A stretch of 64,000 nt of DNA from a virus (Duplodnaviria > Heunggongvirae > Uroviricota > Caudoviricetes). A program made the position numbers and the translations under genes. Where the stretch lies: positions 1 to 64,000 of IMG/VR virus record IMGVR_UViG_2913177423_000001, one strand, 5' to 3'. Under the pieces are notes generated by a model. That model did not search any database. It worked only from the letters and a program-made list of their open reading frames with translations, and had not been told where the DNA came from. Positions 1 through 64,000 of this stretch are shown here, in pieces (the stretch's first letter is position 1; every line of letters begins with the position of its first letter).

Positions 1-4
1 CGAG

Positions 5-30
5 TTCTCTTAAACCAAGGTTTAAGATTA
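5..30. other. hix/gix/cix-like DNA-invertase crossover site
   Basis: 26-bp near-palindrome TTCTCTTAAACCAAGGTTTAAGATTA with AAACC-AA-GGTTT core typical of hix/gix sites; overlaps the stop codon of the adjacent invertase gene. Confidence 0.5.
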
Positions 31-609
31 AAAGGATGATGCCGGAAACTTTTTATAAAGCGTGGATACAGCAACATCATAGATAATTGCAATCTGCTTA
101 CGTGAGATGCCATTTTCCAGTAAACGGCGCATTTGCTGCCATGTTTCCTCTGGATATTTAGGCCGACGGCCTCCTATTCGGCCCTCTGCGCGAGCTGCAT
201 CAAGCCCGGCGCGAGTGCGCTCAATGATTAGTTCGCGCTCCATTTCAGCCAAGGCACCCATAACATGGAAGAAAAAACGCCCCATTGGTGTGCTGGTATC
301 GATGGAATCAGTGAGACTACGGAAATTAATGCCTCTGTCACGCAACTCTTCAACCAGCACAACCAGGTGGCGCATACTGCGCCCAAGCCTATCCAGCTTC
401 CAGACAACCAAAGTATCTCCTTCCGATAGTGTGCGTAGAACCTTTTTTAAACCAGGTCGATCGGCATTTTTCCCACTCGCCTTGTCCTCGAAAATTAGCT
501 CACATCCTGCGCATTCAAGCGCATTTCTCTGTAAGGCGGTGTTTTGGTCATTTGTTGATACGCGGATGTAACCAATAAGCATGTGCCTCCCCTTATATAT
601 GAACGGCAT
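28..609 (-). CDS. cin: serine recombinase, Hin/Gin/Cin-family DNA invertase
   Basis: 193-aa ORF; N-terminal GYIRVSTNDQ catalytic-serine motif, resolvase core VWKLDRLGRS, C-terminal HTH; close resemblance to P1 Cin and Mu Gin. Confidence 0.9.
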   Translation of the reverse strand: MPFIYKGRHMLIGYIRVSTNDQNTALQRNALECAGCELIFEDKASGKNADRPGLKKVLRTLSEGDTLVVWKLDRLGRSMRHLVVLVEELRDRGINFRSLTDSIDTSTPMGRFFFHVMGALAEMERELIIERTRAGLDAARAEGRIGGRRPKYPEETWQQMRRLLENGISRKQIAIIYDVAVSTLYKKFPASSF

Positions 610-672
610 TTTAGTTGGGAAATAACAAACTGGATAAGTTTAAGCGGCGTTAAACGTCATTTCTGGAGGGGT

Positions 673-999
673 ATGTTTGCAGATTATGAAAATCTGGCTG
701 TAGCAGTCATAACATCCCTGCTAAGTGGAACCGGTGTATTCCTTCTCGGGGTTAGGGACGGACGTATTTCTGCGTCACTGCTCAATCTCGCGAGTGAATT
801 GTTTACTGCGGTGACTGCCGGGCTTGCGGGGTTTTGGGTGGCGGATAGCTATGAATGGCCTGAAGGCATCATTTACTGCGTTGTTCTGATTGCCAGTAAC
901 AACGGTAGTGAAATTTTACAGGGCTTGAAGTCCAGAGCTAGCAACGTTTTGAATCTCTTAAGCGTAATAGCGAATGGGGGAAAAGGTGGAGAGAAATAA
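673..999 (+). CDS. small membrane protein, holin-like (position comparable to P1 lydA)
   Basis: ATG at 673 preceded by GGAGG; hydrophobic segments and charged C-terminus; the track start at 583 would overlap the invertase gene. Confidence 0.4.
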   Translation: MFADYENLAVAVITSLLSGTGVFLLGVRDGRISASLLNLASELFTAVTAGLAGFWVADSYEWPEGIIYCVVLIASNNGSEILQGLKSRASNVLNLLSVIANGGKGGEK

Positions 1000-1445
1000 T
1001 GGGTAACTTTGGGAATTATTTCATTTTTATCATGGCGTTTGTTGCCATCATTGACCGTTTCATTTTTCGTCGCAAGAGTGTTGAAATTTTGAGTATTGGT
1101 GACGCTGTAGTGAAAGAATCTGCTATCGCATTTCCTGTTTCGCTACGTGTTAAGCGAAGCTGGGTTAGCAATGCTCAAATCGAATATTGGCTGCAAGACC
1201 TGAAAAATCCATCTGTGGTTATTTCAGGGAAAACGCGACCAGTTGACGCTTCAAAACGCGGGGAGAGAGAAGAGTATTTGCTCATTGATACGAAATATCT
1301 TGAGCCAACGAAGTGGGATCTGAAAGTCACATTGACTAACGGTAACTGCCGACTGAATCCGCTTTATCGCATTTTCCCTATCAATGACTGCATAGAGCGC
1401 CAGTTTACGATCGAAAAACGTGAAGGAGACTGGAATGTCGAATAA
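999..1445 (+). CDS. hypothetical membrane-anchored protein (antiholin-like position)
   Basis: 148-aa ORF with N-terminal hydrophobic helix; start overlaps upstream stop. Confidence 0.4.
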   Translation: MGNFGNYFIFIMAFVAIIDRFIFRRKSVEILSIGDAVVKESAIAFPVSLRVKRSWVSNAQIEYWLQDLKNPSVVISGKTRPVDASKRGEREEYLLIDTKYLEPTKWDLKVTLTNGNCRLNPLYRIFPINDCIERQFTIEKREGDWNVE

Positions 1446-2052
1446 GGCTAATTATGTTCTTCTTAATTATGATGAGTTAAACGAAAAGGGACTGGCAAAA
1501 CTCGTCAAAGAAATCAGCAAAGGTGGTTACAAGATAGCGAGGGTGATCCCTGCCAGCAATGGCAGGAAGAAAGATGGGATCATGACACGCACGTTTACCC
1601 TTGTTGGTATTGATGAACAGACAATGGAAGTCCAGGTTAACGATACCGGAGATATATCTGGGATAAAACTGAACGGTAAAACAGTACCGTTCAAGCCAGT
1701 AAAAACAATGGCGGCTTTGGGGCAGTCTCTCGCGGCTTTATTTAATCGCGGAGCAACATCTTTCCAGAAATCATTAGCTCGAAAACTTGCTCGTGCAGCA
1801 AAAAATATTGATGAAGGAAATAAGAAGCGACAAGGGGTTAAATCCAACGCTCAGAAGTTAGCTGAAGCGAAAGAATCACGTGATGCGCTTCGTGAAGATA
1901 TCGCTAATGCTAACGACAAACTGGCTAAGATCCAAAGCAAGTCAGACAAGGCAATGCAAGATGCGGATAACGTTAAAGCGGCATTGTCTCAGGAACAAGC
2001 TAAGACGCGTGCGCTTAAAGAAGAAATCGCGCGTCTGGAGGATGAAGCATGA
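1435..2052 (+). CDS. hypothetical protein with C-terminal coiled coil
   Basis: ATG at 1435 with AAGGAG 6 nt upstream; Lys/Ala/Glu-rich C-terminus; stop overlaps next gene. Confidence 0.55.
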   Translation: MSNKANYVLLNYDELNEKGLAKLVKEISKGGYKIARVIPASNGRKKDGIMTRTFTLVGIDEQTMEVQVNDTGDISGIKLNGKTVPFKPVKTMAALGQSLAALFNRGATSFQKSLARKLARAAKNIDEGNKKRQGVKSNAQKLAEAKESRDALREDIANANDKLAKIQSKSDKAMQDADNVKAALSQEQAKTRALKEEIARLEDEA

Positions 2053-3998
2053 TTAAGAATCCCATACGGATCAATATTCAATCTACTTTCGCTGATACGA
2101 TTCCCGGTTATACACCGAGCCGCTGGTCTTCGGAGGATTTAAGTGAAGATGATCTGATTTTTGAAGCGGCTACATTAGAAGATATCGAGCTTGCCTATAT
2201 GGGCAATGAAATTCTTGTTGTGTCCGACGAAGCTATGTTTGAGGCCATTACTACGACCAGAATTAGGCTTGCACAAACAATGCGGGCTTTCGTGCGTGCG
2301 CTAAATCGTGGCTTGAATGGAACGAATATATCAGCAGGAACTGATGAAGCCGGGGCGGATGAAAATGGTCGGAATTGTATTGGCGGAGCAATTATCGGGC
2401 GTGTTCGTCGCGTAGCTAATATTCCTGTTTTAACAGCACAGATACCACTGACTGATGGGCAAAGCACAAGTATCATCTTCCACTCTCCAACCGCCGATGG
2501 CGCGAAAATCAAGAGTAATGATGAACTGGTTGCATTTCAGTTTTTACTTAATAAGCGTAACGTAACTCACGTTGTTGCCCCGATCGGCGGGAGAGATGTT
2601 TCTTTAAGCCAGGTTTGCCAGGCGCTTTCTAATTTGATTGAGCGTAACAGCGCAAAATTCAAGAAGGCAAAAGAGCGACAGGACAAAATGAAGGCGGATA
2701 TTGAGAGTTATCTCAATGAAGCTGATAAGCTGGCTGAAGAACGGTCAATGATGATTGAGCGGGTGGAAGTAGCGCAGCGTGGACTGACAGAAAAGCGCAA
2801 TGCCCTCGCGGAAATGCAGAAACAACTTGATGCACAGAAAGTCCTTAACGCAGAGTTGCAGGAAAAACGAGATAAGTTGCTGTCTTATAAAAAGAATAAA
2901 GCAAAAGAAAGAACTTTTAATGACCAACTTCGACACGTAAAACATAACCTTGCCACTGATGGTAAAACTACGCTGGATAACGGCGCTGTTGTAAATTATG
3001 TGACGTTAGATGGTGATAGCTTCGTTACGATCGCGGCACCAGAAGGTAATTTCAGTATTGATGTCGGTGACGTCAAAGGTGGCAGCCTGGCAGACGCGGC
3101 AACCAAACTACTTAAAGCCTATCGAGAACATAATGCTGATAAATACAAAGTAGATGTGTTGCCAGGACAGCCGGAGCCAACTGTTCAGTCACAGCCAGAA
3201 TTACAACAAGATTCTGATCCACAACCAGCATCTCCGCAAGATACTCAGCATGTAGGCAAATACCGCTATGCTCTTCAATCGCGCCCGGCGGGGGTTGGTG
3301 CGGTGCCGGATGGAAATACAGCCGTGCTTGACCGTCCCGACCAGGCTGACCCGTATTACGAGTATGCTCGTTACGGGATCATTACGTATGACCGTAAACT
3401 GACAGATGAAGAAGTCAGTCAGTATGAATTACGCTATCTACCTGATGACGATGAACTGAAAAATATGGCGGGGGAACTGGTTGCGTCCAGCATGGCAAAA
3501 CACATTGATGGCTATGTAGACCTGTTTGGCAGTGACTTGAAAACATTCAAGGCGCAAGTAAAAATTCTTTTCCGCAAAGAGTTTCCGAACGTGGCTTATC
3601 CGCTTGGTGATGGGGAGAACCTTTTCATTATGGACGTATATAACGCCCTTCAAAATCATTCAAACGAAGCAACGCCAGAGCCTGAATTAGCACCTGTAGT
3701 TGAGCCAGAATCACACCCACAAACAGAACCAGAGCAACAGCCAACGCCGGAAGATGCTGGAGAAGCGGCAACTGAAGCTGATCAGGAAGCAGATAAAGCG
3801 TTGGAGTACCTTAAATCCGTCCCGGTGCAGTTTACATCCCGCGATCTGACGGTAATCAGTGCCGAACTTGACCATGTGCAGGAAGCTGCAAACGCTCTTA
3901 TCAGTGCTGGTCGATACGACGAGAACGAATCAACGGTTGGCGCAGCAGTTGACTACCTGATCAACATTCTGGCTGAAATTCAGCAGGGAGGTGCTTAA
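2049..3998 (+). CDS. large acidic coiled-coil protein, possible DarA-like head-internal protein
   Basis: 649-aa ORF coupled to upstream gene; size and position after invertase and lysis-like genes recall the P1 darA operon; no motif-level confirmation. Confidence 0.5.
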   Translation: MIKNPIRINIQSTFADTIPGYTPSRWSSEDLSEDDLIFEAATLEDIELAYMGNEILVVSDEAMFEAITTTRIRLAQTMRAFVRALNRGLNGTNISAGTDEAGADENGRNCIGGAIIGRVRRVANIPVLTAQIPLTDGQSTSIIFHSPTADGAKIKSNDELVAFQFLLNKRNVTHVVAPIGGRDVSLSQVCQALSNLIERNSAKFKKAKERQDKMKADIESYLNEADKLAEERSMMIERVEVAQRGLTEKRNALAEMQKQLDAQKVLNAELQEKRDKLLSYKKNKAKERTFNDQLRHVKHNLATDGKTTLDNGAVVNYVTLDGDSFVTIAAPEGNFSIDVGDVKGGSLADAATKLLKAYREHNADKYKVDVLPGQPEPTVQSQPELQQDSDPQPASPQDTQHVGKYRYALQSRPAGVGAVPDGNTAVLDRPDQADPYYEYARYGIITYDRKLTDEEVSQYELRYLPDDDELKNMAGELVASSMAKHIDGYVDLFGSDLKTFKAQVKILFRKEFPNVAYPLGDGENLFIMDVYNALQNHSNEATPEPELAPVVEPESHPQTEPEQQPTPEDAGEAATEADQEADKALEYLKSVPVQFTSRDLTVISAELDHVQEAANALISAGRYDENESTVGAAVDYLINILAEIQQGGA

Positions 3999-4366
3999 TG
4001 ACTATCTCTGTTTTAGACCGTCTGAAATTGGGTAAAGAGCTATCAGATTTAATGCAGGCGCAGAAAACCGCGCCAGTATTACAACGCGTCGCAATTGGTA
4101 AGCAGATTGTTGATCTGATGCTTAAGCTGGGGCTGGGTGCTGCCGCTCAACCGATATCGGAACCGCAACCACAGTCTGATCCTGTTGCAGATGAAGTTCC
4201 TAAGATAGTGACTGACTTCTTGGGCGGTGTGTTCACAAAGTCGACACAAATGGAATTTATTGATGCGCTGCGTGGGATCTCAAACTATGTTGGCGAGTTC
4301 CTTACGTTGGAGCAGGCTAAAGAGCAGACCATCGGTTGGGTTAAAGCCAACGGATATGCCGGGTAA
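3998..4366 (+). CDS. hypothetical protein (122 aa)
   Basis: ATGA-coupled to the upstream gene; same operon. Confidence 0.55.
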   Translation: MTISVLDRLKLGKELSDLMQAQKTAPVLQRVAIGKQIVDLMLKLGLGAAAQPISEPQPQSDPVADEVPKIVTDFLGGVFTKSTQMEFIDALRGISNYVGEFLTLEQAKEQTIGWVKANGYAG

Positions 4367-4370
4367 TCAA

Positions 4371-4392
4371 AAGGGGCTGAAATGCCCCTTTC
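4371..4392 (+). terminator. putative intrinsic terminator or attenuator
   Basis: hairpin AAGGGGC-tgaaat-GCCCCTT just after stop of 3998..4366; weak U-tract. Confidence 0.4.
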
Positions 4393-4460
4393 ACTTATCT
4401 GTTCTCACATAAATCACACACTTTTTACACTTCCAGCTTTCTCTATAGGGGGAGTGTATT

Positions 4461-5846
4461 TTGAACAAGTCAGTTACTTCTGCGCTTTCCGAGGCCGCAG
4501 ACATTAACAGCGTCATTGCTCTGGTTTCTTCATTAGAGAGGAAGGAAACACGCCTGGGGCGAAGTAGCTACGTAGTCACCAGCAAAGGCGCAGAGGTAAA
4601 GACAGCTTTTAAGGTTGTTGATGCCAGTAGCCTAATCATTTCGAATAACCTTGACGGTACGATTAACACTGCATTCCCGGAAGAACTCCAGCCACGTGAT
4701 CGTACACGTCTATCTAGCAAACTTCAGGTTAACCGTATTGCCTCCAATTTACGCCCAGCACAATTAACGGATTCAGGAATGAGTAGCCACGGAGCGCCAA
4801 TAGTTGGGCCTGACAACGTTGTTGAATCTGGTAATGGAAGGAGTATGGGGATCTGGCGCGCCTATGAGCAAGGACAGGCAGATGAATATCGCCAGTACCT
4901 GATCGACCATGCGAAAGAGTTTGGTCTGAATCCTGACGAAATTTCGCAAATGTCTATGCCCGTACTGGTGCGTGAAAGACTCACTGATGTAGATCGTGCG
5001 CAGTTCGCTCGCGATTCCAACATAAGTGATCTGCAAGAGATGGCGGCGAGTGAGAAAGCGTATGCTGATGCGCAATTCCTCACTGAGAGCGTCATGGCGC
5101 TATTTAATCCTTCAGAAGATGGAAATCTACTGGCGCGGTCCAATGATGCTTTTATTCGTGCGTTTTTGCGCGAAATAGGCGATACCGCGACGGCGGGTTT
5201 GCTTACTGCCGATGGGCGCCCTACGAAACAGCTGATCGACCGCATCCAGAATGCGATTTTTGCCAAAGCCTACAAAGATGAGCGACTGGTCCGGTTGGTG
5301 GCGGAAGAGCCAGATCCGGAAATGCGTAACATCCTGACCGCACTCAATACGGCAGCCAGCGATTTTGCGCAAATGCAGTCGCTGTCTGGCGACGTTCACC
5401 ATGACGCCGTAACTGGTTTAGTGGACGGTATAGAGCAGGTTAACGGTCTGGATACACAGGCAATTGCGGCACTCCAGGAAGCAATCAATCTTGTTCGTGA
5501 AGCCAAAGACAACGGTCAGGCCGTTGAAGAAGTGATCGCCCAAAGGGGGTTATTCGGCGACAGCACGCCAGAAGCAGAGGCGTTGGCGCTATTCATCGTA
5601 GCAAATAATCGTAGCGCGAAGCGTATGGGGGCAGCATTCAAAAAAATGGCGCAAAAAATCAACGACGAGCTGATTCATAAACAACAGGCGCTTGGCGATA
5701 TGTTCGGTGGTGAAGAAGTCGATTTGCGCAGTATTTTGTCTGTTGTTTCTGATGAAATTGAGGCTGAGTTTGGTGAAGGGAAAGGTCTGAACTTTGCTAT
5801 GTTCGAAAATTCTACAGCCCTAAATAATTGCAGTACGGAAAACTAA
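4461..5846 (+). CDS. hypothetical protein (461 aa), possible virion-associated protein
   Basis: long ORF; TTG start at 4461 preceded by GGGGGAG; no recognisable catalytic motif. Confidence 0.55.
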   Translation: MNKSVTSALSEAADINSVIALVSSLERKETRLGRSSYVVTSKGAEVKTAFKVVDASSLIISNNLDGTINTAFPEELQPRDRTRLSSKLQVNRIASNLRPAQLTDSGMSSHGAPIVGPDNVVESGNGRSMGIWRAYEQGQADEYRQYLIDHAKEFGLNPDEISQMSMPVLVRERLTDVDRAQFARDSNISDLQEMAASEKAYADAQFLTESVMALFNPSEDGNLLARSNDAFIRAFLREIGDTATAGLLTADGRPTKQLIDRIQNAIFAKAYKDERLVRLVAEEPDPEMRNILTALNTAASDFAQMQSLSGDVHHDAVTGLVDGIEQVNGLDTQAIAALQEAINLVREAKDNGQAVEEVIAQRGLFGDSTPEAEALALFIVANNRSAKRMGAAFKKMAQKINDELIHKQQALGDMFGGEEVDLRSILSVVSDEIEAEFGEGKGLNFAMFENSTALNNCSTEN

Positions 5847-5910
5847 ACCAACCGCTGAAATCACATACTGATTATGCTGCCGCGAAACTGGAAACAATTC
5901 GCGGTGATTC

Positions 5911-7593
5911 ATGGCAACGAAAGACAAAAACAAAGGTTTTCTGTCGGCATTGAAGAAAGCCTTCAACGGTGGTGATGTTACGCCCGCCGATCCGGTCGTT
6001 TTTACGAGCGGGCATAGTGTCGTTGCTCGTTCCGGCCTGTCCGCTTTACGTCCAGGCATCCTGGGGGGCAACAGCGATGGCATGACGAGTGCAGCAGATT
6101 CAATTTCTTTATCCGCTGAACTGCCCGGCGAGCGCCTGCAAAAGTACAACATCCTGGAAACGATGGCTAAAAGCCCGACTATCTCGACGGCTTTAAACAT
6201 TCACATTGCACATGCGCTTGCGCCTTCAAAAAAAACCGGGCTGGCATTCACGCTTTCGCCAAAAGATGGTTCCGATGCCGAGGCGGTAAGTAGATGTGAA
6301 GAGTTAACCGCAGATTTAGGGGCGATGATTAATGACGGTCTGCCTTCATGGGCCATGATTATGGCGATCTTTGGGGTGTCTTATGTCCGACCTTATGCTG
6401 AACAGGGCAGAGGGATAACTGGCATTGAATCCAGTTATTACACTCTTCCACACTTCGTCCAGGAATTTTATCGCGGTAGCCAGCTGGTCGGTTTCAGTGG
6501 TGATTACATTCTGGATACGCATAGTTTGCGCAGGGTAATAACCGAACCGTGGAATCTTGTTTCCATGAAAAACCCGTATTGGACGCCGCAGCATAAGGTT
6601 ATTCCGGTTAGCTACGGTACAAAAGGGTATTCACTGTTAAGTGATCAGGCTGATAAGCCGTTAATGGAGACGCAGAATTACGGAACTTCATTCCTGGAAT
6701 ACAGTTATGAACCCTACCTGAATTTATGTGCTGCGCTCGCCGCGCTGAAATCAACTCGAAATAATGCAGCCAAAATTGACCGTCTGATTGCTCTTACGAC
6801 GAACACACTGGACCCAGTTAATGCGGCTAACTATACGCGTGGCGTCAGCCAGGCATTGAAGCGTCATAGTGACCTGGTGGCACAAAGATCGATTAATGCC
6901 AACGCTATTCCTACGGTGCTTAACCATCTGATACCAGTTATGGGCGATGGGAAGAACGGCATCACTATTGATACGCAGTCTATACCCGCAGATATCAGCG
7001 GAATTGAAGACGTTATGTTTCATCTTCGTCAGTTAGCGGCCAGTTTAGGCATTGACGCCACGATGCTCGGTTGGGCAGATCAAATGAGTGGCGGGCTTGG
7101 AGAGGGAGGATGGCAACAAACTGCTATCCAAGCTGCATTACGTGCGAACTGGATCAGACAGGCCGCCCAGCGAACTATTTATCGGCTTCATGACATTCAC
7201 CTCGCCTACAAATACGGGAAGGTTTACACCGAAACAAACCGCCCGTATGACGTGCAATTCAACTCAATGAACACGGCTATCCAGGAGGAAGAAAACCGAG
7301 AACTGGATGCGCGCGCCAACTTTGTAGCTGTCATCTCGCAAATTATGGACCAGGTCCAGAACAACCCGAAACTGGCTGGTAGCGACGCGTTTATGCGCTA
7401 TCTGTTCACCGAACAGCTGCACATCGACGATGACACTCTCAATACCATGATCAAAGAGTTTAAGGCGAATGAATCAGAGCAAAACAACGAGCATGGCATG
7501 TACGAATCCGCGCCGTTGTCGTCAGGCGACAATCCAGAAAACTGGACGCTAGAGCAGTTAATCAACTTTGCAAAATTTGTGATGAGCAATTAA
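5911..7593 (+). CDS. hypothetical 560-aa protein, portal-protein candidate by size and context only
   Basis: ATG at 5911; long ORF in same rightward operon; no diagnostic motif seen. Confidence 0.4.
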   Translation: MATKDKNKGFLSALKKAFNGGDVTPADPVVFTSGHSVVARSGLSALRPGILGGNSDGMTSAADSISLSAELPGERLQKYNILETMAKSPTISTALNIHIAHALAPSKKTGLAFTLSPKDGSDAEAVSRCEELTADLGAMINDGLPSWAMIMAIFGVSYVRPYAEQGRGITGIESSYYTLPHFVQEFYRGSQLVGFSGDYILDTHSLRRVITEPWNLVSMKNPYWTPQHKVIPVSYGTKGYSLLSDQADKPLMETQNYGTSFLEYSYEPYLNLCAALAALKSTRNNAAKIDRLIALTTNTLDPVNAANYTRGVSQALKRHSDLVAQRSINANAIPTVLNHLIPVMGDGKNGITIDTQSIPADISGIEDVMFHLRQLAASLGIDATMLGWADQMSGGLGEGGWQQTAIQAALRANWIRQAAQRTIYRLHDIHLAYKYGKVYTETNRPYDVQFNSMNTAIQEEENRELDARANFVAVISQIMDQVQNNPKLAGSDAFMRYLFTEQLHIDDDTLNTMIKEFKANESEQNNEHGMYESAPLSSGDNPENWTLEQLINFAKFVMSN

Positions 7594-7606
7594 CCGGAGG
7601 GAAATA

Positions 7607-8605
7607 ATGCAATCACTGAACACTGTTACGGATCGCTTCTCCCTGGTAGAGAAAATCCGCAAACACACACCGCAGAACAATCGAAATTACGTTATTCAGT
7701 CGGTGCGAGACACATTCAACTCCCCAGAAACAAAAGAGCGTATCGCACTTGGTGAGATGTATGGCTATTACGGACATGGTCGCCGGGCGATGCACTATAA
7801 CAAAACGAAAAGCCTGAACCTGCCGGAAGTCTCTGTTGTGATGGTTGATGGGAAACCTGTTGTATTGGAGAACGTGCCATCAAACAGGACTATCGACATT
7901 TCGATTGACGACAACGGCATTGTTACCCATACGCAGGAAATACTGGATACAGACACCGGGCGTATTGTACAGGGAATGATTAATTCTGGTGCGGGTGGTT
8001 GGTCGTGGGCTACATCTGGCCCAGATTCATCTGTATCTCTGGTAAAGTCTTTTCACGGCTTTGATTACGTAACTGTGCCTAACTATATCAGTCTGGACAA
8101 GAAAAGCCTGATGCTGGAATCAGCAGAAGAGCGCGACGCGGCTATTCATGCGGCACTTATCGAACAAGGTTTTACCGATAACGCGGCTACGGATCTTGTT
8201 CACCACTTTTCAGCAATGAAGAATCAGCAGGCTATTTTCGAGTCAGCACAGCGTGAAGCCCTTGAGTCAGAATTGATGCTCCTTGAAGTGGAAAATATGC
8301 AACTTCGCGACAAATTACGCAACCAGGCCGAAATGATGGAAAGCCAAGGCGAAGATGCGAAGAAATGCCGTAGGATTTTGCGTGATGCTATCCAGGAAAT
8401 GCCTGTTTTTATCAGCGCAGAACAGCGCCGGGCGCTCTGCCGTATGCAGTCTGAAGATGATGCTCGCATAGTGGCTGCGATGCTTGAATCTCTGGGGGCA
8501 AATGCGACTTATGGCTTGCCGATATCAGGCAAGAAAGAGCCGGAGTTATCGCCGAAGGAGAGCAAAAATACTACCCCATTACTCTTCGTTTCGCGACGGG
8601 CATAA
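7607..8605 (+). CDS. hypothetical 332-aa protein with C-terminal coiled coil
   Basis: ORF 13 bp downstream of preceding gene; last gene of the block before a terminator. Confidence 0.5.
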   Translation: MQSLNTVTDRFSLVEKIRKHTPQNNRNYVIQSVRDTFNSPETKERIALGEMYGYYGHGRRAMHYNKTKSLNLPEVSVVMVDGKPVVLENVPSNRTIDISIDDNGIVTHTQEILDTDTGRIVQGMINSGAGGWSWATSGPDSSVSLVKSFHGFDYVTVPNYISLDKKSLMLESAEERDAAIHAALIEQGFTDNAATDLVHHFSAMKNQQAIFESAQREALESELMLLEVENMQLRDKLRNQAEMMESQGEDAKKCRRILRDAIQEMPVFISAEQRRALCRMQSEDDARIVAAMLESLGANATYGLPISGKKEPELSPKESKNTTPLLFVSRRA

Positions 8606-8615
8606 CTGCCATATG

Positions 8616-8632
8616 AAATTAAATTTCTAACA
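8616..8632 (-). promoter_or_regulatory. C1-like operator motif copy
   Basis: AAATTAAATTTCTAACA, reverse complement of the recurrent TGTTAGAAAATTAATTT motif. Confidence 0.5.
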
Positions 8633-8720
8633 TAGTGTATTTATATACACTGTTGATCCTGTCCGATGTGATCGAGTAGGATCGCGGTCACTGCTCCGGT
8701 AGCGACTGCCAAAAAAAAGC

Positions 8721-8746
8721 AAAAGCCGCTGAGAAGCGGCTTTTTG
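8721..8746. terminator. bidirectional intrinsic terminator
   Basis: GCCGCT-gaga-AGCGGC hairpin flanked by A-run upstream and T-run downstream. Confidence 0.7.
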
Positions 8747-8748
8747 GT

Positions 8749-8776
8749 GTATAAATCTACGGACATAGATTTATAC
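8749..8776. promoter_or_regulatory. perfect 11-bp inverted repeat, candidate operator
   Basis: GTATAAATCTA-cggaca-TAGATTTATAC immediately upstream of gene 8806..9768. Confidence 0.4.
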
Positions 8777-8805
8777 GGTAGATAGATTTTTCACGGAACT
8801 ATCTG

Positions 8806-9768
8806 GTGAATATTTTAAATTCAGTTTCAGTAACTTTCAACACTTCTGAGTATAAAAACAACACTGAATACCACAAAAAAATCAAAGGTCATCAGTTGAG
8901 TTTTTTTGCTCGCCACTGTGGTTTTCTTTCCCCTTCACATAGCGCCATTATTGCCGAGTTCGCCAACCTGGCAGGGGCTACCGATGAATACATGATCCGT
9001 CGCTCATATGCCGATATGTCAGATATTACGGGACGCAGTATTTCAACTGTACGCCGGGCATTTGCTGAAGCGACGAAGTGTGGAATGCTTGTTAAACAAC
9101 ACCAGGTGGCGAATAACAATGCCCAGGTTTGTAACGTATATCGGTTTACAACACAATTTCTCCACTTCATTCATGTTGCAATGGAGATCGGGGGTAAGCA
9201 GGGCATTAAATTTGCCAACGCAACAAAACTGGTTAAGCAGTTGATTTCAAAGGTTCGTTATTTTTTTGAAACTGGGAACCCCCTGTTCAAATTGAACAAG
9301 TCCCCCCATGTTCAAAATGAACAGCCAATAGAAAATAAGAGTAAACCCATAACCAAAAGAAGAGAAAGATCATGCGCGGTTCAGCCGAAGGCTTCACCAG
9401 CAGATAGTTCTCAAGCGGGTAATGGCTTACTGGATAAAAAACCAGTGATTAGAGAAGAGCATGTCAACCACAGCCTGGCTGCGGCAAAAGCGAGAGCTGC
9501 AAAGCGTCGTTCAGACGAGGGCTATGCAAAACAACAGGCTCTGTATCGTACCGCTGAAAAGCTGGCAAAAAAATTTGCATGGATACGTAATGCAGCTGCC
9601 GCAGTGAATAAGCCCAAACCATCCAGTGCTCTGGATTTCTCTATGGATTATTCTGGCTATCAGGGATGTAAAACAGTTGCTGAAGCCTTTGAACTGATGA
9701 AACAGCGTGGCTATCAGTCTGAATTTGACCGTGAAGATTGGTCAGTTCCAGCGGGCTTCAGAGGATGA
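8806..9768 (+). CDS. winged-helix DNA-binding protein, possible regulator or replication initiator
   Basis: 320-aa ORF with GTG start; HTH-like segment DITGRSISTVRRAFAEATKCGMLVK; basic C-terminal region. Confidence 0.4.
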   Translation: MNILNSVSVTFNTSEYKNNTEYHKKIKGHQLSFFARHCGFLSPSHSAIIAEFANLAGATDEYMIRRSYADMSDITGRSISTVRRAFAEATKCGMLVKQHQVANNNAQVCNVYRFTTQFLHFIHVAMEIGGKQGIKFANATKLVKQLISKVRYFFETGNPLFKLNKSPHVQNEQPIENKSKPITKRRERSCAVQPKASPADSSQAGNGLLDKKPVIREEHVNHSLAAAKARAAKRRSDEGYAKQQALYRTAEKLAKKFAWIRNAAAAVNKPKPSSALDFSMDYSGYQGCKTVAEAFELMKQRGYQSEFDREDWSVPAGFRG

Positions 9769-9824
9769 CTCGCGAGTGCCTACAAAATATCCCAATGACC
9801 GGAAAATGTTCGCTCGGAAATTTG

Positions 9825-9841
9825 TGTTAGAAAATTAATTT
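9825..9841 (+). promoter_or_regulatory. C1-like operator motif copy
   Basis: TGTTAGAAAATTAATTT, exact match to the inferred consensus. Confidence 0.5.
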
Positions 9842-10183
9842 GCTGTTGCTAAATCGCAATGTATGATCTGCATCATCGACTGAAATCATCCATTGCTGAA
9901 ATTTTTAGTTGATCTTCCTAATGTTCAGGCTTATATTCACGTCGTCGTAGCAAATTCTGCGACCAGGTTTGACAGCCTGAATGTTAGTGCGGACAACCGC
10001 AGATTTCCGATATTGCGGTATTTTTGTGTCCGTAAACCGCGTTACGCCCGAATTATGGTGGGGCGTGATGGGGAGGCTTCGGCCTGCTGGTTTCACTAAC
10101 GCCAGTCTGTCAACCCTGTCACGTCCTGCCACCTGTTTGACAGCGGGTAGCAGGTTGTTAAACCTGTTAGTGAGGCCGTAACT

Positions 10184-10408
10184 ATGGTTAATGCCAATCC
10201 TTGCTCACGTCCAGAATTCATCTGGCGTTTCCACTCCCTGCAAAAACACTGCGATCACTTCGCAATTGCCGCAACCGAAAAAGAAGCCCGTTCTCTGATC
10301 CCTGATCAGTATGGTGTTCTTACTGGTCGTTTCTCTACTTCCCAACAACCAAACACTAATCCCTGGTATCGCAATATTACCAATCCCGGCATTGCGGAGG
10401 CACACTGA
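10184..10408 (+). CDS. hypothetical 74-aa protein, paralog of 46953..47168
   Basis: ATG with GTGAGG upstream; shares EFIWRF and AATE-EAR motifs with ORF 46953. Confidence 0.5.
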   Translation: MVNANPCSRPEFIWRFHSLQKHCDHFAIAATEKEARSLIPDQYGVLTGRFSTSQQPNTNPWYRNITNPGIAEAH

Positions 10409-11115
10409 TGGATATCTGCATTCTTGAAAAGCCATCAATGACCAGCATTGAGATCGCGGAGCTGGTGGGAAGTCGTCCAGATAACGTAAAAATATCAATA
10501 GAGCGCCTGGCTAAATCTGGAGTTATTCAACTTCCTGCATTGCAGGTTTTCGAAAAAATCAATAACTTAGGACTACGCCGTAGTGTCGAGGCTTACGTCT
10601 TCGAAGGCGAGCAAGGCAAACGAGACAGCATTATTGTCGTTGCGCAGCTCTCTCCCGAATTCACCGCCCGGCTGGTGGACCGCTGGCGCGAACTGGAAGA
10701 ACAAGCACGCCAGCCGTTGACCGAAATAGAGATGATCGCCGCAATGGCTGCAAATGCAGTTCAGCAACAAAAGCGGCTTCATGTTGTTGAGTCAAAGGTT
10801 AGCCAGGTGGTAGAAACCGTCGAGCAAATCAAGAAGGGCAACATGCCAGATGGTTACATTGGCTACCGCCAGCTGGCGGCGAAATGTGGCCTGACCGAAG
10901 CCAAATGTCGCAACCTGGTTAACGCTTACCGGATTCCCACCGATACGCATGAGTTTTTAACGCCAGAGGGGATATTGTCGCGTCGTTCTATTGTGGCCTT
11001 ATTTCCCTTTATGAACGCTTTTACCCTGATGATGTCGGAGGCCGAGCGCCGCGGGAAACGCTGGTATCACCCAAGAATGGGCCAATTCCAGGTGATCGGT
11101 TGGGGAGGTGAGTGA
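10408..11115 (+). CDS. Rha-family phage regulatory protein
   Basis: N-terminal MTSIEIAELVGSRPDNV motif typical of Rha proteins; ATGA coupling; paralog of 47168..48094. Confidence 0.6.
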   Translation: MDICILEKPSMTSIEIAELVGSRPDNVKISIERLAKSGVIQLPALQVFEKINNLGLRRSVEAYVFEGEQGKRDSIIVVAQLSPEFTARLVDRWRELEEQARQPLTEIEMIAAMAANAVQQQKRLHVVESKVSQVVETVEQIKKGNMPDGYIGYRQLAAKCGLTEAKCRNLVNAYRIPTDTHEFLTPEGILSRRSIVALFPFMNAFTLMMSEAERRGKRWYHPRMGQFQVIGWGGE

Positions 11116-11312
11116 TGGACATCATGCAGGCGGTAAAAAATATCAGGGAAGGACGGGCTGAAGTGTGCCGCCGCAAAGCATGGAATATTGGTGTATGGGC
11201 ATGGCCTGATAATTGCTCTACAACCGGATGGTTTTGTATTAACGGACACCAGATCCGGGAAGTTGATTTATCGACGGCTGATATAGTCGGTAATGATTGG
11301 ATCGCGACTTGA
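11112..11312 (+). CDS. hypothetical 66-aa protein, homologous to the C-terminus of 47168..48094
   Basis: shares VCRR, GVW-WP and DWI motifs with the C-terminal part of the fused paralog. Confidence 0.45.
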   Translation: MMDIMQAVKNIREGRAEVCRRKAWNIGVWAWPDNCSTTGWFCINGHQIREVDLSTADIVGNDWIAT

Positions 11313-11320
11313 AGCGTGAT

Positions 11321-11346
11321 GCCCCGGCCTGGCCGGGGCTTTTTTC
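11321..11346. terminator. bidirectional intrinsic terminator
   Basis: GCCCCGGCC-tg-GCCGGGGC hairpin followed by TTTTTT; lies between convergent genes. Confidence 0.7.
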
Positions 11347-11830
11347 ATGCCTCATTGGTTGAGGTTGCTGCATCTCCGACTGGTAACAGAGCTGTATTGC
11401 GTGGCTCGCCAGCAGGCCAGCGATAGCCCGACACTCTTGATGTCGGGAATGCACGAATATTCACCGCATCCCCCTGGTTCCCACCCAGGACAAGCAGATC
11501 GCCATTGGCGCGGCGTCCGACGATGAAGCCTACATGCCCACCGCCTACGCGGGTAAATACAACGATACATCCGTATGCTGGTGTATCCAGTTTCTCGCCC
11601 CAATCCAGATAGGATTTTGCCGACTCAAATCTTGTTGAGCGGATACCCACACGCTCTAACATTGCGCCAACAAATGCTGCGCACCACGGAGTTTCATCGT
11701 CTTTAATTCCGCCGCGTTTAATATCCCTCCAGAACTGGACGATTTCTGGATTGTGTTTAGCCCCTTTGATTTCAGTCAGGCCAATATGTTTACGGGCTTC
11801 CATCAGCCAACGAGGATCGGAACTTACCAT
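11345..11830 (-). CDS. CHAP/TIGR02594-like peptidoglycan hydrolase, endolysin candidate
   Basis: ATG with GAGGGG upstream; Cys motif TPWCAAFV and His motif GGHVGFIVG typical of CHAP-type hydrolases. Confidence 0.5.
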   Translation of the reverse strand: MVSSDPRWLMEARKHIGLTEIKGAKHNPEIVQFWRDIKRGGIKDDETPWCAAFVGAMLERVGIRSTRFESAKSYLDWGEKLDTPAYGCIVVFTRVGGGHVGFIVGRRANGDLLVLGGNQGDAVNIRAFPTSRVSGYRWPAGEPRNTALLPVGDAATSTNEA

Positions 11831-12021
11831 AACTACCCCTCTGATTAACAAACGAACATAAACTATGGGGAGTATGTGATTTTCATGGCAGCAATTTTCT
11901 TATCCCGGTACGCCCATAAGCCTTCCTTGTCCGTGGCATGTTGAGTGTTAACCGTATACTGAATGTTTGAGCTTTCTCATTAATTAACTATATGATTTAA
12001 ATCATAAATGTTGTTACGTTT

Positions 12022-12053
12022 CTTATTGTAGGATAGAACTGTCCCACAATAAG
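12022..12053. promoter_or_regulatory. imperfect 12-bp inverted repeat, candidate operator
   Basis: CTTATTGTAGGA-N8-TCCCACAATAAG just upstream of gene 12065..12436. Confidence 0.35.
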
Positions 12054-12064
12054 AGATTGCAAAC

Positions 12065-12436
12065 ATGAGACTGACAAGAAGAAAAAAAGAGATACTCAGC
12101 TACTTTGAACCGGATAACCGTGAGTGGGTGACAATGGAGATTGGATCGCCTCCGTTTGATGTGTCCGGGGTGGCTTACTTGCTGCATAGTACGGATGCAA
12201 TCGACAAACAGTATTATCTCGAATCAACAAGGCGAACACTTGAGGCTATGGTGCGTGATGGCCTGCTTGAACGGGTAAAATCGTATGAGAGGCGACAGAA
12301 CAGGACTCAGAGCGGTTGTGGCGATGGTGTTCGTTGTATGGTTGTTCGTTATGGCCTTCCAGGTCAGTGTGCTGTTATGCGAGATGATGCCGGGGGTGAA
12401 CACGCAATAGACGGTGAGTTCGTTCGTATCGCCTGA
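12065..12436 (+). CDS. hypothetical 123-aa protein upstream of darB-like gene (Ulx position)
   Basis: ATG at 12065; stop abuts the giant ORF; function inferred only from position. Confidence 0.45.
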   Translation: MRLTRRKKEILSYFEPDNREWVTMEIGSPPFDVSGVAYLLHSTDAIDKQYYLESTRRTLEAMVRDGLLERVKSYERRQNRTQSGCGDGVRCMVVRYGLPGQCAVMRDDAGGEHAIDGEFVRIA

Positions 12437-15400
12437 CCTTTTCCGCTCTTATTCTTCCAAATTAACACACTCCATACCCTTTCAAACCGTACCGCTACAG
12501 GCGGATTTAACGGTTTTGAGGGGGCTTCCTTTGGACAAAATAATTGATTCAATTAGCCAGGCCACCAGCATTGGGGCGCTGATTGAAATTGTTAGTCGGT
12601 TGCATAAACCGCGATCTGTTGCGACCTTTGGCGTTAAGAAAGTCGATGGTGTCAGCATTCAAAAAACACGGCGGGCAGCAAACAACGCCGCAGTAGAGCT
12701 TCTTAATTCCCTTCCGCCCGGATTCGATGGGGCGAAATTAACTGAAGAACAGCGTCAGATTCTCGCCGGGTATACAGGTGAAGGCGGCCTTACTGACGGC
12801 GAGGGCAGCCAATACGAATACTACACACCACAGTTTATGGCTGAAGGTATATGGGATCTGTTTGCTGACTACGGTATTGATGGGGGTCATGTACTGGAAC
12901 CATCAGCTGGCACGGGTATTTTCCAGGAGACAAAACGGCAGGGAATGATAATGACCAGCGCCGAGCTGTCTCCGATCTCCGGTCGAATCAACCAGCTGTT
13001 GCACCCGGAAGACGATGTGAACATTGGGGCGTTCGAGGCTCTGGCGGCGAAAGACGCAATGTATGACCACGCTGTTGGTAACGTACCGTTTGGCGAAGGC
13101 CGTTCCGGCGTTGCAGGGCTTGATCCGGCATATGCAAACGAGAAGAACGTTGGCAATTACTTTGTGCTGCGCACGATCGACAAGGTTAAACCTGGTGGGC
13201 TTATCGTATTGGTGGTGCCGAATGGCATGACTGATGGTACGAAATACAAAAAATTGCGCGATAAAGTCAGCCGTAAAGCGGAATTTTTGGGCGCGCATCG
13301 TATGCCTTCCGGTACGTTCAGTGAATCAGGTACAGATACCGTGGTGGACGTATGGGTATTGCGTAAACATCCAGAAGCCTTCCTGGAGATGATCCCCGAT
13401 ACGGACGATTCGACGCTCAAATCGGCAAACGTCCTTTGGGATACCTTTCTCAAAGGGAAATGGTTCACTACGGAAGGAAAACGCTTTGTTTACGGCGATA
13501 TGGAGCGTACCAGCTTCCGCAATACCCTGGTGGTGAAAAAGGACGGTCGTGTATCCAATGAGTCGATGAAAACCGCGCTATCTCGTCGCTTTGATAGTCG
13601 CATCAATTGGGATTTGCTCGGCGTAACTACTCAGGCATGGCAGGGCGCGAAAGTGGGCGATAAACGCCTTGTAGGCGGCATCTGGCATGAGTTTGATGGC
13701 CTGAAATGGGTCAAGGACACGACAACCAAATCCTCCGCGCTTGATGTAAGCCGATATGGTGTTTCGACGTTTGGCGATCTGCAGATCGCGTTTCAGTCAA
13801 CAAATGGCATTCTGGCGTTGTCATGGGACCAGATATCGGCGATCGCGTCCGACTATCCATCGGTTATCAGTGATGAAGTAGCTGCAATGATTCGCTTTGC
13901 AGGCAAGCAGCGAGAAAAAGACAGAGAGCGCGTTATGCGCGGCGCACTGATAGGGCAGTTGATCAACAAGGCGCTTGATTTGCGTAACCTGGGGGTGAAT
14001 GTTGATGACAAACTGGCAGATGCATCCCGCCTGGCGGCAGCAGAAGTTGCGAAGTATGGACCACCGCACGCGATTAAGCTGAATGGGATTGTTGAAGCTG
14101 GCGCTAAAAACTGGATGACGTTCACTGGGAACGTGAAACAGGATGGCTCTACTTCGGACCTTCTTGCCGGACGACTTGATGTAACTAATGGCGCATCAGG
14201 TATCGACTTTGCTCGCCCGGAACAGGTTGTTACACACCTTTTCAGCGATGTGGCCCTTAATCCGATAACACTGGACGATTTCCGTGAGGCGTTTACTGGC
14301 GAACTGCCAGAAGACGACGATGCCGCTCTGGAATACCTGGCTAAATTTGAAGATATCGCTATTGATGGGTATGGCTGCCTGCTACCAATGGACCGCGCCA
14401 CCAGCGGCGACATTGCAACCAAAACAGCATTGCTGGTGGGCTGGCGTGATGCAGCAACAGGTGAGCAGAAAGCGAACTTTGAGCGCCAGTTGGCGAAAAT
14501 CGAAGAGAAACGCATTTTCACGCCACTAAATAAAGTCACCGTTAATCTGAATGCCCGCTGGCTGGACCGCCGCTTGATAAAAGAGTTCCTGGCAGAACAG
14601 GGCTATGACGAGTTTAAGTACACAGAACCTGATCTGAAGGTCGTCGATGGCATTCTGGTATCCCCGGACGATTACGAAGGTAAGGACGGGGTATTTACTG
14701 GCTATCAGCTACGAACCGTAAACGGCAAAAACGGGAATGAGTTCAAGAAGGCCAACAATAAAGACGGCTTCCTGAACCAGTTAGAAAACTACCTGAACGG
14801 CGTCAAACCGCGAGGGCAGAACGCTAACGAGTACCTGGATAAGATTGCTCAACTTGAAGTTAGCTTTAACGACTGGTTACGCACTCACCCGCAGGCTGAT
14901 CAGATAGCCCGCGACTATAACGACGCATTCAATGGCTTCATCCCGTTTACACATTCTGACGCACCGCTTGGCCTGGAAGGGATTAGTGGGAAGCGCATTC
15001 CTCTGACTTATCAGAATGAGGAAGTTCGTCGCTTGTCAGAAGATGGGCGCGGCATCATGGGATTTGGCACCGGGCTTGGTAAAACCACGACTGCGCTTGC
15101 ACTTGAGGCGTATAACTTCGAAACAGGCCGAACTAAACGCACCTGTATTGTTGTCCCGAAAGCGGTTTATCAGAACTGGTATCACGAGGCTCAGAGCTTC
15201 TACAGTCCAGAAGCCTTCTCAAATATGATGTTTATCGGGCTTGATGAAGTTCGTGATGACGGCGGCAATATTCTTACCGCGCCAGTGCTTGATGAAAATG
15301 GTGAACCACGTCTGGACAGAAACGGTCAGCCTCTTACCCGCAATGTGGTGAAAGAGTCCTCCAGTGCCGTTATCGTTCAGCGCATGAACATGATCCCGTC

Positions 15401-18400
15401 GTCAAATTGGCGAACGGTCATCATGACAAAAGAACAATTCGCGTCTATCCCGCTACGAGAAAAAACCATCGAGGAGAACTCACAGCAAGCTGTCTTTAAT
15501 GCTGTTGAAATGGGGCGTCTTGACCTGGCGTCTGGCAAGCACCGTGACGCGCAGAAGAAGAACAAGATTAAGGACCAGGCCGCAAATACCGGGACCACGA
15601 AGAAGCAGAATATCCCGTACTTTGAGGATATGAACTTCGATAGCGTGATTGCCGACGAAGGGCATAACTACCGCAACTCATTTAATGCCGGGCGTGAAGC
15701 GGGGCAGATGGCATATTTGCCTAACCCGGCAGTATCCAAAATGGCCCGCGACATGGCTGTAAAAGCTGCGTACATGATGAAACGCAACAACGGGCGCGGA
15801 GTAGTTATGCTGACGGCAACACCGCTGGTGAACAGTCCGATTGATGCTTTCAACATGCTGTCTACTGTTATTCCGCAGGAAGAGTGGATGCGCATGGGCA
15901 TTATTACGCCGGATGATTTCGTTCGTGTGTTTGGCAAAACTGCCACCGTTCAGGTCCAGAAAATTTCCGGGGAAGTGGAAGAGAAGCAGGGGCTGGTGGG
16001 CTTCCAGAACCTTGATGGTCTGCGTGGTATTTTCCACCGTTGGACCACTCTGAAGACTGCTGCGGATGTTGGAGCGACGGTCAAAATCCCCGACATCATC
16101 GAGAATACCTTGCAGATCCCGATGACAGGGGAGCAGGAGGCTGCTTATGAAGAGCTTCGCAAGCGTGCACAAGAATTAAGTCGTAAAGATGCGCTGACAG
16201 TCGATGAAAGCGGGCATATCACAAGCGAAAAGCCGGATGACTTCATCTTCTCCATCATCCGCGACATGGATAAGGTTGCTATAGATCCGGATCTGTATGC
16301 CAGTGCGATTACATTCCAGTTCCCCGTTGAGCTTGCAGACAAGGTAAAAGCTATTGCTGATGGCCTGCCAAAAGTAGCTGGCGGTAAAGTGGCAGATGAT
16401 GCAGACGAGGCCGAGGAAGACGGCGCTGGCGGGCTGGTTAGTACGCGTACCAGCAAGGTAGTGAAGACCACCTTTAGTGAACATCCGGCGCATGTTGAAA
16501 TACGTGCCAGCATTGAACTGGAGGCTGAAATACTGAAGGCCATTGCTGCCGCCGGGATTGATATGCAGCAGGTATCACACCCCATCCCGCCGAAGTATGC
16601 CGCGCTGATCGAAAACCTTCGTGAAGGCCTGAAGAACGGTAAACAAATCGTCTTCATTGATGAAAAAGCCCAGCACCAGAAGCTGCGCCGTATTATCGCC
16701 AGTGCACTGCAAATGCCGGAGCAGGAGATAGGCATTATCAATGCGACGACCGTTAGCCAGGCTGGCGGCATCAAGCTGAAGAAGGTGAATAAGCCGACCG
16801 AACCTACTCCGAATAAAAACGGTGAATACAAAGAAGGGGCATGGGAAACCTACTACAGCAAACTTGCCCAATATGAGGATTATCTCTCAGCTAAAAATGA
16901 TGCTGGCCTTGAGGGTATGGAAGGCATTGCCGCCGACTATAACGAAGGTCGCACGCGCATCATTATCTGTAACAAGAAGGCTGAAGTAGGTATTAACCTG
17001 CATATCGGGACAACCGATATCCACCACCTGACACTACCCTGGACACCAGCCAGTATCGACCAACGAAATGGGCGCGGTGCGCGCGTAGGTTCACCGCAAG
17101 AGAAGGTCAATGTTCACTACTATTGTGGCAAAGGCACATTCGACGACTTCCGTCTGGATACGCTGAAACGTAAGAAAGACTGGATCAAGATGGTGATGAC
17201 CTCCGACATGTCAGAGATCGCCAATGGTGATGCGGATGATGCTGATGAACGCGCCATTATGCTGGCGGCAAACCCGGAAGAACGCCGCGCAATCATGGCT
17301 CGCCAGGCGCAAGAGCGTGAAGAACGTCTGAAACTGAAAGCACAGCGCGAGGCCAACAATGCTCTCGATATCTACCTGAAAGCGGCAAACGCCGCCGGAA
17401 AAGATATCGGCATGATGGAGACAGAACTGAAAAGCGCGATGGAACAGATAGAGTATTACCAGCGAAATCTTGACGACCTGATAAAAGCGGGTACGAACAG
17501 GAATGGGCAAAAATACGCGCTTGAGCAGTTGAGTAGCTACAGAAAACGTGCGCGGGTGCTGCGGTTTGCGATCACCAGGGCAAAAGACGCGGATACCATA
17601 ATGAAACGCTCTCGTGGTGATGTGGAGCGCGCTATTAAGTCTGGTGTGCTGGATATCAGTATCGATGTTATTCAGAACCCACAGGAATATATGCGCACTG
17701 ACAAGAATATCCTGTTGCATAAAGGTAGTTATTACCGTGCAGTCATTGATGATCGCGAAACAACAGCGATTGTCCGGGTGGAAAAAATTGACGGTGAAAA
17801 AGCACAATACCTCTGCCGTATCGCCTGGCTGGATAGAGCAAGTCGTTACGCTCGATCACCGGGGTCTATCGTTACATTGCCGTTTGACTCTGTGATTGAA
17901 GCGGTAACTTTTGAAGAGGGGGTAGCTGAATCGCGCGCAACGGCTGCGCGTGGTGTTCAGTGCCACCAGCTATCAACAATACTTACTCGCGATCAGTTCT
18001 ATGATGCTATTCGCAATGGGGTAATGAATGTTATTGCTGGTAAACCTGGTAATGCATGGGGCGGTGGGTCAGCTATTAAATACTGGGCATATCGCACAGA
18101 TGATGGTCAGATCGCGCTGTCATCGGCCTATGATGGCGTGATAGGCCAAAAAATCGGGCGAGCATCGGATATAGCACCTGAGCGATGGATATATCCTGAT
18201 GGCAACGACGAGGCGCTGAAGCGTGAAGTGGCAAAAATACAAGCCAGTGATAACCCGCTGAATATCGTGGACGGCGAGGGATTCCTCCAGGCATTGTATG
18301 GGTATGATTACATCCAGGGAATGCAGGCATGGGGCGCACAGGCAACGATGGATGATGTTGCCCAGGAGTTCGAAAACTGGATGGCTGGGCGTGGTCTGTC

Positions 18401-19367
18401 AGGTCGCTCGCTTAATAAAGTCACTTCTGAAGATATTCTTAGCTTGTTCCGCAAACCGTCCGGAGAAGGTCTGGAATCATTCTGGAGGACCGTGCTGGCA
18501 TACCGTTTATTCAAGGGCAGGATGAAAGCCTTTAGCAATATCGATGATATTGAACGGATGTTTAATCAGGTCAAGATCGCGAAAATTAAGACGAAGATCG
18601 AAAAGACACGTTCTGCGCTGGTGGCCTGGCGCGATGCATTGTTTGAGCAATATAAATCACTCAGTGATGCAGATGGATGGGCGGCACTGGAACAGTTGGC
18701 GAATAATGGGGTAGATGGAGCGAAACTCGCCATAGTCCAGGCTGATAACCCCCTGGAATCACCGGCAGCACAGTGGATTAAGGTGGGTGCTGTCATCAAT
18801 GCCTTTGATGAAAAACACATCAGTAAGGACGATTTTGCTGATGCTGTTTCCCTTAATCGCCTGGTAGAAATGGCTGTCCGCCGCGCTCGTGAGTTGAAAG
18901 ACGGTGACTATGTGAATGAGTTGCCAGATGCGCTCAAATCGGCAACGTGGCAAGACTATGTATCGCTGAAAAACGGCGGGGCCACTGAATCAGAGATCGC
19001 GGAAAGGCTTGAGCAGGCTGAAAGCAAAAGAGAAGAGCAGGCGGCAGAGGCTGAAGCCAGGGCTGATGAAGCGGCGAATGATGACTATATCATTGTGGTT
19101 AATGATAAGCCGATTCGCGCTAAGGCACGTGTTCGCGGGCGCTGGTGGAGTGTCAGCGAGGACGTTGGCGCGGTTTATCTCATTGCCGATCAGCCAGGTT
19201 CCTCGACAATACGGAACGCCAAAGACGCCATTAAGAAGATTGGCGGGCGTTTCTGGAATTTTGAAGCAAACCCGGTTGCTGATGTGAACTTTGACCGTCC
19301 GGCATGGATGGTATCTACGCGTTACTCGGTAGATGAACTGCGTAAAATAATAACCAACGCGGCCTAA
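12414..19367 (+). CDS. darB: DarB-like giant methyltransferase-helicase, putative anti-restriction protein
   Basis: 2317-aa ORF; SAM-MTase motifs LEPSAGTGIF and NVPFGE, helicase motifs GFGTGLGKTT, DEGH and QRNGRGARVGS; true start probably TTG near 12531 after GAGGGG. Confidence 0.8.
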   Translation: MSSFVSPDLFRSYSSKLTHSIPFQTVPLQADLTVLRGLPLDKIIDSISQATSIGALIEIVSRLHKPRSVATFGVKKVDGVSIQKTRRAANNAAVELLNSLPPGFDGAKLTEEQRQILAGYTGEGGLTDGEGSQYEYYTPQFMAEGIWDLFADYGIDGGHVLEPSAGTGIFQETKRQGMIMTSAELSPISGRINQLLHPEDDVNIGAFEALAAKDAMYDHAVGNVPFGEGRSGVAGLDPAYANEKNVGNYFVLRTIDKVKPGGLIVLVVPNGMTDGTKYKKLRDKVSRKAEFLGAHRMPSGTFSESGTDTVVDVWVLRKHPEAFLEMIPDTDDSTLKSANVLWDTFLKGKWFTTEGKRFVYGDMERTSFRNTLVVKKDGRVSNESMKTALSRRFDSRINWDLLGVTTQAWQGAKVGDKRLVGGIWHEFDGLKWVKDTTTKSSALDVSRYGVSTFGDLQIAFQSTNGILALSWDQISAIASDYPSVISDEVAAMIRFAGKQREKDRERVMRGALIGQLINKALDLRNLGVNVDDKLADASRLAAAEVAKYGPPHAIKLNGIVEAGAKNWMTFTGNVKQDGSTSDLLAGRLDVTNGASGIDFARPEQVVTHLFSDVALNPITLDDFREAFTGELPEDDDAALEYLAKFEDIAIDGYGCLLPMDRATSGDIATKTALLVGWRDAATGEQKANFERQLAKIEEKRIFTPLNKVTVNLNARWLDRRLIKEFLAEQGYDEFKYTEPDLKVVDGILVSPDDYEGKDGVFTGYQLRTVNGKNGNEFKKANNKDGFLNQLENYLNGVKPRGQNANEYLDKIAQLEVSFNDWLRTHPQADQIARDYNDAFNGFIPFTHSDAPLGLEGISGKRIPLTYQNEEVRRLSEDGRGIMGFGTGLGKTTTALALEAYNFETGRTKRTCIVVPKAVYQNWYHEAQSFYSPEAFSNMMFIGLDEVRDDGGNILTAPVLDENGEPRLDRNGQPLTRNVVKESSSAVIVQRMNMIPSSNWRTVIMTKEQFASIPLREKTIEENSQQAVFNAVEMGRLDLASGKHRDAQKKNKIKDQAANTGTTKKQNIPYFEDMNFDSVIADEGHNYRNSFNAGREAGQMAYLPNPAVSKMARDMAVKAAYMMKRNNGRGVVMLTATPLVNSPIDAFNMLSTVIPQEEWMRMGIITPDDFVRVFGKTATVQVQKISGEVEEKQGLVGFQNLDGLRGIFHRWTTLKTAADVGATVKIPDIIENTLQIPMTGEQEAAYEELRKRAQELSRKDALTVDESGHITSEKPDDFIFSIIRDMDKVAIDPDLYASAITFQFPVELADKVKAIADGLPKVAGGKVADDADEAEEDGAGGLVSTRTSKVVKTTFSEHPAHVEIRASIELEAEILKAIAAAGIDMQQVSHPIPPKYAALIENLREGLKNGKQIVFIDEKAQHQKLRRIIASALQMPEQEIGIINATTVSQAGGIKLKKVNKPTEPTPNKNGEYKEGAWETYYSKLAQYEDYLSAKNDAGLEGMEGIAADYNEGRTRIIICNKKAEVGINLHIGTTDIHHLTLPWTPASIDQRNGRGARVGSPQEKVNVHYYCGKGTFDDFRLDTLKRKKDWIKMVMTSDMSEIANGDADDADERAIMLAANPEERRAIMARQAQEREERLKLKAQREANNALDIYLKAANAAGKDIGMMETELKSAMEQIEYYQRNLDDLIKAGTNRNGQKYALEQLSSYRKRARVLRFAITRAKDADTIMKRSRGDVERAIKSGVLDISIDVIQNPQEYMRTDKNILLHKGSYYRAVIDDRETTAIVRVEKIDGEKAQYLCRIAWLDRASRYARSPGSIVTLPFDSVIEAVTFEEGVAESRATAARGVQCHQLSTILTRDQFYDAIRNGVMNVIAGKPGNAWGGGSAIKYWAYRTDDGQIALSSAYDGVIGQKIGRASDIAPERWIYPDGNDEALKREVAKIQASDNPLNIVDGEGFLQALYGYDYIQGMQAWGAQATMDDVAQEFENWMAGRGLSGRSLNKVTSEDILSLFRKPSGEGLESFWRTVLAYRLFKGRMKAFSNIDDIERMFNQVKIAKIKTKIEKTRSALVAWRDALFEQYKSLSDADGWAALEQLANNGVDGAKLAIVQADNPLESPAAQWIKVGAVINAFDEKHISKDDFADAVSLNRLVEMAVRRARELKDGDYVNELPDALKSATWQDYVSLKNGGATESEIAERLEQAESKREEQAAEAEARADEAANDDYIIVVNDKPIRAKARVRGRWWSVSEDVGAVYLIADQPGSSTIRNAKDAIKKIGGRFWNFEANPVADVNFDRPAWMVSTRYSVDELRKIITNAA

Positions 19368-19403
19368 CTAATAAGGAGCGGCCCCGGTTGGGGCCGAATT
19401 AAA

Positions 19404-19838
19404 ATGACGACATTAATCGATACCGTTAAACCGACAGAATCTTACCTTGAAGAAATTTTGCCGCAGGCGCTCAATGGCAGGAGTGAAGACGAGTTCCTGA
19501 CAGTATATCTTGCTGGGATGGTTGAAAGGCTAAAGAAAGATCCACAGCTTTATCACCTTTATGGTCCGTGGTGGCCTGCGCTTAAAACGATATTGCTGGA
19601 GCGCGGCGACACATCATTTGGACAGGTTGTAGATAGCGATGTGGCAGAGATCTACAGAATGAGTCGCCCGGCGCTTACGGTTTTAGCCGGGCATCTGTAT
19701 TCGAGCGAGCGCCTGGAAAATGACGCGGTATACAATCCAGTTCATGCTCTGGAAGTTGCACCTTATGCTGATGATACAGAGCCATACGTATACACTAGTT
19801 ACGACGAGTCTATAGAGAAATATCGAATTATGGGGTAG
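19404..19838 (+). CDS. hypothetical protein (144 aa)
   Basis: ORF following a GC hairpin after darB-like gene. Confidence 0.5.
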   Translation: MTTLIDTVKPTESYLEEILPQALNGRSEDEFLTVYLAGMVERLKKDPQLYHLYGPWWPALKTILLERGDTSFGQVVDSDVAEIYRMSRPALTVLAGHLYSSERLENDAVYNPVHALEVAPYADDTEPYVYTSYDESIEKYRIMG

Positions 19839-19840
19839 TC

Positions 19841-20101
19841 ATGCGAAAGAACCGTCGGTTTACGCTCGAAGACCTAAAGGAATATTCCATATCGAAGGGG
19901 TATGTCCTTGAGTTCCACCGTTACAAGAAGGTTTTTACGCTGCGAAAAGCAGAAAAACCAGCGAGCTGGAGCTGGGTATACTTCCCTCATACAGAAGACA
20001 AACTGGTAGAGCTTGTTGACGATTTGACCTATGAAGGTTGGCTAATCGCAATCGACAAGACAATCACAGAAATATCCGAACCGGATAAAATAAATCTTTA
20101 A
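19841..20101 (+). CDS. hypothetical protein (86 aa)
   Basis: tightly spaced after the preceding ORF. Confidence 0.45.
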   Translation: MRKNRRFTLEDLKEYSISKGYVLEFHRYKKVFTLRKAEKPASWSWVYFPHTEDKLVELVDDLTYEGWLIAIDKTITEISEPDKINL

Positions 20102-20240
20102 AAATAACAGGTTGGGTAAATGCCATGCGATTTACCCGCCTTGTTGATTAAGGTCACTCTTTACTCTAAAAGCAAATCCGACCTGTTGCATATAGCCCAG
20201 CCTTGAGTAGTATCTCTCTTGTTTTACAAATCTAACGTAG

Positions 20241-20732
20241 TTGTTATTATTTCGCTTATTTACTATCAATGGGTGTGTTAGAAAAATAGCGCGAAAAAGA
20301 AGGCGTCGCAGTGAATATTCTGAAACATCCCCACATGCCGCAGCTCTCAGAGAACTGGAGAAAAACCCAGATCTAATCAAAAGGAACCATGAGCATTACG
20401 AGCAGGTTCGCGTCCTGGACTGGTTGTATCGCAATATGCGCTATGTGTATGAGCATACTCACGCCACTCCAAACGGCGGTCTGCGAGGCATAAGGACGGC
20501 AATAAAGATGGTGGCAGAAGGCCAAAAGAAGGGATATCCCGATCTTTCTATAGACCTTGCTTGCGGGGGATACCACGGAATGCGCATTGAGATGAAACAT
20601 GGGAGAAATCGCCTGACTCCCGAACAACTCGTCTGGATGACTCGCCTCACTGAAGCAGGTTACTACTGCTTTGAGGCGCGCAGTGCCGCTGAAGCCATAA
20701 AAGCTATCACGGAATATGTTTGTCTTGATTAA
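20241..20732 (+). CDS. VRR-NUC domain nuclease-like protein, start uncertain
   Basis: C-terminal KGYPDLSIDL, GYHGMRIEMKHG and LTPEQLVWMTRLTEAGY resemble VRR-NUC; first in-frame ATG is at 20436; track start is TTG. Confidence 0.5.
   Translation: MLLFRLFTINGCVRKIARKRRRRSEYSETSPHAAALRELEKNPDLIKRNHEHYEQVRVLDWLYRNMRYVYEHTHATPNGGLRGIRTAIKMVAEGQKKGYPDLSIDLACGGYHGMRIEMKHGRNRLTPEQLVWMTRLTEAGYYCFEARSAAEAIKAITEYVCLD
20276..20292 (+). promoter_or_regulatory. weak C1-like operator motif copy
   Basis: TGTTAGAAAAATAGCGC matches the left 11 positions of the motif. Confidence 0.3.
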
Positions 20733-20746
20733 ACGGAGAAATCGTT

Positions 20747-20947
20747 TTGCGTTTACTTAACGTGGCTGAACTTATCCCTGCTGGTGCTAACGTTGTTGCT
20801 CGCCGTCGGTCCTGGCAGCAACCATTGTGTGTTGAGTTGTCGAAACACAGCAATGGAACAATAGAGGCTCGCAATATTGTTACTGGTGATAAGGTTCACA
20901 TTACCCCGGAAAGTACAGGCGCTGATGATTGGGAGTTTGTACATTGA
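20747..20947 (+). CDS. hypothetical protein (66 aa)
   Basis: TTG start with GGAG upstream. Confidence 0.35.
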   Translation: MRLLNVAELIPAGANVVARRRSWQQPLCVELSKHSNGTIEARNIVTGDKVHITPESTGADDWEFVH

Positions 20948-21243
20948 GCAAAAAACATTATGTGAACCTGACGTTTGCTGATGACGCCGGGAGAACGCGG
21001 AGCATAACGCTCAACACTGCCCGCAAGGTGGTAACCGCGCCGTTAATCCGTGAAGCCCTCAGGGAGCTGGATATGGGTGAGAACTCGGCCCTGTTGTCGG
21101 TTAGCTGGCTAGGGAAAATGTCAGAGAAAGAATACGTAGACGGACTTACTCCAATAACAGCTATGAGACTGCTTTCATTGTTGCAATGGGCTATCGTGCC
21201 TTTATGCATCGTGTATTTTATCTACCAGGCAATGACACAATAA
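20929..21243 (+). CDS. hypothetical protein with C-terminal transmembrane helix
   Basis: hydrophobic C-terminus LLSLLQWAIVPLCIVYFIY; start uncertain. Confidence 0.4.
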   Translation: MGVCTLSKKHYVNLTFADDAGRTRSITLNTARKVVTAPLIREALRELDMGENSALLSVSWLGKMSEKEYVDGLTPITAMRLLSLLQWAIVPLCIVYFIYQAMTQ

Positions 21244-21250
21244 CCGCTCA

Positions 21251-21277
21251 AAAACCCGCCGACTAGCGGGTTTTTTG
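21251..21277 (+). terminator. intrinsic terminator
   Basis: CCCGCC-gacta-GCGGG hairpin followed by TTTTTTG. Confidence 0.7.
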
Positions 21278-21318
21278 TTTATCACATCTTTCGCTCTTGT
21301 TCTCATGCTAATAAAATG

Positions 21319-21335
21319 TGTTAGAAAACTAATTT
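21319..21335 (+). promoter_or_regulatory. C1-like operator motif copy
   Basis: TGTTAGAAAACTAATTT, one mismatch to consensus; directly upstream of gene 21346. Confidence 0.5.
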
Positions 21336-21345
21336 TGCAAAAGTA

Positions 21346-22566
21346 ATGGGAACTGCAATGAGTCAACAAACTGATACTTCTAATCTGGAAATCATCTCAG
21401 CCGCGATTGAAACGCTGCGGACACAGATCGCCCTTATTCAAAAGCGGAATCCGGGGGATGACCTGTCTAGGCGACTACATGAGAGCGTCATTGCCACTAC
21501 TGATAACCTGGTCGCGGAGATCAACCAGCTACTTGAGGAAGGGACGGTTGATTACAACAAGCTGGTGGATCAGTTTGAGGAATATCAGCAAGCTGTTAAT
21601 GATGGCCTGATTCGTTTTTCACAAGTCACAGGCGTATCAGCGACAGTTGAAAGCCTGGGCGATGCAGTTAATCAATTTGCCGCTAATATGCGTAGTGAGA
21701 TCGGCAATCTGGAAGCGCGTCTTGAACAGGCAAATACACTGCGCAAATCTGCTGAAGCCGATTTGAGCCGTTACAAAAAAGACTATCCGCCCAGCCTGTC
21801 AAAACGTCTGGATGTTGCGGAGAAGGATAACCGCGCACTGAAAAGAGAGCGCCGGGAGCTGAAAGAGCGTTTAACAGAGCTGAATCAGCAATGTATTAAG
21901 TATCAAGGTGAAGGCGTCACTCTGCGTAAGAAGTTAGCAGCTGCGCAGAACATTATTGAAACTCTGAAACGAGAGTGCTCACAGCTTGGGCATGATCTGA
22001 ATCGCGCTTGTGGCATGGGGCAAAGACCAGAGACATTTCCGCTTATGTATGATGGGAGGGAAGCTATTGCCTATATCCATGAGTTTCCGCATGGCCTGGT
22101 CGCGGAGACTGGGCAGCGAGGAGAAGCATTACTGACGGCTAATTACCATCAGCAAATCAGAACTAGCCGCCTGCTGACTATGGATGTGATCCCATCTGTA
22201 TGGGGAACGCCGCTTTACTATCGCCTCCCCGGCTTCGAAAAGGACTGGAACAACGACATAGACGAATGTCTGGCAGATAAAATAATGGCGTACCTGGAGA
22301 CTGATTTCCCACGCCTGCATCGCCGGATTATGGACTCTAAGGACGCGCCGATCGATGAATTGAAAATGCGCCCAGAGACGCTGGAGGCAATCAAGCAGAC
22401 GGAGTTTGACACTGTATTCAGTGTGGCCTGCATTCCAAGCTGTTTCCATGAAAGTATCCCGTTCATGCAAGGCGATCGTCGTCAGGAAATCATTGATGCT
22501 TGTCGCGTATGGGCGAACGAATGGGACAAGAAGAATGGGGGAGTAGAAGATCTTTACGGGAAATAA
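21346..22566 (+). CDS. hypothetical coiled-coil protein (406 aa)
   Basis: long ORF with heptad-rich N-terminal half; no catalytic motif recognised. Confidence 0.55.
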   Translation: MGTAMSQQTDTSNLEIISAAIETLRTQIALIQKRNPGDDLSRRLHESVIATTDNLVAEINQLLEEGTVDYNKLVDQFEEYQQAVNDGLIRFSQVTGVSATVESLGDAVNQFAANMRSEIGNLEARLEQANTLRKSAEADLSRYKKDYPPSLSKRLDVAEKDNRALKRERRELKERLTELNQQCIKYQGEGVTLRKKLAAAQNIIETLKRECSQLGHDLNRACGMGQRPETFPLMYDGREAIAYIHEFPHGLVAETGQRGEALLTANYHQQIRTSRLLTMDVIPSVWGTPLYYRLPGFEKDWNNDIDECLADKIMAYLETDFPRLHRRIMDSKDAPIDELKMRPETLEAIKQTEFDTVFSVACIPSCFHESIPFMQGDRRQEIIDACRVWANEWDKKNGGVEDLYGK

Positions 22567-22568
22567 TG

Positions 22569-22585
22569 TGTTAGAAATTTAATTT
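22569..22585 (+). promoter_or_regulatory. C1-like operator motif copy
   Basis: TGTTAGAAATTTAATTT, one mismatch. Confidence 0.5.
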
Positions 22586-22600
22586 CAACATACGAACATG

Positions 22601-22629
22601 TTGATTGTAGGTGTAACATAACATAGAAT
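22601..22629 (+). promoter_or_regulatory. sigma70-like promoter
   Basis: TTGATT, 17-nt spacer, TAGAAT; downstream of operator copy and heading a non-coding region. Confidence 0.4.
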
Positions 22630-22724
22630 TTTCCTTGCTGGTGGAGCGTTGCCACATTTCGCTTGCTGGGCTTGATAGTCACTTATTGGTTGTTGTTCGC
22701 CCACCAGCAAATAACAAATTAAAG

Positions 22725-22741
22725 TGTTAGAAAATTACAGG
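22725..22741 (+). promoter_or_regulatory. C1-like operator motif copy
   Basis: TGTTAGAAAATTACAGG matches first 14 positions. Confidence 0.4.
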
Positions 22742-23326
22742 TATACAGGGACTCGCTTTGGCACCGAGCAAGCCAAAGTTCGGCAGGTTTAGTGCGTAAA
22801 GTGGTTTCAGAGAGAGCACTTTACGGAGTAAACGACAAGACATGTTGAGCCACGGAAGGTCTTTTTAAGATGTTCATTGATGATGGTCCGGAAGAGAGTA
22901 ACGGGACTCACCGCATCGAATCATCATCAATGCACATCCTCAACATTAAGGAGGCGCAGGGTTGGTTTTGTGCTCGCTTTTTTACTGACTCTGAGTCTCC
23001 TTAATGTTGCGGTAATGCACCTATGCGGATGCGGCCTTGCATTGTGTCTTGAAAGAATGGGGTAAGGCCGGGGATATCCCCAGGGGGAGGCACCCCCGCC
23101 GCAACGAACAGCCATAGACGGCAGTCGAGTGATGAAAACGTGAAAAGACTTTAAACCTCGTTACGGCTGGCGTGGCAAACGCGACAACCGGGATAGGACG
23201 GTGACGGGCGGAGAGAGTGCCGCATCAAGAAAGAAGCCGACTTGTGATTACTTTCTGCGGGCCTTTGAAAGTGAATCCAGCTCAGGCAGTCGGCTTCTTT
23301 CTTGTGTGAGATGTAGTAGCGTGTTT

Positions 23327-23352
23327 GCCCATCTTCGGGTGGGCTTTTTTAG
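23327..23352 (+). terminator. intrinsic terminator
   Basis: GCCCA-tcttcggg-TGGGC hairpin followed by TTTTTT. Confidence 0.6.
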
Positions 23353-23533
23353 GGTTTTCGTCATTGTTAGCGACTTTGCGGCTGTTTATAAACTGACCAT
23401 TAAAGTAAATGCAAACGATGATCTGATGATGGTAGCGGCCTAATAAGCCTGACGCCACGGGGTATGAGTCGTCCCCCGTCAAAAAATCGACCACAGAGTG
23501 TCCCCGTCTGTGTATTAGGGAACGGGGAGGCAT

Positions 23534-23610
23534 AACAGGCAAGGGCGCTGGTGTGATTAACCAGATGAATGAGAAGGGTCAGGTCTTTCTGGTCAGCGCC
23601 CTTACCTGTT
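23534..23610 (+). repeat. structured hairpin element of the tRNA island (copy 1)
   Basis: 17-bp arms AACAGGCAAGGGCGCTG and CAGCGCCCTTACCTGTT around a 43-nt loop; shares the ACAGG-AAGGGC motif with the other copies. Confidence 0.45.
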
Positions 23611-23811
23611 ACGTCCCTCCCGCGTAACAGCCATTGCTTGATGGTATAGGGGAAAGTTTGTTGGTTACGGGTATATCCCGTCATGCTGAAGGCGCTAATC
23701 ACGCTGGAAGCCAGGGTTATGCATCCCCTGTTACCGAATTGCAGCCAGGGCGCGTTGCGCCGAAAAGCATACGGAGGTGGAAGCCCTCGCCGGAGACGTA
23801 CCCGGCACAAT

Positions 23812-23888
23812 GGTGGTGTAGCTCAGTAGGATAGAGCAGCAGCCTTCTAAGCTGTCGGTCGGTGGTTCGAATCCACTCACCATCGCCA
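23812..23888 (+). tRNA. tRNA-Arg (anticodon UCU)
   Basis: cloverleaf readable by eye: acceptor GGTGGTG/CACCATC, D-arm GCTC-AGTAGGATA-GAGC, anticodon loop CTTCTAA, T-loop TTCGAAT, encoded CCA. Confidence 0.8.
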
Positions 23889-23892
23889 AATT

Positions 23893-23968
23893 GCCGATTT
23901 AGCTCAGTTGGTAGAGCAGTCGCTTTGTAAGCGAATGGTCAGCGGTTCGATCCCGTTAATCGGCACCA
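23893..23968 (+). tRNA. tRNA-Thr (anticodon UGU)
   Basis: acceptor GCCGATT/AATCGGC, D-arm GCTC-AGTTGGTA-GAGC, anticodon loop TTTGTAA, T-loop TTCGATC, encoded CCA. Confidence 0.8.
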
Positions 23969-23970
23969 AC

Positions 23971-24036
23971 ACAACAGGTAAGGGCATTCTCCCTTATGGG
24001 GCTTGGCTTAAATGCATCGAGTGCTCTTACCGTTGT
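23971..24036 (+). repeat. structured hairpin element of the tRNA island (copy 2)
   Basis: arms ACAACAGGTAAGGGCA and TGCTCTTACCGTTGT directly after tRNA-Thr. Confidence 0.45.
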
Positions 24037-24182
24037 GATGAAGTGCAGCTCTTTGAAGCAACCAGAAGATAAGCATCTGGCTTCACAACATAAACCGCAG
24101 GAACGACCAATAAACGGTAGTCCGTATGGCGAACACCCCGTTGAGGAAGAGGCCTGGCCGGAACCGTAACCGGCACTACAAC

Positions 24183-24260
24183 GTTGAGAGCATTGGCGTA
24201 ACGGGGTCATATCCCAATCTATGAATAAATGTTGCGTTGCAGCGTGACAACCAGTGTTTT
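24183..24260 (+). repeat. degenerate copy of tRNA-island element with T-arm-like minihelix
   Basis: GGGGTCATATCCCAATCTA and TTGTGGTGAATGC shared with the copy at 24854. Confidence 0.35.
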
Positions 24261-24386
24261 CAACATTGTGGTGAATGCACAGGCTGATGTGCCGCAACTA
24301 CAGTAGTGCGCGCTTTGCGGGGCTTGCTACAACCCTGTGTCGGAGTTCAGCGCCGACCATCACAATTTATTTAGAAACTGTCATCC

Positions 24387-24800
24387 ATGAGCGCGAGAAC
24401 AGTAATTATGCAGAAAGAGCAGTTTGTTATTTCTCTAGTGGTTAGCACCAGTTATCAGGTCGATAAAGTTTCGAAAGAAAGCGTACCTGAAATTGATGTT
24501 GTCGATGTGTTCGGCAATGAACTCAAAATACCACTTCGTGAATTTAATGAAATAGCAGCTCCGTTGGGCAAAATTGAAGGCCTGGAAGAATACCACAAGC
24601 GGATGATTATCGAGCGCGCCCAACTATGCCAGCGCATAAATAAGCTGGTTAGATTTATCGGAACAGATAACTTTCTCGCCATCGGCTTGGACAGTCAGTT
24701 GGAATTACAAAATCAGCTCGAAAGCATGATTGAGTATCGAAAAGCTCTTGATTCGCGGTTGATTAAATTAACCGAATATGACCCATCAGTAAGCGGTTAA
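24387..24800 (+). CDS. hypothetical protein (137 aa)
   Basis: ATG at 24387; AT-rich ORF embedded in the tRNA island. Confidence 0.45.
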   Translation: MSARTVIMQKEQFVISLVVSTSYQVDKVSKESVPEIDVVDVFGNELKIPLREFNEIAAPLGKIEGLEEYHKRMIIERAQLCQRINKLVRFIGTDNFLAIGLDSQLELQNQLESMIEYRKALDSRLIKLTEYDPSVSG

Positions 24801-24853
24801 TTATAAATTTGGGGCGGATGGTTAGTCCGCCGTTAACTCCATGAAACGGAGTA

Positions 24854-24932
24854 CGCAACAGGTAAGAGCATTCTCCTGTAACGGGTTCATATCCCAATCT
24901 ACAGGTCCACCAAGAATGCTCTTTCCGTTGCG
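24854..24932 (+). repeat. structured hairpin element of the tRNA island (copy 3)
   Basis: 20-bp arms CGCAACAGGTAAGAGCATTCT and AGAATGCTCTTTCCGTTGCG; loop carries GGGTTCATATCCC. Confidence 0.45.
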
Positions 24933-24979
24933 GTGAATGCGGCTAAGCGCACGCGGAACAGTTAAAACAATCTTCCTTA

Positions 24980-25303
24980 ATGTTTAAGTCAAACATCCCG
25001 GCGTTAATTGTTAACTGGTTAACGTCACCTGGAGGCACCAGGCACCGCAATCTAATAAAGTTTCAAGCAATGGAGTTTTTGTTGTCAGACTACAGATATA
25101 GATGGTTGTGGAAGAATATCCTGTCCATATTCAAGTTTTTTCTTCCGCTATTTGTCTGCTTTGTCATGCTTCCTGAGCTGAAATACGCAATTTCAGACAC
25201 CTTAAGCACTATCGTTACTTTTGTGTTTTATCTTTACTTTGATTACTTATTGAGCACTAAAATCTATGAATTATCCGATGAAATGCAAGGTGGCTGTAAG
25301 TGA
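24980..25303 (+). CDS. small hydrophobic protein (107 aa)
   Basis: ATG at 24980; predicted TM helices; AT-rich. Confidence 0.35.
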   Translation: MFKSNIPALIVNWLTSPGGTRHRNLIKFQAMEFLLSDYRYRWLWKNILSIFKFFLPLFVCFVMLPELKYAISDTLSTIVTFVFYLYFDYLLSTKIYELSDEMQGGCK

Positions 25304-25440
25304 TGAATTTTTGGGCGTTTGCCGATAAGAACCCTGGTTGGACATTTTTATTTCTGCTGGTGGTTGCATATGGGGTCGAGCAAGCGGCAAAAGCCTTACG
25401 CGGTTCTGGCAAAAAGCGTAAGCGGAATTGACAGTAATCT

Positions 25441-25516
25441 GGCCCCTTAGCTCAGTGGTTAGAGCTGGCGACTCATAATCGCACGGCCATCGGTTCAAAT
25501 CCGGTAGGGGCCACCA
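25441..25516 (+). tRNA. tRNA with CAU anticodon, probably tRNA-Ile2 (lysidine) rather than Met
   Basis: acceptor GGCCCCT/AGGGGCC, D-arm GCTC-AGTGGTTA-GAGC, anticodon loop CTCATAA, T-loop TTCAAAT, CCA; 5-prime half resembles enterobacterial ileX as recalled. Confidence 0.75.
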
Positions 25517-25702
25517 TATTTGGTTGTAACACGGCGTCTGGCACATGCGTCGTTAGCGGTCTGGTGACGTTAAAGGGATTCCCTCCCTCGCTTAGGCAAA
25601 CAAATCAGGTAGCCGGAATGTGCAAGCCACCGTTTAGTTCTTTCTCGGATAAAGGGGCTCACCACCCTGGCGACGCGGTGTGACAGCCGGAAGAGCACGG
25701 CG

Positions 25703-25750
25703 CACAACAGGAAAAGGCGTTTAATTAGCGTGAGCGCCGTTTCCGTTGTG
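25703..25750 (+). repeat. structured hairpin element of the tRNA island (copy 4)
   Basis: arms CACAACAGGAAAAGGCG and CGCCGTTTCCGTTGTG. Confidence 0.4.
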
Positions 25751-25972
25751 GTAATTGCGGCTATGCGCTCGTGACGAAGCCATTTTCATTCATTGCGGTT
25801 CTGATAAGTGTCGTCGCCGGGCGTGGCTGACCTGGCAGGTGGAGGCACCACCGCCACAACTCCTTTCAATTCATCATATAGCCGCTCAGGCTGTAACCCT
25901 TAATTAATACGAAGTTTCGACATCTCTATCGGTTTAACCGAGGGATGGTCGCGCGTGTAAAAAGGAGACGTT

Positions 25973-26548
25973 ATGTTAACGGCGAACGATAACGCGTATG
26001 CAGAAGCAGATCTCATATTGAGTGACTTCATCGGTCAGCGGGAACGCTGGACACAAAAGCGAGAGGAACTTTATGCCTCGTTAGTTCGCAAAGGTGTCAA
26101 CATTGAAACCGCTCAAAGCGGCGATATGACGGTAGTCAGTGTTGGATTACATGGTGTGAGCGTGTCCGCAGCCAATCATGAGCCATACGTAGCGTTATCC
26201 GAGTCGATGGCAAGGCTAATTAAGTTTCTGAAGCAAACAGAAGCCAATAATGTTTTCATCGCCAAAAAGAACATCAATTTTTCTGCCGCCGTGTTCTGGA
26301 TGATGAAGGGGCTTGACGCCCGCCGGGCATCATGGCCTAAAGGGAGCTATATGTCGATGTTCCGTGGCAGTATTGGCAGTAAAGAAAAGCTCGTCGAATT
26401 CCTGCCGGAAGAAGCATTCGATATTGTGGAAGGGTGCGATGTGATGGTTATGCCTCGCCTGGTAATGATGAATGGAGATTTACAGGCACAGACAGACTGG
26501 TTCGCCACTGGCGTGGATATTATCGCGACTGACTGGGAGGCATTCTGA
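25973..26548 (+). CDS. protein with C-terminal DUF2829-like (Tad2-like) domain
   Basis: ATG with AAGGAG upstream; C-terminal AAVFWMMKGLDARRASWPKG and DWFATGVDIIATDW fit the DUF2829 pattern. Confidence 0.45.
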   Translation: MLTANDNAYAEADLILSDFIGQRERWTQKREELYASLVRKGVNIETAQSGDMTVVSVGLHGVSVSAANHEPYVALSESMARLIKFLKQTEANNVFIAKKNINFSAAVFWMMKGLDARRASWPKGSYMSMFRGSIGSKEKLVEFLPEEAFDIVEGCDVMVMPRLVMMNGDLQAQTDWFATGVDIIATDWEAF

Positions 26549-26940
26549 TGTACGAGACTACAAAATTAAGCATTCATGAAGCCACCAATATGGAGTGGAA
26601 TATCGTCACCTGTAAGATTGTATCGTGTAATGCTGCGCGTACTGATGCAGGCCATAAGAGCACGATAACAGGCTACATGGTAATGGCTTATAGGGGATTG
26701 AGAGTTCGCTTTATCTGGAAAGCTCGGCAATTGACACCATTCAGAGAGCCGTCAATGCCATTAGAGGTAGAACAGGATTATTTAAGCCTGCCGGAAATAG
26801 ACGGTGCAACGCTGGTGGATTCTGATGGTCGTAAGGCTGATTTTGAAGTCAGCTTAAAGGTGGCGCAGGCCGTAATTAATAACTCACGTGGTAAGTGGAT
26901 CGCTAAGGTAAAACACGTCGTTCGCTTATCTCGCTGGTAA
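26548..26940 (+). CDS. hypothetical protein (130 aa)
   Basis: ATGA-coupled to the upstream gene. Confidence 0.5.
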   Translation: MYETTKLSIHEATNMEWNIVTCKIVSCNAARTDAGHKSTITGYMVMAYRGLRVRFIWKARQLTPFREPSMPLEVEQDYLSLPEIDGATLVDSDGRKADFEVSLKVAQAVINNSRGKWIAKVKHVVRLSRW

Positions 26941-26970
26941 TGTTAGATAAATGGAATTAATTTTCTAATA
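26941..26970. promoter_or_regulatory. overlapping inverted pair of C1-like operator motifs
   Basis: TGTTAGATAAATGGAAT on plus strand overlapping GAATTAATTTTCTAATA on minus strand; upstream of gene 27049 and the terminase genes. Confidence 0.5.
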
Positions 26971-27048
26971 TAGCTAACTTTTTGCCAGTCTATACAGAAA
27001 TAACATTCTCATTATCATCCCCTCGGTCATTTCCTGCCTGGGGGATTA

Positions 27049-27441
27049 ATGGAGCATATCAGCAGCGCAGAAATTGCGGATATCATGATTAGGGCTGACT
27101 GCTATCTGACAGTCACCGAAATCACCACTCTCGCTAAAGAAAAATATCCTCACCTTCATGTTTCACGCGTAAGTGTAACCAACATCATTCGGCATTTTGT
27201 GCGGTCAAGCCGAGCTATTTGTGAGCTTGATGATCGTGTTTACCCACGGAAATACTGGTTGCATGGCCTGAACGGATATCAGTTCAAGGTGCGCGGGCGT
27301 ACCCCTGAATACGGCAGTTTGCTGGTTAAAAACTGTAGCAGGAAGTCTGCCGAACTGGCGCGACAAGAGCAGCGCGAGCTGGTGGACATGGCTAATAAGC
27401 TGTGGAATGCCGCAGTTAAAAAGCGTGGTGTTGCTTTATGA
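27049..27441 (+). CDS. hypothetical protein, late-promoter-activator (Lpa) candidate by position only
   Basis: 130-aa ORF directly upstream of small terminase gene and downstream of an operator pair. Confidence 0.35.
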   Translation: MEHISSAEIADIMIRADCYLTVTEITTLAKEKYPHLHVSRVSVTNIIRHFVRSSRAICELDDRVYPRKYWLHGLNGYQFKVRGRTPEYGSLLVKNCSRKSAELARQEQRELVDMANKLWNAAVKKRGVAL

Positions 27442-28802
27442 GCCTGGTTAATTGGGAAGAGCACCGCGCCAAATTTATAGCGTTGCGTGAAGAAAAAGGG
27501 ATCACCGTAAAGGAATACTGCGAGCAACACGACCTTAGCTTCAATACCGCCAGAAAGCATCTCAATATGAAAAAAAATGAGGTGCGGTCGCAGGTGAAGA
27601 CTACAAAAAAAAGCACCAAATCACCTGAAAAAAAACGGGCAGGAAGAGCAAAAAAAAGGCCAGAAGAGGGTACAGAAACAACAAAATTTACAGAAACTGA
27701 CAATTCACAGAGCGGAAGTTCTTTCCGGAGCATGCCGAGAAAGAAAACTTCGGATCATAAAAATAACGACAATAATAACAATGAGATAAAAGAATCTGTC
27801 AGGAGATCATTGCGCGAAAAAATGGCGAAAATGATCCCCGCCGAAGATAAATGCGCCTCAAAAACCGAGGGATCTTCAGCAATGATCCCTGGCGGTGCTG
27901 TGCAGCGTGCCACGTTGCCCACTACGAGTGTGGCTCGCGACATGATGAAGAACGGCGCAGAAGAGCACCTGCGGTTAGCAATTCAAATGGCGCAAGAACG
28001 CGCACTTCAGTACCAAAGCATTGTTGATCAGGAGGCCGAACGCCTACAGGCGGAGATAGACGCCCTGGGTGATGAACAGCCAGAAGGAATGCACCCTGGG
28101 CAGCGACTTCTCGGTCTAATCAGTGACGCGGCCTACTACATGAACGATTTTATCAGTAGGTTGGCAGCGATATATCAGTCCGAACAAAAGCTGCGACAGG
28201 GTGATGAAAAACTTCGTCAGGGTGCTCGCCAGCAAGCATTCAGAGAGGCCGAGGCCAGAGAAAAACTCGAATTAGCACGCCTACAGGCCGAACAGCGCGG
28301 CAAAGAGATTGAATATCGAATTGGCGCTGACGCACGCGCAGCCAGAGTTATCGCCGCCGCTATACGTATGCGTGAGCGCGAGGAACTGGACGATATCGGT
28401 GTTGCTGAATACATCGAGCGTCAGGGTGTCAGTGTCCCGGCTATCCTCGCGGCGCGCGCGGCAAAAGCTATCGATCTTCTCGAACCGCCAGTTTCTGACA
28501 TCAATGATGTTGATGATGAACAGCTGGACAAAGAGGCAAGGGAGTATGCATTGCTTCAGGCAAACCATTCTCAATGGCTGGCAGAGCGCCGGGCAGATGT
28601 GGCTACCATTGTTGAAGACCTGGGGTGCGGAGATTACGACAGCAATGGCGAGCGTAAGGCTGGGGAATTCGAGGCCAACGACGAAGAGTTAGATATTGAC
28701 CCTTCGGCAACGGCTGAAATTTACGGTGATTATGATGCATCAGACGTAGGGTATGACGCCGGAGATGATGATATCGCGATAGAACCTCCGGAGGACGATT
28801 AA
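27438..28802 (+). CDS. terminase small subunit, PacA-like
   Basis: 454-aa ORF ATGA-coupled to the large terminase; N-terminal HTH-like region, basic low-complexity stretch and acidic C-terminus. Confidence 0.6.
   Translation: MSLVNWEEHRAKFIALREEKGITVKEYCEQHDLSFNTARKHLNMKKNEVRSQVKTTKKSTKSPEKKRAGRAKKRPEEGTETTKFTETDNSQSGSSFRSMPRKKTSDHKNNDNNNNEIKESVRRSLREKMAKMIPAEDKCASKTEGSSAMIPGGAVQRATLPTTSVARDMMKNGAEEHLRLAIQMAQERALQYQSIVDQEAERLQAEIDALGDEQPEGMHPGQRLLGLISDAAYYMNDFISRLAAIYQSEQKLRQGDEKLRQGARQQAFREAEAREKLELARLQAEQRGKEIEYRIGADARAARVIAAAIRMREREELDDIGVAEYIERQGVSVPAILAARAAKAIDLLEPPVSDINDVDDEQLDKEAREYALLQANHSQWLAERRADVATIVEDLGCGDYDSNGERKAGEFEANDEELDIDPSATAEIYGDYDASDVGYDAGDDDIAIEPPEDD
27753..27887. other. 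candidate pac site (GATC cluster inside small terminase gene)
   Basis: five GATC sites within 135 bp (27753, 27805, 27833, 27871, 27884), analogous to the methylation-sensitive hexamer repeats of the P1 pac site. Confidence 0.35.
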
Positions 28803-30310
28803 TGGCTGGCGGGCGCAAGATTAAATGCGTCACCAGCGATCCACGCTGGCGCGATTGGGTAATCAAATACCGCTACAACTTTACCAAGGCTGTTATTGAT
28901 ATTTTTGGATTGTTTCCCTCACCTCAGCAGCAGGAGATTATCCAGTCCGTACAGCAAAAAGGGAGCAGAACCACTGTTACCTCTGGTCACGGTACAGGGA
29001 AATCGTCGTTAACGGCTATGTTGTTGCTGATTTATTTGATTCTGTTCCCCGATGCCCGTGTCATCATTGTTGCTAACAAGATAGGCCAGGTTAAAACAGG
29101 CGTATTCAAATACGTTAAACAGTATTGGGCGAATGCAGTTAAGCGTCACGGGTGGTTACAGACCTATTTTGTCCTGTCTGACACCATGTTTTATGAACGT
29201 TCCCGCAAAGGGATCTGGGAAGTTCTCTGCAAAGGTTATCGACTCGGTAACGAAGAAGCACTGGCGGGGGAGCACGCGGCACATTTGCTTCTAATTCTGG
29301 ATGAAGCATCAGGTATATCTGATAAAGCGATCGGCGTAATGACTGGCGCTCTGACTGAAGAAGATAACCGAATGTTGATGCTATCCCAGCCAACAAGGCC
29401 AAGTGGTTATTTCTACGATTCGCACCATTCTCAAGCTAAAACCCCAGACAACCCGAAAGGGATCTGGACAGCAATTGTTCTTAACTCAGAAGAATCACCG
29501 TTCGTCACACCACAATTCATCAGGCAGAAACTCCTGGAATATGGCGGTCGCGATTCTATTGAGTACATGGTTAAGGTGCTTGGTCAGTTCCCTCGGGAGA
29601 TTAACGGCTATTTGCTTGGTCGTGATGAATGCGATCGCGCAGCGCGGCGCAAGGTGTTGTTGGAGAAAAACTGGGGATGGGTGGCAACAGCTGACGTTGG
29701 TAACGGGCGAGACAAGTCAGTTCTTAATATCTGTAAAGTGTCTGGTCACCGGGAAAAGCGGCGTGTTGTTAACTTTAAGATAATGGAAATGCCAGGGACT
29801 ATGGACCCGCTGGCTTTTGCTGACTTTATATACAACGAATGCACGCCGGATAAATACCCGAATATTACAATCGCGGTTGACGCTGATGGTTTTGGTTCAG
29901 ATACCTGTGCGCAGTTGGTGCGCCGTGGTGCTAATCCGGTACGTATTCGGTGGGGGAAACCCATGTTTTCGAACAAAGACAAGGAGCGTTTTGTTAACCA
30001 GCGTGCCTACGCAAATATTATGGCTCGTGATGCCATAAAGTCAGGCCGTATGCGTATAGACAGTGACCCTAAAACGGCAGAGCAAGCGTCAAAAATCCCT
30101 TTTTTACTGAATGAAGAAGGGAAGATGGCGATGATGCGCAAAGAGCACATGCGGCAAAAGCTAAACATCAAATCGCCTGACCGATGGGATACCTACTGCT
30201 TCACTATGCTGGTGGACTATGTGCCTGCAAATGAAGATATCGGTGCGGAAATGGCTACCTTCCGCGACCAGGTTCTTGCAGACATAGAAATGCCGGATCT
30301 GGATATATAA
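28802..30310 (+). CDS. pacB: terminase large subunit, PacB-like
   Basis: Walker A TSGHGTGKSS, Walker B LLLILDEAS, 502 aa with C-terminal nuclease-size domain. Confidence 0.85.
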   Translation: MAGGRKIKCVTSDPRWRDWVIKYRYNFTKAVIDIFGLFPSPQQQEIIQSVQQKGSRTTVTSGHGTGKSSLTAMLLLIYLILFPDARVIIVANKIGQVKTGVFKYVKQYWANAVKRHGWLQTYFVLSDTMFYERSRKGIWEVLCKGYRLGNEEALAGEHAAHLLLILDEASGISDKAIGVMTGALTEEDNRMLMLSQPTRPSGYFYDSHHSQAKTPDNPKGIWTAIVLNSEESPFVTPQFIRQKLLEYGGRDSIEYMVKVLGQFPREINGYLLGRDECDRAARRKVLLEKNWGWVATADVGNGRDKSVLNICKVSGHREKRRVVNFKIMEMPGTMDPLAFADFIYNECTPDKYPNITIAVDADGFGSDTCAQLVRRGANPVRIRWGKPMFSNKDKERFVNQRAYANIMARDAIKSGRMRIDSDPKTAEQASKIPFLLNEEGKMAMMRKEHMRQKLNIKSPDRWDTYCFTMLVDYVPANEDIGAEMATFRDQVLADIEMPDLDI

Positions 30311-30335
30311 AGCCCCGGCGATGCGGGGCTTGTGA

Positions 30336-31373
30336 TTACCAGAGTTTGGCGGCGCGCTGTGTTTGGGAGAAAGTGAACCCGTAACGTTCTTCTATGGTTT
30401 TACCGTATCTTTTACGGGCATCTGTCAGTTTTATGCCCGTAAGGTCATCTCCGGACATCATCATTACGTCTATTAACTCCAGATCCATTTTATTCAGTCT
30501 CGCCATTGCTTCGCGCGCAGTTTGTATTTTACGCTCAATGATATGGCGAATAGCCGGATCGGCTTCTTCAAGCATTTTGGTCGATTTGTTCTTTAAGCTC
30601 TCACTGCGGATATCGATGTTCCGCAAGATGTATGACTTCGCAACATAGCTTGGTTGGTGCTTCTCCAGATCGCGAACGCGATAAAGACTAAAATCACCAA
30701 TCAGGCCACAAGGTATCGACTCGACCCCAGAATAAATAGTAATGCTGCGACGTTCGCCGACATTATTAACAACGGGTACTGTGGTATCCGGAAGTTTTGC
30801 GAAAACTAAGGCGCCATGTGCGCCGACCCTGAATCGTGACAGAGTATTGCTGTCTTCGATGTTTGTTGTCAGCACGACATCTGTATATCCCTCTTTGCGC
30901 GCCCGGTAAATTTCACCTTCAGGTTCCGCCGCAAAAAAGCGGCGCTCTTCTTCAAGCGCCCCAACAATTTGTGAAAAAATCTTGTTTTTCAGGCTCTTCT
31001 TAATAATTGCGTCATACTTTTTGAGCAAATTTTCGCGTGTAAATGAGCGAGTAGTAGTCGCGCTTTGCACAACAATATGCGTGCTTTGATTCGTGTCCTC
31101 TATGATGATTGGGATCGGAGAATATACAGACTCAACAATGTTAGACGCTTTGCCGTCGGCATTACGGCACAAGTCAACAAAGGCTTTCCATTCTGCGAGG
31201 CACTTTTCAGCTTCTTCTAGTACATTCTGGTCATGCGTTAGTGCAACGTGGCGGAATTCCTCGCCAGCATAACTGGTATCATGGAAAACAGAGTTTGCGA
31301 CCACCAGCTCTTTCCACCGTTCAGCGGTTTGCAGGAACCGTTTGTACTCTTTCTCGATCGACTTCTTACTCAT
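30336..31373 (-). CDS. hypothetical 345-aa protein; C1-like immunity repressor candidate by position
   Basis: convergent with large terminase and preceded by operator-like motifs, as for P1 c1; no sequence-level confirmation. Confidence 0.35.
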   Translation of the reverse strand: MSKKSIEKEYKRFLQTAERWKELVVANSVFHDTSYAGEEFRHVALTHDQNVLEEAEKCLAEWKAFVDLCRNADGKASNIVESVYSPIPIIIEDTNQSTHIVVQSATTTRSFTRENLLKKYDAIIKKSLKNKIFSQIVGALEEERRFFAAEPEGEIYRARKEGYTDVVLTTNIEDSNTLSRFRVGAHGALVFAKLPDTTVPVVNNVGERRSITIYSGVESIPCGLIGDFSLYRVRDLEKHQPSYVAKSYILRNIDIRSESLKNKSTKMLEEADPAIRHIIERKIQTAREAMARLNKMDLELIDVMMMSGDDLTGIKLTDARKRYGKTIEERYGFTFSQTQRAAKLW

Positions 31374-31384
31374 TATTCCTACTC

Positions 31385-31401
31385 GATTTAGTTTTCTAAC
31401 A
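31385..31401 (-). promoter_or_regulatory. C1-like operator motif copy
   Basis: GATTTAGTTTTCTAACA on plus strand, 12 bp upstream of the start of gene 30336..31373. Confidence 0.45.
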
Positions 31402-31562
31402 TAAAATTACTATGACAAATCTATGTCGAATAACAGGGTGAGTAAAGGATCAAGATGCGTTTTTTTATCATCAAATTTAGAAAATTCTGCTTAAAAACTG
31501 CCAGGCATAACTTAAAGCCCACGCCAGCAATGCATTGCCCATCTACGCGGGAAGGAAAAAAA

Positions 31563-31579
31563 TTCCTAATTTTCTAACT
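31563..31579 (-). promoter_or_regulatory. C1-like operator motif copy
   Basis: TAATTTTCTAAC core within the intergenic region between the repressor candidate and cre-like gene. Confidence 0.4.
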
Positions 31580-31758
31580 TTAGATAATTGGCATTATTTA
31601 AAGTTAGTATATAATAATGATCAAACGATCAGTATTGACAGACTCAAAAAGTCATGGTTCGAATCAAGGGCTTAAATTTTAAATTCTCACGGATAACTAG
31701 CCTGTCATTTTTTGTTTTTTCGCGTAGCGACACCAATTTATAGAGGTGAAATGATTAC

Positions 31759-32787
31759 ATGAGTAAACTTATTATCTCCGGTAATCCTGGCATGTTTCTT
31801 CGTGATATTGGTGCTGAGTACCAGGAAGCCGCCAAAAATTTCATGCAGTTCCTTAATGACCAGGGCGCTTACTCACCTAATACACTGCGCGATCTGCGCC
31901 TGGTCTTTCACTCCTGGGCGCGTTGGTGCCACGCTCGTGGTCTTGCGTGGTTTCCGATCTCCCCGGAAGCTGCCCGCGAATACCTGCTTCAACTGCATGA
32001 TGCGGATCTGGCTTCAACCACCATTGAAAAGCATTACGCCATGCTCAATATGCTGTTGTCACAATGCGGACTGCCGCAACTCTCTGATGACAAAAGCGTA
32101 TCCCTGGCGATGCGGCGCATCCGGCGCGAAGCTGCAACCGAAAAAGGCGAACGCACAGGCCAGGCTATACCGTTGCGGTGGAATGATCTGAAATGGCTCG
32201 ACGTGTTGCTGTCCCGTTCCGAGCGGCTGGTGGACCTGCGCAACCGGGCGTTTCTCTTCGTGGCATACAATACCCTGTTGCGTATGGCTGAAATGTCCCG
32301 CGTGCGTGTTCGCGATCTGGAACAGACTGGTGACACTGTAACGCTTCACGTATCCCACACCAAAACCATCACGACCGCCGCCGGACTTGATAAGGTGCTC
32401 TCCCTCCGGACAACTGCGGTTCTCAATGACTGGCTGGACGAGTCCGGACTACGTGATCACCCGGATGCGATACTTTTCCCGCCAGTACACCGGAGCAACA
32501 AAGCGCGGATCACCACCACGCCACTAACCGCGCCCGCGATGGAGAAGATTTTCAGTGACGCCTGGGCGCTGCTGGGTAAGAGTGATGCCACCCCAAATAA
32601 AGGCCGTTACCGGACGTGGACAGGCCACAGTGCGCGTGTTGGTGCCGCCATAGATATGGCTGAAAAACAGGTGTCTTTGGTTGAAATTATGCAGGAAGGT
32701 ACATGGAAGAAGCCCGAAACACTGATGCGTTATCTTCGTCGTGGCGGTGTGACAGCAGGTGCCAATAGCCGCCTCATGGATTCATGA
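31759..32787 (+). CDS. cre: Cre-like tyrosine site-specific recombinase
   Basis: 342 aa; near-colinear with P1 Cre including SWARWC, AMLNMLLSQCGLP, SLAMRRIRRE, AYNTLLRMAEMSRVRVRD and WTGHSARVGAA motifs. Confidence 0.9.
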   Translation: MSKLIISGNPGMFLRDIGAEYQEAAKNFMQFLNDQGAYSPNTLRDLRLVFHSWARWCHARGLAWFPISPEAAREYLLQLHDADLASTTIEKHYAMLNMLLSQCGLPQLSDDKSVSLAMRRIRREAATEKGERTGQAIPLRWNDLKWLDVLLSRSERLVDLRNRAFLFVAYNTLLRMAEMSRVRVRDLEQTGDTVTLHVSHTKTITTAAGLDKVLSLRTTAVLNDWLDESGLRDHPDAILFPPVHRSNKARITTTPLTAPAMEKIFSDAWALLGKSDATPNKGRYRTWTGHSARVGAAIDMAEKQVSLVEIMQEGTWKKPETLMRYLRRGGVTAGANSRLMDS

Positions 32788-32803
32788 GATTAAATTTCTA
32801 ACA
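32787..32803 (-). promoter_or_regulatory. C1-like operator motif copy
   Basis: AGATTAAATTTCTAACA overlapping the cre stop codon. Confidence 0.5.
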
Positions 32804-32861
32804 CACCTTTTTAGATTGTTATCTTTGCTGTAAAGTACCCTCTCCTATTTCGGAGGGTGCT

Positions 32862-33206
32862 TTGCAGAGTCAAATCACGGAATCAAGACGCTTTAAGGTT
32901 GATGGTTACACCGTAACCTTCGCCGCTGGTGTTAAGAACAGTCATGCTGTCGTTGTATTTGGCATCATGACCGGACTTGAGGCCGTCCCTGTGTTTACCC
33001 TCGAAAAAAACTGGCGAAATCTGGAGGAAGCGGAAAGCTACGTCCGGAGAGTAACCATCGCTGCCGCCGAAAAACTCCTGTCCCACTATCAGGAAAATTA
33101 TCGCACTATGGTCGAGAAGATTAATCTCGCTTTCACTCGCCCCACTACAGGCTTTATCGCCCCGGAGACTAATGCAGGTCGCTATCCTGCAAGGGGGCGT
33201 CGGTGA
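32862..33206 (+). CDS. hypothetical protein (114 aa), cra-like position
   Basis: TTG start with GGAGGG upstream; downstream of cre as cra is in P1. Confidence 0.45.
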   Translation: MQSQITESRRFKVDGYTVTFAAGVKNSHAVVVFGIMTGLEAVPVFTLEKNWRNLEEAESYVRRVTIAAAEKLLSHYQENYRTMVEKINLAFTRPTTGFIAPETNAGRYPARGRR

Positions 33207-33679
33207 AAAATTATTACCCATCTCTGAATTGTTACCCGTCTTCGTATCCGGAATTGTCCGGGAAGCTGTTAGCTCTATTGGCTAAATCACCAACTGAATG
33301 GTTTAGGCCAGTCGTTATCAATCCGCACTTCCTGGATTACGGATCTGTTCGCACTCGTAACGAACTCAAAAACCTGCTGGCGCATGGATTCATTCGACAT
33401 CGCGCCGGGAAAGGCTATCAGTTAGCGATTGCGCCAGAAGAGGCCGTGCGGCTATTCGCATATCGTGACAGCCAGACAAAAGCGCGGGTAATAGCTCAAA
33501 TACTTCATAACGGCAGCACCTATGCCCGCCAGTTTGGCGGCGACACGTCGCAGTTCTTGCGGGCTGTGCGATCGCTGGAAGAACAAGGAGTTATTGAAAG
33601 TTCCTGTCTTCCTGTTCCTACCGTTCCACATATCAAACGTCGGGTTTACACCTTCACGCAGAGAGCAAAAAAACAATGA
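33203..33679 (+). CDS. hypothetical protein (158 aa)
   Basis: GTG start with AAGGGGG upstream; coupled to flanking genes. Confidence 0.45.
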   Translation: MKNYYPSLNCYPSSYPELSGKLLALLAKSPTEWFRPVVINPHFLDYGSVRTRNELKNLLAHGFIRHRAGKGYQLAIAPEEAVRLFAYRDSQTKARVIAQILHNGSTYARQFGGDTSQFLRAVRSLEEQGVIESSCLPVPTVPHIKRRVYTFTQRAKKQ

Positions 33680-34170
33680 TTTACGTAAAAGTGAAACGCC
33701 TACATCCGGCAGCGAAACTTCCAGCTTATGCCACTGCCGGATCGGCGGCGATGGATTTTGAGGCTGTTGAAATAACACCGTGCGTCGATAGCAATGGTGC
33801 AATTTCCTCAAGCTGGTGGGTGCATACCGGGCTGGCTATGGAGATCCCGCCCGGCTGGTGTCTGAAACTCTATCCGCGTTCCGGATTGGGCTGCAAAAAA
33901 CATACTCGCCTGGCTAACTGTGTAGGAATTATCGACTCCGATTATCGCGGTGAAATCATGGCAAAACTGATTACTGATCCCGGCGGTGAAGGCGTTTGCC
34001 TCAAGCCAGGAATGGCGGTCATGCAAGGCATTTTTGAGCGTGTTGAACAAGTCTCTCTTGTCGAAGTTGAGGAACTCAACGAAACGGAACGTGGTGCTGG
34101 TGGCTTTGGTAGCACATCAGAAGGCCGCTTTGAAATTAAGCGTTCACCGCTTCAGTACGAAAAGTTATAA
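33676..34170 (+). CDS. dut: dUTP diphosphatase (dUTPase)
   Basis: trimeric dUTPase motifs RSGLG, GIIDSDYRGE and GGFGSTSEG. Confidence 0.85.
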   Translation: MIYVKVKRLHPAAKLPAYATAGSAAMDFEAVEITPCVDSNGAISSSWWVHTGLAMEIPPGWCLKLYPRSGLGCKKHTRLANCVGIIDSDYRGEIMAKLITDPGGEGVCLKPGMAVMQGIFERVEQVSLVEVEELNETERGAGGFGSTSEGRFEIKRSPLQYEKL

Positions 34171-34184
34171 GCAGAGGGACAACT

Positions 34185-34871
34185 ATGAAGGAAAAGCTTT
34201 TGAAGACGCTCCCTGAGTACAAATACCACGGAACCATTCGCGCATCGAAAATCAAAAAGATCAAGCCTATTGGCGGATTAATTCCTCTCTGGGGTGATAT
34301 TGAGGTCACCGAACCAAAAGGGGTAACGATTCGTGTTGATTTAATGTTTTTACAAAAATACCGACCACAAATTGGCGGGTATTTGGTCGTTCATGAGGAC
34401 GGATATTTGTCCTATTTATCAGAAAAAACATTTAAAGAGGGCTTTAGTCGAATTGATGACATCTCAGAAAATGAAACAACAGTCATCATTGCCGATGACA
34501 AAGGCATGATGATTAATCTTGCCGGGATCGTATCTATTTATGCTGATGACATCACTAACCAACAAGAAGAAATCGACCTTGAGGCAGCCGACTTTTCTGA
34601 CGCGCTGATGTGGCTGAAGGATGGCAAGAAAGTTGCTCGACGCGGGTGGAACGGCGAAAACCAATTCTGCTGGCTGGTTCCTGACAAACAGGGCGCTTCA
34701 AGACTAACCCCTATAAAACATGCCGCAAGCGGAGAGCTTGAAATCAATTTCGGCTCGCCCCTTGCTCCTTATGGAGAGCATTTCACTTTGAAAAATGCAC
34801 AAGGTGTCTTTCTTCCGTGGCTACCTTCTGTCGGCGACCTGCTGGCATGTGACTGGTTTGTAGTGGAGTGA
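34185..34871 (+). CDS. protein with C-terminal DUF2829 (Tad2-like) domain
   Basis: C-terminal ALMWLKDGKKVARRGWNGENQF and WLPSVGDLLACDWFVV are a strong DUF2829 signature; unique 130-aa N-terminal domain. Confidence 0.6.
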   Translation: MKEKLLKTLPEYKYHGTIRASKIKKIKPIGGLIPLWGDIEVTEPKGVTIRVDLMFLQKYRPQIGGYLVVHEDGYLSYLSEKTFKEGFSRIDDISENETTVIIADDKGMMINLAGIVSIYADDITNQQEEIDLEAADFSDALMWLKDGKKVARRGWNGENQFCWLVPDKQGASRLTPIKHAASGELEINFGSPLAPYGEHFTLKNAQGVFLPWLPSVGDLLACDWFVVE

Positions 34872-34877
34872 TTTGAC

Positions 34878-35651
34878 ATGGAAAGCACCAAAACAACTCA
34901 ATACCGCTTGCGTAATGGCCTGCTGGTGGCTGTTAACGCCGACATGTCACTGCCGTTTGACACGATAGAACGCACTATCATGACGTATCTCGGCTTTAAT
35001 GAAGAGCTGAATGAAGAGCATGGCGTAGCTATATGGAGTGATGCAGACAGCGGCGTTCGTCGTTACATCACTGCCAGAGGCAAAGACTACTCTCTGGAAG
35101 AACTGTTTACCCTTGCGCAGTCTTTCGAATGTGTAGCATTGGACCTGTTTAATGATCCTGCTATAGCGCAACGACTTATCCGCGAGCTTGGGCTGTCGGT
35201 TACCCCAATTATCTTTAAAAATGGCAGCCTGACTGGCACATGGCGCGTAGAGCGCATCTCAAACTACCTTCCATATAACCGCCAGTTAAACGGGGTAATT
35301 TCCGGCGTCAATCAGCCTGTAGCGTGTGAAAACGCAAACCTGGTTGTCGCTGTTTTGGCAACTGCATGTCGCGTTATTGGTTTGACTAAACAGGCATTTA
35401 TCCATTTTCCCAATGGTGCAGAAGGTGGCGTAGAAATTATCGCGTGTGATTTCGAATTTACCTGGATGCTTCGTGAATATCTGGACCGAACAGTGTTCCG
35501 CGCCGAAGAACTGGATCTGTATATCACGTCAACGATTCCTGATGATGTGCGAGCTGAAGCAATCGCTACAGCCAGAGCGAAATGCCGTGCGTCGATTGCA
35601 GAACAAGCCAAAGAAGAAGTTACAGTTAAGGAAGTGGCAGATGGTAACTAA
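34878..35651 (+). CDS. hypothetical protein (257 aa)
   Basis: ATG at 34878; stop overlaps start of next gene. Confidence 0.5.
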   Translation: MESTKTTQYRLRNGLLVAVNADMSLPFDTIERTIMTYLGFNEELNEEHGVAIWSDADSGVRRYITARGKDYSLEELFTLAQSFECVALDLFNDPAIAQRLIRELGLSVTPIIFKNGSLTGTWRVERISNYLPYNRQLNGVISGVNQPVACENANLVVAVLATACRVIGLTKQAFIHFPNGAEGGVEIIACDFEFTWMLREYLDRTVFRAEELDLYITSTIPDDVRAEAIATARAKCRASIAEQAKEEVTVKEVADGN

Positions 35652-36735
35652 GAGCAATATTTATAAAGATCCGCGCTGGCTGTCGCTGGTGGAGAAATAT
35701 AAAGACAATTGGGTACTGGCAGCAAAAGAATTGTTTGATATTGATTTAAGCCACCAGCAACAACAAATTGTTGAAGCTATACAGCCCAATAATGCAAAAG
35801 CTACTGTCACCACTCCGCATGGGATCGGACGACCGCAAGTGCTTGCTGTTATTAGTACCCTTTATACGATTATGTATCCTGATTCCCGGACAGTAATTGT
35901 TTATCCAAAATCAAATGCTTGCAAAAGAGGAATTGTTGCATATGTGTGGCAATGTTGGGAGGCATTGCTGAAAAAACAACCTTTTATCATTGAGTATTTT
36001 AAGGTCGGTGATAGCGGTCTGATGTTCAATGAATTTTGGGGAATGTGCTTTTGTAACTACCGCCTTAACTATGAAGATAGCATTGCAGGTCACTACGCCG
36101 ACCATCTTTTATTCATTATTGTGGATTCCGCACATATCAGCGATCGGGCATACAGTATTGTGTGGGCAAGCATGACTAGTGGTGATTCACGCATATTGCT
36201 CACTTCAATTCCGTCACCAGAGGAAATAGGCTTTTTTTATGATTCACATCATGGACGTGCTTTAGCTGAAGATAATCCGAGTGGTGTCTATAAAGCCATT
36301 AAGCTGAGTGCTGAGGATTCACCATTTATTACCCAAGAATATCTTGATCATTTTGCCGAAAGGTATGGCGGGCGAAATAGTGATGACTATCGTCGTATGA
36401 TTCTTGGTGAGTTCCCTGGTATTAGGGAGGCTGTTCTTGAATCAGATATGCCGAAGACAATGCGCTTTTCGATGCCTGATGGTAGTGAATGGACAATGCC
36501 ATTACGAGTGATAGCCCGGCATCATGCGCAGCACCACGCCAAAAAACATAGCGTCACGACATTAGAATGGTTGAAATCGCACACTATTCCACTCTTCACT
36601 GCAGATCACAATGCTATCGTTGAGTGGGCCAAAACAATTCCGTGGGAGCATGTCGCTGAATACGCTCACATGCTAAAACCGCCGAAAGACAGACACGAAA
36701 TTAGCTGGCTGACAGCCGAAAAAATCATTGAATGA
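35641..36735 (+). CDS. terminase large-subunit ATPase-domain paralog with degenerate Walker motifs
   Basis: ATG at 35641 overlapping upstream stop; aligns to PacB-like N-terminus (DPRW, QQQ-I, GFFYDSHH, DNP-G, SPF-T) but Walker A is PHGIGRPQ and Walker B IIVDSAH; no nuclease domain. Confidence 0.6.
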   Translation: MVTKSNIYKDPRWLSLVEKYKDNWVLAAKELFDIDLSHQQQQIVEAIQPNNAKATVTTPHGIGRPQVLAVISTLYTIMYPDSRTVIVYPKSNACKRGIVAYVWQCWEALLKKQPFIIEYFKVGDSGLMFNEFWGMCFCNYRLNYEDSIAGHYADHLLFIIVDSAHISDRAYSIVWASMTSGDSRILLTSIPSPEEIGFFYDSHHGRALAEDNPSGVYKAIKLSAEDSPFITQEYLDHFAERYGGRNSDDYRRMILGEFPGIREAVLESDMPKTMRFSMPDGSEWTMPLRVIARHHAQHHAKKHSVTTLEWLKSHTIPLFTADHNAIVEWAKTIPWEHVAEYAHMLKPPKDRHEISWLTAEKIIE

Positions 36736-36743
36736 TATCAACA

Positions 36744-36775
36744 AAAAGCCCGCCTGGTCTGGCGGGCTTCTTTTC
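36744..36775. terminator. bidirectional intrinsic terminator
   Basis: GCCCGCC-tggtct-GGCGGGC hairpin with A-run before and T-run after, between convergent genes. Confidence 0.7.
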
Positions 36776-37163
36776 ATAACACAGGGCAATCGTCAAATTC
36801 CCCACTCCGGGCATCATTGATGATGTGGGTGATCACGCCAAACACAGCATTGCTGCCTGTATATCCATCGTCATCCTTCGGCAACGCTTCCTTCTTGCCG
36901 GATCTTAAATCCTCCAGGTGCTGATGCGGATGCTTCCGGTATCTCTTTACGCGATATTCCCCCTCTATAGCACATACAAGCAGCGAACCATCAACTGGAG
37001 TGAGTGAGGAATCGACCACAAGCAACGCTCCTTGCAATATGCCTTCGCGGTAATGGCTGTCAGCCGCCCGCATGAAGTAGGTGGCTGATGGATGCCTGAT
37101 TAGGTGCTGATCAAGAGATATGCGGCGTTCAGCGTAATCCGCCGCAGGAGAAGGGAAGCCCAT
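36774..37163 (-). CDS. humD: UmuD-prime-like protein (HumD-like)
   Basis: 129 aa; S24 peptidase core LLVVDSSLTPVDGSLLVCAIEGEYRVKRY lacking the UmuD N-terminal arm, as in P1 HumD. Confidence 0.8.
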   Translation of the reverse strand: MGFPSPAADYAERRISLDQHLIRHPSATYFMRAADSHYREGILQGALLVVDSSLTPVDGSLLVCAIEGEYRVKRYRKHPHQHLEDLRSGKKEALPKDDDGYTGSNAVFGVITHIINDARSGEFDDCPVL

Positions 37164-37181
37164 AGCGTTTTCACCTCTAAA

Positions 37182-37201
37182 TACTGTTTATATATACAGT
37201 A
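37182..37201. promoter_or_regulatory. LexA (SOS) box
   Basis: TACTGTTTATATATACAGTA, perfect CTGT-N8-ACAG, about 20 bp upstream of humD start. Confidence 0.8.
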
Positions 37202-37261
37202 TACATTAAAGAGGCTTGAAGTGTGCAATAGAGCGATGCTTTGCGCTCGCCTGGTGGCGCG

Positions 37262-37513
37262 TTATTTTTTGGCTATATCATCTTTCTGATATACCGGATC
37301 GTTCCCTTTTGGCAGCTGGAGGCTTAACTGCCGGTAGTGCCGTAGCCGTTCCATGAAATAGGTGCGCAGGTTCTCCGGCTGCTCACGGGCTACCTGTTCC
37401 GCTATGACGGGTATGTTCAATCGCTCTTTGTAGGCTACGCCGCTGGCAGCAAGATCTACGTTTACCTTGTCTCGCTCTTCCTGATTTTTAGCCGCAATAT
37501 TCCAGTCTGACAT
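37262..37513 (-). CDS. hot: DNA polymerase III theta-subunit homolog (Hot-like)
   Basis: 83 aa; [36 protein letters not shown] closely matches HolE. Confidence 0.8.
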
Positions 37514-37534
37514 AAAATAGCCCTAATTTATTGA

Positions 37535-37948
37535 TTAGTGTTCATCCCAGGGAGACATATCCGGAAGGGTATCAACAATACGGAATTTACCGGGATAACG
37601 GTATCTACAGCCCGCCTGAGTCCATACAGTAACGACAAATCCCCCGCCCTGTTCATCTTCAGGTAGCAGGCGATCTGCTTGCTCGGAAACCATGTGGACC
37701 ACAAAAGGAGCATCACTACCGTCTTCGAATAGCACCTCAAGGGCGTCCCGGCCTTCCAGGCTACCTCTGCTGATGATGACATATTCTGCACCGCGCATTT
37801 CTTTCAACAAATGCTTTGCGGAGTCAGGCACAAGCAACCTGGCTGCGCCAGCGTTCCACGAGAGATACACATATCCAGCTCGTGCATTTTCTGACTTCCA
37901 GTAGTCAGTTTCCTTTAACGCCTGACCTTCGTTCTTAATGAAAAACAT
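37535..37948 (-). CDS. hypothetical protein (137 aa)
   Basis: ATG at 37948 preceded by AAGGGAG; track start lies further upstream. Confidence 0.5.
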   Translation of the reverse strand: MFFIKNEGQALKETDYWKSENARAGYVYLSWNAGAARLLVPDSAKHLLKEMRGAEYVIISRGSLEGRDALEVLFEDGSDAPFVVHMVSEQADRLLPEDEQGGGFVVTVWTQAGCRYRYPGKFRIVDTLPDMSPWDEH

Positions 37949-38030
37949 AAAAACTCCCTTTTCAAATTTTCGAGTAAACAACTTAGCGCGGAATCAGTAT
38001 TCGCCCCAAGATGTAAAAAGTCCACCAGCG

Positions 38031-38297
38031 TTATGGTTCGCATTTCCATATGGTGTTCTGAACGCCAGTACCGGGCGCGAGATGGGGGTTAGCGTTCGCG
38101 CTATGCTGATATACGGCTTTAGACTTTCCATATTGCTGACAGGCTTTATCTGCGGTTTTTTGCAGGCTATCCAGCCCATACCAGCCATCTGACTGAATGC
38201 TTACCTTTTCACCGTCGTTGTATTGCACCATCGCACACCCGGACATAGCCAACATCGCACCGACAATAACGCTTTTCCATAAAACTCTATGCAACAT
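38031..38297 (-). CDS. small lipoprotein
   Basis: signal peptide with lipobox LAMSGC; ATG at 38297 after GAGGGGA. Confidence 0.5.
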   Translation of the reverse strand: MLHRVLWKSVIVGAMLAMSGCAMVQYNDGEKVSIQSDGWYGLDSLQKTADKACQQYGKSKAVYQHSANANPHLAPGTGVQNTIWKCEP

Positions 38298-38366
38298 ATA
38301 CAAAAATCCCCTCTGTGAATTAAGGGGATTTTAACATGGTGATCGGATATCAGCTTTATCCGGAAT

Positions 38367-39119
38367 TTAATCAGCCTCCAGTGGCAATAACGCCTTAGCC
38401 ATTTCATGAATCAGCATGGCATCAATGACGCCTAGCGTATGGCCCGGCTTAATCTTTAATGCGGCCTCAAGATAGCCTCTTTCCAGAGTGGTTTTTACGC
38501 TTTTCCTGGGCGCTTGTTGGGGACTATCCGGAAGATCCGGATGGTTGCCAGCCTCATAAGCTACCCGCAACCAGTGCATGAATGTTTCCGCAGACACACA
38601 ACCACAGTCCACATCGATTTTCCCGCGTTGCTGTTCCAGCCATTGCTCAAAATCTAACTTGCAAGCCTTACTTTCAAGTTCATCACCATTGAACTCGACT
38701 TTCTGCGACGCTATGAGAGCGGCTTCGTACTGTTCGCGAGAGACAACTGACTGGTATTCATCGCTATCAAGGTCACGAATTGGAAGCTCAATCTCACGAC
38801 AAAAATTCCGCCCATAGAACTGGTCTTTTTTGTGGTCTGAGCCAAAAGCAAAAGTCGCGCATGGCGCCATTAAATTGACACTGAGTATGTGACAATAACT
38901 CATGCCATCAGGCCATCCGCCGCACTTAGGCAACTCCTTCACTAATAAGTCGATCAGCTTCATTGTTTTACCATCTTTGCAAGTCGCCAAAGCCATTTGA
39001 GCAAGCGCCAATACTTCATCTGCCGTATATCCAGCACCGTGACCATACATTTCTATTCGGGAAATAATCTCTGATATACGCTCTTTATTGATTCTGATCA
39101 TAGTTCTATTTCCTTGCAT
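38367..39119 (-). CDS. hypothetical protein (250 aa)
   Basis: long ORF in leftward operon; Cys-rich; no motif recognised. Confidence 0.5.
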   Translation of the reverse strand: MQGNRTMIRINKERISEIISRIEMYGHGAGYTADEVLALAQMALATCKDGKTMKLIDLLVKELPKCGGWPDGMSYCHILSVNLMAPCATFAFGSDHKKDQFYGRNFCREIELPIRDLDSDEYQSVVSREQYEAALIASQKVEFNGDELESKACKLDFEQWLEQQRGKIDVDCGCVSAETFMHWLRVAYEAGNHPDLPDSPQQAPRKSVKTTLERGYLEAALKIKPGHTLGVIDAMLIHEMAKALLPLEAD

Positions 39120-39322
39120 GGTTCGCCTTTACGGCACACAGTAGCGCGATCATTTCTCACATTAACCACTGTCACCGTCCCATCATCACATTGAGTAACA
39201 ATGAAAGGGTATTCGCTCTCTTTTATGCAATGTTGCTGTTCTCCAGCCGTTACAACAAAGGGGATTAATAAAGTCAAAAGCACTGCTAATTTACTAAATG
39301 TAGCCATAGCGATCGTTACCAT
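39098..39322 (-). CDS. small secreted Cys-containing protein
   Basis: N-terminal signal-like hydrophobic segment then four Cys. Confidence 0.4.
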   Translation of the reverse strand: MVTIAMATFSKLAVLLTLLIPFVVTAGEQQHCIKESEYPFIVTQCDDGTVTVVNVRNDRATVCRKGEPCKEIEL

Positions 39323-39522
39323 AACTTTCCTCCTGACTCAAAGTCAGCTATAAGCCAGGCTGCAAAAAGCGGAAACCCGCTCCAAAAACCACACGCCTCC
39401 GTACCCCATGTCACACCACCAGCCAACAAAACAAATAAACCGCAAAAGCATACAAACAAAAAAGTAATCCAAATTTCTTTCTGTTTTTCATTATGGTTGA
39501 CTCCAGTTATCTTCAATAACAA
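39316..39522 (-). CDS. small membrane protein (68 aa)
   Basis: two hydrophobic helices. Confidence 0.35.
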   Translation of the reverse strand: MLLKITGVNHNEKQKEIWITFLFVCFCGLFVLLAGGVTWGTEACGFWSGFPLFAAWLIADFESGGKLW

Positions 39523-39784
39523 TACTTAACCTCTGAAGCCATTCAGCTAATTTCAACATGGCTTCTCTTTCGCTTAAACCACGCGGAAAATCATCAAGCG
39601 AAATTGCTGGCTTGATGATCCCCGAATTATCCATTTCAACGGTCAGATTTTGCTCCAGCACGGTATTCCTTACGCGGCTATTGTGCCGAAGCAAATATAC
39701 TGAACGTGATTTATTGGTTTTGTGGTCGAACGTATATTCGGTAAGTATCATCTGGCTTCCGCCATGATTATTACCGCGCCACAT
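39491..39784 (-). CDS. hypothetical protein (97 aa)
   Basis: ORF in leftward operon. Confidence 0.4.
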   Translation of the reverse strand: MWRGNNHGGSQMILTEYTFDHKTNKSRSVYLLRHNSRVRNTVLEQNLTVEMDNSGIIKPAISLDDFPRGLSEREAMLKLAEWLQRLSIVIEDNWSQP

Positions 39785-39796
39785 AATTACTCCGTG

Positions 39797-40213
39797 TTAA
39801 TAAGAGAAATAGACCGTTGCAACACTGTTATATTGGTCGAACGAAATAGCATTTACTTCATAGCTGGTGGGCAGCTTCTTACCAAGAATGTAGCCTGGCC
39901 ATGAGTTCCACGGAATTTCTGCACGGTCGTCGTCTTGCCACATTACGCAACCAAGAGAGCCAACCATTTCACCATATCGCTTGCCACAAGTAACAAAGCC
40001 GATATTCGGCTTTTCTTGTGTTACTGATACCGTGGTGGTATTGGCAGATGCATTGATTGCAGTACGCCGCGCTTGCTCGCTAGCGATAGAAGCATTTACT
40101 GCCGCCGTGGTCGCTGCTGTTGCCGCCGCTCCAGCGGCAATAACTGACGCGTGGGATAAATGACTGGCTGATAACATAGCCAGAAAAATAATAGCTCTTT
40201 GAAATTTAGCCAT
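39797..40213 (-). CDS. secreted protein with signal peptide (138 aa)
   Basis: N-terminal signal sequence MAKFQRAIIFLAMLSASHLSHA followed by Ala/Thr-rich region. Confidence 0.45.
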   Translation of the reverse strand: MAKFQRAIIFLAMLSASHLSHASVIAAGAAATAATTAAVNASIASEQARRTAINASANTTTVSVTQEKPNIGFVTCGKRYGEMVGSLGCVMWQDDDRAEIPWNSWPGYILGKKLPTSYEVNAISFDQYNSVATVYFSY

Positions 40214-40487
40214 TGATATTCACCTTTATTGCGTACACCTTTACCGGATTCTCTCCAAAGTGCGGATGTGTAATTGTCTTTATTTCATACCCTTCATACG
40301 GGACGTCTATTCTGCGACTGGAGTCGTCGCGCTTCGGATATCCCCTTGTGATAATCAGGCGGTCATACTCCCGGAACATAATTCGCTTATTCCAGTAGTC
40401 ATTACACAGGCGATACTCTTCCGTTTTCTCTCCGCGAATGATGGCATCGAAGTATTCACCTTTAACGGCAAGTTGCAGGTTAGCCAC
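40206..40487 (-). CDS. ASCH/PUA-like small protein
   Basis: GTG at 40487 preceded by AAGGAG; GEYFDAIIRGEKTEEYRL pattern resembles ASCH domain proteins. Confidence 0.4.
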   Translation of the reverse strand: MANLQLAVKGEYFDAIIRGEKTEEYRLCNDYWNKRIMFREYDRLIITRGYPKRDDSSRRIDVPYEGYEIKTITHPHFGENPVKVYAIKVNING

Positions 40488-40989
40488 GGTTAACTCCTTG
40501 CTGTGTGGCGTCGAGTAATAAATCCCACAACCGCTGAGAGCAATTTCCGCATGTACAGCGTTGACCCACAACGTTTATCGCGTTGCTGATTTCCGGCGTT
40601 ACCTGTTTAGGAACCATAACCCAACCATCCGGAGTTACCGGAGAGTTGCGCATTGCGACCTTTAATGCCTCATAGAAGCAACTTTTCAGATTGTTGAACT
40701 GACGCCCATTTAGAGGGCCGTGTTCAGTCAGCATGTTGTGTAATTTCCATGCCGCGTCGTTTACTTCGTTGGATGACAGGGGAGGCAGCTTGTAAGCCTG
40801 GCTTACAGGCTCGTCACCATTAAGCATGGCAGCGCGGAGTTTCTGTATCTCCCGTGCCATTATTGCGTCCTGACGAGGAGTGAACATATCACCTGCAATA
40901 ATTCTGTTTAGTTCCTCGTCAGTGAACTCATAATCATCAGGAACATTGTTAACCTCAGCATAAAGAGGCTTTTTGGTAGAAATGGTCAT
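40480..40989 (-). CDS. hypothetical protein (169 aa)
   Basis: ORF in leftward operon. Confidence 0.5.
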   Translation of the reverse strand: MTISTKKPLYAEVNNVPDDYEFTDEELNRIIAGDMFTPRQDAIMAREIQKLRAAMLNGDEPVSQAYKLPPLSSNEVNDAAWKLHNMLTEHGPLNGRQFNNLKSCFYEALKVAMRNSPVTPDGWVMVPKQVTPEISNAINVVGQRCTCGNCSQRLWDLLLDATQQGVNRG

Positions 40990-41612
40990 CGTAAAACACC
41001 CTCCACACTTACCAGTCCGTTCCGCAAAAGATAATCCATCGCCCTATCTGGTAATTTGCAATCAGGTTTTGCTTTTTTCAGTTGGCTGACCAATTGTTTA
41101 ACCAGCATTGTTAATTCGATAACCTGGTAGCGCGGCAATGGTGAATTATCGGATTTGTCCTGACTGTCTGCGCTGCATGAATGCCCTTCCAGCCAAGCCA
41201 ATGCTTGTCGCATGAAATACGCAATATGTTTGCCGTGGTAATCGTCTTCATCGATGTGAAAAGCGATACTGCGGATGTATTCAATTGCGTTTTCAATGGC
41301 CTCCGGCGTTATCGGCGCTGACATATTTTGATTTTGGAATGCCAAGACGCGGCTGGCATCCTCAACACCTTTAACTGCATCTGCGCAGTAGTTATAGCGA
41401 TTGCATTCCACTAACTTCTGCTTGAGATTTTCAATTGCTTGCGCGATTTTATCCGGCACTGGCGGTTCTGCCCGGCCTTTCCAGCCTTCCCACATGGCAG
41501 CCATCATCACGAACCAGGTGTTTCCACAGCCATCTTTTTTGTTATCAAAGAACCAGTCAGCGAACTCTAGGCTCATGCCATTTTGTTCTGCTATTTCATA
41601 TCGATTATCCAT
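40986..41612 (-). CDS. hypothetical protein (208 aa)
   Basis: ATGA-coupled ORF. Confidence 0.5.
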   Translation of the reverse strand: MDNRYEIAEQNGMSLEFADWFFDNKKDGCGNTWFVMMAAMWEGWKGRAEPPVPDKIAQAIENLKQKLVECNRYNYCADAVKGVEDASRVLAFQNQNMSAPITPEAIENAIEYIRSIAFHIDEDDYHGKHIAYFMRQALAWLEGHSCSADSQDKSDNSPLPRYQVIELTMLVKQLVSQLKKAKPDCKLPDRAMDYLLRNGLVSVEGVLR

Positions 41613-41627
41613 TGTTCATCTCCTTGT

Positions 41628-41909
41628 TTAGCATGGCGGCGCGGCGTATAGCTTACGGGTCTGAACGCCTTCCCCAAGGCGTTTCTCTCCCTCGGCAAAC
41701 CATTCGAAAGCACATTCCCCGCAATCTTCCCATTCCCCCCATTCATCATTTTCTGCATCCCACTGGCGATACTGATATGCCACAGGCTCTGCTCCCAGCG
41801 ATGCCAGCGCAATTTCATAAGCACGGCGCTCAATATTGTCTCTAACGTCCAGGCTACCGATTCGCTCTTTGATTTCTTTAATCAGTTCTTTGTCTGTAAA
41901 AGTGTTCAT
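41628..41909 (-). CDS. hypothetical acidic Trp-rich protein (93 aa)
   Basis: ORF in leftward operon. Confidence 0.45.
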   Translation of the reverse strand: MNTFTDKELIKEIKERIGSLDVRDNIERRAYEIALASLGAEPVAYQYRQWDAENDEWGEWEDCGECAFEWFAEGEKRLGEGVQTRKLYAAPPC

Positions 41910-41912
41910 AGG

Positions 41913-42101
41913 TTATCCTCTAAGTGCCACAACGCGCACTTCCGGGTCAAAGGATGATGAATTTTCATCTGTAATATCAGCGACATGGACTACGAAATCG
42001 TTATAGTCACCCTCTGATTGGTCATAGCCCTGCCAGACCACGACAGCCTCAGGAGGCATTTTTCTGAGCTTGCTGATTAACTGCCTCACTGTCAGTGACA
42101 T
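41913..42101 (-). CDS. hypothetical small protein (62 aa)
   Basis: internal ATG at 42101 removes overlap with the upstream gene. Confidence 0.35.
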   Translation of the reverse strand: MSLTVRQLISKLRKMPPEAVVVWQGYDQSEGDYNDFVVHVADITDENSSSFDPEVRVVALRG

Positions 42102-42102
42102 A

Positions 42103-42657
42103 TCACTCTCCTTTGATGCGAATGCCAGCGGCGCGGATAGATTTCCATTGTTCCCACATTCGGTTGAAGTCTGTGCCTGATAAGGTTGCGTTACGGTATC
42201 CAGTTTCGGTACGCAATCCTTCAAGCGTCGATTTGGAGATACAAATTGAATGCATTACCCATGATTCAAACAAATCACGCTCCCGAGCTTCGCAACTTTG
42301 CTTACTCATATATTCGATACGATCAGCCATCGCAGCGCACTCTTCAAAGTTGCTAAATGCCTTTCGCTCCCATTCAGCGCATTGTTTTCTAAGCTCTGCA
42401 ATCAGCTTGTCTTTGCCTTCCAGCTCAACGCGCAGCTTCCCTACCGTTAGCGCAATATCCTCATTCTCCTGATCGCGGTGTTTGATGTATTGCTGGTTTC
42501 TTTCCCGTTCATCCAGAAGCGCTAGCACAATGTGTGGCGTTATCAAGGACTCAAATTCGGTAACAGCTTGCTCACCTCGCTTGTAATTCTTAATCCCACC
42601 TAAATTTTTCGCGTTCTGTGCCGCCTCACGCAGTGCCTGGTAATTAATTTCGCTCAC
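42103..42657 (-). CDS. coiled-coil protein, member of a three-gene paralog family
   Basis: shares the L-VELE-K-IAEL coiled-coil motif with 42654..43361 and 43681..44382. Confidence 0.5.
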   Translation of the reverse strand: MSEINYQALREAAQNAKNLGGIKNYKRGEQAVTEFESLITPHIVLALLDERERNQQYIKHRDQENEDIALTVGKLRVELEGKDKLIAELRKQCAEWERKAFSNFEECAAMADRIEYMSKQSCEARERDLFESWVMHSICISKSTLEGLRTETGYRNATLSGTDFNRMWEQWKSIRAAGIRIKGE

Positions 42658-43361
42658 TGGCTGCCTCCTTTGCGAAGCTCTGCGGCAAAGTCAGTGGCAT
42701 GTTCACCGAGTAGTTTCCAGTTATCGCGTATATCAGATGCAAGCGACTGTTCGGATTTTGAGTTACATTTCTGTGCAAACATCTCCACCCCCTGCGCCCG
42801 CACTTCAGCCAGGAAAGCGCCAGTAGCAGGAGTGTCAATGCAAACACTGTCACGAAGGATGAAGAACGCATTAAGCATTCCTCTTTCTGGTACATCGTCC
42901 TGGCATTCCTCATATGCAGCCAATGCATCCATCATTTTCTGACCGAATTGCGGAGGTTGTGCAGATTTCAGTGCTATATTCTCCGCCGCCAGCGTCGCGC
43001 GATTGCTCTCCAGTTCTGCAATGCGCTGTTTTGCGGCATCAAGTTCAATCGACAATTTTTCCAACTGCTCTTTATGCTTTTTGTATGCCTGATATGCGTG
43101 CCAGGACTGTCCTTTGCGCACACTTTCAGTAATATCAGAAATCTGTTCTGGTGTTAGCGTGGTCAGTGGCTGCGCCGGGAAAATCAGCACTTTCCCGGCA
43201 TCCCAATCAAAACCCGCCTGAATTGACTGAACCTCAACTGATGGTGTTGAACCAATGCTACCTGGTGAATGGATAACAATCGCCATGTCCATATCACGAT
43301 GCTGGCAGTGTTTGTTGGACAAGATACGATTCACCAACTCAGAAAATTTGGAAAATTTCAT
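42654..43361 (-). CDS. coiled-coil protein, member of a three-gene paralog family
   Basis: [20 protein letters not shown] and C-terminal [15 protein letters not shown] match the paralogs; start likely ATG at 43361. Confidence 0.5.
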
Positions 43362-43684
43362 GCTGATTCCCTTTGCTCTTCTTGGATAATGTTGTTGCAA
43401 TCTTTCACGCACTCGTCACAGATGAAAACGTTGTCCCCGGCAATTAACTTTTTGACGGTGTGCTGGGATTTATTGCAGAAGCTGCAATAAAGCGTTGGAC
43501 TGGCTGATACGGATGGTGCTCCGGATGTCAGCCGCGCGATGTCGTCCTTGCGGCGCAACATCACACGGCAGCACTCAGCAAGTTTCTCCGGGGAGATTCC
43601 TTCCTCCGTGGCGAGTGCCTCCAGTCGTTCAAGCACGTGGAAGGCTTTTTCCTGGGTAAATGCAGAATGTGATATGGCCATCAT
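43358..43684 (-). CDS. ClpX-type zinc-binding-domain protein
   Basis: C-terminal [39 protein letters not shown] is near-identical in pattern to the ClpX N-terminal C4 zinc finger. Confidence 0.65.
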
Positions 43685-44382
43685 CTCTCCCCTTCAAAGT
43701 TCGGGCGCAGGCAGGATTGTCCTTTACGAAGCAGGGCTGCGAACCTGTCAGCCGCATCCGCGCAAGCAGAAGCAACGGAATCAAAAAATGGATCATCTCC
43801 GGTATCGCGCATCGTCAAAGCGAATGCCTCCAATCCCTGAGCCTGTATTTCTACAAGATAAGCCTCAGATATAGTGCTTTTCGCTTCACCTAACTCGTTA
43901 TGAGCTATGTTCGCTACACATGCGATGTCTATATCTGGATGATTAATTGGGAGATGGCTAAGAATTGCCTCAAGTGCTGCTTTTTTGTTTTGGCATTCCG
44001 CCACCAGCGCCCCGCTATTGCTTTCCAGCTCTGCAATACACTTTTTAGCGGCCTCCAGCTCAACACGCAGCTTCTCAAGCGTTAGGGCCATCTCCACTTT
44101 CTCGTCCAGCAGTTCAATCACATCAGGATCGCTACCATCAACTACTGATATGCGCGAATTTTTGTAATGCTCGTCAGCATAAGTTCGTCCAGTTTTGAAG
44201 CGTCCGTCAGCCTCCATGCCGGAACAGGCATAAACAACATGTGATCCAGATATGCGTTCCATTGACATTTCCTCGCCACAAACAGAGCATTTAGGCGCTG
44301 GTTTCGGTGAATAACGTTCACGTAACGGATAGTAAAGCTCGATCTCCGCCAGTTGCTCTGGCGTTAAACCTTCAGACTTCAT
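43681..44382 (-). CDS. coiled-coil protein with N-terminal Cys cluster, member of a three-gene paralog family
   Basis: [20 protein letters not shown] and [16 protein letters not shown] shared with paralogs. Confidence 0.5.
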
Positions 44383-44689
44383 GCACTCTCCTTTCGAAAT
44401 AAACGTACTGATTAATCATGCCCAGGGGCATTTCGAGTTTTTCCGCGATCTCACGGCGGGGAACGCCACACTGATGAAGCTGCCGCGCCAGCTCTATATC
44501 GCTCTGCCGATATTTGGCTGACTGGTGAAAGTCACCTTTCAGAATCATTCTGATCCCCAGTTCCCGCGCTTTAGTCCTGACAGCATCTCCGGTACGCCCG
44601 ATCAGCCTCCCGATACTCTCGACTGTCATAGTTCCGGCGCACTGGCGGAGTATCATGATTTCTGCCCTTCTCCATCCCCGCCATCTCAC
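44372..44689 (-). CDS. small HTH DNA-binding protein
   Basis: C-terminal HTH-like segment RREIAEKLEMPLGMINQY. Confidence 0.4.
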   Translation of the reverse strand: MRWRGWRRAEIMILRQCAGTMTVESIGRLIGRTGDAVRTKARELGIRMILKGDFHQSAKYRQSDIELARQLHQCGVPRREIAEKLEMPLGMINQYVYFERRVHEV

Positions 44690-45309
44690 GCTGACATCCT
44701 CTGAGACATAAACTCCACAAAACGAACTGCATCTTCAGAAACAACGCCGCATGACTTCAGATAATTCATTGCGTCATTAGGTAGCGGATTAGTTGGTTCG
44801 GCATTTGCCAGGGGTTGAGATAAACGCGTGATTAATTTGACCATTCTCCGCTGCCGGAGGTTGTATCCTTCAGCTAAAGACAGGTAACTGGAAAGGGTAT
44901 TGCTTAAGCGGGCGCGAAGCTGATCCGTGCCGTGACATTCAATAGCAACATCACGTAACGCATCGACCAGTTCACGGTAAATATGCGCAGCCATTCTGCA
45001 ATCTGAGTCAGACGGCGCTTCATAAATTACCGTCAGCTCCAGTTTTTCAGCCAGGGCGTGTTCTGCTCGTGCTCCTGCGGACGCTTCCCAGCCATTAAGC
45101 AGATAGATAGCATCAGCAGAACGCACCATTGCCAGGCAAATATCCATGTATTCGCTCTGACAAAGGCCACCAGGTAATACCGCCGGATTAAGAACGATAT
45201 GCCCTTCAGCCATCAGCTCGCTCGCTTTCGCATTAAACGCCGCGCGGTTGTAATCTGGATAACCAGTCATCGGACCCGCGATGTAAATTTTCAAAACACG
45301 TTTCACCAT
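44686..45309 (-). CDS. DUF4406 / nucleoside 2-deoxyribosyltransferase-like protein
   Basis: N-terminal KIYIAGPMTGYPDYN motif; ATG at 45309 after GGGGAA. Confidence 0.5.
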   Translation of the reverse strand: MVKRVLKIYIAGPMTGYPDYNRAAFNAKASELMAEGHIVLNPAVLPGGLCQSEYMDICLAMVRSADAIYLLNGWEASAGARAEHALAEKLELTVIYEAPSDSDCRMAAHIYRELVDALRDVAIECHGTDQLRARLSNTLSSYLSLAEGYNLRQRRMVKLITRLSQPLANAEPTNPLPNDAMNYLKSCGVVSEDAVRFVEFMSQRMSA

Positions 45310-45504
45310 CAAAATTTCCCCAGCATCGTGACGCAAAACATAAGCACTGCAAAAAGCTCAATACCAAGCTCAAGTAGCGCCAACGCGCCGAAAAACAGCA
45401 CATAAAACAGGCCGATCTCATTCACAGGTGGCTGGTGGATCGCACTTAAGGCTATAAGCATCATGTCCTCCAAACAGTAAACAGCGACTGATATTAATGT
45501 TTTG

Positions 45505-45534
45505 TGTTAGAAAATCAATTTTGAATATCTAACA
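45505..45534. promoter_or_regulatory. inverted pair of C1-like operator motifs
   Basis: TGTTAGAAAATCAATTT on plus strand overlapping TGTTAGATATTCAAAAT on minus strand, in the divergent region upstream of the ref-like gene. Confidence 0.5.
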
Positions 45535-45582
45535 AATATGATCAATCATAAAAAAATCGCTGATAAGTAAGAGGCAGCCAAC

Positions 45583-46161
45583 ATGCAGAGACAGAGTTAT
45601 TGGGAGAAACAGAGACAAAAAGCCATGCAAAAACTGGCTGATCCGGAATGGCGGGAAGAGCAAAGGGCAAAACGTCTTCAGCAGGCTCAACGCCAGCAGC
45701 AACGCGCAAGGGAAAAAGCCGCATCGCCTGAATATCGTCAAAAGAAACTTGAAAAAGTGAGGCAAAGTGAACAGCGCAGAAGAGAGAGGGCGGCGTCAGC
45801 CCTCCCCAAAAAAACGCGCCCGTCACGCGGATTAAAAGGGAGATCACTCACAGCAGAAGAGCGCCGGATACAGGAGGCTATAGGCAAACTCCCCTGTATT
45901 GCCTGCCATCTTCACGGGAAGCATAGCCCTGTCGTATCTCTCCACCACATATTTGGCAGAACGGCTAAAGATGCCCATAAATACGTTCTCCCTTTGTGTA
46001 AATGGCACCACCAGCACGCAGCGCCAGCAGAGATCCGCGAACAATATCCCTGGTTGGTTCCTGTTCATGCTGATGGAAAAATAGGCGGGAAAGCAGATTT
46101 TATACGGCACAATGCCGAAGAGATGACGCTCTATCAGACGGTGCAAGAAATGGTGAATTAA
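45583..46161 (+). CDS. ref: Ref-like HNH endonuclease
   Basis: 192 aa; highly charged disordered N-terminus followed by HNH-like Cys/His cluster CIACHLHGKH and CKWHHQ, as in P1 Ref. Confidence 0.7.
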   Translation: MQRQSYWEKQRQKAMQKLADPEWREEQRAKRLQQAQRQQQRAREKAASPEYRQKKLEKVRQSEQRRRERAASALPKKTRPSRGLKGRSLTAEERRIQEAIGKLPCIACHLHGKHSPVVSLHHIFGRTAKDAHKYVLPLCKWHHQHAAPAEIREQYPWLVPVHADGKIGGKADFIRHNAEEMTLYQTVQEMVN

Positions 46162-46171
46162 TTTTCTAACA
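46155..46171 (-). promoter_or_regulatory. C1-like operator motif copy
   Basis: GAATTAATTTTCTAACA, 16 of 17 to consensus, overlapping the ref-like stop. Confidence 0.5.
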
Positions 46172-46952
46172 TTTTATGTTGAGTTTGAAATTTACTGATT
46201 GTACATTTTGATTAGATTGGTTCACCGCTCGACGCAACGAGACAAATCCTCAAGGATTTCGTATGATTGCCAATGTCATAGTTATGGCAGCGCAATACAG
46301 GTGGCTAAAAGCCCCCGTTGACTCACGGTGTTCCAACCTGTATTGCGCCGCCACCAGACCGTGGAACAGTCTGTGACGGCTTCGAAAGCAAGGAGTCACT
46401 ATGAACAATTACAAACTTTTCCCATCACTCACCGTCTACTCACGCAATAACCTGCGTTCTTTGCTCCCATCAAAACTGGAGGGAGTATCAAAATGACCGT
46501 TCGCTACCTGAATTATCAAATCCAGAACATCACTGGCGGTTGCTATGACTGGTTTGTCACTCTTGGTAAAGAAGTGATCACCGGGAAGCTGGATGAAGTG
46601 AAAGCTAAAGCAATGGCCTACGCCTGCAAGCAAGCCCAAAAGAAGAAAAGAAAAGCATAAGAAAACACACTGTTGCGCCCTGGCATTATCGTGGGGTATA
46701 TTTCTACGGCACCTTAGAAAAACGGGTGCCGGGATTGGTCTCCCGGTAATGTCAAAGGCGACACATAGACGCCGCAAGCGTCTTTTTTGTTGTCGGCGCA
46801 CTCGCACACCTATCAATGGTGGGCTGTGTGGTGGCTTCCTCGGAAGCGCCGGTTCCCTTTGACGCCGGTAAGACCAACTCCACACAGTCCACCGCCAGTA
46901 AGATTGGTCTCTTCGGCGGTGGTATCGTTCACTGTCAAAGGAGGCTGCCAAT

Positions 46953-47168
46953 ATGGCTACTACCCCTACCCCAACTCATTCTGAATTTATCTGGCGTTTC
47001 TATTCCTGCCAAAAACACCTGTATATCTGCGTAATGGCTGCTACCGAAGCAGAAGCTCGCTCATACCTTCCTGATACTCCCTGCATTTTTGCTGCCCGCT
47101 TCACTCTTGATGCGATGGAGATCCTCAATTACTGGAATCTGCCGATGAACTGCGTGGAGGTGCACTGA
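46953..47168 (+). CDS. hypothetical 71-aa protein, paralog of 10184..10408
   Basis: ATG with AAAGGAGG upstream; shares EFIWRF and AATEAEAR motifs. Confidence 0.5.
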   Translation: MATTPTPTHSEFIWRFYSCQKHLYICVMAATEAEARSYLPDTPCIFAARFTLDAMEILNYWNLPMNCVEVH

Positions 47169-48094
47169 TGAATCTGTCCATCTCTCAAAAAGCGACAATG
47201 ACCAGCATTGAGATCGCGGAGCTGGTAGGTAAGCGTCCTGATAACGTTAAACGCACCATTGAACACCTAGCGGAACGGGGCGTAATATCTTTTCCTCAAA
47301 TTGAGGAAAAGCCCACCGCAGGGCGCCCGGCGAGCTATTACGTCTTCGAAGGCGAGCAAGGCAAGCGCGACAGCATTATTGTCGTCGCACAGCTTTCTCC
47401 TGAATTTACCGCCCGGCTGGTGGACCGCTGGCGCGAACTGGAGAATGCCAGGGGACCGTTAAAAACAAAGGCCGAAATTCTGGCTGAAATGGCGCAAATG
47501 CATCTTGAGCATGAACGCAGGATCAACGCCGTAAATGCCCAGGTAGCCGAAGTTTCGGCACAAGTGTCCAGGGTCGCTGAAACCGTCGAGCAAATAAAGA
47601 AAGGCAATATGCCGGAAGGTTACATTGGCTACCGCCAGCTGGCGGCGAAATGTGGCTTGACTGAAGCCAAATGTCGCAACCTGGTCAACGCTTACCGTAT
47701 CCCCACCGATACGCATGAGTTTTTAACGCCCGATGGTTTGCTTGCCCGACGCTCCATTGTGGCCCTGGCCCCCTTCCGGAAAGCCTTTAAGCAGGTTATG
47801 TCGGAGGCCGAACCACGTAATAAACGCTGGTATCATCCAAAAATGGGCCTCTTTCAGGCAATCCACCATCCTTTACCGAAAATCCCAAAAGATAATCTGT
47901 CACTGCATACAGCCAGAGAGAAGATCAGAAGTGGATATGCAACGGTATGCCGTCGTGCCTCATGGTCTGAAGGTGTATGGGTATGGCCCGAAGGCGGATC
48001 AAGGAAGCACTGGCGCACTATCCGAGATGGTAAAATTCATGCTATTGATTTAGCGCCAGAGGATATGGTTGCTATGGACTGGATTGTTAGTTAA
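47168..48094 (+). CDS. Rha-family phage regulatory protein fused to a C-terminal small domain
   Basis: N-terminal MTSIEIAELVGKRPDNV; colinear with 10408..11115 plus 11112..11312 combined. Confidence 0.6.
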   Translation: MNLSISQKATMTSIEIAELVGKRPDNVKRTIEHLAERGVISFPQIEEKPTAGRPASYYVFEGEQGKRDSIIVVAQLSPEFTARLVDRWRELENARGPLKTKAEILAEMAQMHLEHERRINAVNAQVAEVSAQVSRVAETVEQIKKGNMPEGYIGYRQLAAKCGLTEAKCRNLVNAYRIPTDTHEFLTPDGLLARRSIVALAPFRKAFKQVMSEAEPRNKRWYHPKMGLFQAIHHPLPKIPKDNLSLHTAREKIRSGYATVCRRASWSEGVWVWPEGGSRKHWRTIRDGKIHAIDLAPEDMVAMDWIVS

Positions 48095-48102
48095 TTACTG
48101 TT

Positions 48103-48124
48103 GCCCCGGCCTGTCCGGGGCTTT
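48103..48124 (+). terminator. putative terminator hairpin (paralogous to 11321-11346)
   Basis: GCCCCGGCC-tgt-CCGGGGC followed by a short TTT. Confidence 0.4.
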
Positions 48125-48153
48125 AACTGCTAAATAATCGGATTCTCCGCACG

Positions 48154-48465
48154 ATGAAGAAAATAGATTTCACTTACTCTGCCGCCACAGTCCAGCGACG
48201 TTTCAGTCTCATAAGGGAAGTGGAACTATCAAAAACCGGGTATCAGGTTCTGTTGGATGAAGAGTTATCACTGATGGTAATAGCAGAAAAATTGGCTATG
48301 CCGAATGATCGGCACAAAGTCATTGCAAGCCTTGACCTGGTAACAAACAGATACTGGGAAGCAGAGGGACCACATGGAGATGGTGTAATACGCGAAATGA
48401 TTGAACAAGCGACGCCCCTACGCTATCGGATACGAAATGAAGTCACCATAATTGAAAGGTCTTAA
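48154..48465 (+). CDS. hypothetical protein (103 aa)
   Basis: ATG at 48154. Confidence 0.45.
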   Translation: MKKIDFTYSAATVQRRFSLIREVELSKTGYQVLLDEELSLMVIAEKLAMPNDRHKVIASLDLVTNRYWEAEGPHGDGVIREMIEQATPLRYRIRNEVTIIERS

Positions 48466-48596
48466 CGATAGTCTGCCACGAATAGTAACTTCCACTGCCT
48501 TAAGTTATTTAATTGCATTACAAAGTGTAAATTAGTAATATTAGAGTCTCACACAGCACTATAACTATATGTTTTTTATGTAAAAGGACGATAATT

Positions 48597-48947
48597 TTGG
48601 CTACTAAAGTTAAACTAGAAAATCCGCAAACTGGCGAGTCAATAACAGGTTTTTATGGCTTTTCCTGGACTACATTCTTGTTTGGCGCTTTTCCAGCTTT
48701 GTTCAGGAAAGACTTTATAACTTTTGTTGGGGTATTCGTTGTGATGCTGATACTGGCATGCCTCACATTCGGAATTGGCCCTTGGATAGCCTCGTTTATC
48801 TGGGCGTTCATGTACAATAAATATTTCACCGTAAATAAGATAAAACAAGGATTCGTATTTGCTAGTTCTCACACAGAAAATGAGTTAGCCGCCAGCAAAC
48901 TTGGATTAGCCTTAAATCAAAACAACTGCAAAACTATTACCGCGTGA
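48597..48947 (+). CDS. small membrane protein (116 aa)
   Basis: TTG start, two or three hydrophobic helices, AT-rich. Confidence 0.4.
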   Translation: MATKVKLENPQTGESITGFYGFSWTTFLFGAFPALFRKDFITFVGVFVVMLILACLTFGIGPWIASFIWAFMYNKYFTVNKIKQGFVFASSHTENELAASKLGLALNQNNCKTITA

Positions 48948-48951
48948 AACC

Positions 48952-48983
48952 AAAAAAGCAGGCTTATTTTAAGCCTGCTTTTT
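48952..48983. terminator. bidirectional intrinsic terminator
   Basis: AAGCAGGCTT-atttt-AAGCCTGCTT with flanking A and T runs between convergent genes. Confidence 0.7.
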
Positions 48984-48989
48984 CGATTA

Positions 48990-49865
48990 CTAGTCCTGCT
49001 GACAATTAAGGAACATAAACGCACGTTTGTCCGTTAAATCAGTAACATAATATTCACGAATACCATTCGGTTTTATGCGGCGAGCATACACAAACTTATG
49101 AACTGGCTGGTCGCTGCCATAACTAACCTCAGTGCGAAATTCATCGACCGTGCTACCATCCTTTTCTGTCTCTTTGCGTATCAGTTTATTGTTCAGATCT
49201 GGCTGAGTCTCATCCATTCCGCTAAATGCATCTTGCCCGGTACTATTACCCCGGTTGCCACGTGGTAAATCCCACGAAAAATAAGTCCCATAGTCTGTAA
49301 TTACCTGATCCCACGCCCCGGTTTCATCCATATAATGACTACGCTTCCCTTGGTATGTTACGTCAACCTTACAGGAAAACGTTGGCGCGCTATTACTTGC
49401 AGCTGAGGCCGTTGAAGATTGTGTAACACTGCCATTGTTGGCATTTCCATAGTTCCAGCCATCATGCAACGCTTTAACCCACAGATTAGTCAGGGATAGC
49501 GTAACATCATTCCCCAACGCCTGGCTGATTCGAAGCCTCTGTATCCGGCGTAACCCATACTCATAGGCTTCATCGTCATTAATCACTCGCCCACGTTGAG
49601 CGGCTACCACCCCAGATTGCCACGCACGATTAATTTCACGAATAAGATACACTTGTGGATCAACGCCGTATCTGTTGTATTCATAGTAAAGGCTCATTGC
49701 GCCGTGTTGGCTCTGGTATTCATTAGCCCATGATATAACCGCGTTTCTTCCATAATCCGCGAGCGCAGAATGACTTGACAGAAGAAGAGCAACGCCAACA
49801 GTCTTCAGTAATTTGAATCGGCACAACTTTTTAATAATACGATTGGGAAATGTTTTTTTGCTCAC
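48990..49865 (-). CDS. secreted protein with signal peptide (291 aa)
   Basis: N-terminal signal sequence ending ALA-DY; Asn/Gly/Ser-rich mature region. Confidence 0.5.
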   Translation of the reverse strand: MSKKTFPNRIIKKLCRFKLLKTVGVALLLSSHSALADYGRNAVISWANEYQSQHGAMSLYYEYNRYGVDPQVYLIREINRAWQSGVVAAQRGRVINDDEAYEYGLRRIQRLRISQALGNDVTLSLTNLWVKALHDGWNYGNANNGSVTQSSTASAASNSAPTFSCKVDVTYQGKRSHYMDETGAWDQVITDYGTYFSWDLPRGNRGNSTGQDAFSGMDETQPDLNNKLIRKETEKDGSTVDEFRTEVSYGSDQPVHKFVYARRIKPNGIREYYVTDLTDKRAFMFLNCQQD

Positions 49866-50095
49866 TTTTCAACCTTTTGCCACAAATCCAGACCAACTAC
49901 CTAATAATAATAACTAACCACTCTGTTTTTTTGATAAGCACCAAATCGTTTACAAAAAAAATAGCAAATGACTATTGACACTATTCTGGAAATCACAAAC
50001 TGCACATAATCCATCGCGCTAACGGCTCCCGTTGAAGGTTCTTTTGACGATTAACTTTCAGCCGAAGCGCGGTAGGGAGTCATAACGCCAAAGCA

Positions 50096-50119
50096 GGCCG
50101 CCATGTGCGGCCTTTTTTT
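50096..50119 (+). terminator. intrinsic terminator-like hairpin upstream of gene 50147
   Basis: GGCCGC-catgt-GCGGCC followed by TTTTTTT. Confidence 0.5.
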
Positions 50120-50146
50120 GTATCCGTCATCCGTGGAGGAAGGACA

Positions 50147-50800
50147 ATGGAAAAGATCGCAATATTCAGCCTGACCACCAGCAAACCGCAAATGCTCACT
50201 GCAATACTGAAAGACGGCGCTCTCGTGATTAACGAAGTAAAACCCCTTCCCGCGTCAGCATTGGAACAAAAGCAAAAAATTCCTCCAGCTATAGCAGCCC
50301 TGCGGAAAAGCAAATTTAAGGTGCTGGTTGACGAAATTACGCCAACGATCTCCGCTGGCACCGGAGCAAGCCAGGTAACACTCAAGACACGTCATGCCGA
50401 CGGCAGAGCTGCGATCATCGTAGGGATGGAAAGATACAGAGAGCTAAAACTCCAGAAGCTATTATCCCTGCCGCAAAATAACAAAGGAGCTTTCGAAATC
50501 CCCGACTCCATCGTTGACACCGAATACAACGGTAACGGAGAAGAAGTCTACCGAGTGAACTGGCAGGATATCAGGCCGGAACATATTCTGATGATCCTGT
50601 GTTGCTACGCGACCGTATACCACAACGTTGCCAGCGCGGATTACGTGGAACAGATGACAGGCACAGTCGAGAAAGAGCACAAAACAGGCATCCTCGCTTC
50701 GTTCCTGTCCATTATTGGGCATGAAAAGGTTAAAGCAGGCACCTCCCAGCCAAAGTCACTGGCTGGGAAAGAAGTTGATGAAGATACCGTGATACTTTGA
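50147..50800 (+). CDS. hypothetical protein (217 aa)
   Basis: ATG at 50147 preceded by GGAGGAAGG. Confidence 0.5.
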   Translation: MEKIAIFSLTTSKPQMLTAILKDGALVINEVKPLPASALEQKQKIPPAIAALRKSKFKVLVDEITPTISAGTGASQVTLKTRHADGRAAIIVGMERYRELKLQKLLSLPQNNKGAFEIPDSIVDTEYNGNGEEVYRVNWQDIRPEHILMILCCYATVYHNVASADYVEQMTGTVEKEHKTGILASFLSIIGHEKVKAGTSQPKSLAGKEVDEDTVIL

Positions 50801-51129
50801 TCACATCAGTAGCTTTGTTAACTCCCTCAATACCAGGTAGAAGAGTAACAAAAATACTGACGCCAGTATTTGCGTGGTCAATGAAGCGTTCATAAACAGA
50901 TCAATTAGCATTATTAATTCGAAAATAACATCCATGTCATTCGCTCAGTTTAATTTTTAATCTACTGCCAGTAAGTAATGAAGCTGGCCCCGCATAAAGA
51001 TTAATGAAAGTCACTTGTCACCAGTGAGGGGATTTATGAATCACATCTCCCTGAGCTGGTGGCCTGTCTGTTTCTCGCATTTCACACCCTGCATACAGTT
51101 TCCCCAGGTTATGACTGAGGATTTTTGTT

Positions 51130-51459
51130 ATGGGCTATAGCAGACTCGACGATCGATACATTGAAGACGATATTCTGCGCGCACTGTTCCACCAGGAGAT
51201 GATTAAACGGGTATCGGAATATCACCCGGATAACTTCCAGTACACGATAAAAATTGATGAAGTCTATCGTTCAGACCTGGCTGCCTACCGGGCGTATGGG
51301 AACGCAGATTTACGCTGGGTATTCAGAGTGCTGGTGGGGCATGAATCAGAAATGGAAGAAATGCCCGCCGGGACCACGTTAACTCTCCCTGATGTGGCAT
51401 GGCTGAGAAACAAGATCCGTGATTATGCTGGCGCTGAACCGGAGATAAAAAATGCCTGA
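51130..51459 (+). CDS. hypothetical protein (109 aa)
   Basis: ATG at 51130; overlaps start of next gene. Confidence 0.45.
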   Translation: MGYSRLDDRYIEDDILRALFHQEMIKRVSEYHPDNFQYTIKIDEVYRSDLAAYRAYGNADLRWVFRVLVGHESEMEEMPAGTTLTLPDVAWLRNKIRDYAGAEPEIKNA

Positions 51460-52648
51460 TTTCCTGAAAAACCAGGACGGGCGCTATATCACTGACGGCC
51501 TGTCCTCTAAGGACTTCACGCGTATATTCGACCTTATCAGGAAAGAACAAACCCGTAAGCGCCGACAAGCTCACCGAACGCTTACACCTGGCAGACTGAG
51601 GAACAAATCCGCCGAAGATATTCTCAAGTTAGGGAAGAAGAAAGGCGGCACGTTCTTTACGCGAGACGATCTGAAAGGTTTCGAAAAGCTACGGAGTAAA
51701 ACGCGCGAAAAATATGACAGCAAGACGGCTGGCATTACATACGCCCAGCTGGTGGCGTCCAGCCAGGCTATCGATATTAAGCGTGCAAATAACGCCGTAG
51801 ACGACGGTTCCGGTATCAAAAGAGCTACGCCCGTATCTCTTCGCCACAACGTGATTAATATCCGCGTAGAAGCATCAGATATATCCGTCCACCAGCATCA
51901 TATCGTCCGGATACGCTTTGAAGAATGGGATCAGATGGTCGATGACATCGCAGAAGACGATAAATCAGCCCTGAAAGTCACTAAATCACTGTGTGCTGGG
52001 CGGGTATCTTTCGATTGTGACTGTGGTCGTCATCAATACTGGTATCGTTACATCGCCACTGCGGGTAACTTTGCCCTGGCACCGCCAAAAGAATACGCCT
52101 ATCCAAAAGTTCGCAACCCGAAGCTGCAAGGCGTCGCCTGTAAACACGTGATCCACTCAATGACGCGGTTACAGTCCGCCAGTTGGCAAATGAGTATTGC
52201 TCGTGCGCTACAAAAGGCTGCAACGCAAATTGCATTTGGTGACGATCGCCGCCGTACAACCAAACACTTCTCAAAAGAAGACGAGAAGGAGTTTAATCGC
52301 AATCGTAGCAGTAAAACGAACGTTGAAGCCGCCAAACGCGAATGGAGGCTCTATCAGAAACGCCAGGCCGCTTTAAGCACAAAACTGGCAAAGGACAACG
52401 GCAAGATTGACATGCTACGTGACCAGCTGACCAGGGCCAGAAAGTTGTCAGACGCACAGAAAAAACGAGCGGCAGCAAAAGAAGCGGCCTTGCAACGCGA
52501 GAAACAGAAAAACAAGGAGCTTCAGCAACGCCTTGCCGATCAGTTCGCACTGAAGAAGCAGGCGTTCATTGATGCGCTTGTCATGGCAGGAACGTCACCT
52601 GAGCAAGCTGAAAAAATGTTTATGGAGTATGTGAAGAAAGGTTCTTAA
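51452..52648 (+). CDS. SWIM zinc-finger protein with basic coiled-coil C-terminus
   Basis: CxC-Xn-CxH pattern FDCDCGRHQ ... VACKHVIH; Lys/Arg/Gln-rich C-terminal third. Confidence 0.5.
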   Translation: MPDFLKNQDGRYITDGLSSKDFTRIFDLIRKEQTRKRRQAHRTLTPGRLRNKSAEDILKLGKKKGGTFFTRDDLKGFEKLRSKTREKYDSKTAGITYAQLVASSQAIDIKRANNAVDDGSGIKRATPVSLRHNVINIRVEASDISVHQHHIVRIRFEEWDQMVDDIAEDDKSALKVTKSLCAGRVSFDCDCGRHQYWYRYIATAGNFALAPPKEYAYPKVRNPKLQGVACKHVIHSMTRLQSASWQMSIARALQKAATQIAFGDDRRRTTKHFSKEDEKEFNRNRSSKTNVEAAKREWRLYQKRQAALSTKLAKDNGKIDMLRDQLTRARKLSDAQKKRAAAKEAALQREKQKNKELQQRLADQFALKKQAFIDALVMAGTSPEQAEKMFMEYVKKGS

Positions 52649-52656
52649 TTTACAAC

Positions 52657-52680
52657 AAAGGCGGTTATCCCGCCTTTTAT
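52657..52680. terminator. bidirectional intrinsic terminator
   Basis: AAAGGCGG-ttatc-CCGCCTTT between convergent genes. Confidence 0.7.
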
Positions 52681-52681
52681 A

Positions 52682-53419
52682 TTACTTGTCCTTTGATGTC
52701 GATTGAGACTCATATATTGCCTCTACGTCATCTATTAGTTTATTAATACCCCACAATCCAGTGTCTTTATAAAAATCGCTTTCTTCAATTGCTTTTAATA
52801 AATCGGCAAAATCTTCTTGGGTGGAAATTCTTTTCTTTTTTGCTTTATATACATCGACAATTACTTTTATGCCGTGATACAGAGCCACTCTGGCACTCTC
52901 AATCTCTCTCTTCTTCTCTTCAATTGCAGACAATAATTTATATTGATCTTCTGTTTGCTTTTCTAGACTTAAAAGCTTGTTCTCTTTTTGCTTCAGGTTG
53001 ATCTGCAATTCTTTTATTCTTGCTCTCTCTTCTAAATCAAACTCATAGTCAATGTATCTGATTCTTGCATAGTTCCTCCCTGTTGCTTTTGATATACACA
53101 TTGTTATATAAGGCATTACCACTGACGCAGTGGTTCCATATATAAATGGCATAACAAAATGAGCCACAAACGGAGATACAACGATGGGACCAATATAAGG
53201 AAAGTGATATTTCTCGCCAACCCATACTATAGACAATGTTGTATATATATCGTACTTTGATTTAAATAAAATAATAATATCCTGCCAGTTAACGACAAAA
53301 AAAGAAACCACAACATATGCAAACAACTTATTAAATAACTTGTCTCTTATGGCTTCTTCGATTGTGTTCTTGACTGTGACATTTTCATCTTTATTTTCTA
53401 GTGATGAATCTTTGCTCAT
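52682..53419 (-). CDS. membrane protein with cytoplasmic coiled coil; abortive-infection or exclusion candidate
   Basis: markedly AT-rich ORF; two hydrophobic segments then heptad-rich C-terminus; single-gene unit with its own terminator. Confidence 0.4.
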   Translation of the reverse strand: MSKDSSLENKDENVTVKNTIEEAIRDKLFNKLFAYVVVSFFVVNWQDIIILFKSKYDIYTTLSIVWVGEKYHFPYIGPIVVSPFVAHFVMPFIYGTTASVVMPYITMCISKATGRNYARIRYIDYEFDLEERARIKELQINLKQKENKLLSLEKQTEDQYKLLSAIEEKKREIESARVALYHGIKVIVDVYKAKKKRISTQEDFADLLKAIEESDFYKDTGLWGINKLIDDVEAIYESQSTSKDK

Positions 53420-53480
53420 ATAAACAATCAAACCTTCTTATCTTTATTTTTGGTAAAGGCGGTCATCCAGACCGCCAAAC

Positions 53481-53840
53481 TCAAACACCAACCAGGCTTT
53501 CAAGAGGAATACCAAACTGGGAATGTAAACGACGAATCATAGGTAACGTCAAATTTCGTGTCCCATTAAGCACTTCGTAAACACGGTTTGACTTACCAAT
53601 TGCCGGTTCCAGATCCTTCACTGTCAGCCCTTGCTGTTCCATACGAAACTTAATGGCTTCAATAGGTGATGGTGGCTCTATTGGGTAATGCTTTTTCTCG
53701 TACTCTTCAATGAGCAGGCACATTACTTCAAAGAAATCGCCTTCCGGTGTGTTCATTTCCGGTTCGTTATCGAACATCGGTTCGACCGCACGCAGTGCGG
53801 CCTCATAATCTTGTTCTGTACGGATAGGTTTAATGTTCAT
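53481..53840 (-). CDS. higA: HigA-family antitoxin (HTH)
   Basis: 119 aa; C-terminal HTH LTVKDLEPAIGKSNRVYEVLNG; located 3 bp downstream of the toxin gene. Confidence 0.75.
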   Translation of the reverse strand: MNIKPIRTEQDYEAALRAVEPMFDNEPEMNTPEGDFFEVMCLLIEEYEKKHYPIEPPSPIEAIKFRMEQQGLTVKDLEPAIGKSNRVYEVLNGTRNLTLPMIRRLHSQFGIPLESLVGV

Positions 53841-53843
53841 GAT

Positions 53844-54146
53844 TTACTCCAGTTCTATTGTATCCGCTTCAATGGCATCGTATTCCTTATGTGTTCCAAT
53901 AAACTTAACGAACATCCATCCTCGCTGATAAGCAATTGCGACAATTAACCTGTAATCATTTCCCTTAATATTGAACACCACGCGCCTGTTTTTAAGGATG
54001 CTGGCTGTCCGGTACTGTTCTTTGATCTCAGCCGGATTTTTCCAGTCAGCCTTTGTTGCTTCATCAACCCATGCCTTTAATGGCTGTTCTGCATCGGGAT
54101 TCTTCGCCCAGAAATCCCTTAGTGTTTTTACCGAAATTATTTTCAT
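53844..54146 (-). CDS. higB: HigB-family (RelE/ParE superfamily) toxin
   Basis: ATG at 54146 after AAGGA; about 100 aa, toxin-first gene order typical of higBA. Confidence 0.7.
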   Translation of the reverse strand: MKIISVKTLRDFWAKNPDAEQPLKAWVDEATKADWKNPAEIKEQYRTASILKNRRVVFNIKGNDYRLIVAIAYQRGWMFVKFIGTHKEYDAIEADTIELE

Positions 54147-54176
54147 CACAGATTCCTTCTCTCTGAAAGCAGAGTA

Positions 54177-54222
54177 GTCCCAATATGGGACAATGTAAAG
54201 CACTTTAGTCCCATGCTGGGAT
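54177..54222. promoter_or_regulatory. tandem palindromes, candidate HigA operators
   Basis: GTCCCAATATGGGAC and GTCCCATGCTGGGAT directly upstream of higB. Confidence 0.45.
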
Positions 54223-54291
54223 ATGAATTGAAATCACAATCTCCAGACAATGCACCTTCGATACCTGATACATCGACCTTTGAGGATGCTT

Positions 54292-55083
54292 ATGGGCCGT
54301 TTTGACGAATGGTTTGCTGACGATGCAAACCTGGTAAGTAAGGAGTCAGAACATGACAGCACGCAGAGAGAAACGCCAGCGCCGATTGAAGAGGATGCAG
54401 GAGGCGCGCCGGAACATGGCAATACCGGATCGGATTCATTCAGCATTCTGGAAGAGCAATCCACCGCCGAAGCTGATCGCCATGATAATTTCCCTGGTAG
54501 CGGCGGTAGTTTTACTCCGGACACTGGAGAACCTGATATAGCCATTCTGCCATCTTCCCTGGCAGGCAGAGAACCAACTCCACAGCTAAAAACACGCTAT
54601 AACGGGCATAAAGCCTTTAACGACCAGATCCGTGCTGACTGGATGTTAATTATTGAATCCAGCCCAGACGCGTTCCAGGCGCTCTTATACCGACCTGATG
54701 TCGGCACATATGGCGTGGTCAGCGACGAAACTGGAGAAGAGTCATTCACTGAACTGGATAACAACCAGCGCGAACTGACTTACCAGGAACCTGAAATCGT
54801 TTATGTGCTGGATAACCCTGATGGGCGTGACTCTTTCCATGCTCTTGACTCAGACGGTGAGCAGGACGGTCTGACTGATGACGTCCTTATTCTGCGAATC
54901 GCCGCAAATAACGTACCCGTCGGCTCAATTCTTGAGTGGAATGAAGAGATGGCAAATGGTGTAGCTCGCCGCTGGTGGTATGTACACCGTATTTTCAGTT
55001 ACGGCACACAGCATGTCGGCTCGCTTTACTACTGCATACCCGCAAGAAACTTTGATACGACTCAGAATGGGGTGATCGAGTAA
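54292..55083 (+). CDS. hypothetical acidic protein
   Basis: ATG at 54292 after GAGGA; Asp/Glu-rich; first gene of a rightward structural-like block. Confidence 0.45.
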   Translation: MGRFDEWFADDANLVSKESEHDSTQRETPAPIEEDAGGAPEHGNTGSDSFSILEEQSTAEADRHDNFPGSGGSFTPDTGEPDIAILPSSLAGREPTPQLKTRYNGHKAFNDQIRADWMLIIESSPDAFQALLYRPDVGTYGVVSDETGEESFTELDNNQRELTYQEPEIVYVLDNPDGRDSFHALDSDGEQDGLTDDVLILRIAANNVPVGSILEWNEEMANGVARRWWYVHRIFSYGTQHVGSLYYCIPARNFDTTQNGVIE

Positions 55084-55847
55084 TGTCAAACAATACCCTC
55101 CTGGCGCGGATCGGCGAATGGCAGACAACACGCACAGGGAAATTCCAGACTACTGGCCTTGAGAGCGTGGATAACGCGTTCGCTTCGCTCATTAGCAACA
55201 TTTTTTCAGATATCTTGCTGGTGGAACCTACGCGAGAAGAAAAGCGTTTTGCATCGTTTCTGAATCGCCCACCAGCCGAACGTGTTTACGTGGCTCGTTT
55301 CGATAATGCTATTGAGTTTCTTAAAGCCGTGCGCCGCGCAAATGCCGGGCAAGGAAGAAAACCGGAAAACCAGAACATTAATCGCGATGCCTTGCCGTTG
55401 ATCAACATCTCCCGGTCTATGGATATCAGCTATATCAATGATGATCAGCAGATAGACCGCAGGCAAACTGCCAGTTTTTGCAACCCGGATACTGGAATGC
55501 CTTTAGCGACTCTGGAATACACCCAGGCTATCCTGACTTATGACGTTACGTTAATGGCTACTGATAAAGCAACCATGAGTCTGATGTGTAATTCGCTGGG
55601 CGCGCGGCTCCGCCTGATGACCGGAACACAATTTGAGGCAAACACTAACCTGGTGCGTGTTCCTGTTCCTCTGATTTGCTCCATTCAGGATGCTAAAGAC
55701 GTTGGATTTACGGATGTTTCGGCACCCGTGGGAGAAGAGAGGATTTATGCTACTCAGGCACCTGTAAGCGTCATTGCGGATGTAATCACAGCCTGGGAAT
55801 TGGACGCGAAACGCGTTGTTACTGAAACCTCGCTGGCTATGGGGTAA
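55083..55847 (+). CDS. hypothetical protein, possible tail/baseplate component
   Basis: ATGA-coupled within the same block as the spike-like gene. Confidence 0.4.
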   Translation: MSNNTLLARIGEWQTTRTGKFQTTGLESVDNAFASLISNIFSDILLVEPTREEKRFASFLNRPPAERVYVARFDNAIEFLKAVRRANAGQGRKPENQNINRDALPLINISRSMDISYINDDQQIDRRQTASFCNPDTGMPLATLEYTQAILTYDVTLMATDKATMSLMCNSLGARLRLMTGTQFEANTNLVRVPVPLICSIQDAKDVGFTDVSAPVGEERIYATQAPVSVIADVITAWELDAKRVVTETSLAMG

Positions 55848-55850
55848 TCA

Positions 55851-56831
55851 ATGTCCCAGGAGTTACAACAATACTTCCTCCAGTCAGTCACAATTAACGA
55901 TAACAAAGTGCCACGAGACTGGATTTTTACCGCAGTGTACGTGGAAAAGAGCAGCCTTAAAGCGCCGTTATTGAAGCTGGAAATTCATGACATGACAGGC
56001 ACCATAATTGATGACTGGAAAGCTAAATACGGTGCATCGCTGGTGGCTGAAATGGGCGATCCAAACGGTAATGCTGGCACTTTTAAAACAACTTTTTTTG
56101 TTACGTCAGCAATGCTGGCTGGGGATGTAGTTACCGTTATTGCGGTCAGTGAAGACGTGCATCGGTTTAAGATCCCCTCCCCTCGCACCAATCTACACAC
56201 GAACAAAACGCCGGACACCATATTCAAGGCGTATAGCGGCAATCTTAAAATTTCCAGCAGTGTCCTAAAGCGTGCGGTTACATATCACCTGAACGCAGGC
56301 GACAAGCCGTCAAAAATGCTCTCAGAGATAGCACGCGACAAAGGTGCATTGTGTTGGGTCTGCCGGGGAGAATTTAACTTTTACACCCTGGCTGATCTGA
56401 TGAAGCAAACTCCATCCTTCACCTACGAAGGTAATAATCCACAAGCGAAATACACCTTGTCAAAAATGCGCATGATTCAACAGGAACATGCGACAACAGC
56501 AAAGAATCAGTACCGTTTTGTGGGCTATTCCATGACTGATGGTTATATCGAATATGGCGATAGTTCCCTGCCTGTACGTTACATATCCGATTCCGATATG
56601 GAAACTCTTCGCAATATGCAGCTGTCTCTCGTCCCCAAAATGGATATAGAAGTTGCAGGCAATCCGGATATAAAGCCAGGAATGCTGATAGAGATTCTTG
56701 TATACCGTTATGATCAAGAAAACCGTATCGATGAATCAATGCCACGTAAGCTCATAGTGAAAAACGTCGCTCACTTTGAAGATCGTATAGGCTACACAAC
56801 CAGAATGATATTAGGAGTGCCAAATAAGTGA
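55851..56831 (+). CDS. putative baseplate hub protein (gpD/Mu gp44-like position)
   Basis: 326-aa ORF immediately upstream of and overlapping the gpV-like spike gene. Confidence 0.35.
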   Translation: MSQELQQYFLQSVTINDNKVPRDWIFTAVYVEKSSLKAPLLKLEIHDMTGTIIDDWKAKYGASLVAEMGDPNGNAGTFKTTFFVTSAMLAGDVVTVIAVSEDVHRFKIPSPRTNLHTNKTPDTIFKAYSGNLKISSSVLKRAVTYHLNAGDKPSKMLSEIARDKGALCWVCRGEFNFYTLADLMKQTPSFTYEGNNPQAKYTLSKMRMIQQEHATTAKNQYRFVGYSMTDGYIEYGDSSLPVRYISDSDMETLRNMQLSLVPKMDIEVAGNPDIKPGMLIEILVYRYDQENRIDESMPRKLIVKNVAHFEDRIGYTTRMILGVPNK

Positions 56832-57481
56832 AGCGTAGAGCGCAGATAGTAGGAACCGAACACCCGGCAGGACTCATGCGCGCTCAGGTTCGAATTTTAC
56901 CTGACTGGAATGGAGTTCCCGACGATGATCTCCCCTGGGCAGAATACCAGTTACCCATAGGTAACGCGTTTGTACCTACAGTAAAAGGCGACCTGGTATG
57001 GGTAGAGTTTCCTTATCTGGATGTTAATGGTCGAATTGATACCAGACGCCCAATGATAGTTGGCGCGGCTCAGGATGCGCCTGGTGGAGTACCAAACGTC
57101 GCGCCGGAGGCGTCAGGCAATGGTAGCGGCTGGACGCCACCTGAAGTAGACGGAGCGCCTCCCCGCCCGCAATTTTCGGCGACAAAAGATTTCGTTATTC
57201 ACCGCAACAATGTGCTCGAAGTGCGAACGGTTGGCGGTGGATATGAAATAGCGAATACGGCAGCAGGCTCAAGGATAGGAATGAATGAATCAGGGCAGAT
57301 ATACATCATTGGCCCGGCTGATGTAGTAGTGAATGCGGGAGGGAGTGTTAACGTCAAATCAGCCGATAACATCAGCGTTAATGGCAAAAACATTTCTGTG
57401 ACAGCCGACGAAAATATTGATTTCAAGGCAGGAGGCACCTTCCAGGCTATCGCAAGCAACTTTGATTTCAAGAAGGGATAG
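56828..57481 (+). CDS. baseplate spike protein, gpV-like
   Basis: N-terminal OB-fold pattern QVRILPDWNGVPDDDLPWAEYQLPIGNAFVPTVKGDLVWVEFPYLDVNGR typical of phage baseplate assembly protein V. Confidence 0.5.
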   Translation: MKRRAQIVGTEHPAGLMRAQVRILPDWNGVPDDDLPWAEYQLPIGNAFVPTVKGDLVWVEFPYLDVNGRIDTRRPMIVGAAQDAPGGVPNVAPEASGNGSGWTPPEVDGAPPRPQFSATKDFVIHRNNVLEVRTVGGGYEIANTAAGSRIGMNESGQIYIIGPADVVVNAGGSVNVKSADNISVNGKNISVTADENIDFKAGGTFQAIASNFDFKKG

Positions 57482-57490
57482 AAAACACAT

Positions 57491-57536
57491 CCAATTGTGT
57501 TAGATAATTGAATAGAATTTTCTAACACAATTGGTG
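57491..57536. promoter_or_regulatory. large palindrome containing an inverted pair of C1-like operator motifs
   Basis: CCAATTGTGTTAGATAATTGAATAGAATTTTCTAACACAATTGG directly upstream of rdgC-like gene. Confidence 0.55.
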
Positions 57537-57540
57537 AAAC

Positions 57541-58446
57541 ATGAGATCTGTCGCTTTCAAAAACATCTTCATCTATCGTCTTTCACGTGAAGTTAACTGG
57601 AGTGCCGCAGAAGTATCCGATGCTCTTAGCAAATTCGTGTTTACTCCTTGCGGTTCTCAGGACACAGCTAAAGTCGGTTGGACACCTGTTCTTGGTGACA
57701 ACCTCACCCATGAATACCAGGGTTTTCTGCTAATACAGCATAAGCGAGAAGAAAAAATTCTCCCTTCGCAGGTGCTCAAGGAAGAGTTGCAGAAAAAAGT
57801 CCTGAAACTCGAAGAAGAGCAAGCACGCAAGCTGAAGAAAACGGAAAGAGACAGTCTTAAAGATGAAGTCCTGCATTCCCTTTTGCCTCGCGCGTTCACG
57901 AGAAAATCACTCGCCAAAATCCTGATCGACCGCAGCAACCATCTGGTATTCGTTGAGGCAAGCAGCGCCAAAAAGGCAGAGGATCAGCTGGCTTTATTGC
58001 GAAAATCGCTCGGCAGCCTGCCCGTCATTCCATTCACACCACGCGAACCGCTGGAAATCACAATGACCGAGTGGTTTAAAAACGGCTTCCCTGCCGGATT
58101 CACAGCAGGTGAAGATGCCACATTAAAGGCTCTGTTTGATGATGGTGGTGCCGTTCGCTGCAACAAAGTTGATCTACAGTCCGACGAGATTATGTCTCAC
58201 ATTGAGGCGGGGAAAGTAGCTACGACCGTTGCAATTAACTGGATGGACCGCGCGTCGTTCAGAGTAAACGATGATATGAGTATCAAAGCCCTGACATTCT
58301 GTGATGATCTCTATGACCAGAATGACGATATCGACCGGGAGGATGTAGCACAACGATTTGATGCTGATTTCGTGCTCTTTACGGGCGAATTATCTGCACT
58401 GTTTAACGCGCTGGTGGAGGCCATTGGCGGTGAAGCAGAACGATAA
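57541..58446 (+). CDS. rdgC: RdgC-like recombination-associated protein
   Basis: 301 aa; colinear with bacterial RdgC including [33 protein letters not shown] and [20 protein letters not shown]. Confidence 0.8.
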
Positions 58447-59110
58447 TAACCGACCGCTTGTTGTGAGTGTGTGTGATTTTACGGGGGGAATGGTTGCCCC
58501 CTGGCTGGAATACGGTGTCGATGCCGCTATCGTCGATCCACAGCACTTATCGACCAGTGACGAGCTGATGCAATCAGGTGCCGTTCTGACGCGTATTAGT
58601 GCGATCATCGATAGCGATGAAGTATACGCTTTTCTCCGTAAGAATTTGCAGCGCATCGTGTTTCTGGCCGGGTTCCCACCGTGTACTGACCTGGCTGTTT
58701 CCGGCGCGCGCTGGTTTTCGGACAAGGCTAATAAAGATCCGGTCTTCCAGTTCAAAGCAATGCAGGTTGTCTGGCAGTGTTATGACATTGCAAAGATGAT
58801 CGGTTGTCCGTACATGATTGAAAATCCGGTCAGCAAAATATCGACATTCTGGCGTAAGCCAGATCACATCTTTCACCCTTACTTCTTCACTGCATATTGT
58901 CAGGAAGATAACTACACCAAAAAAACATGCCTCTGGAGCGGCCAGGGCTTTGTCATGCCTGATGCCCTAATGGACGAATCATTAGGCAAGCCAGATAACA
59001 GAATCCATGCCGCGCCACCAGGGCCTGACAGGGCTAATTTTAGAAGTGCTACTCCACATGGATTCGCAAAGGCAGTTTTCGAAGCGAATAAGGGGGTGCT
59101 CTATGAGTAA
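58430..59110 (+). CDS. short C5-cytosine methyltransferase-like protein
   Basis: GTG at 58430 after GGAGG; motif I-like CDFTGGM, catalytic PPC motif [15 protein letters not shown]-like MIENP; lacks a normal target-recognition domain. Confidence 0.5.
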
Positions 59111-60008
59111 ATCTATAGCAAGCATAGCCATAGAAAAACGGGATACGATGGCTGAAATTAGCTATATGCGCACCATTCGGACTCCGGATGAATATGAGCG
59201 TCCGATCTTCAAATGGGTAGGTGGTAAATTCTCAGAATTGCCTACAGTGCTTGAGCATCTACCACACGGCAAGCGGTTAATAGAACCGTTCGTTGGTGGC
59301 GGTTCCGTATTTACGAATGCAGGATTTCGCCACAACCTGCTTAATGATATTAACGGTGACCTGATTAACTTCTATCAGACATTGCAGCGGGAAGGACATT
59401 CGCTCGTCACGCTGTCATATAGTTTTTTCAAAAATTACAACAACGCTGACGCTTACCTCGAAGTGCGTGAGGCATTTAACAGAGGAAAGTATGACCAGCT
59501 ACATCATGCTGCCGCCTTTTTGTACCTTAATCGGCACTGTTTTAATGGCGTAACACGGTACAACCAAAATGGCGATTTCAACGTGGGGTATGGCAAATAC
59601 AAAGCGCCCTACTTCCCACATGCAGAGATGGAGGCGTTTTTGGCTGATGACGTACTCAAAAACACATCCTTTGTATCAGGTGACTTTGCTGGCGTCATCG
59701 AGGCGGCTGGTGAAGACGATGTGATTTTTTGCGATCCGCCGTATGAACCGCTGCCGGATACAGAGGGATTTACCAGCTATTCAGGAAATAGCTTCCGTTT
59801 CGATGAACAAAAAAGGCTTGTATCACTGTTGGTGGCTGCCCACCAGCGCGGCGCGAAGGTAGTGATAACAAACAGTGGCGCGCCCAAAATTCGCGAATTG
59901 TACGAAAGAAACGGTTTTAAGCTGTACCACATGCCAGCCAGACGGTCCGTGTCATGCAAAGCATCCACGCGAATAGTCGCTAACGATATCATTGCAACGC
60001 TCAAATAG
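59103..60008 (+). CDS. dam: Dam-family N6-adenine DNA methyltransferase
   Basis: ATG at 59103 overlapping upstream stop; FKWVGGK, FVGGGSV and DPPY motifs. Confidence 0.85.
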   Translation: MSKSIASIAIEKRDTMAEISYMRTIRTPDEYERPIFKWVGGKFSELPTVLEHLPHGKRLIEPFVGGGSVFTNAGFRHNLLNDINGDLINFYQTLQREGHSLVTLSYSFFKNYNNADAYLEVREAFNRGKYDQLHHAAAFLYLNRHCFNGVTRYNQNGDFNVGYGKYKAPYFPHAEMEAFLADDVLKNTSFVSGDFAGVIEAAGEDDVIFCDPPYEPLPDTEGFTSYSGNSFRFDEQKRLVSLLVAAHQRGAKVVITNSGAPKIRELYERNGFKLYHMPARRSVSCKASTRIVANDIIATLK

Positions 60009-60031
60009 AAAAAGCCCCAGGCGGGGCTTTT
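60009..60031. terminator. bidirectional intrinsic terminator
   Basis: GCCCC-agg-CGGGGC flanked by A-run and T-run between convergent operons. Confidence 0.7.
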
Positions 60032-60069
60032 GATGCCGATACAGTGTCAATTTGATATCAATATGGTTG

Positions 60070-60135
60070 TATATTAACACCATTACGGCACCACTTTGAC
60101 ACCATTATTGCACCGGTACATGATAGACACCAATG
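60070..60135. repeat. iteron-like ACACCA/GCACCA repeats downstream of ParA/RHH cassette
   Basis: AACACCATT, GGCACCACT, GACACCATT, GCACCGG, GACACCAAT within 65 bp. Confidence 0.45.
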
Positions 60136-60151
60136 AGGCATCAAATCGGTA

Positions 60152-60436
60152 TCATTTTGCATCCTCTGACTCAGCAAGCATGAGGATGGCATGTCGAATC
60201 AGGTTCAATTTGCTGCGGTTAAGCTTTTTGCTTAACGCATCGAGCACCCCGTACTCATATTCATTAAAGCTCACGCGTATGGATTTAAAGTCACGCGGCG
60301 CATCTTTATCTGGAGTTTGAGTTGCAGCCTCAACGCCCGGCACCAAATCGGCTTTAATGGCGAACTCTTCAATGCGGCGCTCTAGTTCAGGGTCTTTTAC
60401 AGCTTGTGCATTCACTGGCTCACGGCGCTTAATCAC
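60152..60436 (-). CDS. ribbon-helix-helix partition protein, ParG-like
   Basis: 94 aa; flexible N-terminus then RHH-like KSIRVSFNEYEYGVLDA; coupled downstream of ParA-like gene. Confidence 0.55.
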   Translation of the reverse strand: MIKRREPVNAQAVKDPELERRIEEFAIKADLVPGVEAATQTPDKDAPRDFKSIRVSFNEYEYGVLDALSKKLNRSKLNLIRHAILMLAESEDAK

Positions 60437-61065
60437 GATAACAACTCCTTAATCAACATCTGGATCTCGCCCTTTGCTTTCCCGTTGTCCATTTCAACAA
60501 CACCCTTCCCTTCTGCCATGCAGTCACGATAAATCTTACGGTCACGGACGACAGTTTTCAGGAGTTCAAGTTGCGGGTATTCAGCAAGATATTCCCTTGC
60601 CTCATTGGCTTCGTTAACGACCGGGTTGGATGGTGCCATAGTCAGCATGGCATACGCCTTAAGTTTAGGGTTGAAATCCATCGCCTCAGCTATAACCTCA
60701 ACAAGGTGCGGTAGAGTATCCAGATCCGGCTGGGAAGGACGGAACGGCACCAGAAGCACATCTGCCGCTGTCATGCCTGTACGCATCTCACGACTGTCGC
60801 GACCAGCAGTATCGACGACAACGTACTCGTAACGTTTATCCAGATCGAGCAGCGTCTCACGAATATTATCGAACTTCTGCACGCAGTGAATGACAGGGGC
60901 AACCTCACCTGCATTACGGTCTGACGCCCATCGAGCTGCCGTTCCCTGTTTATCAGCATCAATCAAGACGACATCTTTGTTTTTTCGGGCCAGCTCGGCA
61001 CAAATATTGACGCTGGTGGTTGACTTGCCACAGCCTCCCTTTTGACTTGCTACCAGGATAATCAT
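60433..61065 (-). CDS. small ParA-family partition ATPase
   Basis: deviant Walker A KGGCGKST at N-terminus; 210 aa. Confidence 0.8.
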   Translation of the reverse strand: MIILVASQKGGCGKSTTSVNICAELARKNKDVVLIDADKQGTAARWASDRNAGEVAPVIHCVQKFDNIRETLLDLDKRYEYVVVDTAGRDSREMRTGMTAADVLLVPFRPSQPDLDTLPHLVEVIAEAMDFNPKLKAYAMLTMAPSNPVVNEANEAREYLAEYPQLELLKTVVRDRKIYRDCMAEGKGVVEMDNGKAKGEIQMLIKELLS

Positions 61066-61142
61066 GTCCGCACCTCGGCTTTATTACGGCTCTATTTTCA
61101 CACTAAAACAGTACCGATTTAACACATCAACGGTACAGCAAT

Positions 61143-61305
61143 AGCACCATTCTTAATGCCAGGAGTATAACATCAAATCCGATGGATACTGGTACACGTT
61201 TTGCGCCTGAATAGCACTAAATTAGCACCAAATATGCACCAGTACATTAACAACACCAATTCGGCGTTGTTTTGGTGCCACTTCAACACCATTTTGACAC
61301 CAAAA
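61143..61305. repeat. iteron-like GCACCA/ACACCA repeat array upstream of ParA-like gene, candidate centromere
   Basis: at least seven copies of (A/G)(G/A)CACCA(A/T)T in direct and inverted orientation. Confidence 0.5.
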
Positions 61306-61310
61306 CTGAA

Positions 61311-61336
61311 CAAAAAAGGCTGCAATTTGCAGCCTT
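61311..61336 (-). terminator. intrinsic terminator of parMR operon
   Basis: GGCTGCAA-t-TTGCAGCC palindrome followed on the minus strand by TTTTTT. Confidence 0.6.
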
Positions 61337-61354
61337 AAGATAGTGTATGAACCG

Positions 61355-61699
61355 TCAATCAGGTAGAGAGTCAGCCAGATTGCGCGCCGACGCGCTTTTG
61401 GCAACAACTTGCTCCTTCACTGGCTCAATGGAGGCAGGTCGCTCTTCAACCGCAGCAGGTAGTTCCAGGAAGGACGCCAGCATTTTTCGGATCAGATCCG
61501 GGTTATTGTCTTCGGTTAGCAGGGAAGCCAGTAATCCTGGAAGCCTGCTATCGACTTCTCCCAGCGCAAGCCCTGCCAACAATGCAGTTCTTGCCATATC
61601 GCTATGTTTTTTTATCTTCTCGCTCGCCGCCTTTTCATTGGCATAAGCCTCTGGGCGAAGATAAATCATCACTTTCTTACGTTCCTGAGACATGGACAT
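61355..61699 (-). CDS. parR: ParR/StbB-like centromere-binding protein
   Basis: 114-aa ORF immediately downstream of parM-like gene. Confidence 0.55.
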   Translation of the reverse strand: MSMSQERKKVMIYLRPEAYANEKAASEKIKKHSDMARTALLAGLALGEVDSRLPGLLASLLTEDNNPDLIRKMLASFLELPAAVEERPASIEPVKEQVVAKSASARNLADSLPD

Positions 61700-61705
61700 A
61701 CCTCG

Positions 61706-62662
61706 TTAACCGATTGCTTTCAGGCCATGAACAAGAGCAAGTTGCGGGTCATCCGCCACGAAGAAACGGTCATCGCGAATATTAACTTGCTCGCGAATTG
61801 CATCAGCCACCAGTGGTGCGCCGCCACCGATCACCATGACATGCGTATATCCTTTAAAGTCGCCAATCACATCAAGAACGCGGGTACGCAGACGGTCAAT
61901 ACTTGCAGCAATGGCCTTTTTCACATCACCAATAGCTGATGGGTCATTGATATTGTCGTTCAGATAATCTTCATCGTGGCGGTTAATAATGAGCTGATCG
62001 ACATTGTAATTTGACGTTTCGGTATTGGCTCTGGCAAGTGCTTGCCTTACTTCCCTGGTAACCAGAGAGACGCCAAGATTCGAATCGCCAAAAACACGGG
62101 AAACTGCCGTCATTTGCCCGGCGACCATTGAAACATCAAGGGTAGTTCCACCCAAATCGACGATAAGAACAGAGTGGGCAGGGTTCAGATTGTCGCACAG
62201 GCCAATTCCTGCCGGAATAGACTCCGGGCGTACCGTAACTTTCTTAATCGTGAACACATTGCCTTTATTCAGCGTGACGGGGCGCATAAGGCTGGCTTTT
62301 TTGCGCTCGATGTTATCGAGATTGTATTGCGCGTCGTCGTCGTAAAACTCCGCCAGAGGCAGCGTGACCACGATTTCTACTTCCTGCGGCTCAATGCCAC
62401 TGGTCAGCAAAGCATGGTGAACAGCCAGGACGTTAAGCGGGCTGTATTGCCATTCCACGTTATTCGTCGGCAGAACATCTGGCGAGATCAAATCATACGA
62501 ATACTTTTCGTCGTCAATGACATAGTTAAACGGCTTGCCAGCACCAAATGTTGCGGACCAGCCGCGCTTAAAGCTGTTAGGACTGATGTGCGTGCGAGTT
62601 TCCCCGTCGTGTTCCCACAGCATTTTGATATTTGTTGAACCATCGTCGATAAAAATGCGCAT
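61706..62662 (-). CDS. parM: ParM/StbA actin-like partition ATPase
   Basis: MRIFIDDGSTNIKMLW phosphate-1 motif, DLGGTTLDVS, VMVIGGGA; ATG at 62662. Confidence 0.9.
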   Translation of the reverse strand: MRIFIDDGSTNIKMLWEHDGETRTHISPNSFKRGWSATFGAGKPFNYVIDDEKYSYDLISPDVLPTNNVEWQYSPLNVLAVHHALLTSGIEPQEVEIVVTLPLAEFYDDDAQYNLDNIERKKASLMRPVTLNKGNVFTIKKVTVRPESIPAGIGLCDNLNPAHSVLIVDLGGTTLDVSMVAGQMTAVSRVFGDSNLGVSLVTREVRQALARANTETSNYNVDQLIINRHDEDYLNDNINDPSAIGDVKKAIAASIDRLRTRVLDVIGDFKGYTHVMVIGGGAPLVADAIREQVNIRDDRFFVADDPQLALVHGLKAIG

Positions 62663-62687
62663 CTTCTTGCTCCACTTCTGAGACACA

Positions 62688-62850
62688 TTTGAGAATCAAA
62701 TCATGATTTTAAAAGAGAAGGAATCGAAAATCCACACAATTCGAGATGAAAGAGAGTCGTTATTGAGATTATTTTGAGAATATCTTTAACCACTTTCTGG
62801 GTTTGATGCAAAGGTGAGAACAATTCGAGAATAAAACGAGAATTTTAAAT
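62688..62850. repeat. parC-like centromere repeats upstream of parM
   Basis: five or more copies of TTYGAGAAT (TTTGAGAATC, ATTCGAGATG, TTTTGAGAAT, ATTCGAGAAT, ACGAGAATT). Confidence 0.5.
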
Positions 62851-62927
62851 ATTTCGTGATTTCACTCTCTCTTTGAGTGACGAAATAACAAAGTGATGAC
62901 AATAGGCGAATAACCAGGAGATGAAGA

Positions 62928-63212
62928 ATGAGCGCAATAGCCACCAGCGACACACTTTGTTCCGGTCACGGAGGATTCCCGCCGCGGCTGGTTGCTGAAA
63001 CCGTTCCCTGGTTCACCGTCAACGGTAAGCCAGTTGTTGTGGATGGTGCCATGTTCCCCAGCCATACAGACGGTAACAGCACACATCCGGGATCGGCTGT
63101 ATCGACGCGGGCATGGTATTCAATAGGTGGAAAGGGAGTCGTCTGCGTAGGCGATCCGCTTTCTTGTGGTTCTGTTATCGCCAACGGCGAGGATATTTTT
63201 CAGGTCGCATAA
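62928..63212 (+). CDS. PAAR-like spike-tip protein
   Basis: 94 aa, Gly/Cys/His-rich with GDPLSCGS motif resembling PAAR-repeat proteins. Confidence 0.4.
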   Translation: MSAIATSDTLCSGHGGFPPRLVAETVPWFTVNGKPVVVDGAMFPSHTDGNSTHPGSAVSTRAWYSIGGKGVVCVGDPLSCGSVIANGEDIFQVA

Positions 63213-64000
63213 TGCTTGATTCAATAGGTGAAGTTAAAGCCTTCCAAATTCTGTCCGGCGCTGGTGCCTCCACACCGGAATCAATATCCATAAGCCGGGC
63301 GGCTTCTTCAAAAGCTTCGTCACTCGCAAGCGACATACAGGAAATGGTTCATCCTGATAAAACCTATCCTGATTCAGTGTCTGCCTGGACGACTCAATTG
63401 CTTGGATTTTCCGAACAACTCAATGAGGCAAGCAAGGCATCATCAGCCCTGGCTGACTCTCTTTCCCCATACACGACGCCATCAGAGCTGTTACAGATGA
63501 AGATTGGCTGGGAGTGCCACGCAAAAGGTAATGAACTGATCCCCACGCCAGCGTTCGCCCTGGTTGAGGGGATGGGGAATGTTTCCATACCGCAATCACT
63601 AACGGACGCATTGGCGGCGCTGAAACTTGACGATCTGAATACCGCCATGAACGCCATAAACGCAAAAATTGAAGCTGCCGGGAGTGCTGGGGGTGATAGT
63701 GATGGTGGACAGGCTGGTGGTGGGGCAGCTCAGGCTCCGGACATTACTCAGGATGAAATTGATGATTTACGGGAAGCTGTAACAGTAGCTGAAGTTTCAC
63801 TCTCCGGGATTAATTCAGCAAGTGAGAGTGTCGTAGCCCTTGCTGACCGCATTAAAACGTCAACAACTCAGGCCGCCAAGGGGCTAGAGAACGCTGTAGC
63901 CATCACCTTAACAGGTTCTCTACTGGGCGATGCAGTAATGAGTCCGGCAATCAGTTTAATCATGCCACAAGGCGTTATCGATGCGCTCCAAAAGAGCACC
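63212..64000 (+). CDS. hypothetical protein, partial (runs off the window end)
   Basis: ATG overlapping upstream stop; open frame to position 64000 with no stop; not in the ORF track because incomplete. Confidence 0.5.
   Translation, partial: MLDSIGEVKAFQILSGAGASTPESISISRAASSKASSLASDIQEMVHPDKTYPDSVSAWTTQLLGFSEQLNEASKASSALADSLSPYTTPSELLQMKIGWECHAKGNELIPTPAFALVEGMGNVSIPQSLTDALAALKLDDLNTAMNAINAKIEAAGSAGGDSDGGQAGGGAAQAPDITQDEIDDLREAVTVAEVSLSGINSASESVVALADRIKTSTTQAAKGLENAVAITLTGSLLGDAVMSPAISLIMPQGVIDALQKST

What the first reader, a model, noticed from the sequence alone, without database searches (positions are those of the whole stretch)
60070..62850. Two different partition systems in tandem, each with its own repeat array
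A ParM/ParR actin-type cassette (61355-62662) with TTYGAGAAT repeats upstream (62688-62850) lies directly next to a small ParA Walker-type ATPase plus RHH protein (60152-61065) that is flanked on both sides by GCACCA/ACACCA iterons (60070-60135 and 61143-61305). P1 uses a single type Ia parAB. Dual partition systems suggest a composite or cointegrate ancestry.
Basis: partly seen in the sequence, partly recalled or inferred. Interest (0 to 1): 0.45.

Follow-up and report, generated by a model that had tools for sequence, protein, structure and literature searches.

The report
Double partition locus of D6-like phage-plasmid
This prophage-plasmid carries two intact plasmid-segregation systems side by side (an actin-type ParM/ParR and a small ParA ATPase with a ribbon-helix-helix DNA binder), each with its own 11-bp-phased repeat array; the combination is already known from plasmids such as pB171 and is shared by the whole phage D6 family.

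Summary
On the minus strand lie parC repeats, parM, parR and a terminator. These are followed by a box array with a promoter, parA, an RHH gene, a second box array and a terminator. All four genes are full length. ParM is 54% identical to R100/R1 ParM. ParA is a 210-aa ParF-like ATPase. The 94-aa protein models as a ribbon-helix-helix, with ParG as the top structural hit.

RCACCA boxes cluster only at these two places in the 64 kb, and they sit at an 11-bp period (z about 4.6). A matrix built from the window's boxes is enriched 5-10-fold around homologous ParA/RHH cassettes in Serratia, Aeromonas, Rahnella, Marinobacter and Thiothrix plasmids. It is not enriched around a pB171-type locus. The boxes therefore travel with the binding protein, not with a replicon.

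The element is D6-like rather than P1. D6 itself has the same four genes, and so, by record counts, do nearly all of the roughly 120 related plasmids. Type II plus type Ib pairs are reported on 971 database plasmids. Nothing indicates a cointegrate. What differs from pB171 is the tandem layout with a terminator between the operons, an uncharacterised RHH family with its own boxes, and a much more variable ParA cassette. This is an ordinary new member of a known kind.

The parts
62663..62850 (-). parC: ParR-binding iterons and the parM promoter region. In gene orientation the boxes read (A/G)TTCTC(A/G). GAGA cores on the + strand lie at 62680, 62691, 62716, 62743, 62754, 62765 and 62776, then a 40-bp gap with the putative core promoter, then 62816, 62827 and 62838.
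   Evidence: All 3 exact TTYGAGAAT matches in the 64 kb fall here. Lag-11 z=4.6. TRF finds period 11. TCTC cores are invariant in 5 D6-like relatives while spacers vary, and one relative has an extra unit. The layout parallels the R100/R1 5+5 11-bp iterons, but the sequence differs.
61706..62662 (-). parM, actin-like segregation ATPase (318 aa).
   Evidence: Pfam PF06406 and PF21523. PDB R1 ParM E 1e-111 over residues 1-318. 54% identity to R100 ParM and 42.5% to pB171-type ParM. The DDGSTNIK, DLGGTTLD and IGGGA motifs are present in the translation. A GGAG sequence lies 7 nt before the ATG.
61355..61693 (-). parR (StbB-type adaptor, 112 aa counted from the second ATG; the ORF also opens at 61699).
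   Evidence: PF10784, 3e-11. pB171 ParR 2JD3, E 3.4e-7. 98% identical to D6 StbB. Relatives annotate it as 339 nt.
61316..61336 (-). Intrinsic terminator ending the parMR operon.
   Evidence: 9-bp stem followed by a T run. Essentially invariant across 7 relatives (one loop substitution).
61212..61304 (.). Upstream box array of the ParA system. RCACCA/TGGTGY boxes lie at 61214, 61225, 61236, 61253, 61273 (inverted), 61286 and 61297.
   Evidence: Inverted pair I17.
61164..61172 (-). Putative extended -10 element (TGTTATACT) of the parA promoter. A GTACCA box lies at 61190-61195, close to the -35 position.
   Evidence: TG-TATACT is invariant in 7 relatives. The consensus promoter scan did not call it, so this is an inference.
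61098..61151 (.). Five degenerate 11-bp-phased boxes in the parA leader, at 61100, 61111, 61122, 61133 and 61144.
   Evidence: Read from the sequence. The strongest autocorrelation lag in this segment is 22, z 3.4.
60433..61065 (-). parA, small Walker-type (type Ib) partition ATPase, 210 aa.
   Evidence: PDB ParF 4dzz E 7e-19 over residues 4-209. NCBIfam ParA_partition 165 bits, against a cut-off of 180. Pfam AAA_31, MipZ and CbiA. The deviant Walker A KGGCGKS lies at residues 9-15, with no N-terminal extension. 43% identical to pB171-type ParA.
60152..60436 (-). Centromere-binding protein, 94 aa, with a ribbon-helix-helix C-terminal half. Its GTG start overlaps the parA stop by 4 nt.
   Evidence: AF2 mean pLDDT 79, and 89-95 for the 10-residue blocks covering residues 51-90. 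The extended segment 51-57 is followed by helices 59-72 and 76-93. The Foldseek PDB top hit is ParG 1p94, followed mainly by TacA, CopA, CopG, Arc and NikA at rmsd 1.1-1.5 A. Of 57 family members, 25 weakly hit Pfam RHH_1 and 23 hit NikA-like. In the 8 plasmid and phage loci examined it always lies next to a ParA gene.
60075..60146 (.). Downstream box array of the ParA system. Boxes lie at 60077, 60088, 60099, 60110, 60127 and 60138.
   Evidence: Lag-11 z=4.6. TRF period 11.
60010..60031 (-). Terminator closing the parA operon after the downstream array. It lies tail-to-tail with the methylase gene.

Best explanation
This is the plasmid-maintenance module of a D6-like (P1-related) phage-plasmid. 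It is a tandem double par locus.

System 1 is type II. ParR is inferred to bind about 10 11-bp-phased iterons that flank the parM promoter. That complex would repress the operon and cap ParM filaments, and filament growth would push sister plasmids apart.

System 2 is type Ib and forms a separate operon behind a terminator. Dimers of the 94-aa RHH protein are inferred to bind TGGTGY/RCACCA boxes one helical turn apart. The boxes lie upstream of the promoter, around it, in the leader, and in a second array after the operon. The bound arrays would form the partition complex and autoregulate the operon. The protein's conserved basic N-terminus (MxKRR) is inferred to stimulate nucleoid-bound ParA-ATP, giving ParA-gradient equipositioning.

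Shown here: gene identities and intactness, the RHH fold, the statistics of the arrays, and their family-wide co-occurrence with the cassette. Inferred: DNA binding, autoregulation, ATPase stimulation, and that both systems contribute to stability.
For: The clustering and 11-bp period of the arrays come.

A PWM built only from the window's boxes is enriched 4.8-9.9-fold in the flanks of homologous cassettes. These are in Serratia, Aeromonas, Rahnella, Marinobacter and Thiothrix (p 1e-4 to 2.5e-8) and in D6, Shigella and E. fergusonii relatives (p 1e-6 to 4e-11). It is not enriched at a pB171-type locus (p 0.4).

The RHH strand K-x-I-R-V and the N-terminal M-x-K-R-R are invariant or nearly invariant across 57 family members. 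parC cores are invariant while spacers vary. The terminator and the -10 element are conserved. The same four genes are found in phage D6 and, by record counts, in about 119 of 122 relatives.

Upstream-plus-downstream arrays are a documented type Ib trait in pB171, pSM19035 and pESBL (PMC7602700).
Against: There is no experimental evidence for this element.

Column-wise conservation of the ParA boxes is no higher than that of the spacers among D6-like relatives (0.77 versus 0.75, p 0.2).

ParA scores slightly below NCBIfam's ParA_partition cut-off (165 versus 180).

The RHH assignment rests on a monomer model and on Foldseek E-values of 0.2-3.

The parA promoter was not found by the consensus scan.

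parM is frameshifted in two related records, so ParMRC may be dispensable in some lineages.
Confidence: 0.78

Rival explanations
1. Only one of the two systems actually works for partition. The other is redundant, or is kept only as a regulator or incompatibility determinant.
For: In SCP1 only one of two intact par systems matters under laboratory conditions (PMC13245405). parM carries frameshifts in CP042620 and CP115379 while the ParA cassette stays intact. The ParA cassette evolves much faster than ParMR.
Against: In the window all four genes are full length, with their catalytic motifs and cognate arrays. Both cassettes appear to be retained across the D6 family. The frameshifts may be sequencing errors, since CP042620 has several.
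Confidence: 0.12
2. The locus records a cointegrate or fusion of two replicons, each of which brought its own par system.
For: The ParA/RHH cassette exists alone on unrelated conjugative plasmids. DNA similarity to D6 stops at 61273, inside the upstream array.
Against: A complete close relative has one RepB plasmid replicon, one lytic replication gene and no second plasmid backbone. The two cassettes are adjacent within a conserved phage gene order that D6 shares. Module exchange by recombination explains the mosaic pattern without invoking a cointegrate.
Confidence: 0.05
3. The ParA/RHH pair is not a partition system. It could be a CopG-like copy-number or transcription regulator with an accessory ATPase, or a VirC1/VirC2-like DNA-processing pair. 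The arrays would then be operators or replication iterons.
For: A D6-like plasmid paper lists 'cop' among these genes (PMC6799933). ParA hits Pfam VirC1 at 1.5e-11. RHH proteins are very often repressors.
Against: The best full-length matches are ParF and ParA_partition, and identity to pB171-type ParA is 43%. The RepB iterons of a close relative are a different 19-mer, 12 kb away. Arrays on both sides of the operon at helical phase are a type Ib centromere pattern (PMC7602700). In the loci examined, the cassette accompanies several different replicons, including IncI1, TrfA and RepB.
Confidence: 0.05

Closest known systems
Double par locus of pB171 (par1 parMRC plus par2 parABC). It was examined here through a pB171-type locus on IncI-gamma/K1 plasmid pEC29-3 (L006), whose ParR matches PDB 2JD3 at 77 of the 78 residues compared.
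   Same: A type II system lies directly next to a type Ib system. The small ParA is 43% identical and ParM 42.5% identical. The CBP is about 90 aa with an RHH-like C-terminus. Short boxes lie both upstream and downstream of parAB (PMC7602700; PMC4270457).
   Different: The operons here are in tandem on one strand with a terminator between them. They are not divergent around a shared parC1, so the pB171-style shared control region is absent. The CBP shows no detectable sequence similarity to pB171-type ParB. The boxes are TGGTGY at 11-bp phase rather than TCACA/TTCATA-type, and the window PWM is not enriched at L006.
R1/R100 parMRC (stbAB)
   Same: ParM is 54% identical over its full length. 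parR lies directly downstream. About 10 iterons at an 11-bp period are split by the promoter.
   Different: ParR is only 31% identical. The iteron sequence is ATTCTCRAA-type rather than AAAACAAACCC-type. The split is 3+7 rather than 5+5.
TP228 ParF-ParG-parH (type Ib)
   Same: ParF is the best solved-structure match to ParA. ParG is the top structural match to the CBP model. The CBP has a flexible basic N-terminus followed by an RHH, as ParG does (general knowledge of ParG).
   Different: Sequence similarity is low: E 7e-19 for ParA and no sequence hit for the CBP. From general knowledge, parH uses tetramer boxes and lies upstream only.
Phage D6 genes D6_58 to D6_61
   Same: The same four genes in the same order and at the same genomic position. 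ParM is 99.7% and ParR 98% identical.
   Different: ParA is 85% and the CBP 76% identical. D6 has glnS and a different downstream array after the CBP gene. D6 annotates orf60 only as 'possible ParA' and orf61 as hypothetical.
pESBL (IncI1) type Ib parAB with octamer parS
   Same: A small ParA and a roughly 100-aa orphan CBP, with arrays on both sides of the operon. This system has been shown experimentally to bind its repeats and to stabilise a plasmid (PMC7602700).
   Different: The repeat is the octamer GATAACAA, and the CBP family is unrelated.

Membership tests
Type II ParMRC | Actin-fold ParM ATPase with both domains and the nucleotide-binding motifs | tested here: met
Type II ParMRC | ParR adaptor gene immediately downstream of parM | tested here: met
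   PF10784 at 3e-11. 2JD3 at E 3.4e-7.
Type II ParMRC | parC: iterated repeats upstream of parM that surround the promoter | tested here: met
   About 10 boxes at 11-bp phase. Cores are invariant in relatives. The promoter position itself is inferred.
Type II ParMRC | ParR-parC complex nucleates or caps ParM filaments and stabilises the plasmid | not testable with these tools
   Requires biochemistry and plasmid-loss assays.
Type Ib ParA/RHH-CBP | Small (about 200-220 aa) deviant-Walker-A ParA lacking the N-terminal DNA-binding domain of type Ia | tested here: met
   210 aa, with KGGCGKS at residues 9-15. Full-length match to ParF.
Type Ib ParA/RHH-CBP | Small centromere-binding protein with a ribbon-helix-helix fold, encoded just downstream | tested here: met
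   AF2 model and Foldseek hits, which are predominantly RHH proteins. Weak RHH Pfam hits across the family. The 4-nt start/stop overlap is read.
Type Ib ParA/RHH-CBP | Arrays of short repeats adjacent to the operon that serve as centromere and operator | tested here: met
   Presence, significance, period and co-occurrence with the CBP family were tested. Binding itself was not tested.
Type Ib ParA/RHH-CBP | CBP binds the repeats and stimulates the ParA ATPase; the locus stabilises a plasmid | not testable with these tools
   Requires EMSA or footprinting, ATPase assays and stability assays.
pB171-type double par locus | Divergent par1 and par2 operons sharing the central parC1 control region | tested here: not met
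   Both operons are on the minus strand, separated by a terminator. Compare L006.
pB171-type double par locus | CBP homologous to pB171 ParB, with its hexamer boxes | tested here: not met
   No BLAST hit. hhalign probability 1%. PWM not enriched at L006.
P1-type (type Ia) parABS | Large ParA with an N-terminal HTH, an HTH-ParB, and parS | tested here: not met
   ParA is 210 aa and the CBP is an RHH protein. No ParB/Spo0J gene is annotated in the complete close relative.

The most novel reading that the evidence does not exclude
The ParA/RHH cassette may represent a so far uncharacterised type Ib subfamily. Its CBP family has at least 757 members and no names in the databases. It has a conserved centromere pattern: TGGTRC/RCACCA boxes, often palindromic as TGGTACCA, spaced one helical turn apart and split into arrays before and after the operon. 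In D6-like phage-plasmids this cassette is a recombination hot spot. It carries distinct alleles beside a nearly invariant ParMRC, and those alleles could set partition-incompatibility groups or host-specific stability among otherwise similar prophages.
Probability: 0.3. Interest if true: 0.4.

Novelty: new member of a known kind. Interest (0 to 1): 0.2.

Why it matters
The main value is for annotation. It explains how D6-like phage-plasmids, which carry resistance genes in Escherichia and Salmonella, are kept at low copy without P1's parABS. It assigns a function to an unnamed 94-aa protein family, and it defines two candidate centromeres that could be used for incompatibility curing or plasmid tagging. 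It does not change the current understanding of partition systems.

Tried and rejected
- Sequence searches with the 94-aa protein alone gave nothing in Pfam, NCBIfam or the PDB. A family profile against PDB sequences also gave only noise. The fold had to be shown by modelling.
- Profile comparison with pB171-type ParB found no relationship.
- Box-versus-spacer column conservation among D6-like relatives was not significant. Boxes shift and flip between alleles, so an alignment-free PWM test was used instead.
- The consensus promoter scan found no parA or parM promoter. The promoters are inferred from conserved -10-like elements.
- Rfam found no RNA family in 59900-63000.
- The D6 genome paper (PMC5800970) and the pB171 paper (PMC64986) are not held. 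pB171 itself is not in the plasmid collection under NC_002142 or AB024946, so a pB171-type locus was located through the 2JD3 ParR sequence.
- Replication iterons were rejected as an explanation for the boxes.
Full report
**What is in the sequence**

All four genes lie on the minus strand. In the direction of transcription the order is:
- a 265-bp region upstream of parM (62927-62663)
- parM (62662-61706)
- parR (61693 or 61699 to 61355)
- a stem-loop terminator (61336-61316)
- a 250-bp repeat-rich region
- parA (61065-60433)
- a 94-aa ORF whose GTG start overlaps the parA stop (60436-60152)
- a second repeat region (60146-60075)
- a terminator (60031-60010) that abuts the end of a Dam-type methylase gene.

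**The proteins**

- ParM matches both Pfam ParM domains. It matches R1 ParM structures over the full length at E 1e-111. It is 54% identical to R100 ParM and 42.5% to a pB171-type ParM. The phosphate-binding and adenosine motifs are present.
- ParR matches PF10784 and the pB171 ParR structure 2JD3. It is about 31-33% identical to both the R100 and the pB171-type ParR.
- ParA is 210 aa and begins directly with the deviant Walker A motif. Its best solved relative is ParF of TP228, matched over the full length. It scores 165 bits on NCBIfam ParA_partition, just under the cut-off of 180. It is 43% identical to the ParA of a pB171-type locus.
- The 94-aa protein has no sequence-level family. A profile built from plasmid homologues retrieved 757 relatives. 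An AF2 model made with 57 of them has blockwise pLDDT of 89-95 over residues 51-90. It shows an extended segment at 51-57 followed by two helices. The Foldseek hits in the PDB are predominantly RHH proteins: ParG first, then TacA, CopA, CopG, Arc and NikA, at rmsd 1.1-1.5 A over 40-43 residues. The E-values are weak, as expected for a 45-residue domain. Of the 57 family members, 25 weakly hit Pfam RHH_1 and 23 hit NikA-like.
- The putative DNA-reading strand K-x-I-R-V and the N-terminal M-x-K-R-R are invariant or nearly invariant in the family.

**The ParA-side repeats**

Exact RCACCA is over-represented in the window as a whole: 92 observed against 61±7 expected. The excess is concentrated. 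There are 7 matches in 61141-61310 and 4 in 60076-60140, and no other 170-bp window holds more than 2.

The boxes sit 11 bp apart, with a 17-bp step in each array. Lag-11 autocorrelation is z=4.6-4.7 in both arrays, while five control segments show nothing at that lag. TRF independently reports period 11. Five more degenerate boxes at 61100-61144 continue the phase into the parA leader.

Between the two upstream groups lies TGTTATACT (61172-61164). This extended -10-like element is invariant in seven relatives. A GTACCA box lies near the -35 position.

Many boxes are partly palindromic (TGGCACCA, TGGTACCA), and some flip orientation between alleles. That behaviour fits a dimeric RHH reader.

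**Evidence that the boxes belong to the binding protein**

Column conservation among close relatives did not separate boxes from spacers. The stronger test did not depend on an alignment. A matrix built only from the window's 18 boxes is enriched 4.8-9.9-fold in the 290 bp flanking homologous ParA/CBP cassettes. This holds on Serratia, Aeromonas, Rahnella, Marinobacter and Thiothrix plasmids (p 1e-4 to 2.5e-8), again with 11-bp steps. It also holds in D6, Shigella and E. fergusonii relatives. It does not hold at a pB171-type locus (p 0.4).

The host plasmids carry several different replicons, including IncI1, TrfA and RepB. The RepB iterons of a close relative are a different 19-mer located 12 kb away. 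The arrays therefore move with the cassette and not with a replicon.

**The ParM-side repeats**

All three exact TTYGAGAAT matches in the 64 kb lie in 62688-62832. Allowing for degeneracy, ten GAGA-core boxes fall at 11-bp phase: three on the far side and seven on the parM side of a 40-bp gap that probably holds the core promoter. The TCTC cores are invariant in five D6-like relatives while the spacers vary, and one relative has an extra unit. R100/R1 parC has the same 11-bp design, with iterons split 5+5 around the promoter, but a different sequence.

**Context**

The window is a D6-like phage-plasmid. The best DNA matches are E. coli plasmids of 88-97 kb at up to 96% identity, and phage D6 at 92% over the ParMR half only. 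D6 carries the same four genes, annotated as StbA, StbB, 'possible ParA' and hypothetical.

By comparing record counts, about 119 of 122 related plasmids appear to have both cassettes. A complete close relative has a single RepB replicon, a lytic replication gene, phd-doc and higBA, and no P1-type parAB.

Within the family, identity to the window is 98-99.7% for ParM and 87-99% for ParR. It is only 84-87% for ParA and 75-82% for the CBP. The megablast match to D6 ends at 61273, inside the upstream array. The ParA cassette is therefore the variable, exchangeable part of the locus.

**Comparison with known systems**

A type II system next to a type Ib system is the arrangement first described for pB171. 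A 2026 survey counts 971 PLSDB plasmids that pair type I-RHH with type II (PMC13245405). Arrays both upstream and downstream of a type Ib operon are documented for pB171, pSM19035 and pESBL (PMC7602700). A paper on a D6-like Salmonella plasmid already lists 'cop, parA, stbB and parM' as its partition genes (PMC6799933).

The present locus differs from pB171 in three ways:
- The operons are in tandem and separated by a terminator, rather than divergent around a shared parC1.
- The CBP family is unrelated at the sequence level.
- The boxes are different.

**Verdict**

Both cassettes are intact and the arrays behave like centromeres. The inference of cointegrate ancestry is not supported; modular assembly and allele exchange explain the data. 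This is an ordinary double par locus. It is a new member of a known kind, with an uncharacterised type Ib CBP and box family as its only modestly new element. Function remains inferred until binding and stability assays are done.

Noticed in passing
window 60009-60151, compared with L007 29388-29655 and L001 3606-3873: The window has no glnS (glutaminyl-tRNA synthetase) gene between the CBP gene and the methylase. D6 and the relatives with the closest ParA/CBP allele carry a 1.66-kb glnS there, with a differently arranged downstream box array. Two versions of the downstream centromere region therefore circulate.
   Followed up: partly
L011 (NZ_CP115379) 2689-3923 and L002 (CP042620) 3201-4500: parM is frameshifted in these two D6-like records: once in CP115379 and several times in CP042620. 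Their ParA/CBP cassette is intact. These are either sequencing errors or loss of ParMRC in some lineages.
   Followed up: partly
window 62928-63212 (+): A 94-aa PAAR-domain protein, the homologue of P1 upfC, is transcribed divergently from parM. Its 5' region shares the intergenic space with parC.
   Followed up: no
window 58358-59110 and 59007-60008 (+): Two overlapping methylase ORFs, the upstream one corresponding to D6's cytosine-methylase gene and the downstream one a D12-class adenine methylase, are separate as in D6. The closest plasmid relative instead has one 762-aa fused Dam-family protein like P1 Dmt.
   Followed up: no
L013 (Marinobacter plasmid), about 1610-1760, upstream of its parA: Beyond the 11-bp boxes next to parA there is a separate array of about four to five copies of a roughly 35-bp unit (AAGGTGTATCTCCACCTTGCACGGTGTACTCCA...). 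Its function is unknown.
   Followed up: no
L010 (NZ_CP149812) parC, alignment A4 columns 115-137: This relative has one additional TTCTCA iteron unit in parC compared with the window and D6, so iteron copy number varies within the family.
   Followed up: no
window 61269-61306: Two ParA-side boxes form a 12-nt inverted repeat (GTTTTGGTGCCA / TGACACCAAAAC) separated by 14 nt. The upstream array therefore mixes direct and inverted boxes, as reported for pESBL parS (PMC7602700).
   Followed up: no
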